Source: Chrysomallon squamiferum
Taxonomy: Eukaryota > Animalia > Mollusca
Direction: 5' to 3'
Assembly: GCA_012295275.1 (NCBI GenBank)
Contig: CM022679.1
Location: forward strand, 23,188,001-23,252,000
DNA: 64,000 nt
Position numbers and translations under genes: made by a program. The notes below the pieces were generated by a model. It was not told where the DNA came from. It made no database searches and saw nothing but the letters and a program-made list of their open reading frames with translations. Each line of letters opens with the position of its first letter. The stretch's first letter is position 1. Of this stretch, positions 1 through 64,000 are shown in pieces.

Positions 1-16
1 TGAAATGAGTTTAGAT

Positions 17-263
17 CAGGGTCGGCAACCTTTTGGAGAGGTGGCCAATGAGCTATGCAGTGTTCTGGAGGAGGGCCAAGACACACACACCGATTTTCTC
101 TCTCTTTCTCTCTCTGTCAATTCTATCTTCAGTGTTGAGCACCAAAAAGGGATGTTATGAAAGAAGGCTGCTTTGGTCTGGAGGTTTAAAAAAAAAAAAA
201 AAAAGTTAATGTAATAATCGGTGTCCATGTGTTCAATTGGCGGGCCTTGGGTTGCAGCATCTG
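17..263. mobile_element. hAT/Charlie-type MITE, copy in tandem unit 1
   Basis: Termini CAGGGTCGGCAACC...GGTTGCAGCATCTG; 8-bp flanks GTTTAGAT/GTCTAGAT match the NTCTAGAN target preference of Charlie/Buster hATs. Confidence 0.8.
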
Positions 264-1798
264 GTCTAGATGTTATCAACTATAGTTAGAAAATATTGAG
301 AAAATTTAATGTGTCTACATTAGTGGTAACGAAGATGTTTTTAATTTTTTTTTCTGATGAAATTTTAAAAATAAGTGAAATTGTCACTCATTAGTAATCG
401 CAAATCACTAATTTATAATACTTAAGTGTAAAAAAATCAAGTCACACGTGTAAAGAAAGGTATACTTTGCTATTTAAAGTTGTTACATTTATAAAGTTGC
501 ATCAGTTGACTCTATAGTGCTTATATAAAAAAAATAAAAAAATAAATGCTTTATTTTTCAGAAAAAATTACTCGAAATATGGCATTTTGCTTGACCTTGC
601 CCATATAAGTATATACAAATACAAATTTGAAAACGTGTGAACATGCACACGTGCACACTCGCGCTGACCTGCACGCATGCACACAACACACACACACACC
701 AATTTCTCATATATCCTTTGATGTGGCATAAATAACCAATTACTATTGTAGCTGAACAGTTATTAATGCATGTTCTCTGTATCTGTATTTGTTGGAACAA
801 TTGAAAATGTCTTAAACTTTATTTATTCATTATTTTATTTTATATTTTTAAATATTTCATTTAGGTGAAAAGTTCATTGGTTCATTGTTGCGGTGTGTAC
901 TCTTTTAACTGTTGTGGAGAACAATGGCTAATGAACCTGAAATCTGCAGTAAGTATATCTGTCTGTCTTTCTGTAGTGAACAAGTCATTATGACAAATGA
1001 TATAAATATGTTGGTTGATAAGTGTTTGTTGTCATAACAAGTACAAAACATTATTTTGTCCAATAATCTTGACCTGTGTGTTTCTAAACTGGCTTGCTCT
1101 TAAATTTTTCTGACATAACTACGGTAAGTTCAGGGCATGAAATTACAGGCAAAAGTAGCTATAGAATATTTCTGTTTATGCTGGAAATGCACGTATATTG
1201 ATTACTATATTTGTGGTCATAAACTGTTCTTTTTTATATTTACCCCAAATATTTAGTAAGAAGCATTTCAGGTTTAAATGCTAAACCATAACAAATTATA
1301 TAAAAACTAGATGATTCATTTATCTGTTCAGTTTTATTTAAATATGATGCAGTATTAAAACTACATGAAATATAATGTCACAATATATATTATTGTCTCC
1401 ATGCATGAATTGAAGTAACTTAGCTACTTGTGTTATGTTTATAGACAAAGCCATCACCAGCAGTAACCATTTGGGTTTTATCAGAACAATTGTTTTAGGT
1501 TGGACTGTTGCCCATGAATATCATAAAATGCATCAAACATAATTATAAATGCTTCTATGCTAGAAAAAACCTCAAAGCAAATACTAAGCTAAGAGAACTT
1601 TCATGTTCTGCTTTAAATATGACATTTAACACACCTGCACCTTTAATTGCCCATAGATTTATGATTATAGAGATCTTATTTCCCCTAATATCTTTCTGGA
1701 ATTGGCTCTGAACCAAATTTGTGTATTGCAGATGATTATGATTAGACATTAACTATTTGTTGTCCTAGCTGACATGTACATTTGAAATGAGTTTAGAT

Positions 1799-2054
1799 CA
1801 GGGGTCGGCAACCTTTTGGAGAGAGGTGGCCAATGAGCTATGCAGTGTTCTGGAGGAGGGCCAAGACACACACACCGATTTTCTCTCTCTTTCTCTCTCT
1901 GTCAATTCTATCTTCAGTGTTGAGCACCAAAAAGGGATGTTATGAAAGAAGGCTGCTTTGGTCTGGAGGTTTAAAAAAAAAAAAAAAAAAAAAAAGTTAA
2001 TGTAATAATCGGTGTCCATGTGTTCAATTGGCGGGCCTTGGGTTGAAGCATCTG
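1799..2054. mobile_element. hAT/Charlie-type MITE, copy in tandem unit 2
   Basis: CAGGGGTCGGCAACC...GGTTGAAGCATCTG with GTTTAGAT/GTCTAGAT flanks. Confidence 0.8.
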
Positions 2055-3590
2055 GTCTAGATGTTATCAACTATAGTTAGAAAATATTGAGAAAATTTAA
2101 TGTGTCTACATTAGTGGTAACGAAGATGTTTTTAATTTTTTTTTCTGATGAAATTTTAAAAATAAGTGAAATTGTCACTCATTAGTAATCGCAAATCACT
2201 AATTTATAATACTTAAGTGTAAAAAAATCAAGTCACATGTGTAAAGAAAGGTATACTTTGCTATTTAAAGTTGTTACATTTATAAAGTTGCATCAGTTGA
2301 CTCTATAGTGCTTATATAAAAAAAATAAAAAAATAAATGCTTTATTTTTCAGAAAAAATTACTCGAAATATGGCATTTTGCTTGACCTTGCCCATATAAG
2401 TATATACAAATACAAATTTGAAAACGTGTGAACATGCACATGTGCACACTCGCGCTGACCTGCACGCATGCACACAACACACACACACACCAATTTCTCA
2501 TATATCCTTTGATGTGGCATAAATAACCAATTACTATTGTAGCTGAACAGTTATTAATGCATGTTCTCTGTATCTGTATTTGTTGGAACAATTGAAAATG
2601 TCTTAAACTTTATTTATTCATTATTTTATTTTATATTTTTAAATATTTCATTTAGGTGAAAAGTTCATTGGTTCATTGTTGCGTGTGTACTCTTTTAACT
2701 GTTGTGGAGAACAATGGCTAATGAACCTGAAATCTGCAGTAAGTATATCTGTCTGTCTTTCTGTAGAGAACAAGTCATTATGACAAATGATATAAATATG
2801 TTGGTTGATAAGTGTTTGTTGTCATAACAAGTACAAAACATTATTTTGTCCAATAATCTTGACCTGTGTGTTTCTAAACTGGCTTGCTCTTAAATTTTTC
2901 TGACATAACTACACGGTAAGTTCAGGGCATGAAATTACAGGCAAAAGTAGCTATAGAATATTTCTGTTTATGCTGGAAATGCACGTATATTGATTACTAT
3001 ATTTGTGGTCATAAACTGTTCTTTTTTATATTTACCCCAAATATTTAGTAAGAAGCATTTCAGGTTTAAATGCTAAACCATAACAAATTATATAAAAACT
3101 AGATGATTCATTTATCTGTTCAGTTTTATTTAAATATGATGCAGTATTAAAACTACATGAAATATAATGTCACAATATATATTATTGTCTCCATGCATGA
3201 ATTGAAGTAACTTAGCTACTTGTGTTATGTTTATAGACAAAGCCATCACCAGCAGTAATCATTTGGGTTTTATCAGAACAATTGTTTTAGGTTGGGCTGT
3301 TGCCCATGAATATCATAAAATGCATCAAACATAATTATAAATGCTTCTATGCTAGAAAAAACTCAAAAGCAAATACTAAGCTAAGAGAACTTTCATGTTC
3401 TGCTTTAAATATGACATTTAACACACCTGCACCTTTAATTGCCCATAGATTTATGATTATAGAGATCTTATTTCCCCTAATATCTTTCTGGAATTGGCTC
3501 TGAACCAAATTTGTGTATTGCAGATGATTATGATTAGACATTAACTATTTGTTGTCCTAGCTGACATGTACATTTGAAATGAGTTTAGAT

Positions 3591-3840
3591 CAGGGGTCGG
3601 CAACCTTTTGGAGAGAGGTGGCCAATGAGCTATGCAGTGTTCTGGAGGAGGGCCAAGACACACACACCGATTTTCTCTCTCTTTCTCTCTCTGTCAATTC
3701 TATCTTCAGTGTTGAGCACCAAAAAGGGATGTTATGAAAGAAGGCTGCTTTGGTCTGGAGGTTTAAAAAAAAAAAAAAAAAGTTAATGTAATAATCGGTG
3801 TCCATGTGTTCAATTGGCGGGCCTTGGGTTGAAGCATCTG
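3591..3840. mobile_element. hAT/Charlie-type MITE, copy in tandem unit 3
   Basis: Same termini and flanks as the copies at 17 and 1799. Confidence 0.8.
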
Positions 3841-5379
3841 GTCTAGATGTTATCAACTATAGTTAGAAAATATTGAGAAAATTTAATGTGTCTACATTAG
3901 TGGTAACGAAGATGTTTTTAATTTTTTTTTCTGATGAAATTTTAAAAATAAGTGAAATTGTCACTCATTAGTAATCGCAAATCACTAATTTATAATACTT
4001 AAGTGTAAAAAAATCAAGTCACATGTGTAAAGAAAGGTATACTTTGCTATTTAAAGTTGTTACATTTATAAAGTTGCATCAGTTGACTCTATAGTGCTTA
4101 TATAAAAAAAATAAAAAAATAAATGCTTTATTTTTCAGAAAAAATTACTCGAAATATGGCATTTTGCTTGACCTTGCCCATATAAGTATATACAAATACA
4201 AATTTGAAAACGTGTGAACATGCACATGTGCACACTCGCGCTGACCTGCACGCATGCACACAACACACACACACACCAATTTCTCATATATCCTTTGATG
4301 TGGCATAAATAACCAATTACTATTGTAGCTGAACAGTTATTAATGCATGTTCTCTGTATCTGTATTTGTTGGAACAATTGAAAATGTCTTAAACTTTATT
4401 TATTCATTATTTTATTTTATATTTTTAAATATTTCATTTAGGTGAAAAGTTCATTGGTTCATTGTTGCGGTGTGTACTTTTAACTGTTGTGGAGAACAAT
4501 GGCTAATGAACCTGAAATCTGCAGTAAGTATATCTGTCTGTCTTTCTGTAGAGAACAAGTCATTATGACAAATGATATAAATATGTTGGTTGATAAGTGT
4601 TTGTTGTCATAACAAGTACAAAACATTATTTTGTCCAATAATCTTGACCTGTGTGTTTCTAAACTGGCTTGCTCTTAAATTTTTCTGACATAACTACGGT
4701 AAGTTCAGGGCATGAAATTACAGGCAAAAGTAGCTATAGAATATTTCTGTTTATGCTGGAAATGCACGTATATTGATTACTATATTTGTGGTCATAAACT
4801 GTTCTTTTTTATATTTACCCCAAATATTTAGTAAGAAGCATTTCAGGTTTAAATGCTAAACCATAACAAATTATATAAAAACTAGATGATTCATTTATCT
4901 GTTCAGTTTTATTTAAATATGATGCAGTATTAAAACTACATGAAATATAATGTCACAATATATATTATTGTCTCCATGCATGAATTGAAGTAACTTAGCT
5001 ACTTGTGTTATGTTTATAGACAAAGCCATCACCAGCAGTAATCATTTGGGTTTTATCAGAACAATTTTTTTAGGTTGGGCTGTTGCCCATGAATATCATA
5101 AAATGCATCAAACATAATCATAAATGCTTCTATGCTACAAACAAACTCAAAGCAAATACTAAGCTAAGAAAACTTGTACATTTCTGCTTAAAATATGACC
5201 CTAACACACCTGCACCTTTAATTGCTCATAGATATATGATTATAGAGATATTATTCCCACTAATATCTTTCTGGAATCGGCTCTGAGGATTAGCCAAGTT
5301 TCTGTATTGCAGATGATTATGATTAAACATGATATGCCTTTTGTCCTAGGTAACATGTATATTTGACATGAGTCTAGAT

Positions 5380-5752
<373 letters not shown>

Positions 5753-6343
5753 GTCTAGATGTTATCAACTACAGTTAGAAAATATTAAGAAAATTTAATG
5801 TCTCTGTATTAGTGGTAACAGAGAGGTTTTTAATTTGTTATTCTGATGAAATTAATACAAAATTGAAATTGTCACTGTGTAGTAATACCAGGTCACTAAT
5901 TTATAATACATAAGTGTAAAAAATCAAGTTACTTCTGTAAAGAAAGGTATGCTGTGCTATTTAATGTTGTTATATTTATAAAGTACACATTAGTTGACTC
6001 TATACTGTTTATAAAAAAAAAAAAAAAAAATTGCTGTAATTTCCAGAAAAAAGTTACTCCAGTTATGGCATTTTACTTGACCTTGCCCATATAAGTATAT
6101 ACAAGTACAAATTTGAAAACATATGCATGTACATGCACAAGTACACACTCATGCATATTCACACACACACACACATAACAATTTCTCACATATCTTTTGA
6201 TGTGGCATAAATAACCAGTTACTGTTAAATCTGAACAGTTATTAATGTATATTCTCTGTATCTGTATTTGTTGGAACAATTGAAAATGTCTTAAACTTTA
6301 TTTATTCATTATTTTATTTTATATTTTTAACTATTTCATTTAG

Positions 6344-7002
6344 GTGAAAAGTGCATTGGTTCATTGTTGCAGTGTGTACTCTTTTAACTGTTGCGGAGAA
6401 CAATGGCTAATGAACCCGATATCTGCAGTAAGTATGTCTGTCTGTCTTTCTGTAGTGAACAAGTCATTATGACAAATGAAATAAATATGTTGGTTGATAA
6501 GTGTTTATTGTCATTAGAAGTACAAAACCTTATTTTGTCTGATAACCTTGACCTATTGCAGAAACCAGTAATCATTGCATGATATAAGAAAAATTATTGA
6601 AAAAAAAAAAGCAGTTAGTGTGTGTGTGTATGAATTAGATATTACAAATCTTATTGTCGATTATAAATAAGATTATCAAATGTTAAGTGAATTTAACTTG
6701 ACTTACATATCAATTATATAATTGTCATACAGTGTTCACCGTTAAATATTTCCAGTCAAAATAGTATCTAGCTAAATGGCAGTGGCAGTTTTACATTCAT
6801 TTTTCAGTTGTGAAAAATGACTGGGAAATTATATTTTAAAAGCAGATTTTCTTTGTTGAGTGTTACAATAATTTTAGATTCTGTGAGTTATTTTGAGGAT
6901 TAAAAAAAAACACCAAAAAAACCCACCAACATTATGATGAAAAAAAATATGTTTAATAATTGTGGATAAAAACAGTGTTTAGTGATGTAAATACGAAAAC
7001 AA

Positions 7003-7033
<31 letters not shown>

Positions 7034-10000
7034 TGATTTCTGGTACATAGTTATTAATTATATCAACAGTATTTGATATAAAAAAATACTTAAAATTGTA
7101 CAGTATATTAATGTATAATCATTTTCACTTAAGATAAACGTTGATGTGGTGAAGATGTGATCCAAATAAACTAGAATAGCATTGCCATGTCGGTGGCAGT
7201 CATCACTGGTTCCTGGTAAGCCACTGTCGCACAAAGCACCAAGTTCTAAGGATAACTTGAAAGAGTCCATAGCTGGAGATAAAGATGGCCAACTTGACAA
7301 CAACATAGCCAAGAAGATGAGCATAACAGAAACTAATGAATATTTTAAGGAGGATAATAAATTGTGTTCTGCTGGAGGAGGAACAGTTTATAGAGGTTCA
7401 GATTTTGATTGCATGTTTAAATTTCATACACATGTAGAAAATCTAGCCACTTGTTTAAGACATTGCAAAACATGTTTCATGAAGTCTGCCACTTTCATTA
7501 ATTTTTTTTCAGTTTTCTCAACCATCAGTAAAATTAAAATGTTGCCTATCTGTTTAATTTTCTTTTCTTTTCTTATGCTTTGTTATTCATCAAAAATTAT
7601 TCCAAAAAATATATATCACAATAACTTTTGCAATGGTAAAGCTTACCACATATTTTATTTTTTTATTATTATTAATTATTATTTTATTTTATTTTTTTGG
7701 ATTATTATTATTATTATTTTTTTTTTTTTGGCATACACACATATAAAGCACAGAGCAAACACTTTGATGCTGCTGTTGTGAGGCTAGAATGCACATAGTT
7801 CATTATCCCATCAAATTTGATAACTAATGTTTTAGACAAGCATGACTAAAATTCTTTTGAAAAAATAAAATGATTTAGACTGAAAAATCAAAAGCAAAAA
7901 AAAAAAAAAAAAATCTACAAATTAACACATTCTGACATTCTGAGGCCTGTTATTTTTATTCTATGGTTTTCTTAGGAAAAACTCGGGATCTGAGGAAGAA
8001 CAAGTGACAAGCAGGTGCTTTGCACTACTCGGTGGTTCCTTTTGATGAACAGGGTGTTCACTGGAGACGATCTTTAAACTTTGATGAGCATTTGGTAGCA
8101 GAACATGGTGAGATACAATGGTACCTTGACTTAAGAGTTTAATTTGTTCCGTGATGAGCTTGTAACTCGAATTTGCTCATATATCAAATCAATTTTCCAA
8201 AATGACATTAATTGAAATACCATTAATCTGTTTTATCCTCCAAAAACCATCCTTGTTACGTGCTTTTAAATGAGAAAAATGTATGTCTAGATGATAAATA
8301 TTGTATAAAAACAAAATAAAAGAGAACGTAAAGAAATAAATTAGTTTTGTAAAGTCTACAGGGTTAGGACCTCTCCATCTTTTCATGGACAGGGGTCTGC
8401 AGCTTAGAAATCTTTTAACTCCTTAAACAAAAACTTATATAAATATAATGATTCCATCTCTAATTAGGATTCAGTTGACTGATTCTGTATTTTAAATTAG
8501 CTTTCATAAAACATTTAAATAATTTTGGTTTTTATTTTCTTTTGTATATTTCCAGATTAATATACTTAAGCTAATGGAAGATGGTAGTATTATACCATCC
8601 CGATAATTGGTTTGAATTTACTAATCCCTGTCATAGTGTTTTAAACAGGTCCTAGACGGTGATAACAAAAACAACAACAATAATAGTAATCACAATGAAA
8701 ACAAAAACTATTATTATCATAAAGTTTACAAATCTTACGGTTTTTTGTTTCGATTGTGTTGTTTGTGCAACTGACATTTTGTCAGCAGCTGAATTAAAAT
8801 ACAGTAAAACATGTGATTTCACAGGACAACTAAATACTGAGGTACATTTTAATTATTTTTTCTTTTATTACCATTTTTTAAATTATGCTAAATTAGGCAA
8901 TTAAATCAAGTCCTTCCTCTGTACCAAGTATAACATTTGACACACAGCATTTCAATATTAATTTAAACAAGATTTATTTATTATGACGAAGTACTTTGTC
9001 TCTGTTGGTCACATGTCCTTCTGAGTCATGTGATCAGCTGATTGTTGTCGTTCTGCTAGGAGAAATAATGTTTTCTGATCAGTATCGGGTACGAACCTGA
9101 ATTAAATCTATACGGTGCTTTGCTGTTGTGTAAATATATATATACACACACCTGCAGTTATTAATTTTTCAAAAGTAATGACTATCAGTATATACCTTTG
9201 ATAATAATGGCTTGGCCCGATCTGAATAAACATAATTTGTTAACATGTTTCTATTTTATCTTGTGGAATGTAACATTTTTAAGAAAAGATAAAAATATTG
9301 TACATCAACAACATCTGCTAGTAGTACTATTACTACTATTAATACTAAATAAATGCTACCATCACATCATACTACTACTAATAATAATTGATCTGTTGAT
9401 TACTTTTGTTATTTTATTTTAAAGTAATTACACATTTCTTTCTTCACTTCACTAAGCCCACTAAGGGGATTCAAAACGTGACTAAACAGAATAAAGTGTT
9501 TCGCCTCGGTAAACAAATAGAATGTTAGCTTCTGTTAACTGTATATACCTGACTAAATGCCAACCTCATTTTATGTCTAATAGTTATTGTTGTTTTATAG
9601 TAAGCCTTTTATCTGAACCAGATCTAGTATCAAGTTTTTATTCAAATTTTTAAATAAATAAATAAATAATCATCATGGAAAACTAATAATAATGCTGATG
9701 ATAAAAATAAAATGGCAATAATAATAATAATCATGATAAACTAATAAAATTATGATGTTATTTATTATTAATGTTATTAGTTGTATTATTATTCCCAAAG
9801 CACAGAATATGGACTGTTTAATTAATTAATTTATTTATTTATTTTGTATTGGTTTTTCAGTGTTTATGGATACAGGTTCTTTTAATGTATGTGTGTGTAT
9901 GTGTGTGCTTTTTTTTTTGTATAAGTATCTTTATTTTCATAGATCAATACATTTTCATCCTACTTGTCTTCTTCCTTTTATTGTTATTGTTTTAATATTA

Positions 10001-11016
10001 CACATATGGTTATTTTATGAAGAATATAATAGATATATTGTTTGTTTTTTTATCTCTGTGTATTTTTTTTTGGGGGGTGAGGATTTCTGTAATGTATCTT
10101 TTATAAACACACAAACACACATTAAAAGACATTTGTCTATCTTTCTCTGTCTATCTGTCTGTGGACTTATGGATAGATACATACATACACAAACATATAG
10201 GTAAGTGTATAGATGTATTTGTGATTAAGTATTTTCCTAAAACCAATCAACAAATAAATAAGGAAATAAATAAATAAATACACAATATTAATGCTCTCTC
10301 TGGCAGAAAATAATAGCTTTTACTTATTGAGATTTGTCTCCCATACTCACACAAGAGAGTGAAAGAGAGAGAGCTGATTTTGTCTGTACTGTTTATCATA
10401 TTCTGCCACAGAAACATATATAAATATACTCTAACATTATAAATGATGCTACAAAGTGTCATTAAAACACCATCCCAGAAATGGCTATCGGTGCATTTGC
10501 ATTCTTCTTTCTTATGAATTTCTGCATTATATTCCCTCCTGTGTGCACTGAATTAAGTTCATATTACCAAACATTTGAGAATTGCTCACATTTAAACAAA
10601 TAGAAATATGCATGCTTGGTTTAGTCAAATAATAAAATAGATAATATTATAATAACTTGAATTTGGTTGATAATATGATTTATTTATTTATTTATTTATT
10701 TACTTATTTTAAATTTAACGAAATAAGCTATATAATACAGAGAATGAATATATATTATTATTACATTATTATTATGTATACATGACTAAAATTATATGTG
10801 TCCTGTTTTTCATTCGTACAGTTTATTTATATATCTTACGAAAAGACCTGATACCACCAGCTCAGTATTCAAGTCTAAACAAGATTTATTTGGCAGCTAA
10901 ATGTGTTGTCTTTCTAGGACCTAGACATTCTTTATTTGAACTGGTGTCGTCTGTCAAACTGACTTCTCTGAATTCATAACTGGAACAGAAAACTGAAAAT
11001 ATCACTCAAAACAAAG
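6344..11016 (+). pseudogene. Chain of exon-like segments (6344-6427, ~7180-7395, 7976-8107, 10918-11016): decayed gene or lncRNA, product unknown
   Basis: Several segments are bounded by pyrimidine-AG acceptors and GTAAG/GTGAG donors. The first carries ATG GCT AAT GAA CCC GAT ATC TGC A|gtaagt. No continuous reading frame could be assembled because of stops or frameshifts. Confidence 0.3.
8116..8391. mobile_element. Truncated Tigger/pogo-family element, same family as 61170-61876
   Basis: TA|CAATGGTACCTTGACTTAAGAG matches the TIR at 61170. The internal segment TTTTGTAAAGTCTACAGGGTTAGG...CTTTTCATGGACA matches ~61405-61450. Confidence 0.8.
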
Positions 11017-11717
11017 GTAAGATAATTAATTAATTAATTAATTAATTATTATTATTATATTATTTGTGGTTGCCACTGTGCTAAGATATGTTAAAATAAA
11101 CGTGAGTAATCAAGGCTTTGTTCTTTATAAAATTTGTGTATGTAATTTATTGCTGCAGTTCTCATTGGTTAGAGTGGAGAGCAGAGAAAAGTATCAGTTG
11201 TTGGTTTGTCTCATTCATCTTTCTTAAAGTCTGTTCGACAATTCCTTTATCAAAGGATGTGTTTTGTGATTATCAAGGAAAGGTAGCAGGTGGCATTATG
11301 AGAAATGATTTATTTTCTTCCATCGTCTGTAAGTCCTTAAATATTACATATAAAGCTGTGTAACTGCAGATTAAAAATGTGCCAAATTCTCATTCAGTAG
11401 CAGAGCCATTCATTTATTATGAGATTTTTGAAACGTGACTTCATAATCATTACTTCTCTGAATGTCACTTTTACTGTACACATTTCAGTTAGACTGTCGT
11501 GAAAATGTGGGCTGGGTTATGTAGCATGATATGTCTATTACTGAGTAGAAATTGTTGCAAAGGTAACATTTTTTATTATTATTTTTTCTTTCTTTTCCTT
11601 TATTTCTTTTTATTTATTTATTTATTTTTTTGTAACTGACCTTATCTCACCTCCTATGTGTTTCATACTATATTTTTTCAAACATTATTACAACATCACT
11701 AGCAAAAAATTAAAATA

Positions 11718-12407
11718 CAGTATTCCCTCGCTATTCGCGGGGGTTACGTTCTTAACCCCCCCGCGAATAGCGAAAAACCGCGAATATTGGATGCAGTTTT
11801 AAAACGTCTATTATGAGATTATATACGGTACTAAATGCTTCCCAAACACTTTCTAAAGACACTCTTACTCATTAATACAGTAATAATGCAGTTATGTATT
11901 TCACTAATGTAGTAATGATAATGTAAACACATTTTAATTTTGTACTGAAACAATATTTTAATCAGAAAGAAACGTAAGTACATGAGGACAGTAACACCCA
12001 AGATAGCATAGTTACCCATACAGTATTACTGCACCGAAAATCATTTTCTATCGCAACATATGTATTAGAATTGACAGAAAGTGGAACAAATTTAAAGGCA
12101 AAACAGACAGATAAATACAGTACGCACAGTTCAGGTAATAATATGCAATTAAAACATTATTAATACACGGTCACAAAAAATATGCACTGTATATACAGTG
12201 TATGCATTTATAAAAAAATACTTACTGTATTGCAATAATAATTGAAAAATTTGATATTGTTTGTGCGGGTTTACGAAAGCATTTGTTTTATGACATTATG
12301 ACGCTTAGCCTGGTATACCAGCATAATGATGCGATATGGTTAAGAGCCTAACCCCGCGAATATGAGGGGCCTGAATGGGGAACCAGCGAATAGGTGAGGG
12401 TATACTG
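11718..12407. mobile_element. Tc1/mariner-pogo-type MITE
   Basis: TA|CAGTATTCCCTCGCTATTCGC ... GCGAATAGGTGAGGGTATACTG|TA: TIRs with TA TSD and repeated subterminal CCGCGAATA motifs. Confidence 0.85.
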
Positions 12408-15358
12408 TATATAAAATTAATTTAAAAATACATTATCATAGACATTGGCAGATGAATAAAAAAGATGACTACTCTCATCAGGTACCTACTCTCATCAGGT
12501 ACCATTATGTGGACACGCACTCTGCCAAAACTCCACAGCGGACAGTACAGAGTACATTGTAAAGCAATACTTGAAACCATTATAATTATTTATTTCCATT
12601 TTCAGTTTATTAGAGGTCAGATCAACAGCTAAAAAGCAAATTATTCATGTGTTATTGGGATGTATGCCCTGATACGTTCTTTAGTCCTTGATACAGTTTT
12701 TGCACAAAAACAGAAAAAATATTTATTTGGATCTTAATTTTCACTTATTCTCGTTAAAACAAAAGCATGTATGCAAACGAAGTTTCCCTATTTCAATTCT
12801 TTAAAATCATTGCTCCATGCTATTTGAAGGTCATTCCTTCATTCAAGTTTCTTTTTTGTCATTATTTTTAAGTATCATGATGTAGTATCCATACAATTAT
12901 TGAGCTTCATTGTGATATTTGATAACAAAGAATGAATGAACAGACAAGTTTACCGTTTCAAAATGATTGTCACCAGGTATGTGCAGATAATCACCATGTG
13001 CACATAATCATTTTGCACAAAATTGGCTGTTCCATTTAACCATATCTCACTTGAGGATACGCACCATTTGCTTGCATTTCATTAGCTTATGTTATGTTAT
13101 TTCTGGGATATTCCAGCATTAAAACACAGTCAGGAAATCCAAAAACATTCTTGATTTTGAATATTTCCATTTGGTTGAGGTTTTCTATCTGCACTGATTT
13201 TCAAAAAAGTTACAAATTTTGAACTTGCTAGAATCACTAAGTAGAAAACGTGACATGAATGAAAAATAGCTCGACATATTAAATTGTTTTTTATCTTACT
13301 CAAGTTACTGTCTTTTGAAATTCTATCAAGCACTGATAAGCAAGGCAGTTGTTATCTTGACATGTTATTAGAAACATGGTCAGATTTGCTAAAGTGTCAT
13401 GGTGGTCCAAACTTCCTTCTGAATGACTTCAATTGACTCTAGTCTTCTTAAATTACTTGCATATTACCAAGAATGGTGGAAAAAGATGTCCCTAATACAT
13501 TGATATTTTTTTCATTCATAACTGTTTTGAGTCTCAGATGTTATGGGATTTTAAAATAAAATGGCCACCTGATTGCAAATCAAACGAGCACATGCTACTG
13601 TATCCTATGTTGGTTCAGTTTTTATGGATCATTCAAACCAAATGGTGTCGCTCCTTTTATATTGCTTTTTTCTTTTTTTTTTTGTTTTAATATAAGAGTT
13701 TTCGATCATAAACCTCTGTTGTCTTGAATTGTGTTTAATTGTACCTAAAATAAGCAACTATTAATTATTAATTGATTTGAAATTACTGTTACTTCCATAA
13801 TATCAAATTAAAAGATATTCCATTCAATTGATTTTCATGCCATTTTTATTTGGTTTCAAGCTCTTTCCAGCTATGTTATTTGTTTTCAGATTTCATAATA
13901 ACAATAATTTTATCATGGTTAAAAAATACTAGTTAGTTCTAGAACTCATCAATACCAGGCAAACTTTATTCAGATAAAAATGTGTTTAAGAGATTTTGAT
14001 TTATTTTAAATTGCATTTATATATATATATATGGCCGCTACTAATTACTGGACAACAAGCATTAATAAAATAAGGAATGTCTCTGTATACTGTAAATAAT
14101 TGTTAAAGGGTAAAACATAATTAAGACAAAGCTTTCATTAAAGTTGTATGTCCTTTGCCACATTTTGAGCAAAAGAACAAGAAGAGAAATTAGAAACCAG
14201 TTGTTTTGATAGTTGTTAGAGGTTGTTTTCTAAAGCCCAATTTATAGTCAACAAAAGCAGTTACTGATCCAGAAGTGCAGAAAAATGAACTAATTTAAAA
14301 ATAGGACCACTTTGAATTATGGGTGCTTTTAGTCAGTGACACCAATTTTTGAATTGATTGTTACTGTGTGCAGGTGATCTTTCACAATAATTTATTGTTT
14401 TGCATTAGTTTCATTTTCATTTATTATCATGTCTAAAACTAGTAAAAAGACTAGTAGAAATAAACCTGCTGATTGAAAGGTATATGTCTATACAAGTATT
14501 TTAAGAACTTTATGTCAAAACAAAAAATCAAACTGACTTAGCTTTTGGAAGTATATTAATGTGTATGTGTTAAATATTTTCATTCCTTATTTTTCATTTT
14601 ATGCAAAATTTTGCCTGGTTCTAGAACCACCCTGTGACACCCAGGCTTGCTGAATAAAAATGATTCAGAAACAGTATTTATAATGCTGAAGTCACTAAGG
14701 AAATAGGTTTTTCTAGAATGTACTAAAAATCCAGTATTCCTGTGGATTTCTGAAGTTAGTAACAAGAAAAGCTGGAAATCTAATACAAGCTTGATACAGT
14801 GGAAAAATAAAATATAAAATAAAAAGGAAAATAATTGCTTTCTTTCTTGAAAGTTAAGGTAATGAAAAATTAATTCTTGAGAAGAAAATAAAGTAATTTA
14901 TATGATAATAATTGTTTATTATTTCTTTCTCATTCTTGCAGTTGTTGTTGTTAAAGTTAGGCAGAGTATTATGTTATTTTATTTTTATTATTATTTTTAA
15001 TCGCTAATAACATTGACATTGATATCAAATAGTGTCAGCTGGCCCATTTTACTTTTTGGAAGAAATTAAGGTTGAACACAAGCTGTGATGATAATTTAAT
15101 TTTGTTTCATTGATTTTATTTATTTATATAATTGTTATTATTATTATTTTTTAAAAATATTACTTTTTTGGGAGGGAACCTTTATTATTATTATTCTTAT
15201 TTGTTTTTCTTCTCCACAAAGCGTGAATTTTGCTTGGATATCATTTCAGAATCTTTTATATACTATTTTCTACTTGTTTCCAGCACTTGAATGCTTTTAT
15301 TACTTGTGTGGTTTAAACAGCCATATTTCAATGTTTTTGATGTGCACTAATGTAATAA

Positions 15359-15790
15359 GGCTTGAAATTAACAGGCACAAGTAGCTCTTAGAATGTTCTC
15401 GCTTGCACCCTGAAATGCATTTGTATTATGTAACATCTTCGTACTCATAAATAGTTCTTTTTTTACTCTCATCACAAAGTTAATAAGAAGCATTTCAGCT
15501 TTAAATGTTAAACTAGTAAATAACAAATTTAAAGCTAGATGATTTGTAGGCCTATATCTATTCTGTTTATTGAAATATGATTTATATTAAAACGATATGA
15601 ATCTAATTTTGTCACTGTATGTATTATTTTCTCCATAAATAAATGGAAATAACTAATTTATATCAGTTATAGACAAGGCCATCACTAGCAGTAATCGCTT
15701 GTATTTTATCAGAACAATTTGTTTTCAGTTTTGGTTTACCCATGAATATCACAAAATGCCTCAAACATAAAATGCCTCCTCTCTGCTAGA
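15359..15790 (+). repeat. Older diverged copy of part of the 1.79-kb tandem unit (matches ~1131-1565)
   Basis: GGCTTGAAATTAACAGGCACAAGTAGCTC vs GGGCATGAAATTACAGGCAAAAGTAGCTA; TATAGACAAGGCCATCACTAGCAGTAATC vs TATAGACAAAGCCATCACCAGCAGTAA; CCCATGAATATC is shared. Confidence 0.8.
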
Positions 15791-16301
15791 TTCGAAAGCA
15801 ATTTCAAAACTTGTTACTATATAAAGATGCAAAATCTGCAGTGTCAGCAGATACCAAAAACTTCATACTGGGTCTTGTAATCACAAATTTCCAATTTTCT
15901 TTATGTCTACTTTGAACAGTTCATGGTGAAAATACTGAACAGTCACATATCATTAACAGTTACTGAGAAACATGTATACATAACCTGAATGCAAACAAAA
16001 GCTGATGTATGTAAAGTTAGGATGTAAAACAACAGTTGATGTACATAGCCAGTAATATTGGAAATTTAGGATGCATTTGTTTGTTAAGATAAAAACTATA
16101 ATCATTATTTACAAGTCTGTGAATAAGCATATAGTTAATGAAAATGCCTTTTAATGTCTTTGTAATTTTTCAATCTTTTATTCTGATATCTCAGTAGTGT
16201 TCTTGCTTTTAAGTACTGGTAAAGAGGCTTTGTAACTGCACCAGCTGTCTAAACTGTCTATTGTGAAACTAACAATGATTTTGTTTATAATATGTTTATG
16301 C

Positions 16302-16501
16302 NNNNNNNNNNNNNNNNNNNNNNNNNNNNNNNNNNNNNNNNNNNNNNNNNNNNNNNNNNNNNNNNNNNNNNNNNNNNNNNNNNNNNNNNNNNNNNNNNNN
16401 NNNNNNNNNNNNNNNNNNNNNNNNNNNNNNNNNNNNNNNNNNNNNNNNNNNNNNNNNNNNNNNNNNNNNNNNNNNNNNNNNNNNNNNNNNNNNNNNNNNN
16501 N
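16302..16501. other. Assembly gap (200 N)
   Basis: Run of N. Confidence 1.
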
Positions 16502-18783
16502 TGGATGAATATATGTGAAATATTATTGATTAATTAAGCATTTAATGCTGTCCGTTCCATTTTAGCTAAAATATTGTTGTTAAAAAATAAAGAGAAACAA
16601 ATATCATACATATAAATTTAATTTCTTTTATAATTTTATTTTTATATTTATAGAGAAGACAATAAAGATATATACACAAAAAGTGTATTATTGTTAATAT
16701 TATATAGCGAGAAACAGAGTAATTTTAAATTTAATATTTAATTTATTTTATTCTATTTTATTTTATTTATAATCTTTGAGAAAAGAAAACCATTGGGCAA
16801 AAAAAAAAGATCTGCATTGATTGCTAGTTATAAAGTGTTGGACATTTAAAAATTGTTAAATTTCATAGACTCATATCACAAAATAGATATTCTGTTTCAT
16901 AGTAATAAGAAAGAAATATACTGAGAAGGATAATTGTATTAATTATTCTACCTATAATCTATGTATTATTATGTAATAAACCAGCAGTTTCTGATATGTT
17001 TGTATTATGTTTTTGATTCCTCAGTAAGTTTTAATTGTTTGTTCGTCGTTTGGGTGGTTCCTAACAAAGGCTATGACTCATAATTTTTTTTAGATTAGAG
17101 TCATTATTTCGAGCACATTCTAAACTGAAGACGATGGGCAGCAGTCATTCAAGCATAAAGTTAAAGTCCCTGACGTTTGTTACTGCATGATCAGTGGGTA
17201 TCTATTTTTGGCTGGGTAATTTGAAGTCACGTTCTCAGATAATGTAAATTTCTTTGAACGGTTATGTTAAAAGATTTCTTTCCTCTCTCATATACAGATA
17301 ACATAATTTGAAGGCTGACTTTGCCCTGGATAGTACTAAGAGAATTAGAACGAACATCGACTGGGTTTTAAATCCAGTATTTTGTCGGCTATTTCCAAAA
17401 CTTATTTTAACTTCCTTATTCTTTAAACTCATGCTATGGATGTTATAAATTGAGCAATTTTAGTGTCAGTTATTTGATGTGTTTAATATTCCTATTTTCG
17501 GGTAGTCTGTAATCTTGAAATTATGAGATGCGCCTTCATATGAGATTACAAAGAATAATTTACTATTAAGTCAATAAGAATTTTCATCTATTTTATTTTA
17601 CTGTAGATATATATATGCATAGTGAAATATTGAAATTATTATTATTATTTTTGTTTGTTTTGCTTTTTATCTTGATTCATGGAATTGCCCAGATATGTGA
17701 AATACTTATTGATTAATTAAGCATTTAATGCTGTCCGTTCCATTTTAGCTCAAATATTGTTGTTAAATCATAAAGAGAAACAAATATCATACATATAAAT
17801 TTAATTTCTTTTATAATTTTATTTTTATATTTATAGAGAAGACAATAAAGATATATACACAAAAAGTGTATTACTGTTAATATTATATAGGGAGAAACAG
17901 AGTAATTTTAAATTTATTATTTATTTTATTTTATTTTATTTTATCTTATTTATAATCTTTGAGAAAAGAAAACCATTGGGCAAAAAAAATATCTGCATTG
18001 ATTGCTAGTTATGAAGTTTTGGACATTTAAAAATCGTTAAATTTCATAGACTCATATCACAAAATAGTTTTACTGTTTCATAGTAATAAAAAAGAAATAT
18101 ACTAAGAAGGATAATTATATGAATTATTCTACCTATGGTATATGTATTATTATATAATACACCAGCAGTTTCTGATATGATTGTATTATGTTTTTTTTAT
18201 TCCTCAGTAAGTTTTAATTGTTTGTTCGTCGTTAGGGTGTTTGATAACAAAGGCTATGACTCATAATTTTTTTTTACATTAGAGTCATTATTTTGACCAC
18301 AGCTGTTATTAAGAAATATATGTGAAACGTGCAGGTGCAGATATCGTTAATCTATTTAATCAACATAATCACGAAAATCTCAGCTTTGAGACTATGAATA
18401 TTCGTGACAGTCGGGGTAGTTCGCAGCCTGTAGGGATTAGTAAGAGATTAAGTGATACGGTTGAACGTTTCAGCCAGTCTTAACGTTTGCGGACTGTGTC
18501 ACCTCACAGTGGATTGAATCTCCCGGCAGAAACTTCTGGAAGTATTTCGAAACAAATGGTATCAGAACTTCGAATCATGTTGAGGGTTGACATTCTAAAC
18601 TGAAGACGATGGGCAGCAGTCATCCCAACAATCTTATTTTTTCAATGGCTTTCTTTATTTCTTTTTTTTTCTTTCTTTCTTTCTTTATTTTAATATTCAC
18701 TAAATTTGTTTTAATTAATAATTTGTAAGAACTAACTTGAATTCAGTATAAATTATTATAACAAAAATACTTTTCATGATATA

Positions 18784-18822
<39 letters not shown>

Positions 18823-19459
18823 TACATAATACATACATACACACAGAAACGCAGACACATAGGATTATTATAATTGTTGAAGGTGTGATTATTGTTGTTG
18901 TTCATGTCAACTCCTTCATACGTCTGTGTGTTGCGTTGTAAATTTATTTTAGAATGAAGATTCAAAGTTTTATTTTTAGCACATCATATCTCGCTGGTTA
19001 TAGGTTACAACGTTTTAGAAAAAATTGAAAGCAAACGGAACATATGAAAAATCAATAATTAAAAAAAAAAAAAAAAGGAAATAACAAAATAAAAATATAT
19101 CATTTTGTTCATCATGTTAAAACCACTGAATCCTCAGAACCGGCCCTGGGCCCCTCCTCTACGAGTATAGTGAAGCAGTCCCTTGCTCCAACCAACTTGA
19201 ACGTACACAATAAAGAAAAGAAGAAACAAGATCTCTAACACCCGGATTTAAAATAGGTCTACATTATCTCTAATCAAATTTTACTTGTTGAATGACATGA
19301 AATCTACAACGTTGAGAAAGGTATCGAATTTCACATCTACTCGTCTTTTTCAAATACCAGTTTTAATTTTTGTTCTTTGTACGTATTAATGGGAGAAGGG
19401 GTCAGAGAGCATCCTTCATATCCGTGAACAGAAAATGTTGTTCTGTGTGTAACACATTA

Positions 19460-19522
<63 letters not shown>

Positions 19523-19631
19523 AATAACAATAATAAACTTTTTGTGTACATATCTTTATTTTCTTTTACGTAAAAATAAAAAATAAAATTATAAAGAAAT
19601 TAAATTTATGTATTCTCTGTACGTATGTGCG

Positions 19632-19671
<40 letters not shown>

Positions 19672-19945
19672 TGTGTGTAACTATTGTATTCAGTATATGA
19701 TTATATATATTGTATTAGTATTTTACTCTTTGTTCGTATAAAGATTATCTTTTACTCAGAGAAAAAAATTATTTTTCTTTTTCACATTTTTTGTTGTCTT
19801 TTTTCTTTCTTTCTTTATTATTATTATTATTATGTAGCTTTTATATCTCTATTCACTGGACAATCTAATTTGAAATTTGTTCGTGTAACATTTTACATGT
19901 TTAATGAGGCGAAATATACAACGCGGAGAAAGGTGTTTTGAGTCA

Positions 19946-19976
<31 letters not shown>

Positions 19977-20457
19977 TGAAAAAATAAATTTGGCTAAAAC
20001 GTACTGATGAACTGTATGATACTGTAACTTAGAAAGACAAAAACAGGTTACAAATTAATGAATAAATAAATAAATAAATAAGAGGAAGAAAAAGAAATAC
20101 AAGCTCACCATATCAAGACCATTCGACATGTCTCCACACACTCATACACTACATGTTAAATAAACATAAAACCTTCGTTTCCAATCAGTTTTTGAAAATC
20201 AGTGTCATAATTTAACAGACGCTGACGTTCTGTTTGTTTATCAAGGCGAGACGAAGCATACTTTTCTGTTTAGTCACGCTTTGAGTGCACCCGGTCACTG
20301 TTTCATAAAATTAAGTCAGATGCAGTCCATGATTTTAGGTGTATCATATAGCAATTTGACGTCAGTAAGTCGACAAAAAGAGTAAAGAAAATAATTTCTA
20401 GACGGTTAATTGCTGGTTGGCCTAACATACATACATACATGTATAATGTATGAACAA

Positions 20458-20488
<31 letters not shown>

Positions 20489-20590
20489 CACACAAATATT
20501 AAATATTATACATACATATATACAATACTACTTTAGATTATGGCATTAATAATAAAACTTTCTGTATGAAATGTAGTAAAGTATTACAAT

Positions 20591-21121
20591 CAGTTATTTA
20601 TAATTTTAATTTAGTTTATATCTGGCGATACAGAAATCCAGATAAGAGACAGTTTACCAGATCTCAAACTGGTGAAAATGTTATAGAACAGTCAAGGAAA
20701 AATTTATGTGTAAAAGTTTTGTTTTAAGATCTAAAGCGCAGTGGAATCTAGATACGGATAGATACGTCGTTTTTCTCAGTTTAGAAAAATCAAACCGGGA
20801 ATCAAATTCTATTGAAGAACTAAAAACAGTAAATGATGGTTAACTAGAAAAACGGAAGATATGTTAGAAAAAGATTATGAATTTTATTTTAAATTATATA
20901 GACAAGAAAACGTGGACGTTATTAAACGGGAAGAAATAATAAATTCAATAATCAAATAAAATAAAGGAATCTGAAATTGAAAACTGAGAGAAAGACATTA
21001 CAACTAAAGAATTAAAGGATGTTTTAAAAGAAATGACTAGCAATAAATCACCTGGTATGGATGGTCTAGCTGCTGAATTTTATGTTAAATTCTGGGAATA
21101 TTTGAAAAAAGGGGTAATTCG
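20591..21121 (+). mobile_element. Degenerate L1/Tx1-clade LINE ORF2 fragment (endonuclease end to RT N-terminus)
   Basis: Translatable motifs IWRYRNPDKRQFTR, FFLSLEK and SNKSPGMDGLAAEFYVKFWEYLK (KSPGxDG motif of LINE ORF2), with frameshifts and deletions. Confidence 0.88.
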
Positions 21122-21122
21122 T

Positions 21123-23545
21123 CTATTTTACATGAAGTAATAAAGAATTAAATTCATTTGTTATTCTAATTCCATTCATGCTGTTTCTCTTTTTAATTAA
21201 ATTATTTAAGGGTTCAGCGACAATACCATAAAGCATCACTGATATTGGACATGCATGTCTAACACCTGTTGTATATTGAAGAAAGGTGTTAAATGTCCAT
21301 TCATTTTTACACAACTTTTTATATTATTACATAGTATTTTAATCGTCGTAATAAAACTATCACCAAAATAGAAGTTTTTCAAATCTTTTAAAATAAACCT
21401 TAGCTGACACTCCATCCAAAGCTTTCTCTTGATCAGTTTTAACTATATACACTTCAATATTGTTTAACTCGACAATATCTATAAAATCTTTTACTGACAT
21501 AATGTAGTCAGCAATATCTCTTCCTTTTTATTATTTGGACAATTATTATTAAATATATTTCCTTCCCATAAATGCTTATATCTCTCAATGAAGTCATTAT
21601 CCCAAAATGTTTCCTGTAGAAAAATAATATTTGCATGTTTACTTTTAAATGTTGCAAAAACTGAATTTAATTTCTCAATATCTCTCAGTCCGTTTACATT
21701 TATAGACAAGATCATAATTAGAATTAGAAAAATTAGAAACTATAACCCATTTTTAAAATGTTCTACATCTTGTCTATATTCCCCCCCACCATACTCGTTG
21801 ATTACCCTGTCAACACTTTCTCTCACACTTTTCATGCGCGCTGCTTGTCTCTGTTTTTGTTTTCTATTTTCTACTAAGCTCCACAGTTTTTCTTCTGACG
21901 GACGCTTGATCAATCTCGTTCGACGCGTTGTTTTACTCTGCTTACTATTTTCTGCTTCGATGGTTTCAGCTTCCTTGTTAGTATTTTTCACTGTGGTGTT
22001 TTTATCAGGGGATTTTTCTGGTTTTTCTCCATTTTCCGATTTTCGTTTTTCCTTTTTGATTTTCATTTCTGTTGTATTTATCTTCTGGATACTTTCTGCT
22101 TCAGTTTCTTTCTTCTCCTTTGATTTTACATCTGTAGTATATGCCATACCATCACTGTCACTGTCGCTGTTTTTCTCGTCATCGCTGCAGTACACTGTCC
22201 AACATTCACATTCATCTTCTTTGTTTCCACACTTTTCAGACAGAAACATTTTCGGGCAATTTCTAGGAAAATATCCTTTTTGTTTGCAATTATGACATGT
22301 TATATCTGGGCAGACCTTCAATAAATGATTGTCATCCATACATTTGTAACATTACTCTTACGAAAATATTCTATTCCTTCAAATGTCCTAAATTCATCGA
22401 ATAAGGTAAATAATTTTTTTTTAATCACTTCTGTATGCAGGCAAGTGTGAAAACGAAACAACAGTAGTTTCAAATTTAAACATTCTTGCCTTCATTTTTA
22501 GTCCTTTCAATTCTACTTCATCAATTTCTGCAATCATGGGAGCCGATGTGAAACACGTCCACACTCGACGCCACCCTAATCGTCGTCTTGAATGAAAAAG
22601 GTCCACTTTCGCACCAAGCTCTTGACAACACCAAGCTGTTGCTGCATAGTATTTTAACACGAAAAGCCATTTTCTTTAACGAAATTTCTTGATTATTTAG
22701 CCCACCAATTTTTTTATTTCCAATTATTGTTCAATATTTTATTAAAGATGTTTTAACTTCCCACATAAATTTACAAAATAACTTGTAAATTTCGTTTTCT
22801 ACCCAATTTGGTACATTTATTGCGCTAGTGGTATAACACAGTCTAGATGTTGATAAAATATTCCATACTTCTGTTTTTCATTGTAAAGTTAGTTTCCTTT
22901 GACAACATAAAATAATTAAATTACTAACAGTATCTAATTTACATTTCCAGTCGCAGACAGTTACAGTAGTATCATCTGCATGCTGAAATAATAAAGAATT
23001 AAATTCATTTGTTATTCTAATTCCATTCATGCTATGTCTTTTTTTAATTAAATTATTTAAGGGTTCAGCTACAATAACATAAAGTATCACTGATATTGAA
23101 CATCCTTGTCTAACACCTCTTGTAATACTGAAGAAAAGTATTAAATGTCCATTAATCTTGACACAATCTTTTTTTATATTGTTATAGAGTATTTTAATCC
23201 ACGATATAAATTTAACACCAAAATTGATTTTTTTCAGAACTTTTAAAATAAAACTATGTGACACTCTGTCAAAAGCTTTCTCTCGATCAATTTTAACAAT
23301 CTATATCTTCAATATTATTTAGCTCAGCAATATCTATAGCATCCCTTACTGACATAATATTATCAGCAACATCTCTTCCTTTTACACAACAGCTTTGTTC
23401 TGATGAAATAATAGTTGACATTACCTGTTTTAGACGATAAGGAAGAACTAAAGAAATAATTATATAATCTACATTCAAAAGACTGATAGGTCTGAAATTT
23501 TCAAGGTCTGCTTTTTCTCCTTTTTTTCTTGTAAAAAAGACTAAT
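21123..23545 (-). mobile_element. Scrambled L1/Tx1-clade LINE: RT fragment, ORF1 with CCHC knuckles, APE endonuclease N-terminus, second RT fragment
   Basis: RT motifs FRPISLLNVDY, KAFDRVSH, RGVRQGCSIS and FQHADDTT (22640-23545). ORF1 has C-x2-C-x4-H-x4-C and CHNCKQKGYFPRNC (21740-22350). APE start MILSINVNGLR...IIFLQETFW (21715-21530). Confidence 0.92.
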
Positions 23546-24421
23546 TACCCCTTTTATGATTTATATAAGTCGGATGGGTAATCACAAGAGAATAGTAATC
23601 AGTAGTGGACTTCAGCTGGATTATTATCAAATAATATGTGCATGTGATTTTTTACTTTTAATATATAAATGTCTTGAAACTTTGTATTGCGCTGATAGTA
23701 TTTTGGTTTCATAATTAGATTTTCAGATATTTAATTGAAACGGATAGTTAGTTTGAAACTGTGTGTTTCAGTGGGATATAACTCGAAGTTTATATGAATG
23801 GCTAGTGATAAAGTTTTATAATAAATAATAAAGATATTTACGAACACTTTACAAAATATATTTACAGTAGCAATGCTATCGCTATTTTTGTTGTTGTTTT
23901 TTAACTGTCAAAATGAAAATGTATTCTATAGCAATTAAAAGAAAACCAGTCTGAAATGGAAAAAGAAAACTTTTTAAGATATCTATAATTGCATGTAAGA
24001 GACATTGTTTTTATGAAATGAATTTTCCATGGATCTTATTTATTTTTATTTTTGTTTTTTTCTCGGGAACTGCTACGTGACTATAGCATATATTTTCTCA
24101 TGGCTTGTTTATGAAGGTTAATTGCTTTGACATTACATATACATATATAAACTTAGGCACATTGTCGATGTGGTGTACCTATCTTTGTTTTATAAATACT
24201 TTTCATTACTGTTATTGTTATCATTATTTTCAAAAATCCGTTCATGCTGTACTCTGCTGTTATGAACACAAAGCAAATAATTTAACAACATTTAATAATA
24301 GCAAGTCGACTGGTTATCTGTTGTGATTATACCTTGACTTACAGATAGCATTTAATTCACGACACCCCCACACAAATAAATACACATACATACATATTGG
24401 TAGATAGACAGACACACAGAT

Positions 24422-24426
<5 letters not shown>

Positions 24427-24516
<90 letters not shown>

Positions 24517-24664
24517 AAAACAAACATTCATGTGTACAGGCATACATATATGTGTACATACATAGATACTTACACACGTATTTCCATATCTGTATGTTTG
24601 CAGGTACCTATGTGATTACACATACACACACAGACGCAAACACATTCAGACACAGAGACAAAGA

Positions 24665-24758
<94 letters not shown>
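24427..24758. repeat. Compound (GA)n and (GT)n(GA)n microsatellites
   Basis: Long GA runs at 24427-24513 and 24685-24758. Confidence 0.95.
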
Positions 24759-24762
<4 letters not shown>

Positions 24763-25116
24763 GTCATTTCTTTAAGAGACTTTAAAAAGGCTAAGGTGAA
24801 TGTATTTTCTTTTCTCTGGCAGCTTACCAACAATTATGATCATACAAAGAATATTTTGGTTTCAGTCATTAAGCACAAATAAAGTGTTTTCCGATAACAG
24901 ACCTTGCTTTTCGCTGGTAACTTGCCAACAACCCTGTCTTCATATAAAGTCTCGTATTCATATTAAAAAGTCATCTGAATCCTCAAACACACATAAAGTG
25001 GTTTAGACAAAGACATAAATTTCTGAACTGAGATTTTCAAGGCTATTTGCCTCTGTTTAGTTAATTATATTATCTGTGGTAGAAGTTACCTATATTAAAC
25101 GTTGACAGTGTTTATT

Positions 25117-25773
25117 ATGGCCACTATGTTGGCAGCTGCGGCAAGCTTATGGTCAATCGTAAGGTTGGTTCCCTTAAAAAGTCAGTTCTGAGTCAAATAT
25201 GTCAAAATAATTACTGTAATTCCGAATCGCAATAACTTTAGTTTCATTTTGGTTGTTTGGTTTTTGTTTGCTTCCTTTTTTTTCCGAGTAGATGTATAAC
25301 TTTTTCAAACATGTTTTCCTTACAGCAATGAACAGGTTCAAAATGTTGCTAAGAAGATGGCTGCACGATCTGTGAAAATCACAATCCGTAACAAAACGAG
25401 GAAGAAAATGTCCTTCTCTTCAGAGAAATTCCTTCAAGGTTCCATACGTAAAACAAAAATGGATATTAAATCAAACAGTCATTTAAGCATCAATGCTGAA
25501 GGTTCAGCGGGTGTAGAGGGCTCTCTGGAATTTCGAGTTGGCACAAAACAGCTTTATTGTTATTTAGCTTTTAAAAATCCATTAACTGGGAATTACAGAC
25601 ATTCCATCCGTATTGGTGATCAACAGCCGCTACGAAATGCTTTGGATAGTCTCAAAGACGACTCCACGAAAAGTGAAACACATGGGCACTACAAGCTGAC
25701 CTGTTCTTCGAACGAGGATGAATTTATCTACACGTTAACAAGGGAGAGCAGATCAAAATGCGTTGTGTCTTAA
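25117..25773 (+). CDS. Aegerolysin/Cry34/actinoporin-fold-like protein with C-terminal CaaX, 164 aa, exons 25117-25163 + 25326-25773
   Basis: Exon 1 MATMLAAAASLWSIV AG|gttggt splices in phase 2 to ttacag|C, in frame with the 138-aa ORF. Pattern AARSVKITIRNKT...G...AEGSAGVEGSLEF...LAFKNPLTG resembles Cry34/aegerolysin (SAREVHIDVNNKTG...GTEGTIYY...LYFDNPFAG, recalled from memory). Ends RSKCVVS*. Splice structure is conserved in the paralog. Candidate TATA (CATATAAAG) at 24941. Confidence 0.8.
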
Positions 25774-26902
25774 AATGACATTATCTGGGATTATTATTTT
25801 CTCAGTCAAATCTGTATGCACGTCAGTCTTTGTGTGTCGAAAAAGGGTAATGTAATGTTTTCAACCATAAGATATCATTTTAAAAGTTAGATGCTAAAAG
25901 ATATTACGATGTTATGAGATCAACATTTCTTAATAATCCAATTTCCACGAAATCTTAGGATCAGTAAGCTTTTAAATTTAAATGGAGTAAAATATGGGGA
26001 AAAAAAATACTTTTTTCTGAAATTTAACATTCTTGAAAGTATGGAAGTAGATTTCAGTGTTGAACATAATATTATAAGTTTAATGGCTGAAATGTAAGAT
26101 GAAATATAGGACAACATCAGCTTTGATGATTGTGAACACTTTTGTAATCACATAATTATTATATAAACAGTGAAACGTATTAAATCAGGACTAAATCAAT
26201 GGGCAGACTTTATAAGATGAAAAAAAAGTTTGACTTTGCCCTGGATAGTACTAAGAGAATTAGAGAAAACATGTTGTATGCCTTCAGATTTTCTTCACCC
26301 ATAAACAATTTAGATTTTTTTTTTCGACTTTACACTGCCTGGGCATATTGCTTTAAATCCAATATTTTGTCGACTATTTCCAAAAATTATTATAACCTAA
26401 TCACAGAATGTTTGATACAATAAACTATAAATTTTACAAATATTTTTAAGTTGTTTCATATCATAAATTTCAGTTCATTTCATTTCGGTCCATTTTAACA
26501 AATCTTTAGTAATCGAAAAAGAAACAACATATCTTTGAACTTTTTCTAAAATGGCCTGCAACGACTACAGTCTATGTCTTAATGAGTCATTCATAATAAA
26601 TATTGTCTAAAAAGTGTATATAATGCATTGATGCCTGCTGTTAGATGATATCTCCATACCTTACTGTCTTTGTACAATCGTAGTATTTGATTAAAACAGG
26701 GGTTAGAGGAGAGATTTATTTATGAAAATCCACTTCATTTCTGCTGATTTTATGTTGTTTGTTTGTTTGTTTTTTGTTGTTTTATTTGTTTTTGTTTTGA
26801 TTTTGTGTCTGTTTTTCTTTATTTCCTGTGAAAACATCACCGTTCATGCTTTTAGCATTATATCATACGAAATATTTGATATGTGGTACAAGAAGAAGAA
26901 GA

Positions 26903-26996
<94 letters not shown>

Positions 26997-27479
26997 GAGA
27001 TTGAGATTAAAAAGTCTTAAAATAGGCATTAGCACAACTCCTATCTGCCATAGAATAAATTAAAATTAAAGAGAAATTTGATTATATATTTTATCCAGGT
27101 ACTCTTTATAGCAGTCGTTATTTTCAAAAATATTATACATGTTTTCTGTTTCCAATAAATAAATAAACCAAACTTTAAGTTGAAATTGTACTAAATTGTT
27201 TTCCAAGTACAATGATAGATTATAGAGGCATACAAGCATAAAGTTAAAGTCCTTGACATTTGTTATTGCGTGATCAGTGGGTATCTATTTTTGGCTGGGT
27301 AATTTGAAGTCACGTTCTCAGATAATGTAAATTTCTTTGAACGGTTATGTTAAAAAATTTCTTTTCTCTCTCAAATACAGATAACATAATTTGAAGACTG
27401 ACTTTGCCCTGGAAAATTCTAAGAGAATTAGAAAGAACATGACTGTATGCCTTCGGATTTTCTTCACACATACACAATT

Positions 27480-27510
<31 letters not shown>

Positions 27511-27800
27511 ACATATGTATATACATTTTTTTTTTTTCGACGTTACTCTGTCTGGGCTTTAAATCCAGTATTTTGTCGGCTATTTCCAAAATTTATTTTA
27601 AACTTCCTTATTCTTTAAACTCGTGCTATGGACATTATAAATTGAGCAATTTTAGAGTCAGTTATTTGATATGTATAATATTCTTATTTTCGGGTAGTCT
27701 GTAATCTTGAAATTATGAGATGCGCCTTCATGTGAGATTACAAGGAATAAATTACATTAAGTCAATAAGAATTTTCATTTATTTTATTTTATTTTACTTT

Positions 27801-27803
<3 letters not shown>

Positions 27804-27880
<77 letters not shown>
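27804..27880. repeat. (TA)n microsatellite
   Basis: Long TA run, much shorter in the paralog at ~17608. Confidence 0.95.
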
Positions 27881-27883
<3 letters not shown>

Positions 27884-28917
27884 TAGTGAAATACTGAAGT
27901 TATTATTATTATTTTTTGTTTGTTTTGTTTTTATCTTGATTCGTGGAATTGCCCAGATATGTGAAATACTTATTGATTAATTAACCATTTAATGTTGTCC
28001 GTCCCATTTTAGCTAAAATATTGTTGTTTCTTCGTTAAGTCATAAAGAGAAACAAATATCATACATATAAATTTAATTTCTTTTATAATTTTATTTATAT
28101 TTTTATGTAGAAGAAAATAAAGATATATACACAAAAAGTGTATTATCGTTACTATTATATAGCGAGAAACAGAGTAATTTTAAATTTATTTATTTTATTT
28201 ATTTTATTTATTTTATTTTATTTTATTTTATTTTATTTATAAACTTTGGGAAAAGAAAACCATGGGACAAAAAAAATATCTGCATTGATTGTTGGTTATG
28301 AAGTTTTGGACATTTAAAAATCGTTAAATTTCATAGACTCATATCACAAAATAGTATTACTGTTTCATAGTAATAAAAAAGAAATATACTAAGAAGGATA
28401 ATTATATGAATTATTCTACCTATGGTATATGTATTAATATATAATACACCAGCAGTTTCTGATATGATTGTATTATGTTTTTTTATTCCTCAGTAAGTTT
28501 TAATTGTTTGTTCGTCGTTAGGGTGGTTGCTACCAAAGGCTATGACTCATACATTTTTTTTAAATTACAGTCATTATTTCAAGCACAGCTAGTATTAAGA
28601 AATAAATGTGATACGTGCAGGTGCACATCCCGTTTATCTACTTAATTACCATAATCATGAAAATCTCAGCTTTGAGACTATGAATATTCCTGACAGTCGG
28701 GGTAGTTCGCAGCCTGTAGGAATTAGTAAGAGATTAAGTGATACGGTTCAACGCTTCAGTCAGTCTTAATGTTTGCGAACTGTGTCACCACACAGTGGAT
28801 TGAATCTCCCGGCAGAAACTTCTGGAAGTATTTCGAAACAAATGGTGCCAGAACTTCGAATCATGTTGAGGGTTGACATTCTAAACTGAAGACGATGGGC
28901 AGCAGTCATCCCAACAA

Positions 28918-29385
28918 TCTTATTTTTTCAATGGGTTTCTTTATTTCTTTTTCTTTCTTTCTTTCTTTATTTTAATATTCACTAATTTTTTTTAATTAAT
29001 AATTTGTAAGAACTAACTTGAATTCAGTATAAATTATTATAACAAAAATACTTTTCATGATATATAATATATATTATATATCATGAATAATTAATTTGTA
29101 AGAACTAACTTGAATTCAGTATAAATTATTATAACAAAAATACTTTTATATATCATGATAAGTATTTTTGTTATAATAATTTATACTGAATTCAAGTTAG
29201 TTCTTACAAATTATTTATTAAAAAAAAAATTAGTGAATATTAAAATTAATAGAGAAAGAAAGAAAAAGAAATAAAGAAACCCATTGAAAAACATAAGAAT
29301 ATATATTATATATCATGAAAAGTATTTTTGTTATAATAATTTATACTGAATTCAAGTTAATTCTTACAAATTATTAATTAAAAAA
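28918..29385. repeat. Local fold-back rearrangement: direct and inverted copies of a ~140-bp segment
   Basis: 28918-29060 forward, ~29087-29147 repeated forward, ~29152-29298 reverse complement, ~29310-29385 reverse complement again. Single copy in the paralogs at ~18630 and ~39850. Confidence 0.85.
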
Positions 29386-30212
29386 GATACACACACATAC
29401 ATACATACATACACACAGAAACGCAGACATATAGGATTATTATAATTGTTGAAGGTGTTATTATTGTTGTTGTTCATGTAACCTCCTTTATACGTCTGTG
29501 TGTGTGTGCATTGTAAATTTATTTTAGAGTGATGATTCAAAGTTTTATTTTTATCACGCTGGTTATAGATTACAAAGTTTTAGAATGTTGAAAGCAAACG
29601 GAACAAATGAAAAATAAATAATTTAAAAAAAAAGAAGAAAGAAATAACAAAACAAAAATATAGCATTTTTTCATCATCTTAAAACCACTGAATCCCAGGA
29701 ACCGGCCCTGTGCCCCTCCTCTACGAGTATAGTGAAGCAGTCCCTTGCTCCAACCAACTTGAACGTGCACAATAAAGAAAAGAAGAAACAAGATCTGTAA
29801 CACCCGGATTTAAAACAGGTCTCCATGACGCAAAATATACAACGTTGAGAAAGGTATCGAATTTCACATCTACTCGTCTTTTTGAAATACCAGTTTTTAT
29901 ATTTTGTTGTTTCTACGTATTAACGCGAGAAGGGGTCAGAGAGCATCCTACATATCTGTGAACAGAACATTTTGACGCTTACATTCTGTTTGCTTACCAA
30001 GGCGAGGCGAAACATACCTTTCTGTTTAGTCACGCTTTGAGTGCACCCGGTCACTGTTTTATAAAATTAAGTCAGGTGCAGTACATTATTTTAGGTGTAT
30101 CATGTAGCAATTTGACGTCAGTAAGTGGACAAAAAAAAGTAAAGAAAATAACTACTAAACGGTTAATTGTTGGTTGGCCTAACATACATACATACATGTA
30201 TATGTACGCGCG

Positions 30213-30260
<48 letters not shown>

Positions 30261-30345
30261 AATATTATACATATGTACAATACTGCTTTAGATTAAAGTA
30301 TTAAAAATAAAACTTTCTGTATGAAATGTAGTAAAGTATTACAAT

Positions 30346-31520
30346 CAGTTATTTATAATTTTAATTTAGTTTATATCTGGCGATACAGAAATCCAGATAA
30401 GAGACAGTTTACCAGATCTCAAACTGGTGAAAATGTTATAGAACAGTAAATGATTGAGTTACATATATGTATGTGTAAAAGTTTTGTTTTAAGATTTAAA
30501 GCGCAATGGAATCTAGATACGGATAGATGCGTCGTTTTTCTCAGTTTAGAAAAATCAAAACGGGAATCAAATTCTATTAAAGAACTAAAAACAGTAAATG
30601 ATGGTTAACTAAAAAAAAGGAAGATATATTAGAAAAAGCTTATGAATTTTATTTTAAATCATATAGTCAAGAAAACGTGGATGTTATTAAACGGGAAGAA
30701 ATAATAAATTCAATAATCAAATAAACTAAAGGAATCTGAAATTGAAAACTGTGAGAAAGACATTACAATTAACGAATTAAAGAATGCTTTAAAAGAAATG
30801 CATAGAAATAAATCACTTGGAATGGATGGTCTAACTGCTGAATTTTATGTTAAATTCTGGGAATATTTGAAAAATTTGTTTCATCAAATAGTAGTGTCAA
30901 TTCAAAAAAAAAGAAATATTGTCAAGTTGTATGAAAAAAGAAGTAATTAGTCTTACAACAAAAAGGAGATAAAGCAGACCTTAAAAATTTCAGACCTATT
31001 CGTTTTTTAAACGTAGATTATAAAATTATTTCTAAAGTTCTTGCAAATCGTCTTAAACAGGTTATTAGAAATATTATTTCATCAGAACAAACCTGTTGTG
31101 TAAAAGGAAGAGATGTTACTGATAATATTATATCAGTAAGGGATGTTACAGAGATTGCTGAGTTAAATAATATGAAGGGTATATTGTTAAAACTGATCAA
31201 GAAAAAGAATGTCACATAGTTTTATTTTAAACATTTTGAAAAAATTAAATTTCGGTGATATATTCATAACGTGGATTAGAATACTCTATAAAAGTTATGT
31301 CAAGATTAATGCATATTTAACACCTTTCTTCAGTATTAGTCGATTTCATTTATATTGTAGCTGAACCCTTCAATAATTTAATTAAAAAAAGAAACTGATT
31401 GAATGGAATTATAATAACAAATGAATTTAAATCTTTATTATTTCAGCATGCAGATGACACTAGTATCACATAGATATACTGTCAGTGATGTTCAGTCTGT
31501 TGAAATAGTTGCTAATACTA
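30346..31520 (+). mobile_element. Degenerate L1/Tx1-clade LINE ORF2 fragment (paralog of 20591)
   Basis: NKSLGMDGLTAEFYVKFWEYLK, NFRPIRFLNVDYKIISKVLANRLK, FQHADDT. Confidence 0.9.
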
Positions 31521-31554
31521 AAATATGTATTGTTGTTCTAATGACAATAATGAC

Positions 31555-31573
31555 AACGGCAACAACAACAACA

Positions 31574-31613
<40 letters not shown>

Positions 31614-31745
31614 GAAGAAGAAGAAGAAGAAGAAGAAGGAGAAGAAGAAGAATAACAACAGCAAGAACAACAAACAACAACAGCAACAATAGCAGTGATG
31701 ATGATGATGATGATAATGATAATAGAAACAACAACAACAACAAAG
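31555..31745. repeat. Compound trinucleotide microsatellite (AAC/AAT/AAG/GAT)
   Basis: Seen directly; source of spurious poly-I/R/N/D ORFs. Confidence 0.95.
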
Positions 31746-32344
31746 AAAAATGCTGGAACAATAGAGATAATGTTTTGTGTTTTGTTTGTTTGTTTGTTGG
31801 GTTTTTGTTTTACTGTTAACGCAGTTCTATGAAAAAAATCAACTTTCACTTTTCTTCAGATCTGTCCTCGTTATTTTTCGTTTAAATTCGGTTTCATACT
31901 ATATGAATAACTTGTCAACTATCAAATGATGTCAGTTGGCTAAAGAAAACCCGCATTTGTGGGTCGTATTGGCGAAAGAGGCTTAGTTTTCATTTCATAA
32001 TTTAAAAGCAAAATTAAGTTCCTTAAGTATTTAAATACATTTTAAAAGAGATTCATTGTACCGCAAGAATATTTCAGATGTCGTTAACATATAAATGCAT
32101 AAATATAATTTTGAATTTAATAATAATTATAATAATTAAATAAAACAAAATAAAATAAAATAAAATAAATGTGTGAAAGAGGAAAGAAAATAAAGGATAA
32201 AATAAAACACATTTTCATAATCTAAATTTATGTAGCTTCAAAGGAGAAACCATCATGGAATATTTGCTAGACTGAGAGGTTTCTGTCCTTCTATTTTCTT
32301 AGCTTCTTCTTCATCTCCTCCTCCTCCTCCTCCTCCTCCTCCTT

Positions 32345-32375
<31 letters not shown>

Positions 32376-32399
32376 TTATTATTATTATTATTATTATTA

Positions 32400-32441
<42 letters not shown>

Positions 32442-33591
32442 AGTAAACCTTGCCTAAGTCGTCACTTTCGTCACTGTCTTAGAGATATGACGAGTAATGT
32501 TAAGTCGCCAAATGACAACCTATTATACAACAGCGCTTATTTAAGCCGAGCTTTGTTCATGTATCTCACCTCTGTGCATATCATTATCAGACGAAACCCG
32601 TTTTTCAGATTGGAGCGCCGGTTCCTAAAGTAGTATGTCAATCCAACGCAGCCACACACGAGGCAAGTCACGTGCTTATCAAACTTCCAACGCACAGCTC
32701 ATATCTACATCCGTGTCAATAGCTTAATATAAGCGGGTCAATTGTGTTTCGACGAAAAAAAAATTAGATTTTTCCTGGAAATTGTGTCTGTGTATTGTTG
32801 ACATGCCAGCAGTTGCTGAGGAATTTCCCACTGACGACTCAGAGCTAGAAACTAACAAGGTTTAAATGTTGCTTAGGACCAAGCGTCAGGTAACGATTTA
32901 GATGTTTCGACGACTTAGACTGTGTTTACTGTATTATTTTTATTATGAACAGAAATAAAATATGATACAACAACAACAGTTGTTCACCTTTCTTCTCTGC
33001 AACATATATAAAATCGTTTATGGATATAATTATTTATGTGATTGTATGTACGTAAATATATGCCTGTACCTAGATAAGTGTATATGTATGTTTATAGACA
33101 AGGGTATGGATAAGTATAAGTATGTATGTGTGTATTTAAACAAATATATATGTCTTTGTGAGCGCGTGCAGGTGTTAATGTGTCCCCTCTTTGTGTGTGT
33201 GTAATTATGAATGTGTATGCATCTGCTTGTGTCTGCATATGTGTCTGAATCTGTGTGTATATGTGTTTCTGCGTGTGTTTATTTACGTATATAATATTAT
33301 ATACGTAAGTAAGCATTTATATTTGTGCATGTTGGTGTTTTCGTGTGCGTATTAGGGCTCATGTGTTGTTTTTTTGTGTGTTTCTTTATGTGTGTGTGTG
33401 TTTGTTTGTTTTTGTATTTAATTTAAGTTTTAGCTTTAGTTTTTCTGTGTACCTTGTTTTATTTCTTTTATTATTTCTTTCTCTGCATATCTTTGATGTT
33501 CGAACCTATCCACTTATATTTGATTGAATGCAAAATTGTTTTATATTTGTACATTTAATCTGCTTGATTTTAATATATGTATATATGTATG

Positions 33592-33625
<34 letters not shown>

Positions 33626-33991
33626 TGAATGTATGTATGCAAAATTAACATATCATTAGTGCACAATTAAAATCAATATATCGCGCAATATTTTAATATA
33701 TATAATGTTTGGAAAAGTATTTATTATATTAATTATTAGAACTGTGTAAAGAAAAACATGTTTTTGATTATTGTTCTTTATTTGTATATATATATTTATT
33801 TATTATTATTATTATTATGTTGTTGTTGTTGTTAACTGACATATTGTCATTTTATTTATTTATTTATTCATTCATTTATTTGTTCACTGTCTCTAAATCC
33901 ATTCTGAATATGAACATTGACACGTACACTTATACATATGGACACATATATACATATCCACTAAATCCATATTCCCATACATTCTTGTTTT

Positions 33992-34052
<61 letters not shown>

Positions 34053-34201
34053 ATAATATAGACATACATTCAGACGTAACCTCATCCATACACATAGATA
34101 TCTGCAAACATATAGGTATAGACGTACCGTATGTAAGTGTGTATGTATGTATATATGTATGTATGTAAACATGAATATATGTTTGCAGTCTCTCTCTCTC
34201 G

Positions 34202-34283
<82 letters not shown>

Positions 34284-34746
34284 TTGTCTGTATGTCTGGA
34301 CGTCTGGATGTACATATATACATACATAAAGACAGACAGAAGATAGATATATGGATACATCTACACCTACAAACTTAGACATAGACACTAACACACATAG
34401 ATCCATACATATTCAAGTACACAGGATTCACAACATGTTGCAGTGAACGAAGGGTGACAACTCTTATCGTCTTACATGTGTATGTCCTACATGTTGTTAT
34501 AATAACTTCTGAGTTGATGTATTTCTAAAGATCTAATTTATATTTGTCCTATGTGTGTTGTATGTGGTGTGTATGTATGTAAACACGTACATTTGTTAAT
34601 GTGTTTTGTTTTCCCAGATAACTATAGAAAGAGATAAAAATCATCAGCTTTCTCTATATATTTCTGTTGCATGTAAAACAATATTTTCTGATAAATGTTC
34701 GAGATACAAAAAAGAACTATATCTCATCGCCTACAGTGTGAAATAT

Positions 34747-35010
34747 AGAAATGTTTTATTTAACAACGCTGACAAGATCTTTTCATCTGCGTGCTTATTG
34801 CGTAATGTAAGAATTATGTTTGAGTGTCATACGAAAAGAAACCAGTTGTAGTTGATTAGGTGTATAGAAATGTTCTATATGCACCATCTCATAGACAGGA
34901 AAGCTAATGACATGATATTTATGTATTGGGCAACAGTCTGAGAAGGGAAATTAGAAGGATAGATCCTTCTGCCTACAGCTCCTTCTAAACCCACATGCTC
35001 CCGACTGATA
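34747..35010 (-). mobile_element. Degenerate tRNA-derived SINE remnant (gastropod-type)
   Basis: GAAATGTTTTATTTAACAACGC ... TATATGCACCATCTCATAGACAGG ... GGATAGATCC resembles the antisense of a common gastropod SINE (recalled, not searched). Related pieces at ~49075 and ~56755. Confidence 0.5.
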
Positions 35011-37176
35011 GATAATATTACCTATTATCAATGAGTTATTACCCGCTTAGTAGCCATAATTGTAATAATAATACGAATAGTCTCTTTGACTATACGCGTT
35101 TTTTTGCGATAACATGTATTTGCATTAGTTTTTATTAATGAAGATCTTAGAGTTCTGTGAACAATGGGTCAGTTTCTGCATCAGTTTTCTGTATATTTAT
35201 AACATCTTCGTATCTGAGTAAATAAAAAGATACTGAAAGTATTAAGATAACCGAAGATAATTTACCAACACATATATGCAGACATGCACACGCACATACA
35301 CACAGAAAGCCTGCAGTTTATAACCATCCAATTTCTTACAAATCAGAAAGGAAAAACAATTAACTAAATAAATAAATTAATTAATTAATTAATTAATCAA
35401 TTAAACTGAAGAAAAAAGAAAAAACATTGGTAAATATAATTTACTACACTGTTAGGTCACACCACTTTATCTGTAGTGAAAGAAGTTAACTTTCTATTTT
35501 AAACCTGGAATCAATACGATCCACTCGTCTTTTGTTGTGGACAAATAATGAAAATATATGTATTTCTGTTCAGGGAATATCTAAAGTTCCTGCGATAACT
35601 GTCAAACATTTATTCAAGTTATTCTTCACGGAGATGTACGCTTTTGCCGCATGCTGCTAGCAAATTGTATTTTAATGCTAAAACGTAGAACTTTAGTTTC
35701 CAATGCGCATGTCAATCTGAGCTTAGTGACAGGTAGTAAACACCAAGCTGTTGCTAGAGCCTAAAAATACATTAATTGGTACGGATAAACTGTACGGATA
35801 AACTGTGTATTTCAGTGGGATAGATTTTGGATTAATGGATAGTGATAAAATTTTATAATAAATTAATAAATAATGAAGATGTATACGAACACTTTAAAAA
35901 ATCTATAATAGTGTAAAAGACATCAAATTCCAAAATCCATTTTCCATGGATCTGTATTTTAATTATTATTATTATTTTCAAGAGATATGTTTATCAAATA
36001 AAGTATTGTTTTTATGAAGACCTTAAGAGATGTAGACCTATTGTTAGACATTATGTTAGAGCCCTGTTTCGAATGATCGACGAACATCAGATCATTTCTG
36101 TATAAGAGTTGTCGTTCCTGAATAGGTTCTTTTTTTTTTCTTCTGTTATTTTGATGTTTATTACTGCAGGTAACCACGGAGTGTTGTCTTCCCGAGGTTT
36201 TTTTTTCAAGAATCGGGCTCTACCGCTTCATTTCAAATGGCTATTAAACAATAAATACTGTAGTTATTTGTAAACCTTATTTGATGTGATTCTTCTCTAA
36301 AATGTATAGTAAATTAGCGTAACATTTTGAGCTTGGTACTTCGCCATGGTTTAAAAAACAAACAAAAAAGAAGATAACAAGCACACCAAGCGGCCATTAG
36401 CAGCAGGCAAAAAAAACAGAATTAAAACAAAATTACATAAATAATTTATTGTCGATATGGTGTAGAATCTTGAATTTTATATATTATTTTTAAGGAAGAA
36501 AAGGAGAACTATTTGGTATTGTTGATTTCCCGAGAAATAGGCCTACGTGTACAAAGTCCTCTAATTCATTTAGTATGAATTTAACAATGTAGTTGAATTC
36601 TCGGAAACTACTGCTTGTTTATAACAACGTAGATGCGTTAGTGAATAATAACTGCGATAAGCCACATGAAACTTTTATTTATGACTCATTTATTTAGGTT
36701 AAGTGTTTTCTCATTATAACTTATAAACATTGTCGATATTGTTATTTTCAAAAAATCTGTCATTATTCTATTCTGCTGTTATGAATAAAAGCTAAATAAT
36801 TTAACAATATGATCATTCCTTGACCTCTATGAAAATTAAAAACAATTAACGTAAATGTCTTTTCTTTTCCCTGGCAATTTGCAAACAATCCTGTCATATT
36901 CATATAAAGAATATTTTTGTTTTAATCATTAAGCACCAGTAAAGTGTTTTTCCGAGAAGAGACTTTCTTTCCTCTCGTAACTTGCCAACAATCCTCTCGT
37001 CATATAAAGTCTTGTATTCATATAAAAATTTCATTTGAATCGTCAAACATAAAGTGTTTTAGATAGAGACATAATTTTCTGAACTGAGACTTTCAAAACT
37101 GTTTGCTTCTGTTACGTTAATTATATTGTCTATGGGGGAAGTTTTCTATATTAAACGTTGACAGTGTTTATTAACA

Positions 37177-37994
37177 ATGTTGGCAGCTGCGGAAAGCCTG
37201 TGGTCATTAGTAAGGTTGGTTCGCTTAAAAAGTCAGTTGAAAGTCAAATCGGTCAAAATAATTACAGTAATTCCTAATCGCAATAACTTTCGTTTCACTA
37301 ACTGTTTATACATATAACTGTATTCAATAAATGCCATTAGAGATCGATTTAACTCAGTATAATTAGACTGAATTTAATTTAACTATTATTTGTGTTGTTG
37401 TCATGCGTAACCTCTTTTATTGGACTGTGTAAAGTAGAATATATATATCTAACTGAAGGAAATGTGCTAATCGCACTTTTTACTTTTTTTTTTTTTTTTT
37501 TGATTACGTATATGTTTTTAAATATGTTTTGTCTTACAGCATAAAAAGTATTGAAAATGTTGTTAAGCAACTAACCTCACGATCTGCAAGAATCACAATC
37601 CGTAAGAGAACGAATAAAAAAAATGTTCTGCAGATCACGGAATGTTGAAGGTTCGATAACTTCAGAAGATATGAGTTTGGATGTTAATCCAAACAATGAC
37701 TTACTAATCGTGATTGAAAATCTAATGGATCTCAAGGGCTGTCTGGAATTTCAAATTGGCGACAAAGAGCTTCATTGTTATATTGGTTTTAGTAATCCAT
37801 GTACTGGGAATTACGGCCATTTCATCCATATTGGTAATCAGGATCCTCTACAGTTAGATTTTAAAAATCTGGAAGATGACTCCGCGAAAACTCGAGAACA
37901 TGGGGACTACCAGCTGACCTGTACCTCGAACGAGAATAACTTTACCTACACGTTGTTAAAAAAAGAGAGAAAATCAAAATGCGTTGTGTCTTAA
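37177..37994 (+). CDS. Second aegerolysin/Cry34-like CaaX protein, exons 37177-37214 + 37540-37994; +1 frameshift in an A8 run (error or pseudogene)
   Basis: Exon 1 MLAAAESLWSLV AG|gttggt; acceptor ttacag|C; then IKSIENVVKQLTSRSARITIRKRTNKK. A8 at 37616-37623 needs to be A7 to join the 123-aa ORF ending KSKCVVS*. Confidence 0.72.
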
Positions 37995-39339
37995 AATGAC
38001 ATTATCTGGGATTATTATTTGCTCAGTCAAATCTGTATGGAAAAATATTTTTTAATAAATGTAACATTCCTGTAGCTGTGGAAGCAGATTTCAATATTGA
38101 ACACAATATTATAACTTTAATGGCTGAAATGTAAGTAAAATATAGCAAAACGTCTGTGTTGATCCGTTTTATATCATTTATCATGAATTGTGAACTCTTT
38201 TATAAAAAATATGAAATCCGGACTAAATCAATGGGCAGACTTTATAAGACGAAATTAAAATAAGAAAAACGAAAAACAGAAGCCTGGAAAATATTAAAAA
38301 TGTATATGTCTGAAAGAATCGTTAATAAGATTATAACATTTGTTTGATTATAACCTAATCACAGAATGTTTGATGCAATAAACTATAAATTTTACAAATA
38401 TTTTTGTGTTGTTTCATTTATTGGTGTTTATCATAAATTTCAATTCATTTCATTTCGTTCCATTTTAACAAATCTTTTGTAACCGAAAAAGAAACAACAT
38501 ATCTTTGAACTGTTTCTAAAATGGCCTGCAACGACTACAGTCTATGTCTTAATGAGTCATTCATAATAAATATTGTCTAAAAACTGTATATAATGCATTG
38601 ATGCCTGCTGTTAGATGATATCTCCATACCTTACTGTCTTTGTACAATCGTAGTATTTGATTAAAACAGGGGTTAGAGGAGAGATTTATTTATGAAAATC
38701 CACCTCATTTATGCTGATTTTATGTTGTTTGTTTGTTTGTTTGCTTTTGGTTTTTATTTGTTTTTGTGTCTGTTTTTCTTTATTTCCCGTGAAAACATCA
38801 CCGTTCATGTTTTTAGCATTATATCATACGAAATCTCTGATATGTGGTACAAGAAGAAGAAGAAGAGACAGAGAGAGATTGAGATTAAAAAGTCTTAAAA
38901 TAGGCATTAGCACAACACCTATCTGCCATAGAATAAATTAAAATTAAAGAGAAACATTTTTCTGAATTATATATCTTATCCAGGTACTCTTTATAGCAGT
39001 CGTTAGTTTCAAATATATTATGTACGTTTTCTGTTTCTAATAAATAAATAAACCAAACTTTAAGTTGAAATTGTACAGAAATGTTTTCCAAGTACAATGA
39101 TAGATTATAGAGTACGTAATTCAAGCATAAAGTCCTTGACGTTTGTTACTGGTTGATCAGTGGGTATCTATTTGTGGCTGGGTAATTTGAAGTCACGTTC
39201 TCAGATAATGTAAATTTCTTTGAACGGTTATGTTAAAAGATTTCTTTTCTCTCTCATATACAGATAACATAATTTGAAGGCTGACTTTGCCCTGGATAGT
39301 ACTAAGAGAATTAGAAAGAACATGACTGTATGCCTTCAG

Positions 39340-39376
<37 letters not shown>

Positions 39377-39984
39377 GCGTTCAGTGACTGGGTTTTAAAT
39401 CTAGTATTTTGTCGGCTATTTCCCAAATTTATTCTAAACTTCCTTATTCTTTAAACTCGTGCTATGGACATTATAAATTGAGCAATTTTAGAGTCAGTTA
39501 TTTGATATCTTTGCTAGTTCTAAAGTTTTGGACATTTAAAAATTGTTAAATTTCATAGACTCATATCACAAAATAGTTATACTGTTTCACATTAATAAGA
39601 AAGAAATATACTGAGAAGGATAATTGTATTAATTATTCTACCTATGGTCTATGTATTATTATATAATAATACACCAGCAGTTTCTGATATGTTTGTATTA
39701 TGTTTTTGATTCCTCAGTAAGTTTTAATTGTTTGTTCGTCGTTAGGGTGGTTGCTAACAAAGGCTATGACTCATAAATGTTTTTAGATTAGAGTCATTAT
39801 TTCGAGCACATTCTAAACTGAAGACGATGGGCAGCAGTCATCCCAACGTTCTTATTTTTTCAATGGCTTTCTTTCTTTCTTTATTTCTGTCTTTTAATAT
39901 TCATTATTCCTTTTTTATTAATAATTTGTTAGAACTAACTTGAATTCAGTATAAATTATAATAACAAAAATACTTTTCATGATA

Positions 39985-40015
<31 letters not shown>

Positions 40016-41006
40016 CATGAAACGGAGACACATATGATTTTTATAATTGTTGAAGGTGTTATTATTGTTGTTGTTCATGTCAACTCCTTGATACGTCTGT
40101 GTGTGTATGTGTGTGTGTGTGTTGTAAATTTATTTTAGAATGATGATTCAAACTTTTATTTTTAGCACACACATATCACGCTGGTTATAGGTTACAAAGT
40201 TTTAGAAAATTGAAAGCAAACGGAACGTATGAAAAATAAATAATTAAAAAAAAAAGAAGAAAGAAATAATAAAATAAAAATATATCATTTTTTTCATCAT
40301 CTTAAAACCACTGAATCCTCAGAACCGGCTCTGGGCCCCTCCTCTACGAGTATAGTGAAGCAGTCCCTTGCTCCAACCAACTTGAACGTGCACAATAAAG
40401 AAAAGAAGAAACAAGATATCTAAAACCTGGATTTAAAACAATTGTCTCTAATAACTGGACAAACTAATTTAAAATTTGTTCATGCAACATTTTACTTGTT
40501 TAATGACGCGAAATACACAACGAAATATACACACACACACACACACACACTGAAAAACGAATTTGGCTAAAACGTACTGATGAACTGTATGATACTGTAA
40601 CTTAGAAAGACAACAAAAAAGTTACAAATAAATAAATAAATAAGAGGAAGAAAAAGAAATACAAGCTCACCATATCAAGACCATTCGACATGTCTCCACA
40701 CACTCATACACTACATGTTAAATAAACATAAAACCTTCGTTTCCAATCAGTTTTTGAGTATCACTGTCATAATTTAACAGACGCTGACATTCTGTTTGTT
40801 TATCAAGGCGAGGCGAAACATACTTTTCTGTTTAGTCACACTTTGAGTGCACCCAGTCTGTGTTTTATAAAATTAAGTCAGGTGCAGTCCATGATTTTAG
40901 GTGTGTCATGTAGCAATTTGACGTCAGTAAGTGGACAAAAAGAGTAAAGAAAATAATTTCTAGACGGTTAATTGTTGTTGGCCTACCATACATAATGTAT
41001 ATGTAT

Positions 41007-41066
<60 letters not shown>

Positions 41067-41157
41067 CACAAATATTATACAAATATGTACAATACTACTT
41101 TAGATTAAGGCATTAATAATAAAACTTTCTGTATGAAATGTAGTAAAGTATTACAAT

Positions 41158-42265
41158 CAGTTATTTATAATTTTAATTTAGTTTATATCTGGCGATACAG
41201 AAATCCAGATAAGAGACAGTTTACCAGATCTCAAACTGGTAAAAATGTTATAGATCAGTCAAGGAAAAATTTATGTGTAAAAGTTCTGTTTTAAGATCTA
41301 AAGCGCAATGGAATCTAGATACGGATAGATATGTCGTTTTTCTCAGTTTAGAAAAATCAAACCGGGAATCAAATTCTATTGAAGAACTAAAAACAGTAAA
41401 TGATGGTTAACTAGAAAAACGGAAGATATATTAGAAAAAGCTTTTGAATTTTATTTTAAATTATATAGACAAGAAAACGTGGATGTTATTAAACGGGAAG
41501 AAATAATAAATTCAATAATCAAATAAAATAAAGGAATCTGAAATTGAAAACTGAGAGAAAGACATTACAACTAAAGAATTAAAGGATGTTTTAAAAGAAA
41601 TGACTAGCAATAAATCACCTGGTATGGATGGTCTAGCAGCTGAATTTTATGTTAAATTCTGGGAATATTTGAAAATTTTGTTTCATATAGTACTTAAGTC
41701 AATTCAGAAAGAGGAAATATTGTCACGTAGTATGAAAAAAGGGGTAAGATGTCCAATATAAGTAATGCTTTATGTTATTGTAGCTGAACCCTTCAATAAT
41801 TTAATTAAAAAGAGAAACAGCATGAATGGAATTAGAATAACAAATGAATTTAATTCTTTATTATTTCAGTATGCAGATGATACTACTGTAACTGCTCGTG
41901 ATACTCAGTCTGTTCAATCTGTTTTTAATACAATGAATATGTATTGTAGTGCTACAGGCGCAAAATTCAATGTAGATAAGTTAGAAGTACTTTGTCTTGG
42001 CAAGACCATGAAAGAAAACGTATCTTTTAATATTCCAATATTAATAAATACAGACAGAATTAAAAAGTCTAGGACGAAATAAACCATTATGTGAAAGGTT
42101 CAACTAGAAAAATAAATTAGATAAAATTCGTTATTTAATTAATTTATGGAGTCAGTGGAAACTTACTTTACACAGAAAAGCAGAAGTATGGAATACTTTA
42201 TTAACATCTAGACTGTGGTATATTATTAGCACAATAAATTTCCCAAATTGGGTAGGAAATGAAAT
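41158..42265 (+). mobile_element. Degenerate L1/Tx1-clade LINE ORF2 fragment abutting the RNA-gene array
   Basis: SNKSPGMDGLAAEFY and LLFQYADDTT...ATGAKFNVDK. Breaks at GAAATT|CTGG, where the homologous copy (minus strand, ~22790) continues GAAATTTACAAG. Confidence 0.9.
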
Positions 42266-42482
42266 TCTGGTGCTCTGTGTTGATTGGATGTCCGCACTAA
42301 GCTCGGTATCAATATGGTTTAACTCGCGGAGGCGAGAGAAACCAGGTTGTCTAAGGAGGGACGTAATGGCCCAGGGCGGAAACGCAGCAGGCAAAAGTCT
42401 CCGTGTCGAGTAGTAGTGGGATCGCATCCGAGAATAGGCACTGGTTAGCAGCCTAGACAATACAGCTGAACCTGACCTTTTT
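42266..42482 (+). pseudogene. 5'-truncated 7SL RNA copy lacking the first 82 nt
   Basis: Matches 44535-44751 and is joined directly to LINE sequence; ends in T5. Confidence 0.9.
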
Positions 42483-42841
42483 ATCAAATTTTAGTGTTAT
42501 TTTCCTCTATGCTCTGAGATTTCCATTTAATCCTTTCGAAATAAATCGAAAATTTAAACAGTTATTTTCATTGCAAGCTAATTTTTTGTCTGTCGGGAAT
42601 GCCATCTGGAAAAGAAAAAACAATTATTGTGTTTTATACTGTCATGTTCGCTAATGTGTTAGCTCTGCAGTATTATCGTCTTTCTTTACTTTTTTTTTCT
42701 CCCCTCCGGATGTGCATCTCTGACGTGGTTAATATTTCCCCTCGATTGTTTATAAGAACATTTGTCCGAAACTAATATAATTAACAGAAAATATTTTGAA
42801 AGATTCAATAATAATAATAATTAATAAATAATCAAAACGTA

Positions 42842-42961
42842 ACGTCTACAGCACTTGGTGTTCCCAGGCGGTCACCCATCAAAGTACTAACCGAGCCCTA
42901 CGTTGCTTAACTTCGGTGATGGGACGAGAACCGGTGTTTTCAACGTGGTATGGCCGTAGAC
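42842..42961 (-). rRNA. 5S rRNA gene (variant), copy 1
   Basis: Minus strand reads GTCTACGGCCATACCACGTTGAAAACACCGGTTCTCGTCC...CTGGGAACACCAAGTGCTGTAGAC, a mollusc-type 5S; T4 terminator at 42834-42837. Confidence 0.96.
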
Positions 42962-43089
42962 AGCAGTACATCGAAAATAATCGTATATGTGAATAATTTT
43001 ACGCATCAGGTTAACATATGATTTCTTCCTTCTTTCGTTGTTGTTGATATTATTAGTTTTTTTCCAGTTCTAATTTCTTCGCTACAGAG

Positions 43090-43266
43090 AAAACAAAAAT
43101 AAGCACGTCGATGTAATCACGTGGTTGCACTCCGTATCATCGGTATAGTTCACCGCGCTCGGAAGACTTCGGCGAAAATGTGCATTCTCTGTATTAAACG
43201 GATCGACAATCGGAAACTGAATCAAGACCAGAACATACCTCCACGTCAATCCGTGTTATTCTTCTC
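43090..43266 (-). ncRNA. Candidate unassigned structured small RNA (also ~45360-45536 and ~47627-47803)
   Basis: TATAAATA on the minus strand at 43296-43289, 30 nt before a G at 43266. The 5' and 3' ends are complementary, there are internal hairpins, and the segment ends at ATTTTTG. No family recognised. Confidence 0.35.
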
Positions 43267-43568
43267 AATTCACTGATACAATGGCAGTTATTTATACATG
43301 TACCAATAATCCACATCCCTTTGTTATGCACTGAGTGCAAGACTCAAACAGTGACGTTACGTCATTTCATTGTCAGTGAATATAGTAACGGTGCTTAGTG
43401 TTTCGAAGAAGTTATTGTTCACCTACATTATTGCTATAGTCGTTATAGGGAATTCCCCAGTTACTGTATGTGTTACAATTATTCTTACTATTATTATTGT
43501 TATTGTTGTTGTTCTTCTTCTTGCTGTCCTTGTTGTTATTATTATGATCATAATTATTCTTCTTCTTC

Positions 43569-43611
<43 letters not shown>

Positions 43612-43889
43612 CATCATCATCATCATCAATATCATCTCATCATCATTATTATTATTCTTATTATTGTTATTATTATTATTATTATTATTAATGACTATTA
43701 TTTTTCATTTGCGTATTCAGTCAGTGGGTCAGTTAGTGGAATAATTTATAGTTTATTGATTCATTTCCAAGCTTAGGTGTTGACTTGAAAGTGGGGTGCA
43801 TAAACATGTATTATCTAAAAATTAATGAAATAATATCGAATCAAAGAAAATATTGCAATTGTGTACAATCACTTTCAAGTGATTTGCAT

Positions 43890-43905
43890 GGCTCTTAAAA
43901 GAGCC
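43890..43905 (-). terminator. Replication-dependent histone-type 3' stem-loop, copy 1
   Basis: Minus strand GGCTCT-TTTA-AGAGCC (6-bp stem, 4-nt loop), 38 nt after the stop codon, followed by ATGCA and purine-rich GAAAGTGA. Confidence 0.9.
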
Positions 43906-43943
43906 GCCGTTTCAAAGGCATAATTATGTGCTTTCGGCTCACT

Positions 43944-44246
43944 TTACTGCATGTATTCGTCATCGGACTGCGATTCGGGCGAAACGATTGACAATTCCGT
44001 TGTCAGTTCGGCCACCGTTTCTGCTTTCCAGCAGGCGTATTCGTAGTAGGAATTACGCACACCCTCAACAGTGGCCATTTTCAGACGCAAGTTGTATCGG
44101 AACGATTTGTGGTTGTCCACTCTGGCTTTGTCGTATCGGAGCTGGAGCTCTTCCAGCTTGGTGTTCAGCATGACAATCTGCTCGCAGGCTCGTCTGAAGC
44201 GATTCTCTGTTTCGTAGAGTGCAGCGTACAGACTGAATTTCTCCAT
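43944..44246 (-). CDS. Intronless 100-aa non-histone helical protein with histone-type 3' end, copy 1
   Basis: GC-richer uninterrupted ORF MEKFSLYAALYETENRFRRACEQIVMLN...SDDEYMQ, with TATA and Inr upstream and stem-loop downstream. Identical in three copies. Confidence 0.88.
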   Translation of the reverse strand: MEKFSLYAALYETENRFRRACEQIVMLNTKLEELQLRYDKARVDNHKSFRYNLRLKMATVEGVRNSYYEYACWKAETVAELTTELSIVSPESQSDDEYMQ

Positions 44247-44280
44247 AGTTTTCTAATGACTTTCTGTAAATTCAAATCAA

Positions 44281-44318
44281 AACTGAATGTGGAAGAAACA
44301 GAAGCGTCTACCTTATAT
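44281..44318 (-). promoter_or_regulatory. Core promoter of the 100-aa gene: TATAA (44317-44313) and CATTCAGTT cap/Inr site (44289-44281)
   Basis: Spacing ~29-33 nt. CATTC resembles the invertebrate histone cap-site motif and TCAGTT the Inr consensus. Confidence 0.65.
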
Positions 44319-44452
44319 TCCTAGTAATTATGACAAGCACTAATACTCAATGCCATGTCAATTACATACACATCGTAAACAAATCAGGCAGTACTCAAAT
44401 GCCAGTCAATTAGTTGATCTAATTAACAACGAGGAATGACGTAATATTGATC

Positions 44453-44751
44453 GCCGGGAGTTGTGGCGAGCTCCTGTAATCCAGCTACTTGGAAGCATAG
44501 GTCTGTGGACAGCTTGACTTCGGGGGTTCTGCTCTCTGGTGCTCTGTGTTGATTGGATGTCCGCACTAAGCTCGGTATCGATATGGTTTAACTCGCGGAG
44601 GCGAGAGAAACCAGGTTGTCTAAGGAGGGACGTAATGGCCCAGGGCGGAAACGCAGCAGGCAAAAGTCTCCGTGTCGAGTAGTAGTGGGATCGCATCCGA
44701 GAATAGGCACTGGTTAGCAGCCTAGACAATACAGCTGAACCTGACCTTTTT
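44453..44751 (+). ncRNA. RN7SL: 7SL (SRP) RNA gene, full length
   Basis: GCCGGGAGTTGTGGCG...CCTGTAATCCAGCTAC (Alu domain); GTCCGCACTAAG; ACCAGGTTGTCTAAGGAGGG; helix 8 CCCAGGGCGGAAACGCAGCAGG; AGTAGTGGGATCGC; T5 terminator; ~299 nt. TGACGT at 44437-44442. Confidence 0.97.
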
Positions 44752-45110
44752 ATCAAATTTTAGTGTTATTTTCCTCTATGCTCTGAGATTTCCGTTTAAT
44801 CCTTTCGAAATAAATCGAAAATTTAAACAGTTATTTTCATTGCAAGCTAATTTTTTGTCTGTCGGGAATGCCATCTGGAAAAGGAAAAACAATTATTGTG
44901 TTTTATATTGTCATGTTCGCTAATGTGTTAGCTCTGCAGTATTATCGTCTTTCTTTACTTTTTTTTTCTCCCCTCCGGATGTGCATCTCTGACGTGGTTA
45001 ATATTTCCCCTCGATTGTTTATAAGAACATTTGTCCGAAACTAATATAATTAACAGAAAATATTTTGAAAGATTCAATAATAATAATAATTAATAAATAA
45101 TCAAAACGTA

Positions 45111-45231
45111 ACGTCTACAGCACTTGGTGTTCCCAGGCGGTCACCCCATCAAAGTACTAACCGAGCCCTACGTTGCTTAACTTCGGTGATGGGACGAGAA
45201 CCGGTGTTTTCAACGTGGTATGGCCGTAGAC
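45111..45231 (-). rRNA. 5S rRNA gene (variant), copy 2, with one extra G in GATGGGG
   Basis: Same as copy 1 apart from a 1-nt homopolymer insertion (possible sequencing error). Confidence 0.94.
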
Positions 45232-46157
45232 AGCAGTACATCGAAAATAATCGTATATGTGAATAATTTTACGCATCAGGTTAACATATGATTTCTTCCT
45301 TCTTTCGTTGTTGTTGATATTATTAGTTTTTTTCCAGTTCTAATTTCTTCGCTACAGAGAAAACAAAAATAAGCACGTCGATGTAATCACGTGGTTGCAC
45401 TCCGTATCATCGGTATAGTTCACCGCGCTCGGAAGACTTCGGCGAAAATGTGCATTCTCTGTATTAAACGGATCGACAATCGGAAACTGAATCAAGACCA
45501 GAACATACCTCCACGTCAATCCGTGTTATTCTTCTCAATTCACTGATACAATGGCAGTTATTTATACATGTACCAATAATCCACATCCCTTTGTTATGCA
45601 CTGAGTGCAAGACTCAAACAGTGACGTTACGTCATTTCATTGTCAGTGAATATAGTAACGGTGCTTAGTGTTTCGAAGAAGTTATTGTTCACCTACATTA
45701 TTGCTATAGTCGTTATAGGGAATTCCCCAGTTACTGTATGTGTTACAATTATTCTTACTATTATTATTGTTATTGCTGTTGTTCTTCTTCTTGCTGTCCT
45801 TGTTGTTATTATTATGATCATAATTATTCTTCTTCTTCTTTTTATTATTATTATTATTATTTATTATTATTATTATTATTATCATCACCATCATCAATAT
45901 CATCTCATCATCATTATTATTATTCTTATTATTGTTATTATTATTATTATTATTATTAATGACTATTATTTTTCATTTGCGTATTCAGTCAGTGGGTCAG
46001 TTAGTGGAATAATTTATAGTTTATTGATTCATTTCCAAGCTTAGGTGTTGACTTGAAAGTGGGGTGCATAAACATGTATTATCTAAAAATTAATGAAATA
46101 ATATCGAATCAAAGAAAATATTGCAATTGTGTACAATCACTTTCAAGTGATTTGCAT

Positions 46158-46173
46158 GGCTCTTAAAAGAGCC
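46158..46173 (-). terminator. Histone-type 3' stem-loop, copy 2
   Basis: GGCTCTTTTAAGAGCC on the minus strand. Confidence 0.9.
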
Positions 46174-46211
46174 GCCGTTTCAAAGGCATAATTATGTGCT
46201 TTCGGCTCACT

Positions 46212-46514
46212 TTACTGCATGTATTCGTCATCGGACTGCGATTCGGGCGAAACGATTGACAATTCCGTTGTCAGTTCGGCCACCGTTTCTGCTTTCCAGC
46301 AGGCGTATTCGTAGTAGGAATTACGCACACCCTCAACAGTGGCCATTTTCAGACGCAAGTTGTATCGGAACGATTTGTGGTTGTCCACTCTGGCTTTGTC
46401 GTATCGGAGCTGGAGCTCTTCCAGCTTGGTGTTCAGCATGACAATCTGCTCGCAGGCTCGTCTGAAGCGATTCTCTGTTTCGTAGAGTGCAGCGTACAGA
46501 CTGAATTTCTCCAT
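46212..46514 (-). CDS. Intronless 100-aa non-histone protein, copy 2
   Basis: Identical ORF; TATA at 46581-46585. Confidence 0.88.
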   Translation of the reverse strand: MEKFSLYAALYETENRFRRACEQIVMLNTKLEELQLRYDKARVDNHKSFRYNLRLKMATVEGVRNSYYEYACWKAETVAELTTELSIVSPESQSDDEYMQ

Positions 46515-46720
46515 AGTTTTCTAATGACTTTCTGTAAATTCAAATCAAAACTGAATGTGGAAGAAACAGAAGCGTCTACCTTATATTCCTAGTAATTATG
46601 ACAAGCACTAATACTCAATGCCATGTCAATTACATACACATCGTAAACAAATCAGGCAGTACTCAAATGCCAGTCAATTAGTTGATCTAATTAACAACGA
46701 GGAATGACGTAATATTGATC

Positions 46721-47019
46721 GCCGGGAGTTGTGGCGAGCTCCTGTAATCCAGCTACTTGGAAGCATAGGTCTGTGGACAGCTTGACTTCGGGGGTTCTGC
46801 TCTCTGGTGCTCTGTGTTGATTGGATGTCCGCACTAAGCTCGGTATCGATATGGTTTAACTCGCGGAGGCGAGAGAAACCAGGTTGTCTAAGGAGGGACG
46901 TAATGGCCCAGGGCGGAAACGCAGCAGGCAAAAGTCTCCGTGTCGAGTAGTAGTGGGATCGCATCCGAGAATAGGCACTGGTTAGCAGCCTAGACAATAC
47001 AGCTGAACCTGACCTTTTT
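46721..47019 (+). ncRNA. RN7SL: 7SL (SRP) RNA gene, full length, second copy
   Basis: Matches 44453-44751. Confidence 0.97.
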
Positions 47020-47378
47020 ATCAAATTTTAGTGTTATTTTCCTCTATGCTCTGAGATTTCCGTTTAATCCTTTCGAAATAAATCGAAAATTTAAACAGTT
47101 ATTTTCATTGCAAGCTAATTTTTTGTCTGTCGGGAATGCCATCTGGAAAAGGAAAAACAATTATTGTGTTTTATATTGTCATGTTCGCTAATGTGTTAGC
47201 TCTGCAGTATTATCGTCTTTCTTTACTTTTTTTTTCTCCCCTCCGGATGTGCATCTCTGACGTGGTTAATATTTCCCCTCGATTGTTTATAAGAACATTT
47301 GTCCGAAACTAATATAATTAACAGAAAATATTTTGAAAGATTCAATAATAATAATAATTAATAAATAATCAAAACGTA

Positions 47379-47498
47379 ACGTCTACAGCACTTGGTGTTC
47401 CCAGGCGGTCACCCATCAAAGTACTAACCGAGCCCTACGTTGCTTAACTTCGGTGATGGGACGAGAACCGGTGTTTTCAACGTGGTATGGCCGTAGAC
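47379..47498 (-). rRNA. 5S rRNA gene (variant), copy 3
   Basis: Matches copy 1. Confidence 0.96.
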
Positions 47499-48198
47499 AG
47501 CAGTACATCGAAAATAATCGTATATGTGAATAATTTTACGCATCAGGTTAACATATGATTTCTTCCTTCTTTCGTTGTTGTTGATATTATTAGTTTTTTT
47601 CCAGTTCTAATTTCTTCGCTACAGAGAAAACAAAAATAAGCACGTCGATGTAATCACGTGGTTGCACTCCGTATCATCGGTATAGTTCACCGCGCTCGGA
47701 AGACTTCGGCGAAAATGTGCATTCTCTGTATTAAACGGATCGACAATCGGAAACTGAATCAAGACCAGAACATACCTCCACGTCAATCCGTGTTATTCTT
47801 CTCAATTCACTGATACAATGGCAGTTATTTATACATGTACCAATAATCCACATCCCTTTGTTATGCACTGAGTGCAAGACTCAAACAGTGACGTTACGTC
47901 ATTTCATTGTCAGTGAATATAGTAACGGTGCTTAGTGTTTCGAAGAAGTTATTGTTCACCTACATTATTGCTATAGTCGTTATAGGGAATTCCCCAGTTA
48001 CTGTATGTGTTACAATTATTCTTACTATTATTATTGTTATTGCTGTTGTTCTTCTTCTTGCTGTCCTTGTTGTTATTATTATGATCATAATTATTCTTCT
48101 TCTTCTTTTTATTATTATTATTATTATTTATTATTATTATTATTATTATCATCACCATCATCAATATCATCTCATCATCATTATTATTATTCTTATTA

Positions 48199-48232
<34 letters not shown>

Positions 48233-48429
48233 GACTATTATTTTTCATTTGCGTATTCAGTCAGTGGGTCAGTTAGTGGAATAATTTATAGTTTATTGAT
48301 TCATTTCCAAGCTTAGGTGTTGACTTGAAAGTGGGGTGCATAAACATGTATTATCTAAAAATTAATGAAATAATATCGAATCAAAGAAAATATTGCAATT
48401 GTGTACAATCACTTTCAAGTGATTTGCAT

Positions 48430-48445
48430 GGCTCTTAAAAGAGCC
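48430..48445 (-). terminator. Histone-type 3' stem-loop, copy 3
   Basis: GGCTCTTTTAAGAGCC on the minus strand. Confidence 0.9.
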
Positions 48446-48483
48446 GCCGTTTCAAAGGCATAATTATGTGCTTTCGGCTCACT

Positions 48484-48786
48484 TTACTGCATGTATTCGT
48501 CATCGGACTGCGATTCGGGCGAAACGATTGACAATTCCGTTGTCAGTTCGGCCACCGTTTCTGCTTTCCAGCAGGCGTATTCGTAGTAGGAATTACGCAC
48601 ACCCTCAACAGTGGCCATTTTCAGACGCAAGTTGTATCGGAACGATTTGTGGTTGTCCACTCTGGCTTTGTCGTATCGGAGCTGGAGCTCTTCCAGCTTG
48701 GTGTTCAGCATGACAATCTGCTCGCAGGCTCGTCTGAAGCGATTCTCTGTTTCGTAGAGTGCAGCGTACAGACTGAATTTCTCCAT
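48484..48786 (-). CDS. 100-aa non-histone protein, copy 3; ORF intact but promoter removed by the array breakpoint
   Basis: Identical ORF. Array homology ends at 48821, 35 nt upstream of the ATG, before the Inr/TATA. Confidence 0.75.
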   Translation of the reverse strand: MEKFSLYAALYETENRFRRACEQIVMLNTKLEELQLRYDKARVDNHKSFRYNLRLKMATVEGVRNSYYEYACWKAETVAELTTELSIVSPESQSDDEYMQ

Positions 48787-49074
48787 AGTTTTCTAATGAC
48801 TTTCTGTAAATTCAAATCAAATATTCAAGTACACACGATTCACAACATGTTGCAGTGAACGAAGGGTGACAACTCTTATCGCCTTACATGTCTATGTCCT
48901 ATATATCAGATTACTGTTATTATAATAATGTTTTGTTTTCCCAGATAACTATAGAAAGAGATAAAATCATCAGTTTTCTCTATATATTTCTGTTGCATGT
49001 AGAACAATATTTTCCGATAAATGTTCGAGATAAAAAAAAGAACTATACGTAATCACCTACACTGTGATATATAG

Positions 49075-49380
49075 AAATGTTTTATTTTTTTCACAATACA
49101 GATATGATATTTTAATCTGCGTAATTATTACATAATATAATAATTACGTTTGAGTGGCATTCGAAAAAAAAAAACAGTTGTGGTTACTTTTATTTGATTA
49201 GGTGTACAGAAATGTTCTATGTGCACCTTCCCGTGGACAGGAGAGCTAATTACCTGATATTTATTAAACCGCTCTTGTAGAAATGTTTGAGACGGGAAAT
49301 AACCGCAGTGGGCGCGATAAAGGAGGATAGATCCTTCGACCTACAGCTCCTGCTAAGCCCGCCCCGGCCTGAGTGGTAGA
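49075..49380 (-). mobile_element. Degenerate SINE remnant (paralog of 34747)
   Basis: GAAATGTTTTATTT...TATGTGCACCTTCCCGTGGACAGGAGAGC...GGATAGATCCTTCGACC. Confidence 0.5.
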
Positions 49381-49910
49381 TCAATATTACCTATCGAGTT
49401 ATTATCCACTTTCGTTAACTCGTTCATCAAATGACCTAGTATATAATGATCAATCTCTCAACAGAAACGGTGAATATAAAATATACTCTGATTCTAACAA
49501 ACAGCAGTAGGCTATTGACTGCCGATAGCTGGGATTCTCTTTCATATCGTCAAAGTATGCAAAACATATAAATGATACCGTACAACCACCGTTCATAATA
49601 AAATGAATAAAGACGTCGTTAAAAATGCATTAATTTCATTTAAAGAAATTTTATCGGTAACGACTGTGCGTCGTGTTTCGTTATACCGCATTGTAATGAA
49701 AACATATATACACACTGCTCGCCTCATTTTGTCCAGAATAAATTGTCCATAATTTATTGACTATTTGCAATTACCGTGGCCATAATGTTATTAATAATAT
49801 GAATAGTCTCTTTGATCATACGCGTTTTTTGCGTTAACATATATTTGCATTATTTTTTATTAATGAAGATCTTAGAGTTCTGTGAACCGTGGGTCAGTTT
49901 CTGTATATTT

Positions 49911-50130
49911 ATAACATCTGCCTATCTGCATAAATAAGTTGACGATGAAAGTAAAAAGATAACGAATAACATCTGCGTATCTGCGTAAATAAGTTGATGA
50001 TGAACGTATAAAGACAACGAATAACATCTGCGTATCTGCGTAAATAAGTTGATGACGAAAGTAAAAATACAACGAATAACATCTGCATATCTGCGGAAAT
50101 AATTTGACGATGAAAACATAAAGATAACGA
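49911..50130. repeat. Minisatellite, 4 x 55 bp
   Basis: ATAACATCTGC units start at 49911, 49966, 50021 and 50076; the paralog at ~35199 has one unit. Confidence 0.92.
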
Positions 50131-50845
50131 AAGATAACTCACCAACACATTCACGCACATACACATATACTCACACAGAAGAAAGTCTGCAGTTCATAAC
50201 CATATAATTTGTTATAGATTGAGAAATAAAAAATAATAATAAATAAATAAAATATAAATTAATTAATTAAGCAATTAAAATTAAAATTAAAAAAGAAGAA
50301 AAAGAAGAAGAAGAAAATTCCCCCAGAAACATTGGTAAATATTATTTGCCATTAAAATGAAAATACGCCTGTTTGTTCACACCACCTTACCTGCCGTGAA
50401 AGAAGTCAACTTTCTATTTTAAACTAGAAATCAATACGATCGACTCATCTTTTATTGTGGACAAATAATGAAAATAGGTGCATTTCCGTTCGGGGAATAT
50501 CTGAAGTTCCTGCGTTAACTGTTAAATAATTTCTCTTAATGGTTTTATGACATAATCCAACTGCGCTTCCCAGTGCTCGTGTGTGAACAACACGGAGACT
50601 TCCGTTTACACGTCAAAGGCATTAATTGCATGTTGAATCACTCCAGTAATGAAAAATGCCTTTTTGATATCTTTTGTTTCCTTTTTTCTGTCTTTTTTTT
50701 TTTTATTCCTCTTTCCTTTTAATAGTTTTTACCTTTTTCTAAAAATTATCCTTTATTATTATTGCTATTATCATTATTGTTACTGGGGACACAGAGCTGC
50801 CCCCTAGTTTGGGATTAATTGTCAACAATGAACTACAGAGAACCA

Positions 50846-50935
<90 letters not shown>

Positions 50936-51271
50936 TCCAACATAATAATATTAATAATAATAATAATATGAACAAGAAGAAGAAGGAAACAAAGAAAGAA
51001 AAAGAAGAAATAATTAAACAAAGAGTGAGAGAAAAAAAAAAGTAAGCGGATTATAACTGAACGTAATTTATAACTAACAGAAATGACAAGTGTTTTAAAT
51101 TTAAGAGCCGATTATAGAAAATTAATAAATGATGTCGTTAAATAAAACAAATTTGCTTAACCAGACAAGGTTTAATACAGTGATAAATAGTTTCTGAGTT
51201 TTAATTCATTTTAACGCTACTTATAATTTTATTAGAATAAATAAATAAATAAATAAATAAAATATAAAATA

Positions 51272-51406
51272 AAAATGGCGTATCACGAGTGACGCACTCT
51301 CCTCTATTCATTGGTAATAATGGTACTTTCACTGACGTAAAACGAATCAGCAAATGACGTCACTGAAACATTGCAGACACGCTTTCGACTGAGCGTTGAG
51401 GTAAGT
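51272..51406 (+). promoter_or_regulatory. Promoter-like cluster and probable non-coding first exon
   Basis: AAAATGGCG (YY1-like), ATTGG (CCAAT), TGACGTAA and TGACGTCA (CRE, 51355-51362), then a strong donor GAG|GTAAGT at 51401. Locally CpG-rich. Confidence 0.55.
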
Positions 51407-51860
51407 TCCATCTGTGAAAATCTTTATATCTGTCTGTCATTGAATCCTCTGTGTTTTGTTGGGACTTTTTCGTGGTTATTTCATTCAATTTTTAAAACCT
51501 ATAGCCATGTACTATGTATATGTGTGTGTTTGTGTGTGTGAGTATGTGCGAGTGTGTGTTAGTGTATATATCTGTGTATGAACAGACGTATCTATGTTAA
51601 CCATGTCTATAAATTTGATTTAAATTAGTACGACGTCAGGCGATAAAGCAGATTTTAAAACGGAGTATTAAAATAAATGAATAATCTACAATGTAACTAT
51701 TGATTGTAAATATACACTGAAAATGGACTGGTAATTGTTACAAGAACTCAAACGAGTACTTGATTCTTATTTGTTTTGTGAAAAGTAACTGCTGGAATGT
51801 TTGCCAATCATTCTCTATCCATCATAAACAAATATGTAAATGATAAATAGCTTCTCAAAT

Positions 51861-51958
<98 letters not shown>

Positions 51959-52445
51959 GAATACTCTTGATCGTCATCAGCAAGGAATCTTAACATTGCG
52001 CCTCATCGGTTGTTTAATTATCCAACTGTGGGGAATCGGTCGGAACTGGAAATTGCCCAAACGGATGCCCAGAGGAGAGTTGACACTGTGATCCATCATA
52101 CTTCGACCTATCACTTCAGTCACAGATCAACAGCATGTTCCTTTCTGTGAAAAGGATTTGAGTAGAATTTTGATAGATTCGGAAATATAGTTATAATTAT
52201 ATCCTGACCCAATGATTCCATGACCTTAAAAAATTCCTTCCATCTTAAATGGTTTTGTATCAACTAAATGACACCCAAAACGTATAACTATGCAAGATTC
52301 AGAATGTATTGAAGAAGACTGTGGTAGATATAACATTCGAGGTGACATTACTGATATTTAATTATTAAAAGAATTTAACATAAGAAATATGTATGTCGCG
52401 GTTGTTACGTGTTTTGAAACATTATTTGTGTTTTTTCTTTTATTA

Positions 52446-52506
<61 letters not shown>

Positions 52507-52849
52507 AATATTTTAAATGCAAAAACAGACTTTCACAGAAAATAAATAAATTAATTGATGGGGATGATCATAATGATTGAATATTTTATTTATTTATTTA
52601 TTATTTATTATTATTATTGATTGATTATTGATTATTTGATTTTATTTATTTATTTATTTTCACTTTTTTTTCCCCCATGGGTAAGAACTTGCCTCGTCGT
52701 TATCTTTTAGTAATTAAATTTAATTTAAAAAAAAAAAAAAAAAAAAAAATTGTTTTTTAATATAACTGAGACATTTTAATTTTTATTTTATACCCTCTTA
52801 GCGGAAGTTATTTTCAGGACAAAGGTTGACATCGATTTGTCGCGCGCGT

Positions 52850-53963
52850 AACCACGGTGCATAAATACAAACACGAGTTGGAAGCCGGTCACATATAACG
52901 GCAGACTTTGCAGCGATTATCTTCAGCAGTCGCGAAGACAAACTGACGTAAAAGCAGCACGTCGGCATCGTAGTATCGAAGCGCCTCTTTGAAGACAATG
53001 TTTTGAAATCGGTTAGAAATGGGTTTCGCAATAGGAAAATGATTACAGGTCAGTTGTCGTTGTTGGGTGTCGTGTTAAAACAAACGAGGAGTCTTGAAAG
53101 CGAAGTCGTCAGAAATGGAATTTTGGTATCAGTAGTATTGTTGTGTTTGTTTGTTTGTTTGTTTGTTTGTTTGTTTGTTTGTGGTGATGGTGGTGGATGA
53201 GGTATAATGTTAAGTTTGGACCTTTTACTGTTGTTGTTGTTTGTTTTGTTTGTTTGATTTTTTTTTTTTTTTCTTATTTCTTATTTGTGTGTTTATTAAT
53301 TAATTAAGAAAGTAATTACTTAAAAAATATATTTATTTATAATATTTTATTATATAAGTGTATGCATGTGTGTGTGTGTTTGTGTATATAGTTATGAACA
53401 TATATAACTTTAGACACATTTTATTGAAACATTTTATTGTATTTATATCAACAATTATAATTATTTATTTTATTTATTTCCTTACCTACTTGCCTACTTA
53501 TTTATTTTTACTTTTTATTTTTATTTTTTCAGAACCTCGCAGAACAAGACATCAAAAAAACACATTTACACGATTAAAAAGCGTACTTTCCTTTACCACA
53601 AAATAAAACTATTTAAAAAAAAAAACAATTTAGAAAAAAAAATAACAATAATAATAAAAAAATCCTGCCAACAGCGATGAAGTGACAAGAACATTTTATA
53701 ATTCAGCAACACTCTCTGTAGACCACAAACAGTATTAGTAACAAAGGCGACGACAACTACATCAACACTTTTTAAAAGTGGACGAAAATACCCCACTCAC
53801 GAAATCTCTGGTGATAGCAAAATGGAAATGGCCAAATCTAAAGGATCGATAATTTTCATTTATTTTTCTTGACGCTGGAACAGTGAACGTTTTTCTTTCC
53901 CAGTCAGAGAAATTGCTAATTTCAACAGAAGAAGTAAAAGACCCGAAGTTCCTGGATAAAAAG
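52850..53963 (+). other. Candidate 5' exons of an unidentified gene (exon ending 53048; exon 53533-53963)
   Basis: CpG-rich segment ending CAG|GTCAGT; acceptor TTTTTTCAG at 53532; donor AAG|GTAAAG at 53964. The ATG at 53822 reads through to the donor only if one T is removed from the T5 at 53863-53867. Confidence 0.3.
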
Positions 53964-54008
53964 GTAAAGTAGTTTATTTTATGTTCTAAACGTGATAGTG
54001 TAAATTAA

Positions 54009-54131
<123 letters not shown>

Positions 54132-54351
54132 TCTGTGTGTATGTGTGTTATGTATGTATGTAAATATATAATTATATATACGAATGATCTCTCTCTTTGT
54201 TATGTTTTCTTTTACCTTCCGAAACAGTTAAACAAGAATAACATAATGATCACTTAATAAAACATTTTTAACATACAATCTGTTTAAGTAATGACAGACT
54301 GTTGATTAATTTCAATTAACTGACAACAGTATGTGAATTCTCAAGACATAA

Positions 54352-54394
<43 letters not shown>

Positions 54395-55220
54395 TTATTT
54401 ATATAAAGTCGATATTTACACACCTGTAATAATATAAACCGTATTATAATTCAAATGTGTATACCATTTAGTAGTTAACAATTACCAGTAACGTTTATAA
54501 ACATGTAAGATATATACGTAAATTGTTTTGTATATATATATATGAATATCATATTTATTAATTTCGGCCAATGTAAATAATACACCAGTATTACTTAACC
54601 GACAACATTATATCATGATATTATTTATTTATGTATTTAGTTAGTTAGTTAGTTAGTTATATAGATATGTACCTATATATGAACATACAAAATAAAACTG
54701 TCTGTATTTAGGCGATGTACATACAAAACTGACCGAAAAGTTAGTGAAAAAAACTTTGCGTTGCTTTTTAAAATGACTTCTTTTAGGGAAAACCGTCTTG
54801 ATAATTGTTGTTTTCTTTTGAGAATTTTGTGTTGTTTTATTTTTAGCGTAATTATTATTATTGTAATTATTTTTCCTTATTAATTTTCTTACTTTATTAA
54901 GATTAATGATGATCGTAAAAAAATGTATGAGAATATTAATAAAATTAAAAAAAAAAAATGGTTTAACGCATAAGTACGAACAACCGAAAGTCATTTCCTT
55001 TGTCTTTATGTTTGTTTCTTTCTGTTTACTTTATATTTTTCTTTACTTTTGTTTTTTTCTTTCCTTATTTATTTATTTACTTGCTATTGATATTTTACTT
55101 CATTACATTATATATATATATCAAATTTCATTATATTTATGAAAAAAAACTAGGCCAGTACAGTTAAGTTAATTAAAAAAATAAACAAAAACAAAAACAA
55201 CAACAAATAAATCGAAACAA

Positions 55221-55261
<41 letters not shown>

Positions 55262-56754
55262 CAACAATAATAATAACAACAACAACAATAATAATAACAA
55301 TAATAAAATAATAATAATAATAATACTAATACTACTAACTACTACTACTACTACTAATAATAATAATAATAATAATTATTATTATTATTATAATTATAAT
55401 AATAACAACAACAATAAATAAATAAATGAATAAATAAATAAATAAAAGCCAGTCATCGAAATATGAAAGTTATCTGAATTAGGATTACAAGCTGGATCTG
55501 CTAGTTTTAAAATAATGTTGTTTTCGTTTGTTCCGAACGCGCCTGACTAATTGAAACCTTCAACAAAATGAATAATTAATAGAGTGTGTTCCGTAATGGA
55601 AAATCTTGTTTTAGAACAGTCTGTAACCTTTTTATTTATGTATGTTATTTATGTGTGTATGTATATATATGTATGTATGTATTTATTTCTGTGTATGTAT
55701 CTATGTATGTATTTATGTATGTGTGTGTATGTTTGTGTGTGTGTTTATCTGTATGTATGTGTATGAGTATATGTGTTATGTATATATGTATGTGTGTATG
55801 TGTGTATGTAGTTTAGAATTTTGAATATTCTCTGTCTTATGTACGTCTCAATAGACTCTGAACACAGACAATATTCGGGAACGCACTGGCGTAGGAGGAC
55901 AAAGTCCAATCATGAGTTAACAAACCCCGTCAGATGCCGCTGACGAGACTCGAATGTATGGCACCCATTCGCCCGCACTCCGAAGGCGGACGATGCTACC
56001 TTTCGTATATATGTACATTTGTATGTATGTACGTATGTATGTGTATGTTTGTATGTGTGTGTATGTGTGTGTATATATGTATGTATGTATCTATGTATGT
56101 ACATACTGTGTGTATGTGTGTGGGTGCGTGCGTATGTGTGTGTGTGTGTACATGGGAAACTCTGATATGAAAGTAATACCGTTAAATAAACCATGTGTAC
56201 ATTTGAATGCATGAGTACTTTTTGTGCATGTTTATTCGTGCGATCATGCATACCTGCATATTTGTGCATGTGATTAATTACTATTGAATCTACTTGTTGA
56301 AAGACCTCTTTTTATTAGCAGTGTTACCAAAAAGCCAGTATTGTTATTGTATGTTTGATTTATTAAGCAGTGTTTGAGAGTTGAATCGATTACGCGGTAG
56401 TCTTGTGTCAAATAAATGTGATATACAACGTCTTGCTCAAACAGTGTCATTAGCCTGTAATGGAGAAGCTGGTCTCTGCGACCTCAGAGCTTAGCAGTGT
56501 TTGCTAGTTGATAGGACGGGATGACGTAAGAGCAGGCATCGTGTGAAATGTGATTTCTAATGGGCCCTTGGGAAGAATCATTTTTTATTTTATTTTTTAT
56601 TTTTTTTTTTTTTTTTTGTCAATAAAGTTAATGTTGTTGTTGTTGTTGATGATGATGATGATGATGATGATGTTGTTGTTAGTGTTTGTTTATTTGTTTG
56701 TTTGTTTGTTAGTTTTTTTTTTTTTTTTTTTTTTGGGGGATGTTGTTTGTTATT

Positions 56755-56940
56755 TTCCTTAATTACGCACTCGACACATTATTTTATCAACTCTTGTTTG
56801 ACTTTACACAATAATAAAAGGAAACATTCGGCCGAAGTGCGAAGTGTCACTCCTTTTTTTTCTTATTAGCGGTAAAGGATATTTTATGTAAACCTTCCCA
56901 TAGAAAATTCAATAATACACCGGGGTCTTTGATATCCAGT
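56755..56940 (-). mobile_element. Degenerate SINE remnant
   Basis: ACGCACTCGACACATT...ATTAGCGGTAAAGGATATTTTATGTAAACCTTCCCATAGA, same family as 34747. Confidence 0.45.
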
Positions 56941-57254
56941 GCATTTCATCTCAACGGTCTAATCGCTAAAACACCACATTCTCAATTTTATTAAATATTT
57001 GTTATTATACTTGCCACAGTCTTGGGCAGTGATGGAGTTAAATTTAGTGACGTCATGAACTACATAAAGCTTCTAGGCCCTTTATTTGCCAAAATATTTA
57101 TTCCGAATTTCTTGGGGTTTTCTTGAGGGACCGCGGGTTGTGAAGCTTATTTAAGCTTTTGCCTCAGTCCAGCACTGAATACAGACTACAAAACGTATAA
57201 AATATATCAGAATTTTTGTAACGTTTCTGAAATTTTGATAACTGATACCGACAC

Positions 57255-57539
57255 CATGGCCGTAACTACACTGACGCAAATGAGGCAAATGCCTCATACC
57301 AAAATTGACGATTTATATTATTATTATTTTATTTTTTTTCTTCTTAATACAAATTTTTTTATTTAAAAAATAAAAAATATAAATCTCTATTCCGATAGAA
57401 ACGATATCCACTAAATGAATTCGTTTATGTCTATGGTTACCGTTTGAAGTCTACCGACATCGTTGCGATAAAAGACATAAATGACTTCAAAGTAATTAGT
57501 TTTTTGCCTCCTTTCAAAAAGCGTCAAATTACGGCCATG
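57255..57539. mobile_element. Short MITE-like element with inverted termini
   Basis: CATGGCCGTAA...TTACGGCCATG with subterminal inverted TGACGC/GCGTCA and GAGGCAAA/TTTGCCTC; no clear TSD. Confidence 0.65.
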
Positions 57540-59134
57540 GATACTAATAGATAACTGTAAAATAATAGGGTTTCAGTTGTTTTATTTTTAAATTATCTGC
57601 GACAAAAGCAGTGCTTTATTTACAATCTAACAGCGCTTCCCTTTATATTACAAAATGTGAATTTTCATGACTTTCTTGCTAAACCGGTGAACAGAATTAA
57701 TTCTAACAATACCCAACAATTATAATATTGCAATTATGTAATGGATTTATCTGTCACATAAGAAGTAAAATGCTACATTATATACAGTTTGACGGAACAA
57801 AACGCGTTTTATTTAAGAATTTTCATTTCATTTTTTTTTTTTTTTTTTTTTTTTTTTATGGTTTTATTTATATTTTTTTTGTTTAAATAATGAATGGATT
57901 TACGACATCAGGTGCATTTTGTTTGTTTGCAAGCATGTATATACGATATCGTGAATGCATGCATGCGTGCGCGAATTATCAGCATAAGCCTGCGCGGCTT
58001 CTCGAGGAGAGCGCATGTTCTTATAATTTATTAACGAGAGAATATGTTTTGAATGTTATGGGATTATAAAATAACAAAAATGGATTAAATTCTTCTGAGA
58101 GCATTACGAGAATCTTAGGCAGATAATCTTCGCAAGTCAGTGTTTTCTCATTTTTGAAGGTATTCTCCGGTTTCACAGCAGAACTTGATTGATTTCACGT
58201 CAGCAGTTTATCGATTCAGCCTCTATAACTGGCTCTAGAATTTCAAACATTTGTTAACTATCTGATAATCACTGTCACAGACAGTTTAATTCATTTATCA
58301 TTTGTATTTCTTTCTTTTTTCTTTTTCTTTTGTTTTTTGTTGTTCTTCTTTTTCTTCTTTTCAATGGTAATGTTTTATTTTATTTTATTTTATTTTATTT
58401 TATTATTTTTTTTTTGTTATCCACGTTCCAGAGAACAAGATAAGACCAATTTTCAGACAGACAATTTCAGGCAAAAGGACTATTTAGTTTGCATTATAAT
58501 ATTATTTGCAGATATCTAGGTAGGCAGGTTGTTGGGAAAACAGGTGATTAGACTGGCAGATATACCCAAATTACACGGATATACATTTAAATGGACATTT
58601 ATAGACAGATAGACAGACAGATAAATAGATATGGAGAGAGGGAGAAACAAAAATGAGAAACAGATTGAAGGACACTAGATGAAATATATCTGACATTTGG
58701 TAAATGACCCAGGAAATAATGGATTGAGTTATCATGTTTGAAACTAGGTTCAAGAAATTACAATTATTTGGGGAAAACATCCTTAATGGAAAGCTGTTTT
58801 GTACAATTTCTGATTGAGAATTAAATATTTATATTTCAAATGTCGGGAGATTGCTTTTTTAACAATCATTTAGATGTTTTGCTATATATAAATTTTACAT
58901 GTCGCTATGATCAACACAATACTCAGTGTTAAGTCGCTTCATACACCTCCGATTGTCGTGTTTATAACATTACAGTTGCAAACATCATTATGCGCAAATA
59001 TCTATGAATAAAAAAACCCTGAAAAAAAATAATAGAAATTGATTGAATATACATGATATTCACCGTCATATCGTTTAATTCGACAGACTGTATTTTTTAT
59101 GGGTTTTTTATTATTTTATTTATTATTATTATTA

Positions 59135-59183
<49 letters not shown>

Positions 59184-59783
59184 TCTGCGCAAAATTCGTA
59201 CGACGCATTTTGTCGTAACTTTTCAAATTGTAACTCCATTATTTCCTTAACAGCAAGTTGCCAGCTTAACGAGCTAAAGCTTTCAGAAAACGATGGTCCA
59301 CCCTGTATTTGACCTCTTGTTTTGTTTCTTGAGTTACTTACGGCGACAAAACTTTTATTGTTCTTATTACTCCGCGTTTGCAAAAGCCTATTGATTTCTC
59401 ACAAAACGCAAGCGAGAGTCATTTTTATTTCTTTTCGTATTATTGATTCCGAAGATATATTGTGGATCAGTACAATACATTTTTTTTTTTTAATTATTAT
59501 TTTATTTCCCTAAACACAGCGCCATACTCAGGTCGTGTGCTCGAATAACAAATATAGTTTGTTTACAGTCAGAATCAACACGCAGACTATCGATTACCCA
59601 TAAGTTTTGGGAGTGTGAATACGTTTCTGAAAGTGCGCGTGTGTGTAGGCACTCGGGTGACTTCAGAGAGAGAGAGATATGAAGACAGACAGATTGTGAG
59701 CAATCGGTTAATATGTACAAGAAATAGTGAATGGAGGGATAGTCATACATATTGAGAAATAATGAGAGAGAGAGAGAGATAAT

Positions 59784-59893
<110 letters not shown>

Positions 59894-60585
59894 CAGATAA
59901 AATAATTTTGTTCCATCTTCATTTTTCTGTATGAAAATGAGTGAGAGAGATGGGAGAATGAATGAGAAAAAGAATCGATGTGACTGAGTGAGTGAGAAAG
60001 GTAGATAGCTAGATAGACAGACAGACAAACAGCAAACAGAAATCCATAGACAGACAGAATGATAGATGGATAGACAGACAATATCGAAAAACAGACAGAC
60101 AGAGACAGACAGACAGGCATCAAAGTTAATAAATACGCCTCTTTATCCCCATTGGCTAAATGTTGAAATATATGAGATCGGCTAACGCCAATTATTTGTG
60201 AAATATGTTGGTACACATTTCTGTATTTCTTCCCCGTTAAATGCTGCATCCAACCAAGTTTTCTTCAGACAGGTTCCACGACGCCAGAAGTTCTTAAGTT
60301 AAAAGCCTGGATGGTACACTGATCTTGATTTACGGGACTAGACTCATTTAGTTTAAATTCTACTCTTGATTTCAGAAGAAGTAAAATATTTTATACTGGA
60401 TTCATGGTAAAGTAAAGACTCATCGTTCAGTTACTACGTTGTTATAATGTAAATGCACTTTAATATACAACTATTTGATCATGTTCTATGGTCCATTTCT
60501 GTGTAATTATATAGGTGTATTTTCATGTACGAATATATGTATATATATATCTATGTTCTTTATGTTATGTATATTCTGTTGTGAG

Positions 60586-60663
<78 letters not shown>

Positions 60664-60810
60664 AGTTTAAATTTTTAATTTTTATATCAATTTAAATAAA
60701 TAGATTATTTTCCCATAAAAGTATCTCAGTTATGCTAATTTCGTTTTGAAAGTTCTTTGTTAAAATCATAATATACAATCATCATATATACCCATATACA
60801 CATCCATAAC

Positions 60811-60869
<59 letters not shown>

Positions 60870-61169
60870 CAGTTAAAATGACCATAATATTATATGAACT
60901 TCACAGGGTATTTCTTTGTCAATATCATATTGATATTTGACGTTAATTTAACATTAGTTCGTACAACGTCGACAAATAAGTAGGACTGTTTCACTAATTA
61001 GGCCTTATGGGATCTGGTTATGGTTTTAGTAACAATGTCAGTAATTGGTTCGATTCTGAGTAGTTCATTTAAACTTGACATTCGTGTAACAGCTGATACT
61101 TGATATACGCATAATAATACATAGGTACATATGCTTGTATATTAGTGTAAGTAATTAAGTACATACATA

Positions 61170-61876
61170 CAGTGGTACCTTGACTTACGAGTTCAGTTCG
61201 TTCCGTTACCGAGCTCGTAACTCAAATGTGCTCGCATATCAAATCAATTTTTCCAACTGAAATTAATTGAAATACCATTAACCCGTTCTAGTTCCCCCCC
61301 CAAAAAAAAAAAACCACACCAATTTTTTGTAACGTGACAAATATTACTATAAATGACAAATGTATAAAAGCAAAATAAAAGACAATGCAAAAAAATAATT
61401 TGGTTTTGTAAAGTGTACAGGGTTAGGGTTTCTCGATCTTTTCATGGACATTATTTTAGAAATTATTTTAGAAAAGCCTTTATCGACTCCTTCTGCTTCA
61501 GTATGGTACCATATCATAAATGTACTACGCTCGTACTGCCTAACCATGTTGACTATATGCATACCGCGCTCCTGTTTTTCTATGATTTCATGCTTTAATG
61601 CAATGGACATCATCCGCTTCTGTTTTCTAACCATTGTCGTTTGCACTCACGTTCTTAGAATCCATGGAAAGTTTGCAAAATACTGCACAAAACGCGAGCA
61701 CAACCCAACAGAGATGCTTCCACGGCGAGGTAACCTCGTGAAGCAAACGAGTGAGATACGCGATGCTGGGCGGATGATGTGTTGTTCGTTGCGCCAACTA
61801 GCGGCTGCGTATCTGAAGCTCGCTCGTAACTCGGAAAACTCGTAAGTTGGAGCACTCGTAACTCGACGTACCACTG
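61170..61876 (-). mobile_element. Non-autonomous Tigger/pogo element retaining a transposase N-terminal HTH remnant
   Basis: TA|CAGTGGTACCTTGACTTACGAG ... CTCGTAACTCGACGTACCACTG|TA. Minus ORF 61347-61646 (KQKRMMSIALKHEIIEKQERGMHIVNMVRQYERST) resembles the CENP-B/Tigger HTH_psq-type N-terminus. Confidence 0.92.
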
Positions 61877-61927
61877 TATATATATATATCGTATTGAAAT
61901 GAAAGGCTTGTAACTTTATTATTATTA

Positions 61928-61990
<63 letters not shown>

Positions 61991-62355
61991 TATTGTTATT
62001 ATTGATCATTGTATATTATAATGTAATAATTAGTTTGTAAAATCGCCAGAGAAAACTAAACAATCACCTGAGTTTATTTTGGGCTCTTTTATTCGATAAA
62101 TCAAAGATTCTTTGTAATACGCTCTATGAACAGTTTAAATTCATTAATTTCTTTTAGTCTTTCTCATTTTGCTTCCAAAAACGGCAGGGCCATTAAAATT
62201 CATTAACTTAACATGTGACATTTCCAAAAAGTGAACTATTAAAGCAGTAATGTATATTTATGGCTTTCATTTCACGATCATTGATTTTTGTTTTCTACAT
62301 TATTAAAATTTTATTCATAGAAAAATTAAGCTGGAACAAAATTATTTTATCTGAT

Positions 62356-62447
<92 letters not shown>

Positions 62448-62707
62448 GGACATAGTGATGGATAAAAGATGATGATGGTATTGATCTTCGTAATGATGAT
62501 GTATGAGGTGGTTTTGATAACGATGATGATGATGATGTCGGTTATGATTACTATGATAACAAAATAATAAGTTACAATTGCAGTATCCTATTATAAAACA
62601 AATCTAAAAATTGATTTTATTCTAGAGCATTTATATTTATTTTTATTTTTTATTATTTATTTATTTATTTATATATTTTTTTCATTTATATATCACAAAA
62701 GAAGTCG

Positions 62708-62748
<41 letters not shown>

Positions 62749-64000
62749 AGTGTATGTACTGTTAAATGGATTTTGAGAGATCTATTTATCGACGTAGTTT
62801 GTGTTACTTATGGTCCTTTTGTAAAGTTTTAAAGCCGTGAAAAAGTGAGAGCAATGAAGTATACAACAACCATAAACAATAAGAACAAAACCTGTTGTTA
62901 TCCGATTGAAAAAAAAAAAAAAAAAAAAGAAATAGACCATGTAGATATATTACTCCCTGACTCGACTAAAAGCATTCCACTTTGTCTGAAATTGCTCCCC
63001 TTGGAAATAACTTGAAAATTTCAAACAGTGATTCTGATTCCTTCTCTGCGTCAAGCTTAAGAAACGCGTGATATATATTAATGTTATCATTTGTTATCGT
63101 AATTACAATATTAGAACGCTACCAAAAATACTGCACGACGCAGGCCTTGGAATGATGATGATGATGATGATAGGAAGAAGAAGAAAACGTAGGACATGAA
63201 AAGATGATAATTTATATACATCTGTATTTTGAACTATATATATATATTAGTTGTTTTTTTATTTGTTTCTTTTTAGATCATTTTTTTCTTCTTTTTTTTT
63301 CTTTTTTATTGTATTTTATTTTATTTTTATATTTATTTTATTTTATATTTATTTATTTTATTATTATTATTATTTTATTTTTTTTTTTATTTTTTATTTT
63401 TTTTTTTTTTTTTTTTCACTTCACATATTTGTGTTCATATCTTTCTTTTATTTTTATACTTTTGTTTTACTTTTTTCTTCCTTCTTTTTTATCTTTTTTA
63501 TTTTTTGTTTGTTTCTTTCTTTCTTTTTCTTTCTATGTTTAGCAACTACACGCAGATGCTTATTTAATAATTTAGTACTTACATTCTACGTAAATCTATA
63601 AAGCTTTCAGTGTGTTTATATTTTCTAATTCTATTTTTGTTCCTTTGTTCAGCAAGCAGGAACAAAATAGCATCGACATAAATCTTTCACATAAAGTTTG
63701 TTTAAATAACACTAATGTTCTGATACCAATTCAGTCCTGCTTGAATTAATAGGATAATACTTGCGTATGGCAAAGGTATATTTAAATAACTGTAATCTCA
63801 TGCTTTTAAATCGCGTTTTTAATAATACGTTTTGAACTTATGCCTGTAGAGGCCTCTTTATAAAGCATAATAAAAGTCAATCCTATAATCACACGTTTAA
63901 AGTGTTATTTTCGTAATAATTAGAAATAGTTTTAATATGCTGTGAATATTTCTAGTTTAGGTTTTACTTTGTTGTTTTTGCTGTCCAGTTTTAATTAATA

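Follow-up and report, generated by a model that had tools for sequence, protein, structure and literature searches.

Metazoan replication-dependent histone genes are short and intronless, have a TATA promoter, carry a hairpin of 6 bp and a 4-nt loop shortly past the stop codon with a purine core at a fixed distance, usually lack a nearby poly(A) signal and lie in tandem arrays; derived members lack the hairpin and have poly(A) signals or an intron. According to the available text of PMC7026596, the hairpin is bound by SLBP and the downstream element by pairing with U7; CPSF73 then cleaves between the two at a fixed distance, leaving 4-5 nt. Histone mRNAs are described as the only known non-polyadenylated cellular mRNAs (accessible portions of PMC4604434 and PMC7026596), and no genuine non-histone SLBP target was found in HeLa cells as far as the accessible portion of PMC4604434 goes. 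The hairpin and purine elements are carried by bivalve histone genes (PMC6210712, available sections), and the 5S rRNA gene is linked to histone units in Artemia and Mytilus, in composite units with histone quintets (PMC13525598, available sections). A term search of a 2026 preprint on the evolution of the pathway (10.64898/2026.10.14.759114) gave no match for non-histone, mollusc or annelid, and the preprint seems not to treat such genes. Our literature search found no description of the gene family reported here or of invertebrate non-histone stem-loop genes, with supplements, a possible place for such listings, lying outside the search; nor did it find a paper on a composite unit of 5S with a non-histone protein gene and 7SL or U1.

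We analysed a stretch of 64,000 nt from Chrysomallon squamiferum (Mollusca; GCA_012295275.1, contig CM022679.1, positions 23,188,001 to 23,252,000 of the forward strand), hereafter the window. A sequence-only reading had described in it a minus-strand intronless ORF with TATA and Inr elements, a 38-nt spacer after the stop, a histone-type hairpin, a purine element and an AATAAA, and each of these lies where it had been placed (Table 1). The window gene and its relatives share with replication-dependent histone genes the traits listed above, derived members included, but the window gene encodes neither a histone fold nor an H1 winged helix. On the evidence below, it is an intact member of a mollusc and annelid family of non-histone genes with a histone-type end; its message would probably be processed by SLBP and U7, and its product would probably be a nuclear protein made in bulk for dividing cells. 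The processing machinery is already known; the protein it would carry fits no family described so far.

Table 1. Features of the tandem array in the window (window coordinates; L001 is one of the closest intact relatives tested)
Feature	Position	Strand	Remarks
Whole tandem array	42266..48821	.	~2.9 units of ~2,268 bp, >99% identical
7SL copy, 5'-truncated, left edge of the array	42266..42462	+	Adjoins a LINE-type reverse-transcriptase fragment, 41765-42082
5S rRNA gene, downstream of copy 1	42843..42961	-	Rfam RF00001, 110.9 bits
AATAAA, possible fallback poly(A) signal	43752..43757	-	Found by sequence only; 133 nt downstream
Conserved post-stem block, candidate U7-binding element	43855..43889	-	Purine core GAAAGTG (43876-43870); 29/35 identical in L001
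16-nt histone-type stem-loop	43890..43905	-	38-nt spacer (43943-43906) after the stop; 16/16 identical in L001
100-aa intronless ORF, copy 1	43944..44246	-	Uninterrupted, colinear with homologs; dN/dS 0.054 against L001
Core promoter	44281..44319	-	TATA-like AATATAAGG (44319-44311) and Inr-like CATTCAGTT (44289-44281)
Conserved proximal promoter	44325..44440	-	TGACA/TGTCA motifs at 44360-44356 and 44335-44331; 84/116 identical in L001
7SL (SRP) RNA gene, head to head with the ORF	44453..44750	+	Rfam RF00017, 251 bits, full length
5S rRNA gene, one-base insertion	45112..45231	-	Rfam search
Copy 2	46158..46514	-	ORF 46514-46212, stem-loop 46173-46158; promoter upstream intact
7SL RNA gene, second full copy	46721..47018	+	Rfam search
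5S rRNA gene, third copy	47380..47498	-	Rfam search
Copy 3	48430..48821	-	ORF 48786-48484, stem-loop 48445-48430; promoter lost, homology ends at 48821

A search with the Rfam Histone3 model (RF00032), proposed by the sequence-only reading, gave 24.4 bits against a gathering score of 34, with an E of 0.0023 for the 8 kb searched; all 16 nt of the hairpin core equal the consensus core, and the mismatches to the model sit in the flanks. The same reading had cautioned that these flanks deviate, and they do: A-rich flanks support SLBP binding in histone genes, and the upstream A-run kept in 41-42 of 46 family hairpins is absent from the window copy, in which it is displaced by three bases and the A-rich 5' flank lacks the family form. 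The exact 16-mer, for which base composition gives a chance expectation of ~9e-6 in the window, occurs there only three times, each 38 nt past the stop of an identical 100-aa ORF. Between the window and L001 the synonymous sites are near saturation (dS 1.4), yet the hairpin, the downstream block and the promoter are retained to the degree given in Table 1, whereas beyond the downstream block only 67 of 151 positions are identical. Public RNA was considered as a source of evidence for transcription and rejected: the contigs over the ORF in three metatranscriptome runs (one study) also span the promoter, the spacer or the 7SL flank, and because this DNA is covered as well, they may derive from DNA.

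Fifty of 52 candidates were close homologs of the window protein, and a profile search returned 1,074 clusters at 50% identity, mostly unnamed. The named members come from Magallana gigas, Ostrea edulis, Mya arenaria, Mizuhopecten yessoensis, Dreissena polymorpha, Nucella lapillus and Lamellibrachia satsuma, that is, from bivalves, one gastropod and one annelid (Lamellibrachia satsuma), and all are annotated as 'hypothetical' or 'uncharacterized', the oyster member K1PRP6 among them; the lophotrochozoan relatives to which the sequence-only reading had pointed do exist, and they make up a large, apparently undescribed non-histone family of molluscs and annelids. Three metagenome records bear unrelated automatic names, for which Pfam gives no backing. 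Selection was assessed by the Nei-Gojobori method over residues 8-85 in 17 non-overlapping pairs with dS of 0.05-1.2; dN/dS was below 1 in 17 of 17 pairs (median 0.15; in four distant pairs dS is probably underestimated), and together with the value for the window against L001 this places the ORF under purifying selection, a check that had been suggested for it.

In Ostrea edulis (P0145, XP_048777949.2) one gene model carries the family domain at its C-terminal end, joined to a SWIM zinc-finger region, and may be a fused annotation. Four members in Mya arenaria (P0126, P0277, P0312 and P0358) have neighbouring locus tags (MAR_017180-017287) on one chromosome-scale record, which suggests a gene cluster in this species.

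A metagenome scan confirmed 101 stretches, of which 80 were retained, yielding 76 loci; 67 of these were testable, the others having no stop in the contig (four) or less than 100 nt downstream (five). Of the 67, 45 had a hairpin in the first 200 nt past the stop (40 of them in the first 63 nt), compared with 80 of 13,400 shuffles (0.6%); counted by cluster, the figures were 35 of 54 (90% identity) and 15 of 20 (70% identity). The loci cannot be treated as independent, since several are near-copies or have a common contig-name prefix. The 45 include L002, a copy interrupted by a premature stop, and three loci beyond the 45 carry near-matches (L034 and L056) or a hairpin ahead of the called stop (L018). 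Elsewhere in the loci the pattern matched 12 times in 327,814 positions; second copies, H3 genes and L018 account for eight of these matches and an upstream copy probably for one (L035), while three resemble chance. Since the pattern, which fixes 8 of the 16 positions, was written after the hairpins had been viewed, the weight is carried by features that it did not select. An A stands at positions -4, -3 and -2 in 37, 42 and 41 of 46 family hairpins, respectively, and a purine core follows the stem by 12-15 nt in 43 of 46 hairpin genes (exactly 14 in 27), a fixed spacing that the pathway predicts because CPSF73 cuts at a fixed distance between hairpin and U7 element. In an alignment of 26 hairpins (24 hand-picked from the 46 of the family and two from H3 genes, which resemble them), 98% of cells pair and both sides change in four of the six stem pairs. 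Four members (L022, L024, L030 and L057) have hairpins that exceed the Rfam gathering score. Most homologs carry the stem-loop after the stop, a test that the sequence-only reading had proposed, and with it the purine element at a histone-like spacing. The central claim of that reading, of a non-histone gene built for histone-type 3' processing, passes on these computational grounds (the hairpins of homologs, their covariation and the purifying selection on the ORF), and is weakened on the side of the window copy by the atypical flanks. Two histone-type hairpins in succession follow a single gene in L047 (1194-1240) and in L018 (589-620).

The hairpin is not universal in the family. With a looser test included, 19 of the 67 loci have no convincing hairpin, so it is dispensable in some lineages, the H3-linked clade included. 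A quick tree places 13 of the hairpin-less loci together in a single group (support 89) that nests within the hairpin-bearing ones, and on it the trait needs 5 changes compared with a mean of 16.8 after shuffling. Of 17 hairpin-less loci, 15 have an AATAAA no more than 300 nt past the stop, compared with 13 of 46 hairpin loci (Fisher p 3e-5; L002, L018, L070 and L071 left out, 13 of the 17 being one clade and several AT-rich). In L070 and L071, both without a hairpin, the reading frame breaks off at a GT in the same codon, and a second exon was located in L071. This division between hairpin and AATAAA parallels that between replication-dependent and polyadenylated histone genes, and suggests that the hairpin is the working 3' signal where it is present. 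In L029 (1428-4072) two divergent paralogs face away from each other, one with a hairpin ~165 nt past its stop and the other hairpin-less with an AATAAA.

Because the gene ends in a histone stem-loop and a purine element, its message is likely cut by SLBP and the U7 snRNP. Pol II would transcribe it from the TATA/Inr promoter, SLBP would bind the hairpin, U7 would pair at the purine element, and CPSF73 would cleave 4-5 nt after the stem, near 43885, to leave a message with no poly(A) tail and a fast turnover. By analogy with histone genes, we hold these steps jointly to be highly probable for the family and probable for the window copy. The product would be a small basic, acid-tailed nuclear protein, supplied in bulk to dividing cells.

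AlphaFold predicts two antiparallel helices (residues 2-43 and 47-88, mean pLDDT 90) and a low-confidence tail, in agreement with the two heptad-like helical segments (~4-43 and 47-86) that had been read from the translation. Near-invariant residues in the family alignment include C21, R37, Y38, R50, Y51, R54, E61, G62 and Y70. The core has a net charge of +5 in the window protein and a family median of +9, and the tail is negative in 46 of 49 representatives; a basic hairpin with an acidic serine-rich tail, as modelled, would suit DNA or histone binding. The absence of a histone motif, also part of the earlier reading, holds: the model is a plain two-helix one, no Pfam family was found for the protein or in common to the members, and a profile comparison with H3 gave a probability of 0.11%. 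The conserved domain had no match at threshold in Pfam, NCBIfam, PHROGs or PDB sequences. Homodimer prediction, run without the alignment, scored 0.02, which speaks neither for nor against a dimer, and the best ESM Atlas matches (0.83 and 0.81) serve as leads only.

A TATA-like box is present in 37 of 49 family representatives. Among the 34 promoters that extend over 120 nt, 28 contain TGACA/TGTCA; its total of 67 occurrences compares with 8.4 in shuffles (maximum 18) and is 4x background; it was one of seven patterns tried and was picked after the promoters had been viewed. TALE homeodomains bind TGACA. Novel TALE genes of the oyster show expression between the egg and the blastula stage (PMC5322547, available text). 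A tie between these factors and the gene family is a guess, and TALE control through TGACA, with expression in oocytes or cleavage embryos, together with a DNA- or histone-associated structural or chaperone-like role of the protein, is a tentative proposal to which we give somewhat less than an even chance. A wider version is doubtful: the family would add a 'sixth' gene to the histone regulon of Spiralian animals and encode a chromatin protein that is ancient but no histone. The gene would be TALE-driven in oocytes and cleavage embryos, SLBP/U7-processed and placed in tandem with 5S, 7SL, U1 or H3, and would repeatedly have yielded polyadenylated, replication-independent paralogs.

Tandem amplification had also been proposed, and the window does hold three copies of the gene in a ~2.27-kb unit. 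Each unit consists of the ORF (minus), 7SL (plus, head to head) and 5S (minus), with ~170 bp between the inferred starts of ORF and 7SL and a full-length 5S gene repeating in register with the ORF gene. Where homology of copy 3 ends at 48821, contigs of three public runs (X3, X4 and X5) run on into a normal promoter, and in X4 the depth is ~2,000-3,700 per contig on the unit compared with 24-66 on longer flanking contigs, which is not a copy number but hints at many copies of the unit. On these two grounds the array in the window is probably one part of a larger one. At 44445, contigs of X1-X4 diverge 8 nt upstream of the 7SL start, and the L001 promoter is likewise without 7SL; related animals therefore have units in which the promoter is not joined to 7SL. 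The 5S copies of the window differ at 42881, 42900 and 42921 from all or nearly all 5S contigs of X4 and may represent a minor or variant 5S type.

The partner genes differ between relatives. 5S is linked to the family gene in L024 and L033, and in L079 (435-1968) a U1 snRNA gene, a hairpin-bearing family gene and 5S form a 2.14-kb unit repeated along a 15-kb contig. The latter came from the scan of prokaryote genomes, in which 7 of 80 stretches were confirmed, giving five overlapping loci (L077-L081), all on this one contig; filed in a bacterial MAG, it was considered as a bacterial homolog and rejected as likely mis-binned animal DNA, the same contig carrying the U1 and 5S genes. In L037, L052 and L053 an H3 gene that has a stem-loop of its own precedes the family gene by 1.1-1.4 kb on the same strand, and these three loci belong to the hairpin-less group, which counts against a simple picture. 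Two family copies occur in 7 of the 76 short loci, as same-strand second copies in six and as an opposed paralog pair in one. Like the composite 5S units with histone quintets, these arrays combine a homogenised 5S unit with high-demand genes and have lineage-specific partners (available sections of PMC13525598), but the partner is a non-histone protein gene with 7SL in the window or with U1 snRNA in L079.

Several other readings of the locus were weighed against the preferred one. That a chance hairpin stands beside a spurious ORF, or that the array is an assembly artefact, might be argued from the Rfam score below the gathering threshold and from the short array in a repeat-rich window; family-wide conservation refutes it in the homolog survey, and near-identical contigs of the unit at high depth in a public run, which may or may not share its source with the window, speak against an artefact; the probability left to this reading is negligible. 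A drifted copy is a more serious, if unlikely, proposition: the message of the window lineage would be mainly polyadenylated at the AATAAA, or two-ended like that of H2A.X, a published dual-end precedent (available text of PMC4604434), and the hairpin would only bind SLBP on a poly(A) message. The atypical 5' flank, present in L001 and L002 too, would fit this, as would a second hairpin predicted to enclose the purine core (43865-43885, -7.3 kcal/mol compared with a family median of -1.95), which is predicted with compatible G-U changes also in L001 and L002 and is rarely as strong elsewhere; an AATAAA is present in the window and in four of the five closest intact relatives tested (L001, L003, L004 and L005, not L006). 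However, the hairpin and the downstream block are the best-kept noncoding parts in the comparison with L001 whereas the sequence of the AATAAA region is unconserved, and the purine core of the window gene keeps the modal spacing of 14 nt.

Two further readings concern what the protein is for, and we consider both improbable. In one, the gene is a selfish or once-viral passenger that spreads by riding on tandem arrays of essential genes (5S, 7SL, U1 or H3) and borrows the histone 3' end for the dividing germ line, its protein being selected for the sake of the element. Partner genes that change between lineages, the extreme diversity of the family (the 1,074 clusters), clusters of 35-135 near-identical members and a window array that is a fragment cut at both ends are all compatible with this, but changes of partner are normal for 5S and histone genes too, and members with introns exist. 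No viral relatives were confirmed among 50 and among 28 pattern matches in two scans of viral contigs, from a library that we take to hold mainly prokaryotic viruses, and none were found in PHROGs or BFVD. Apart from H3, no common neighbouring protein was identified among the 76 loci, a reverse transcriptase appeared in one of 34 neighbouring ORFs scanned, and no transposase, capsid or polymerase neighbours, viral homologs or terminal repeats were seen in these loci of 1-6 kb (repeats by self-alignment of five). In the other, a histone-type mRNA would encode a non-chromatin protein, for example a fast on/off stress, immune or membrane-remodelling factor with a helical hairpin like the ESCRT-III core or HR1. 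Hairpins of ESCRT-III, prefoldin and ROP are indeed among the best structural matches, with an rmsd of 1-2 A, HR1 gave a faint match in a single member out of 60, and CCAAT is weakly enriched in family promoters (19 compared with 8.5), whereas the sole H3 promoter seen has CCAAT. These matches are all generic, however: what is shared with ESCRT-III core, prefoldin, ROP and HR1 hairpins is two long antiparallel helices, in predicted fold only, with no sequence relation to the window protein at threshold. Foldseek against PDB and BFVD gave no match at E 0.001 (for the structural matches above, PDB E >0.3 and ~5-18% identity), a wide search returned generic hairpins only, and structural Z values of up to 12 are in a range common among helical bundles; the arrangement that the modelled fold matches is a common one, and the match says nothing about function. 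In the systems studied, moreover, SLBP couples such messages to DNA replication (as far as the available sources describe it).

As a conserved, multicopy non-histone family under selection that carries all of these signals, it would be the first exception to the histone-only rule and a second natural substrate of SLBP and U7, and molluscs and annelids probably use the pathway of histone messages for a second kind of protein. Poly(A)-selected RNA data would under-represent such a message, a possible reason why so large a family is without a name. The oyster, through its annotated member K1PRP6, offers a direct test system.

Elsewhere in the window, a tandem repeat of ~1.79 kb in three to four copies occupies positions 1-6700, and no Rfam or tRNA gene was found in it. 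Two paralogous ORFs at 25357-25773 and 37623-37994 end in a CaaX-like CVVS; the first has a weak, below-cutoff Pfam match to Tox-SGS (E 0.013), no significant PDB match was obtained, and both belong to a segmental repeat of 10-12 kb that contains LINE fragments as well.
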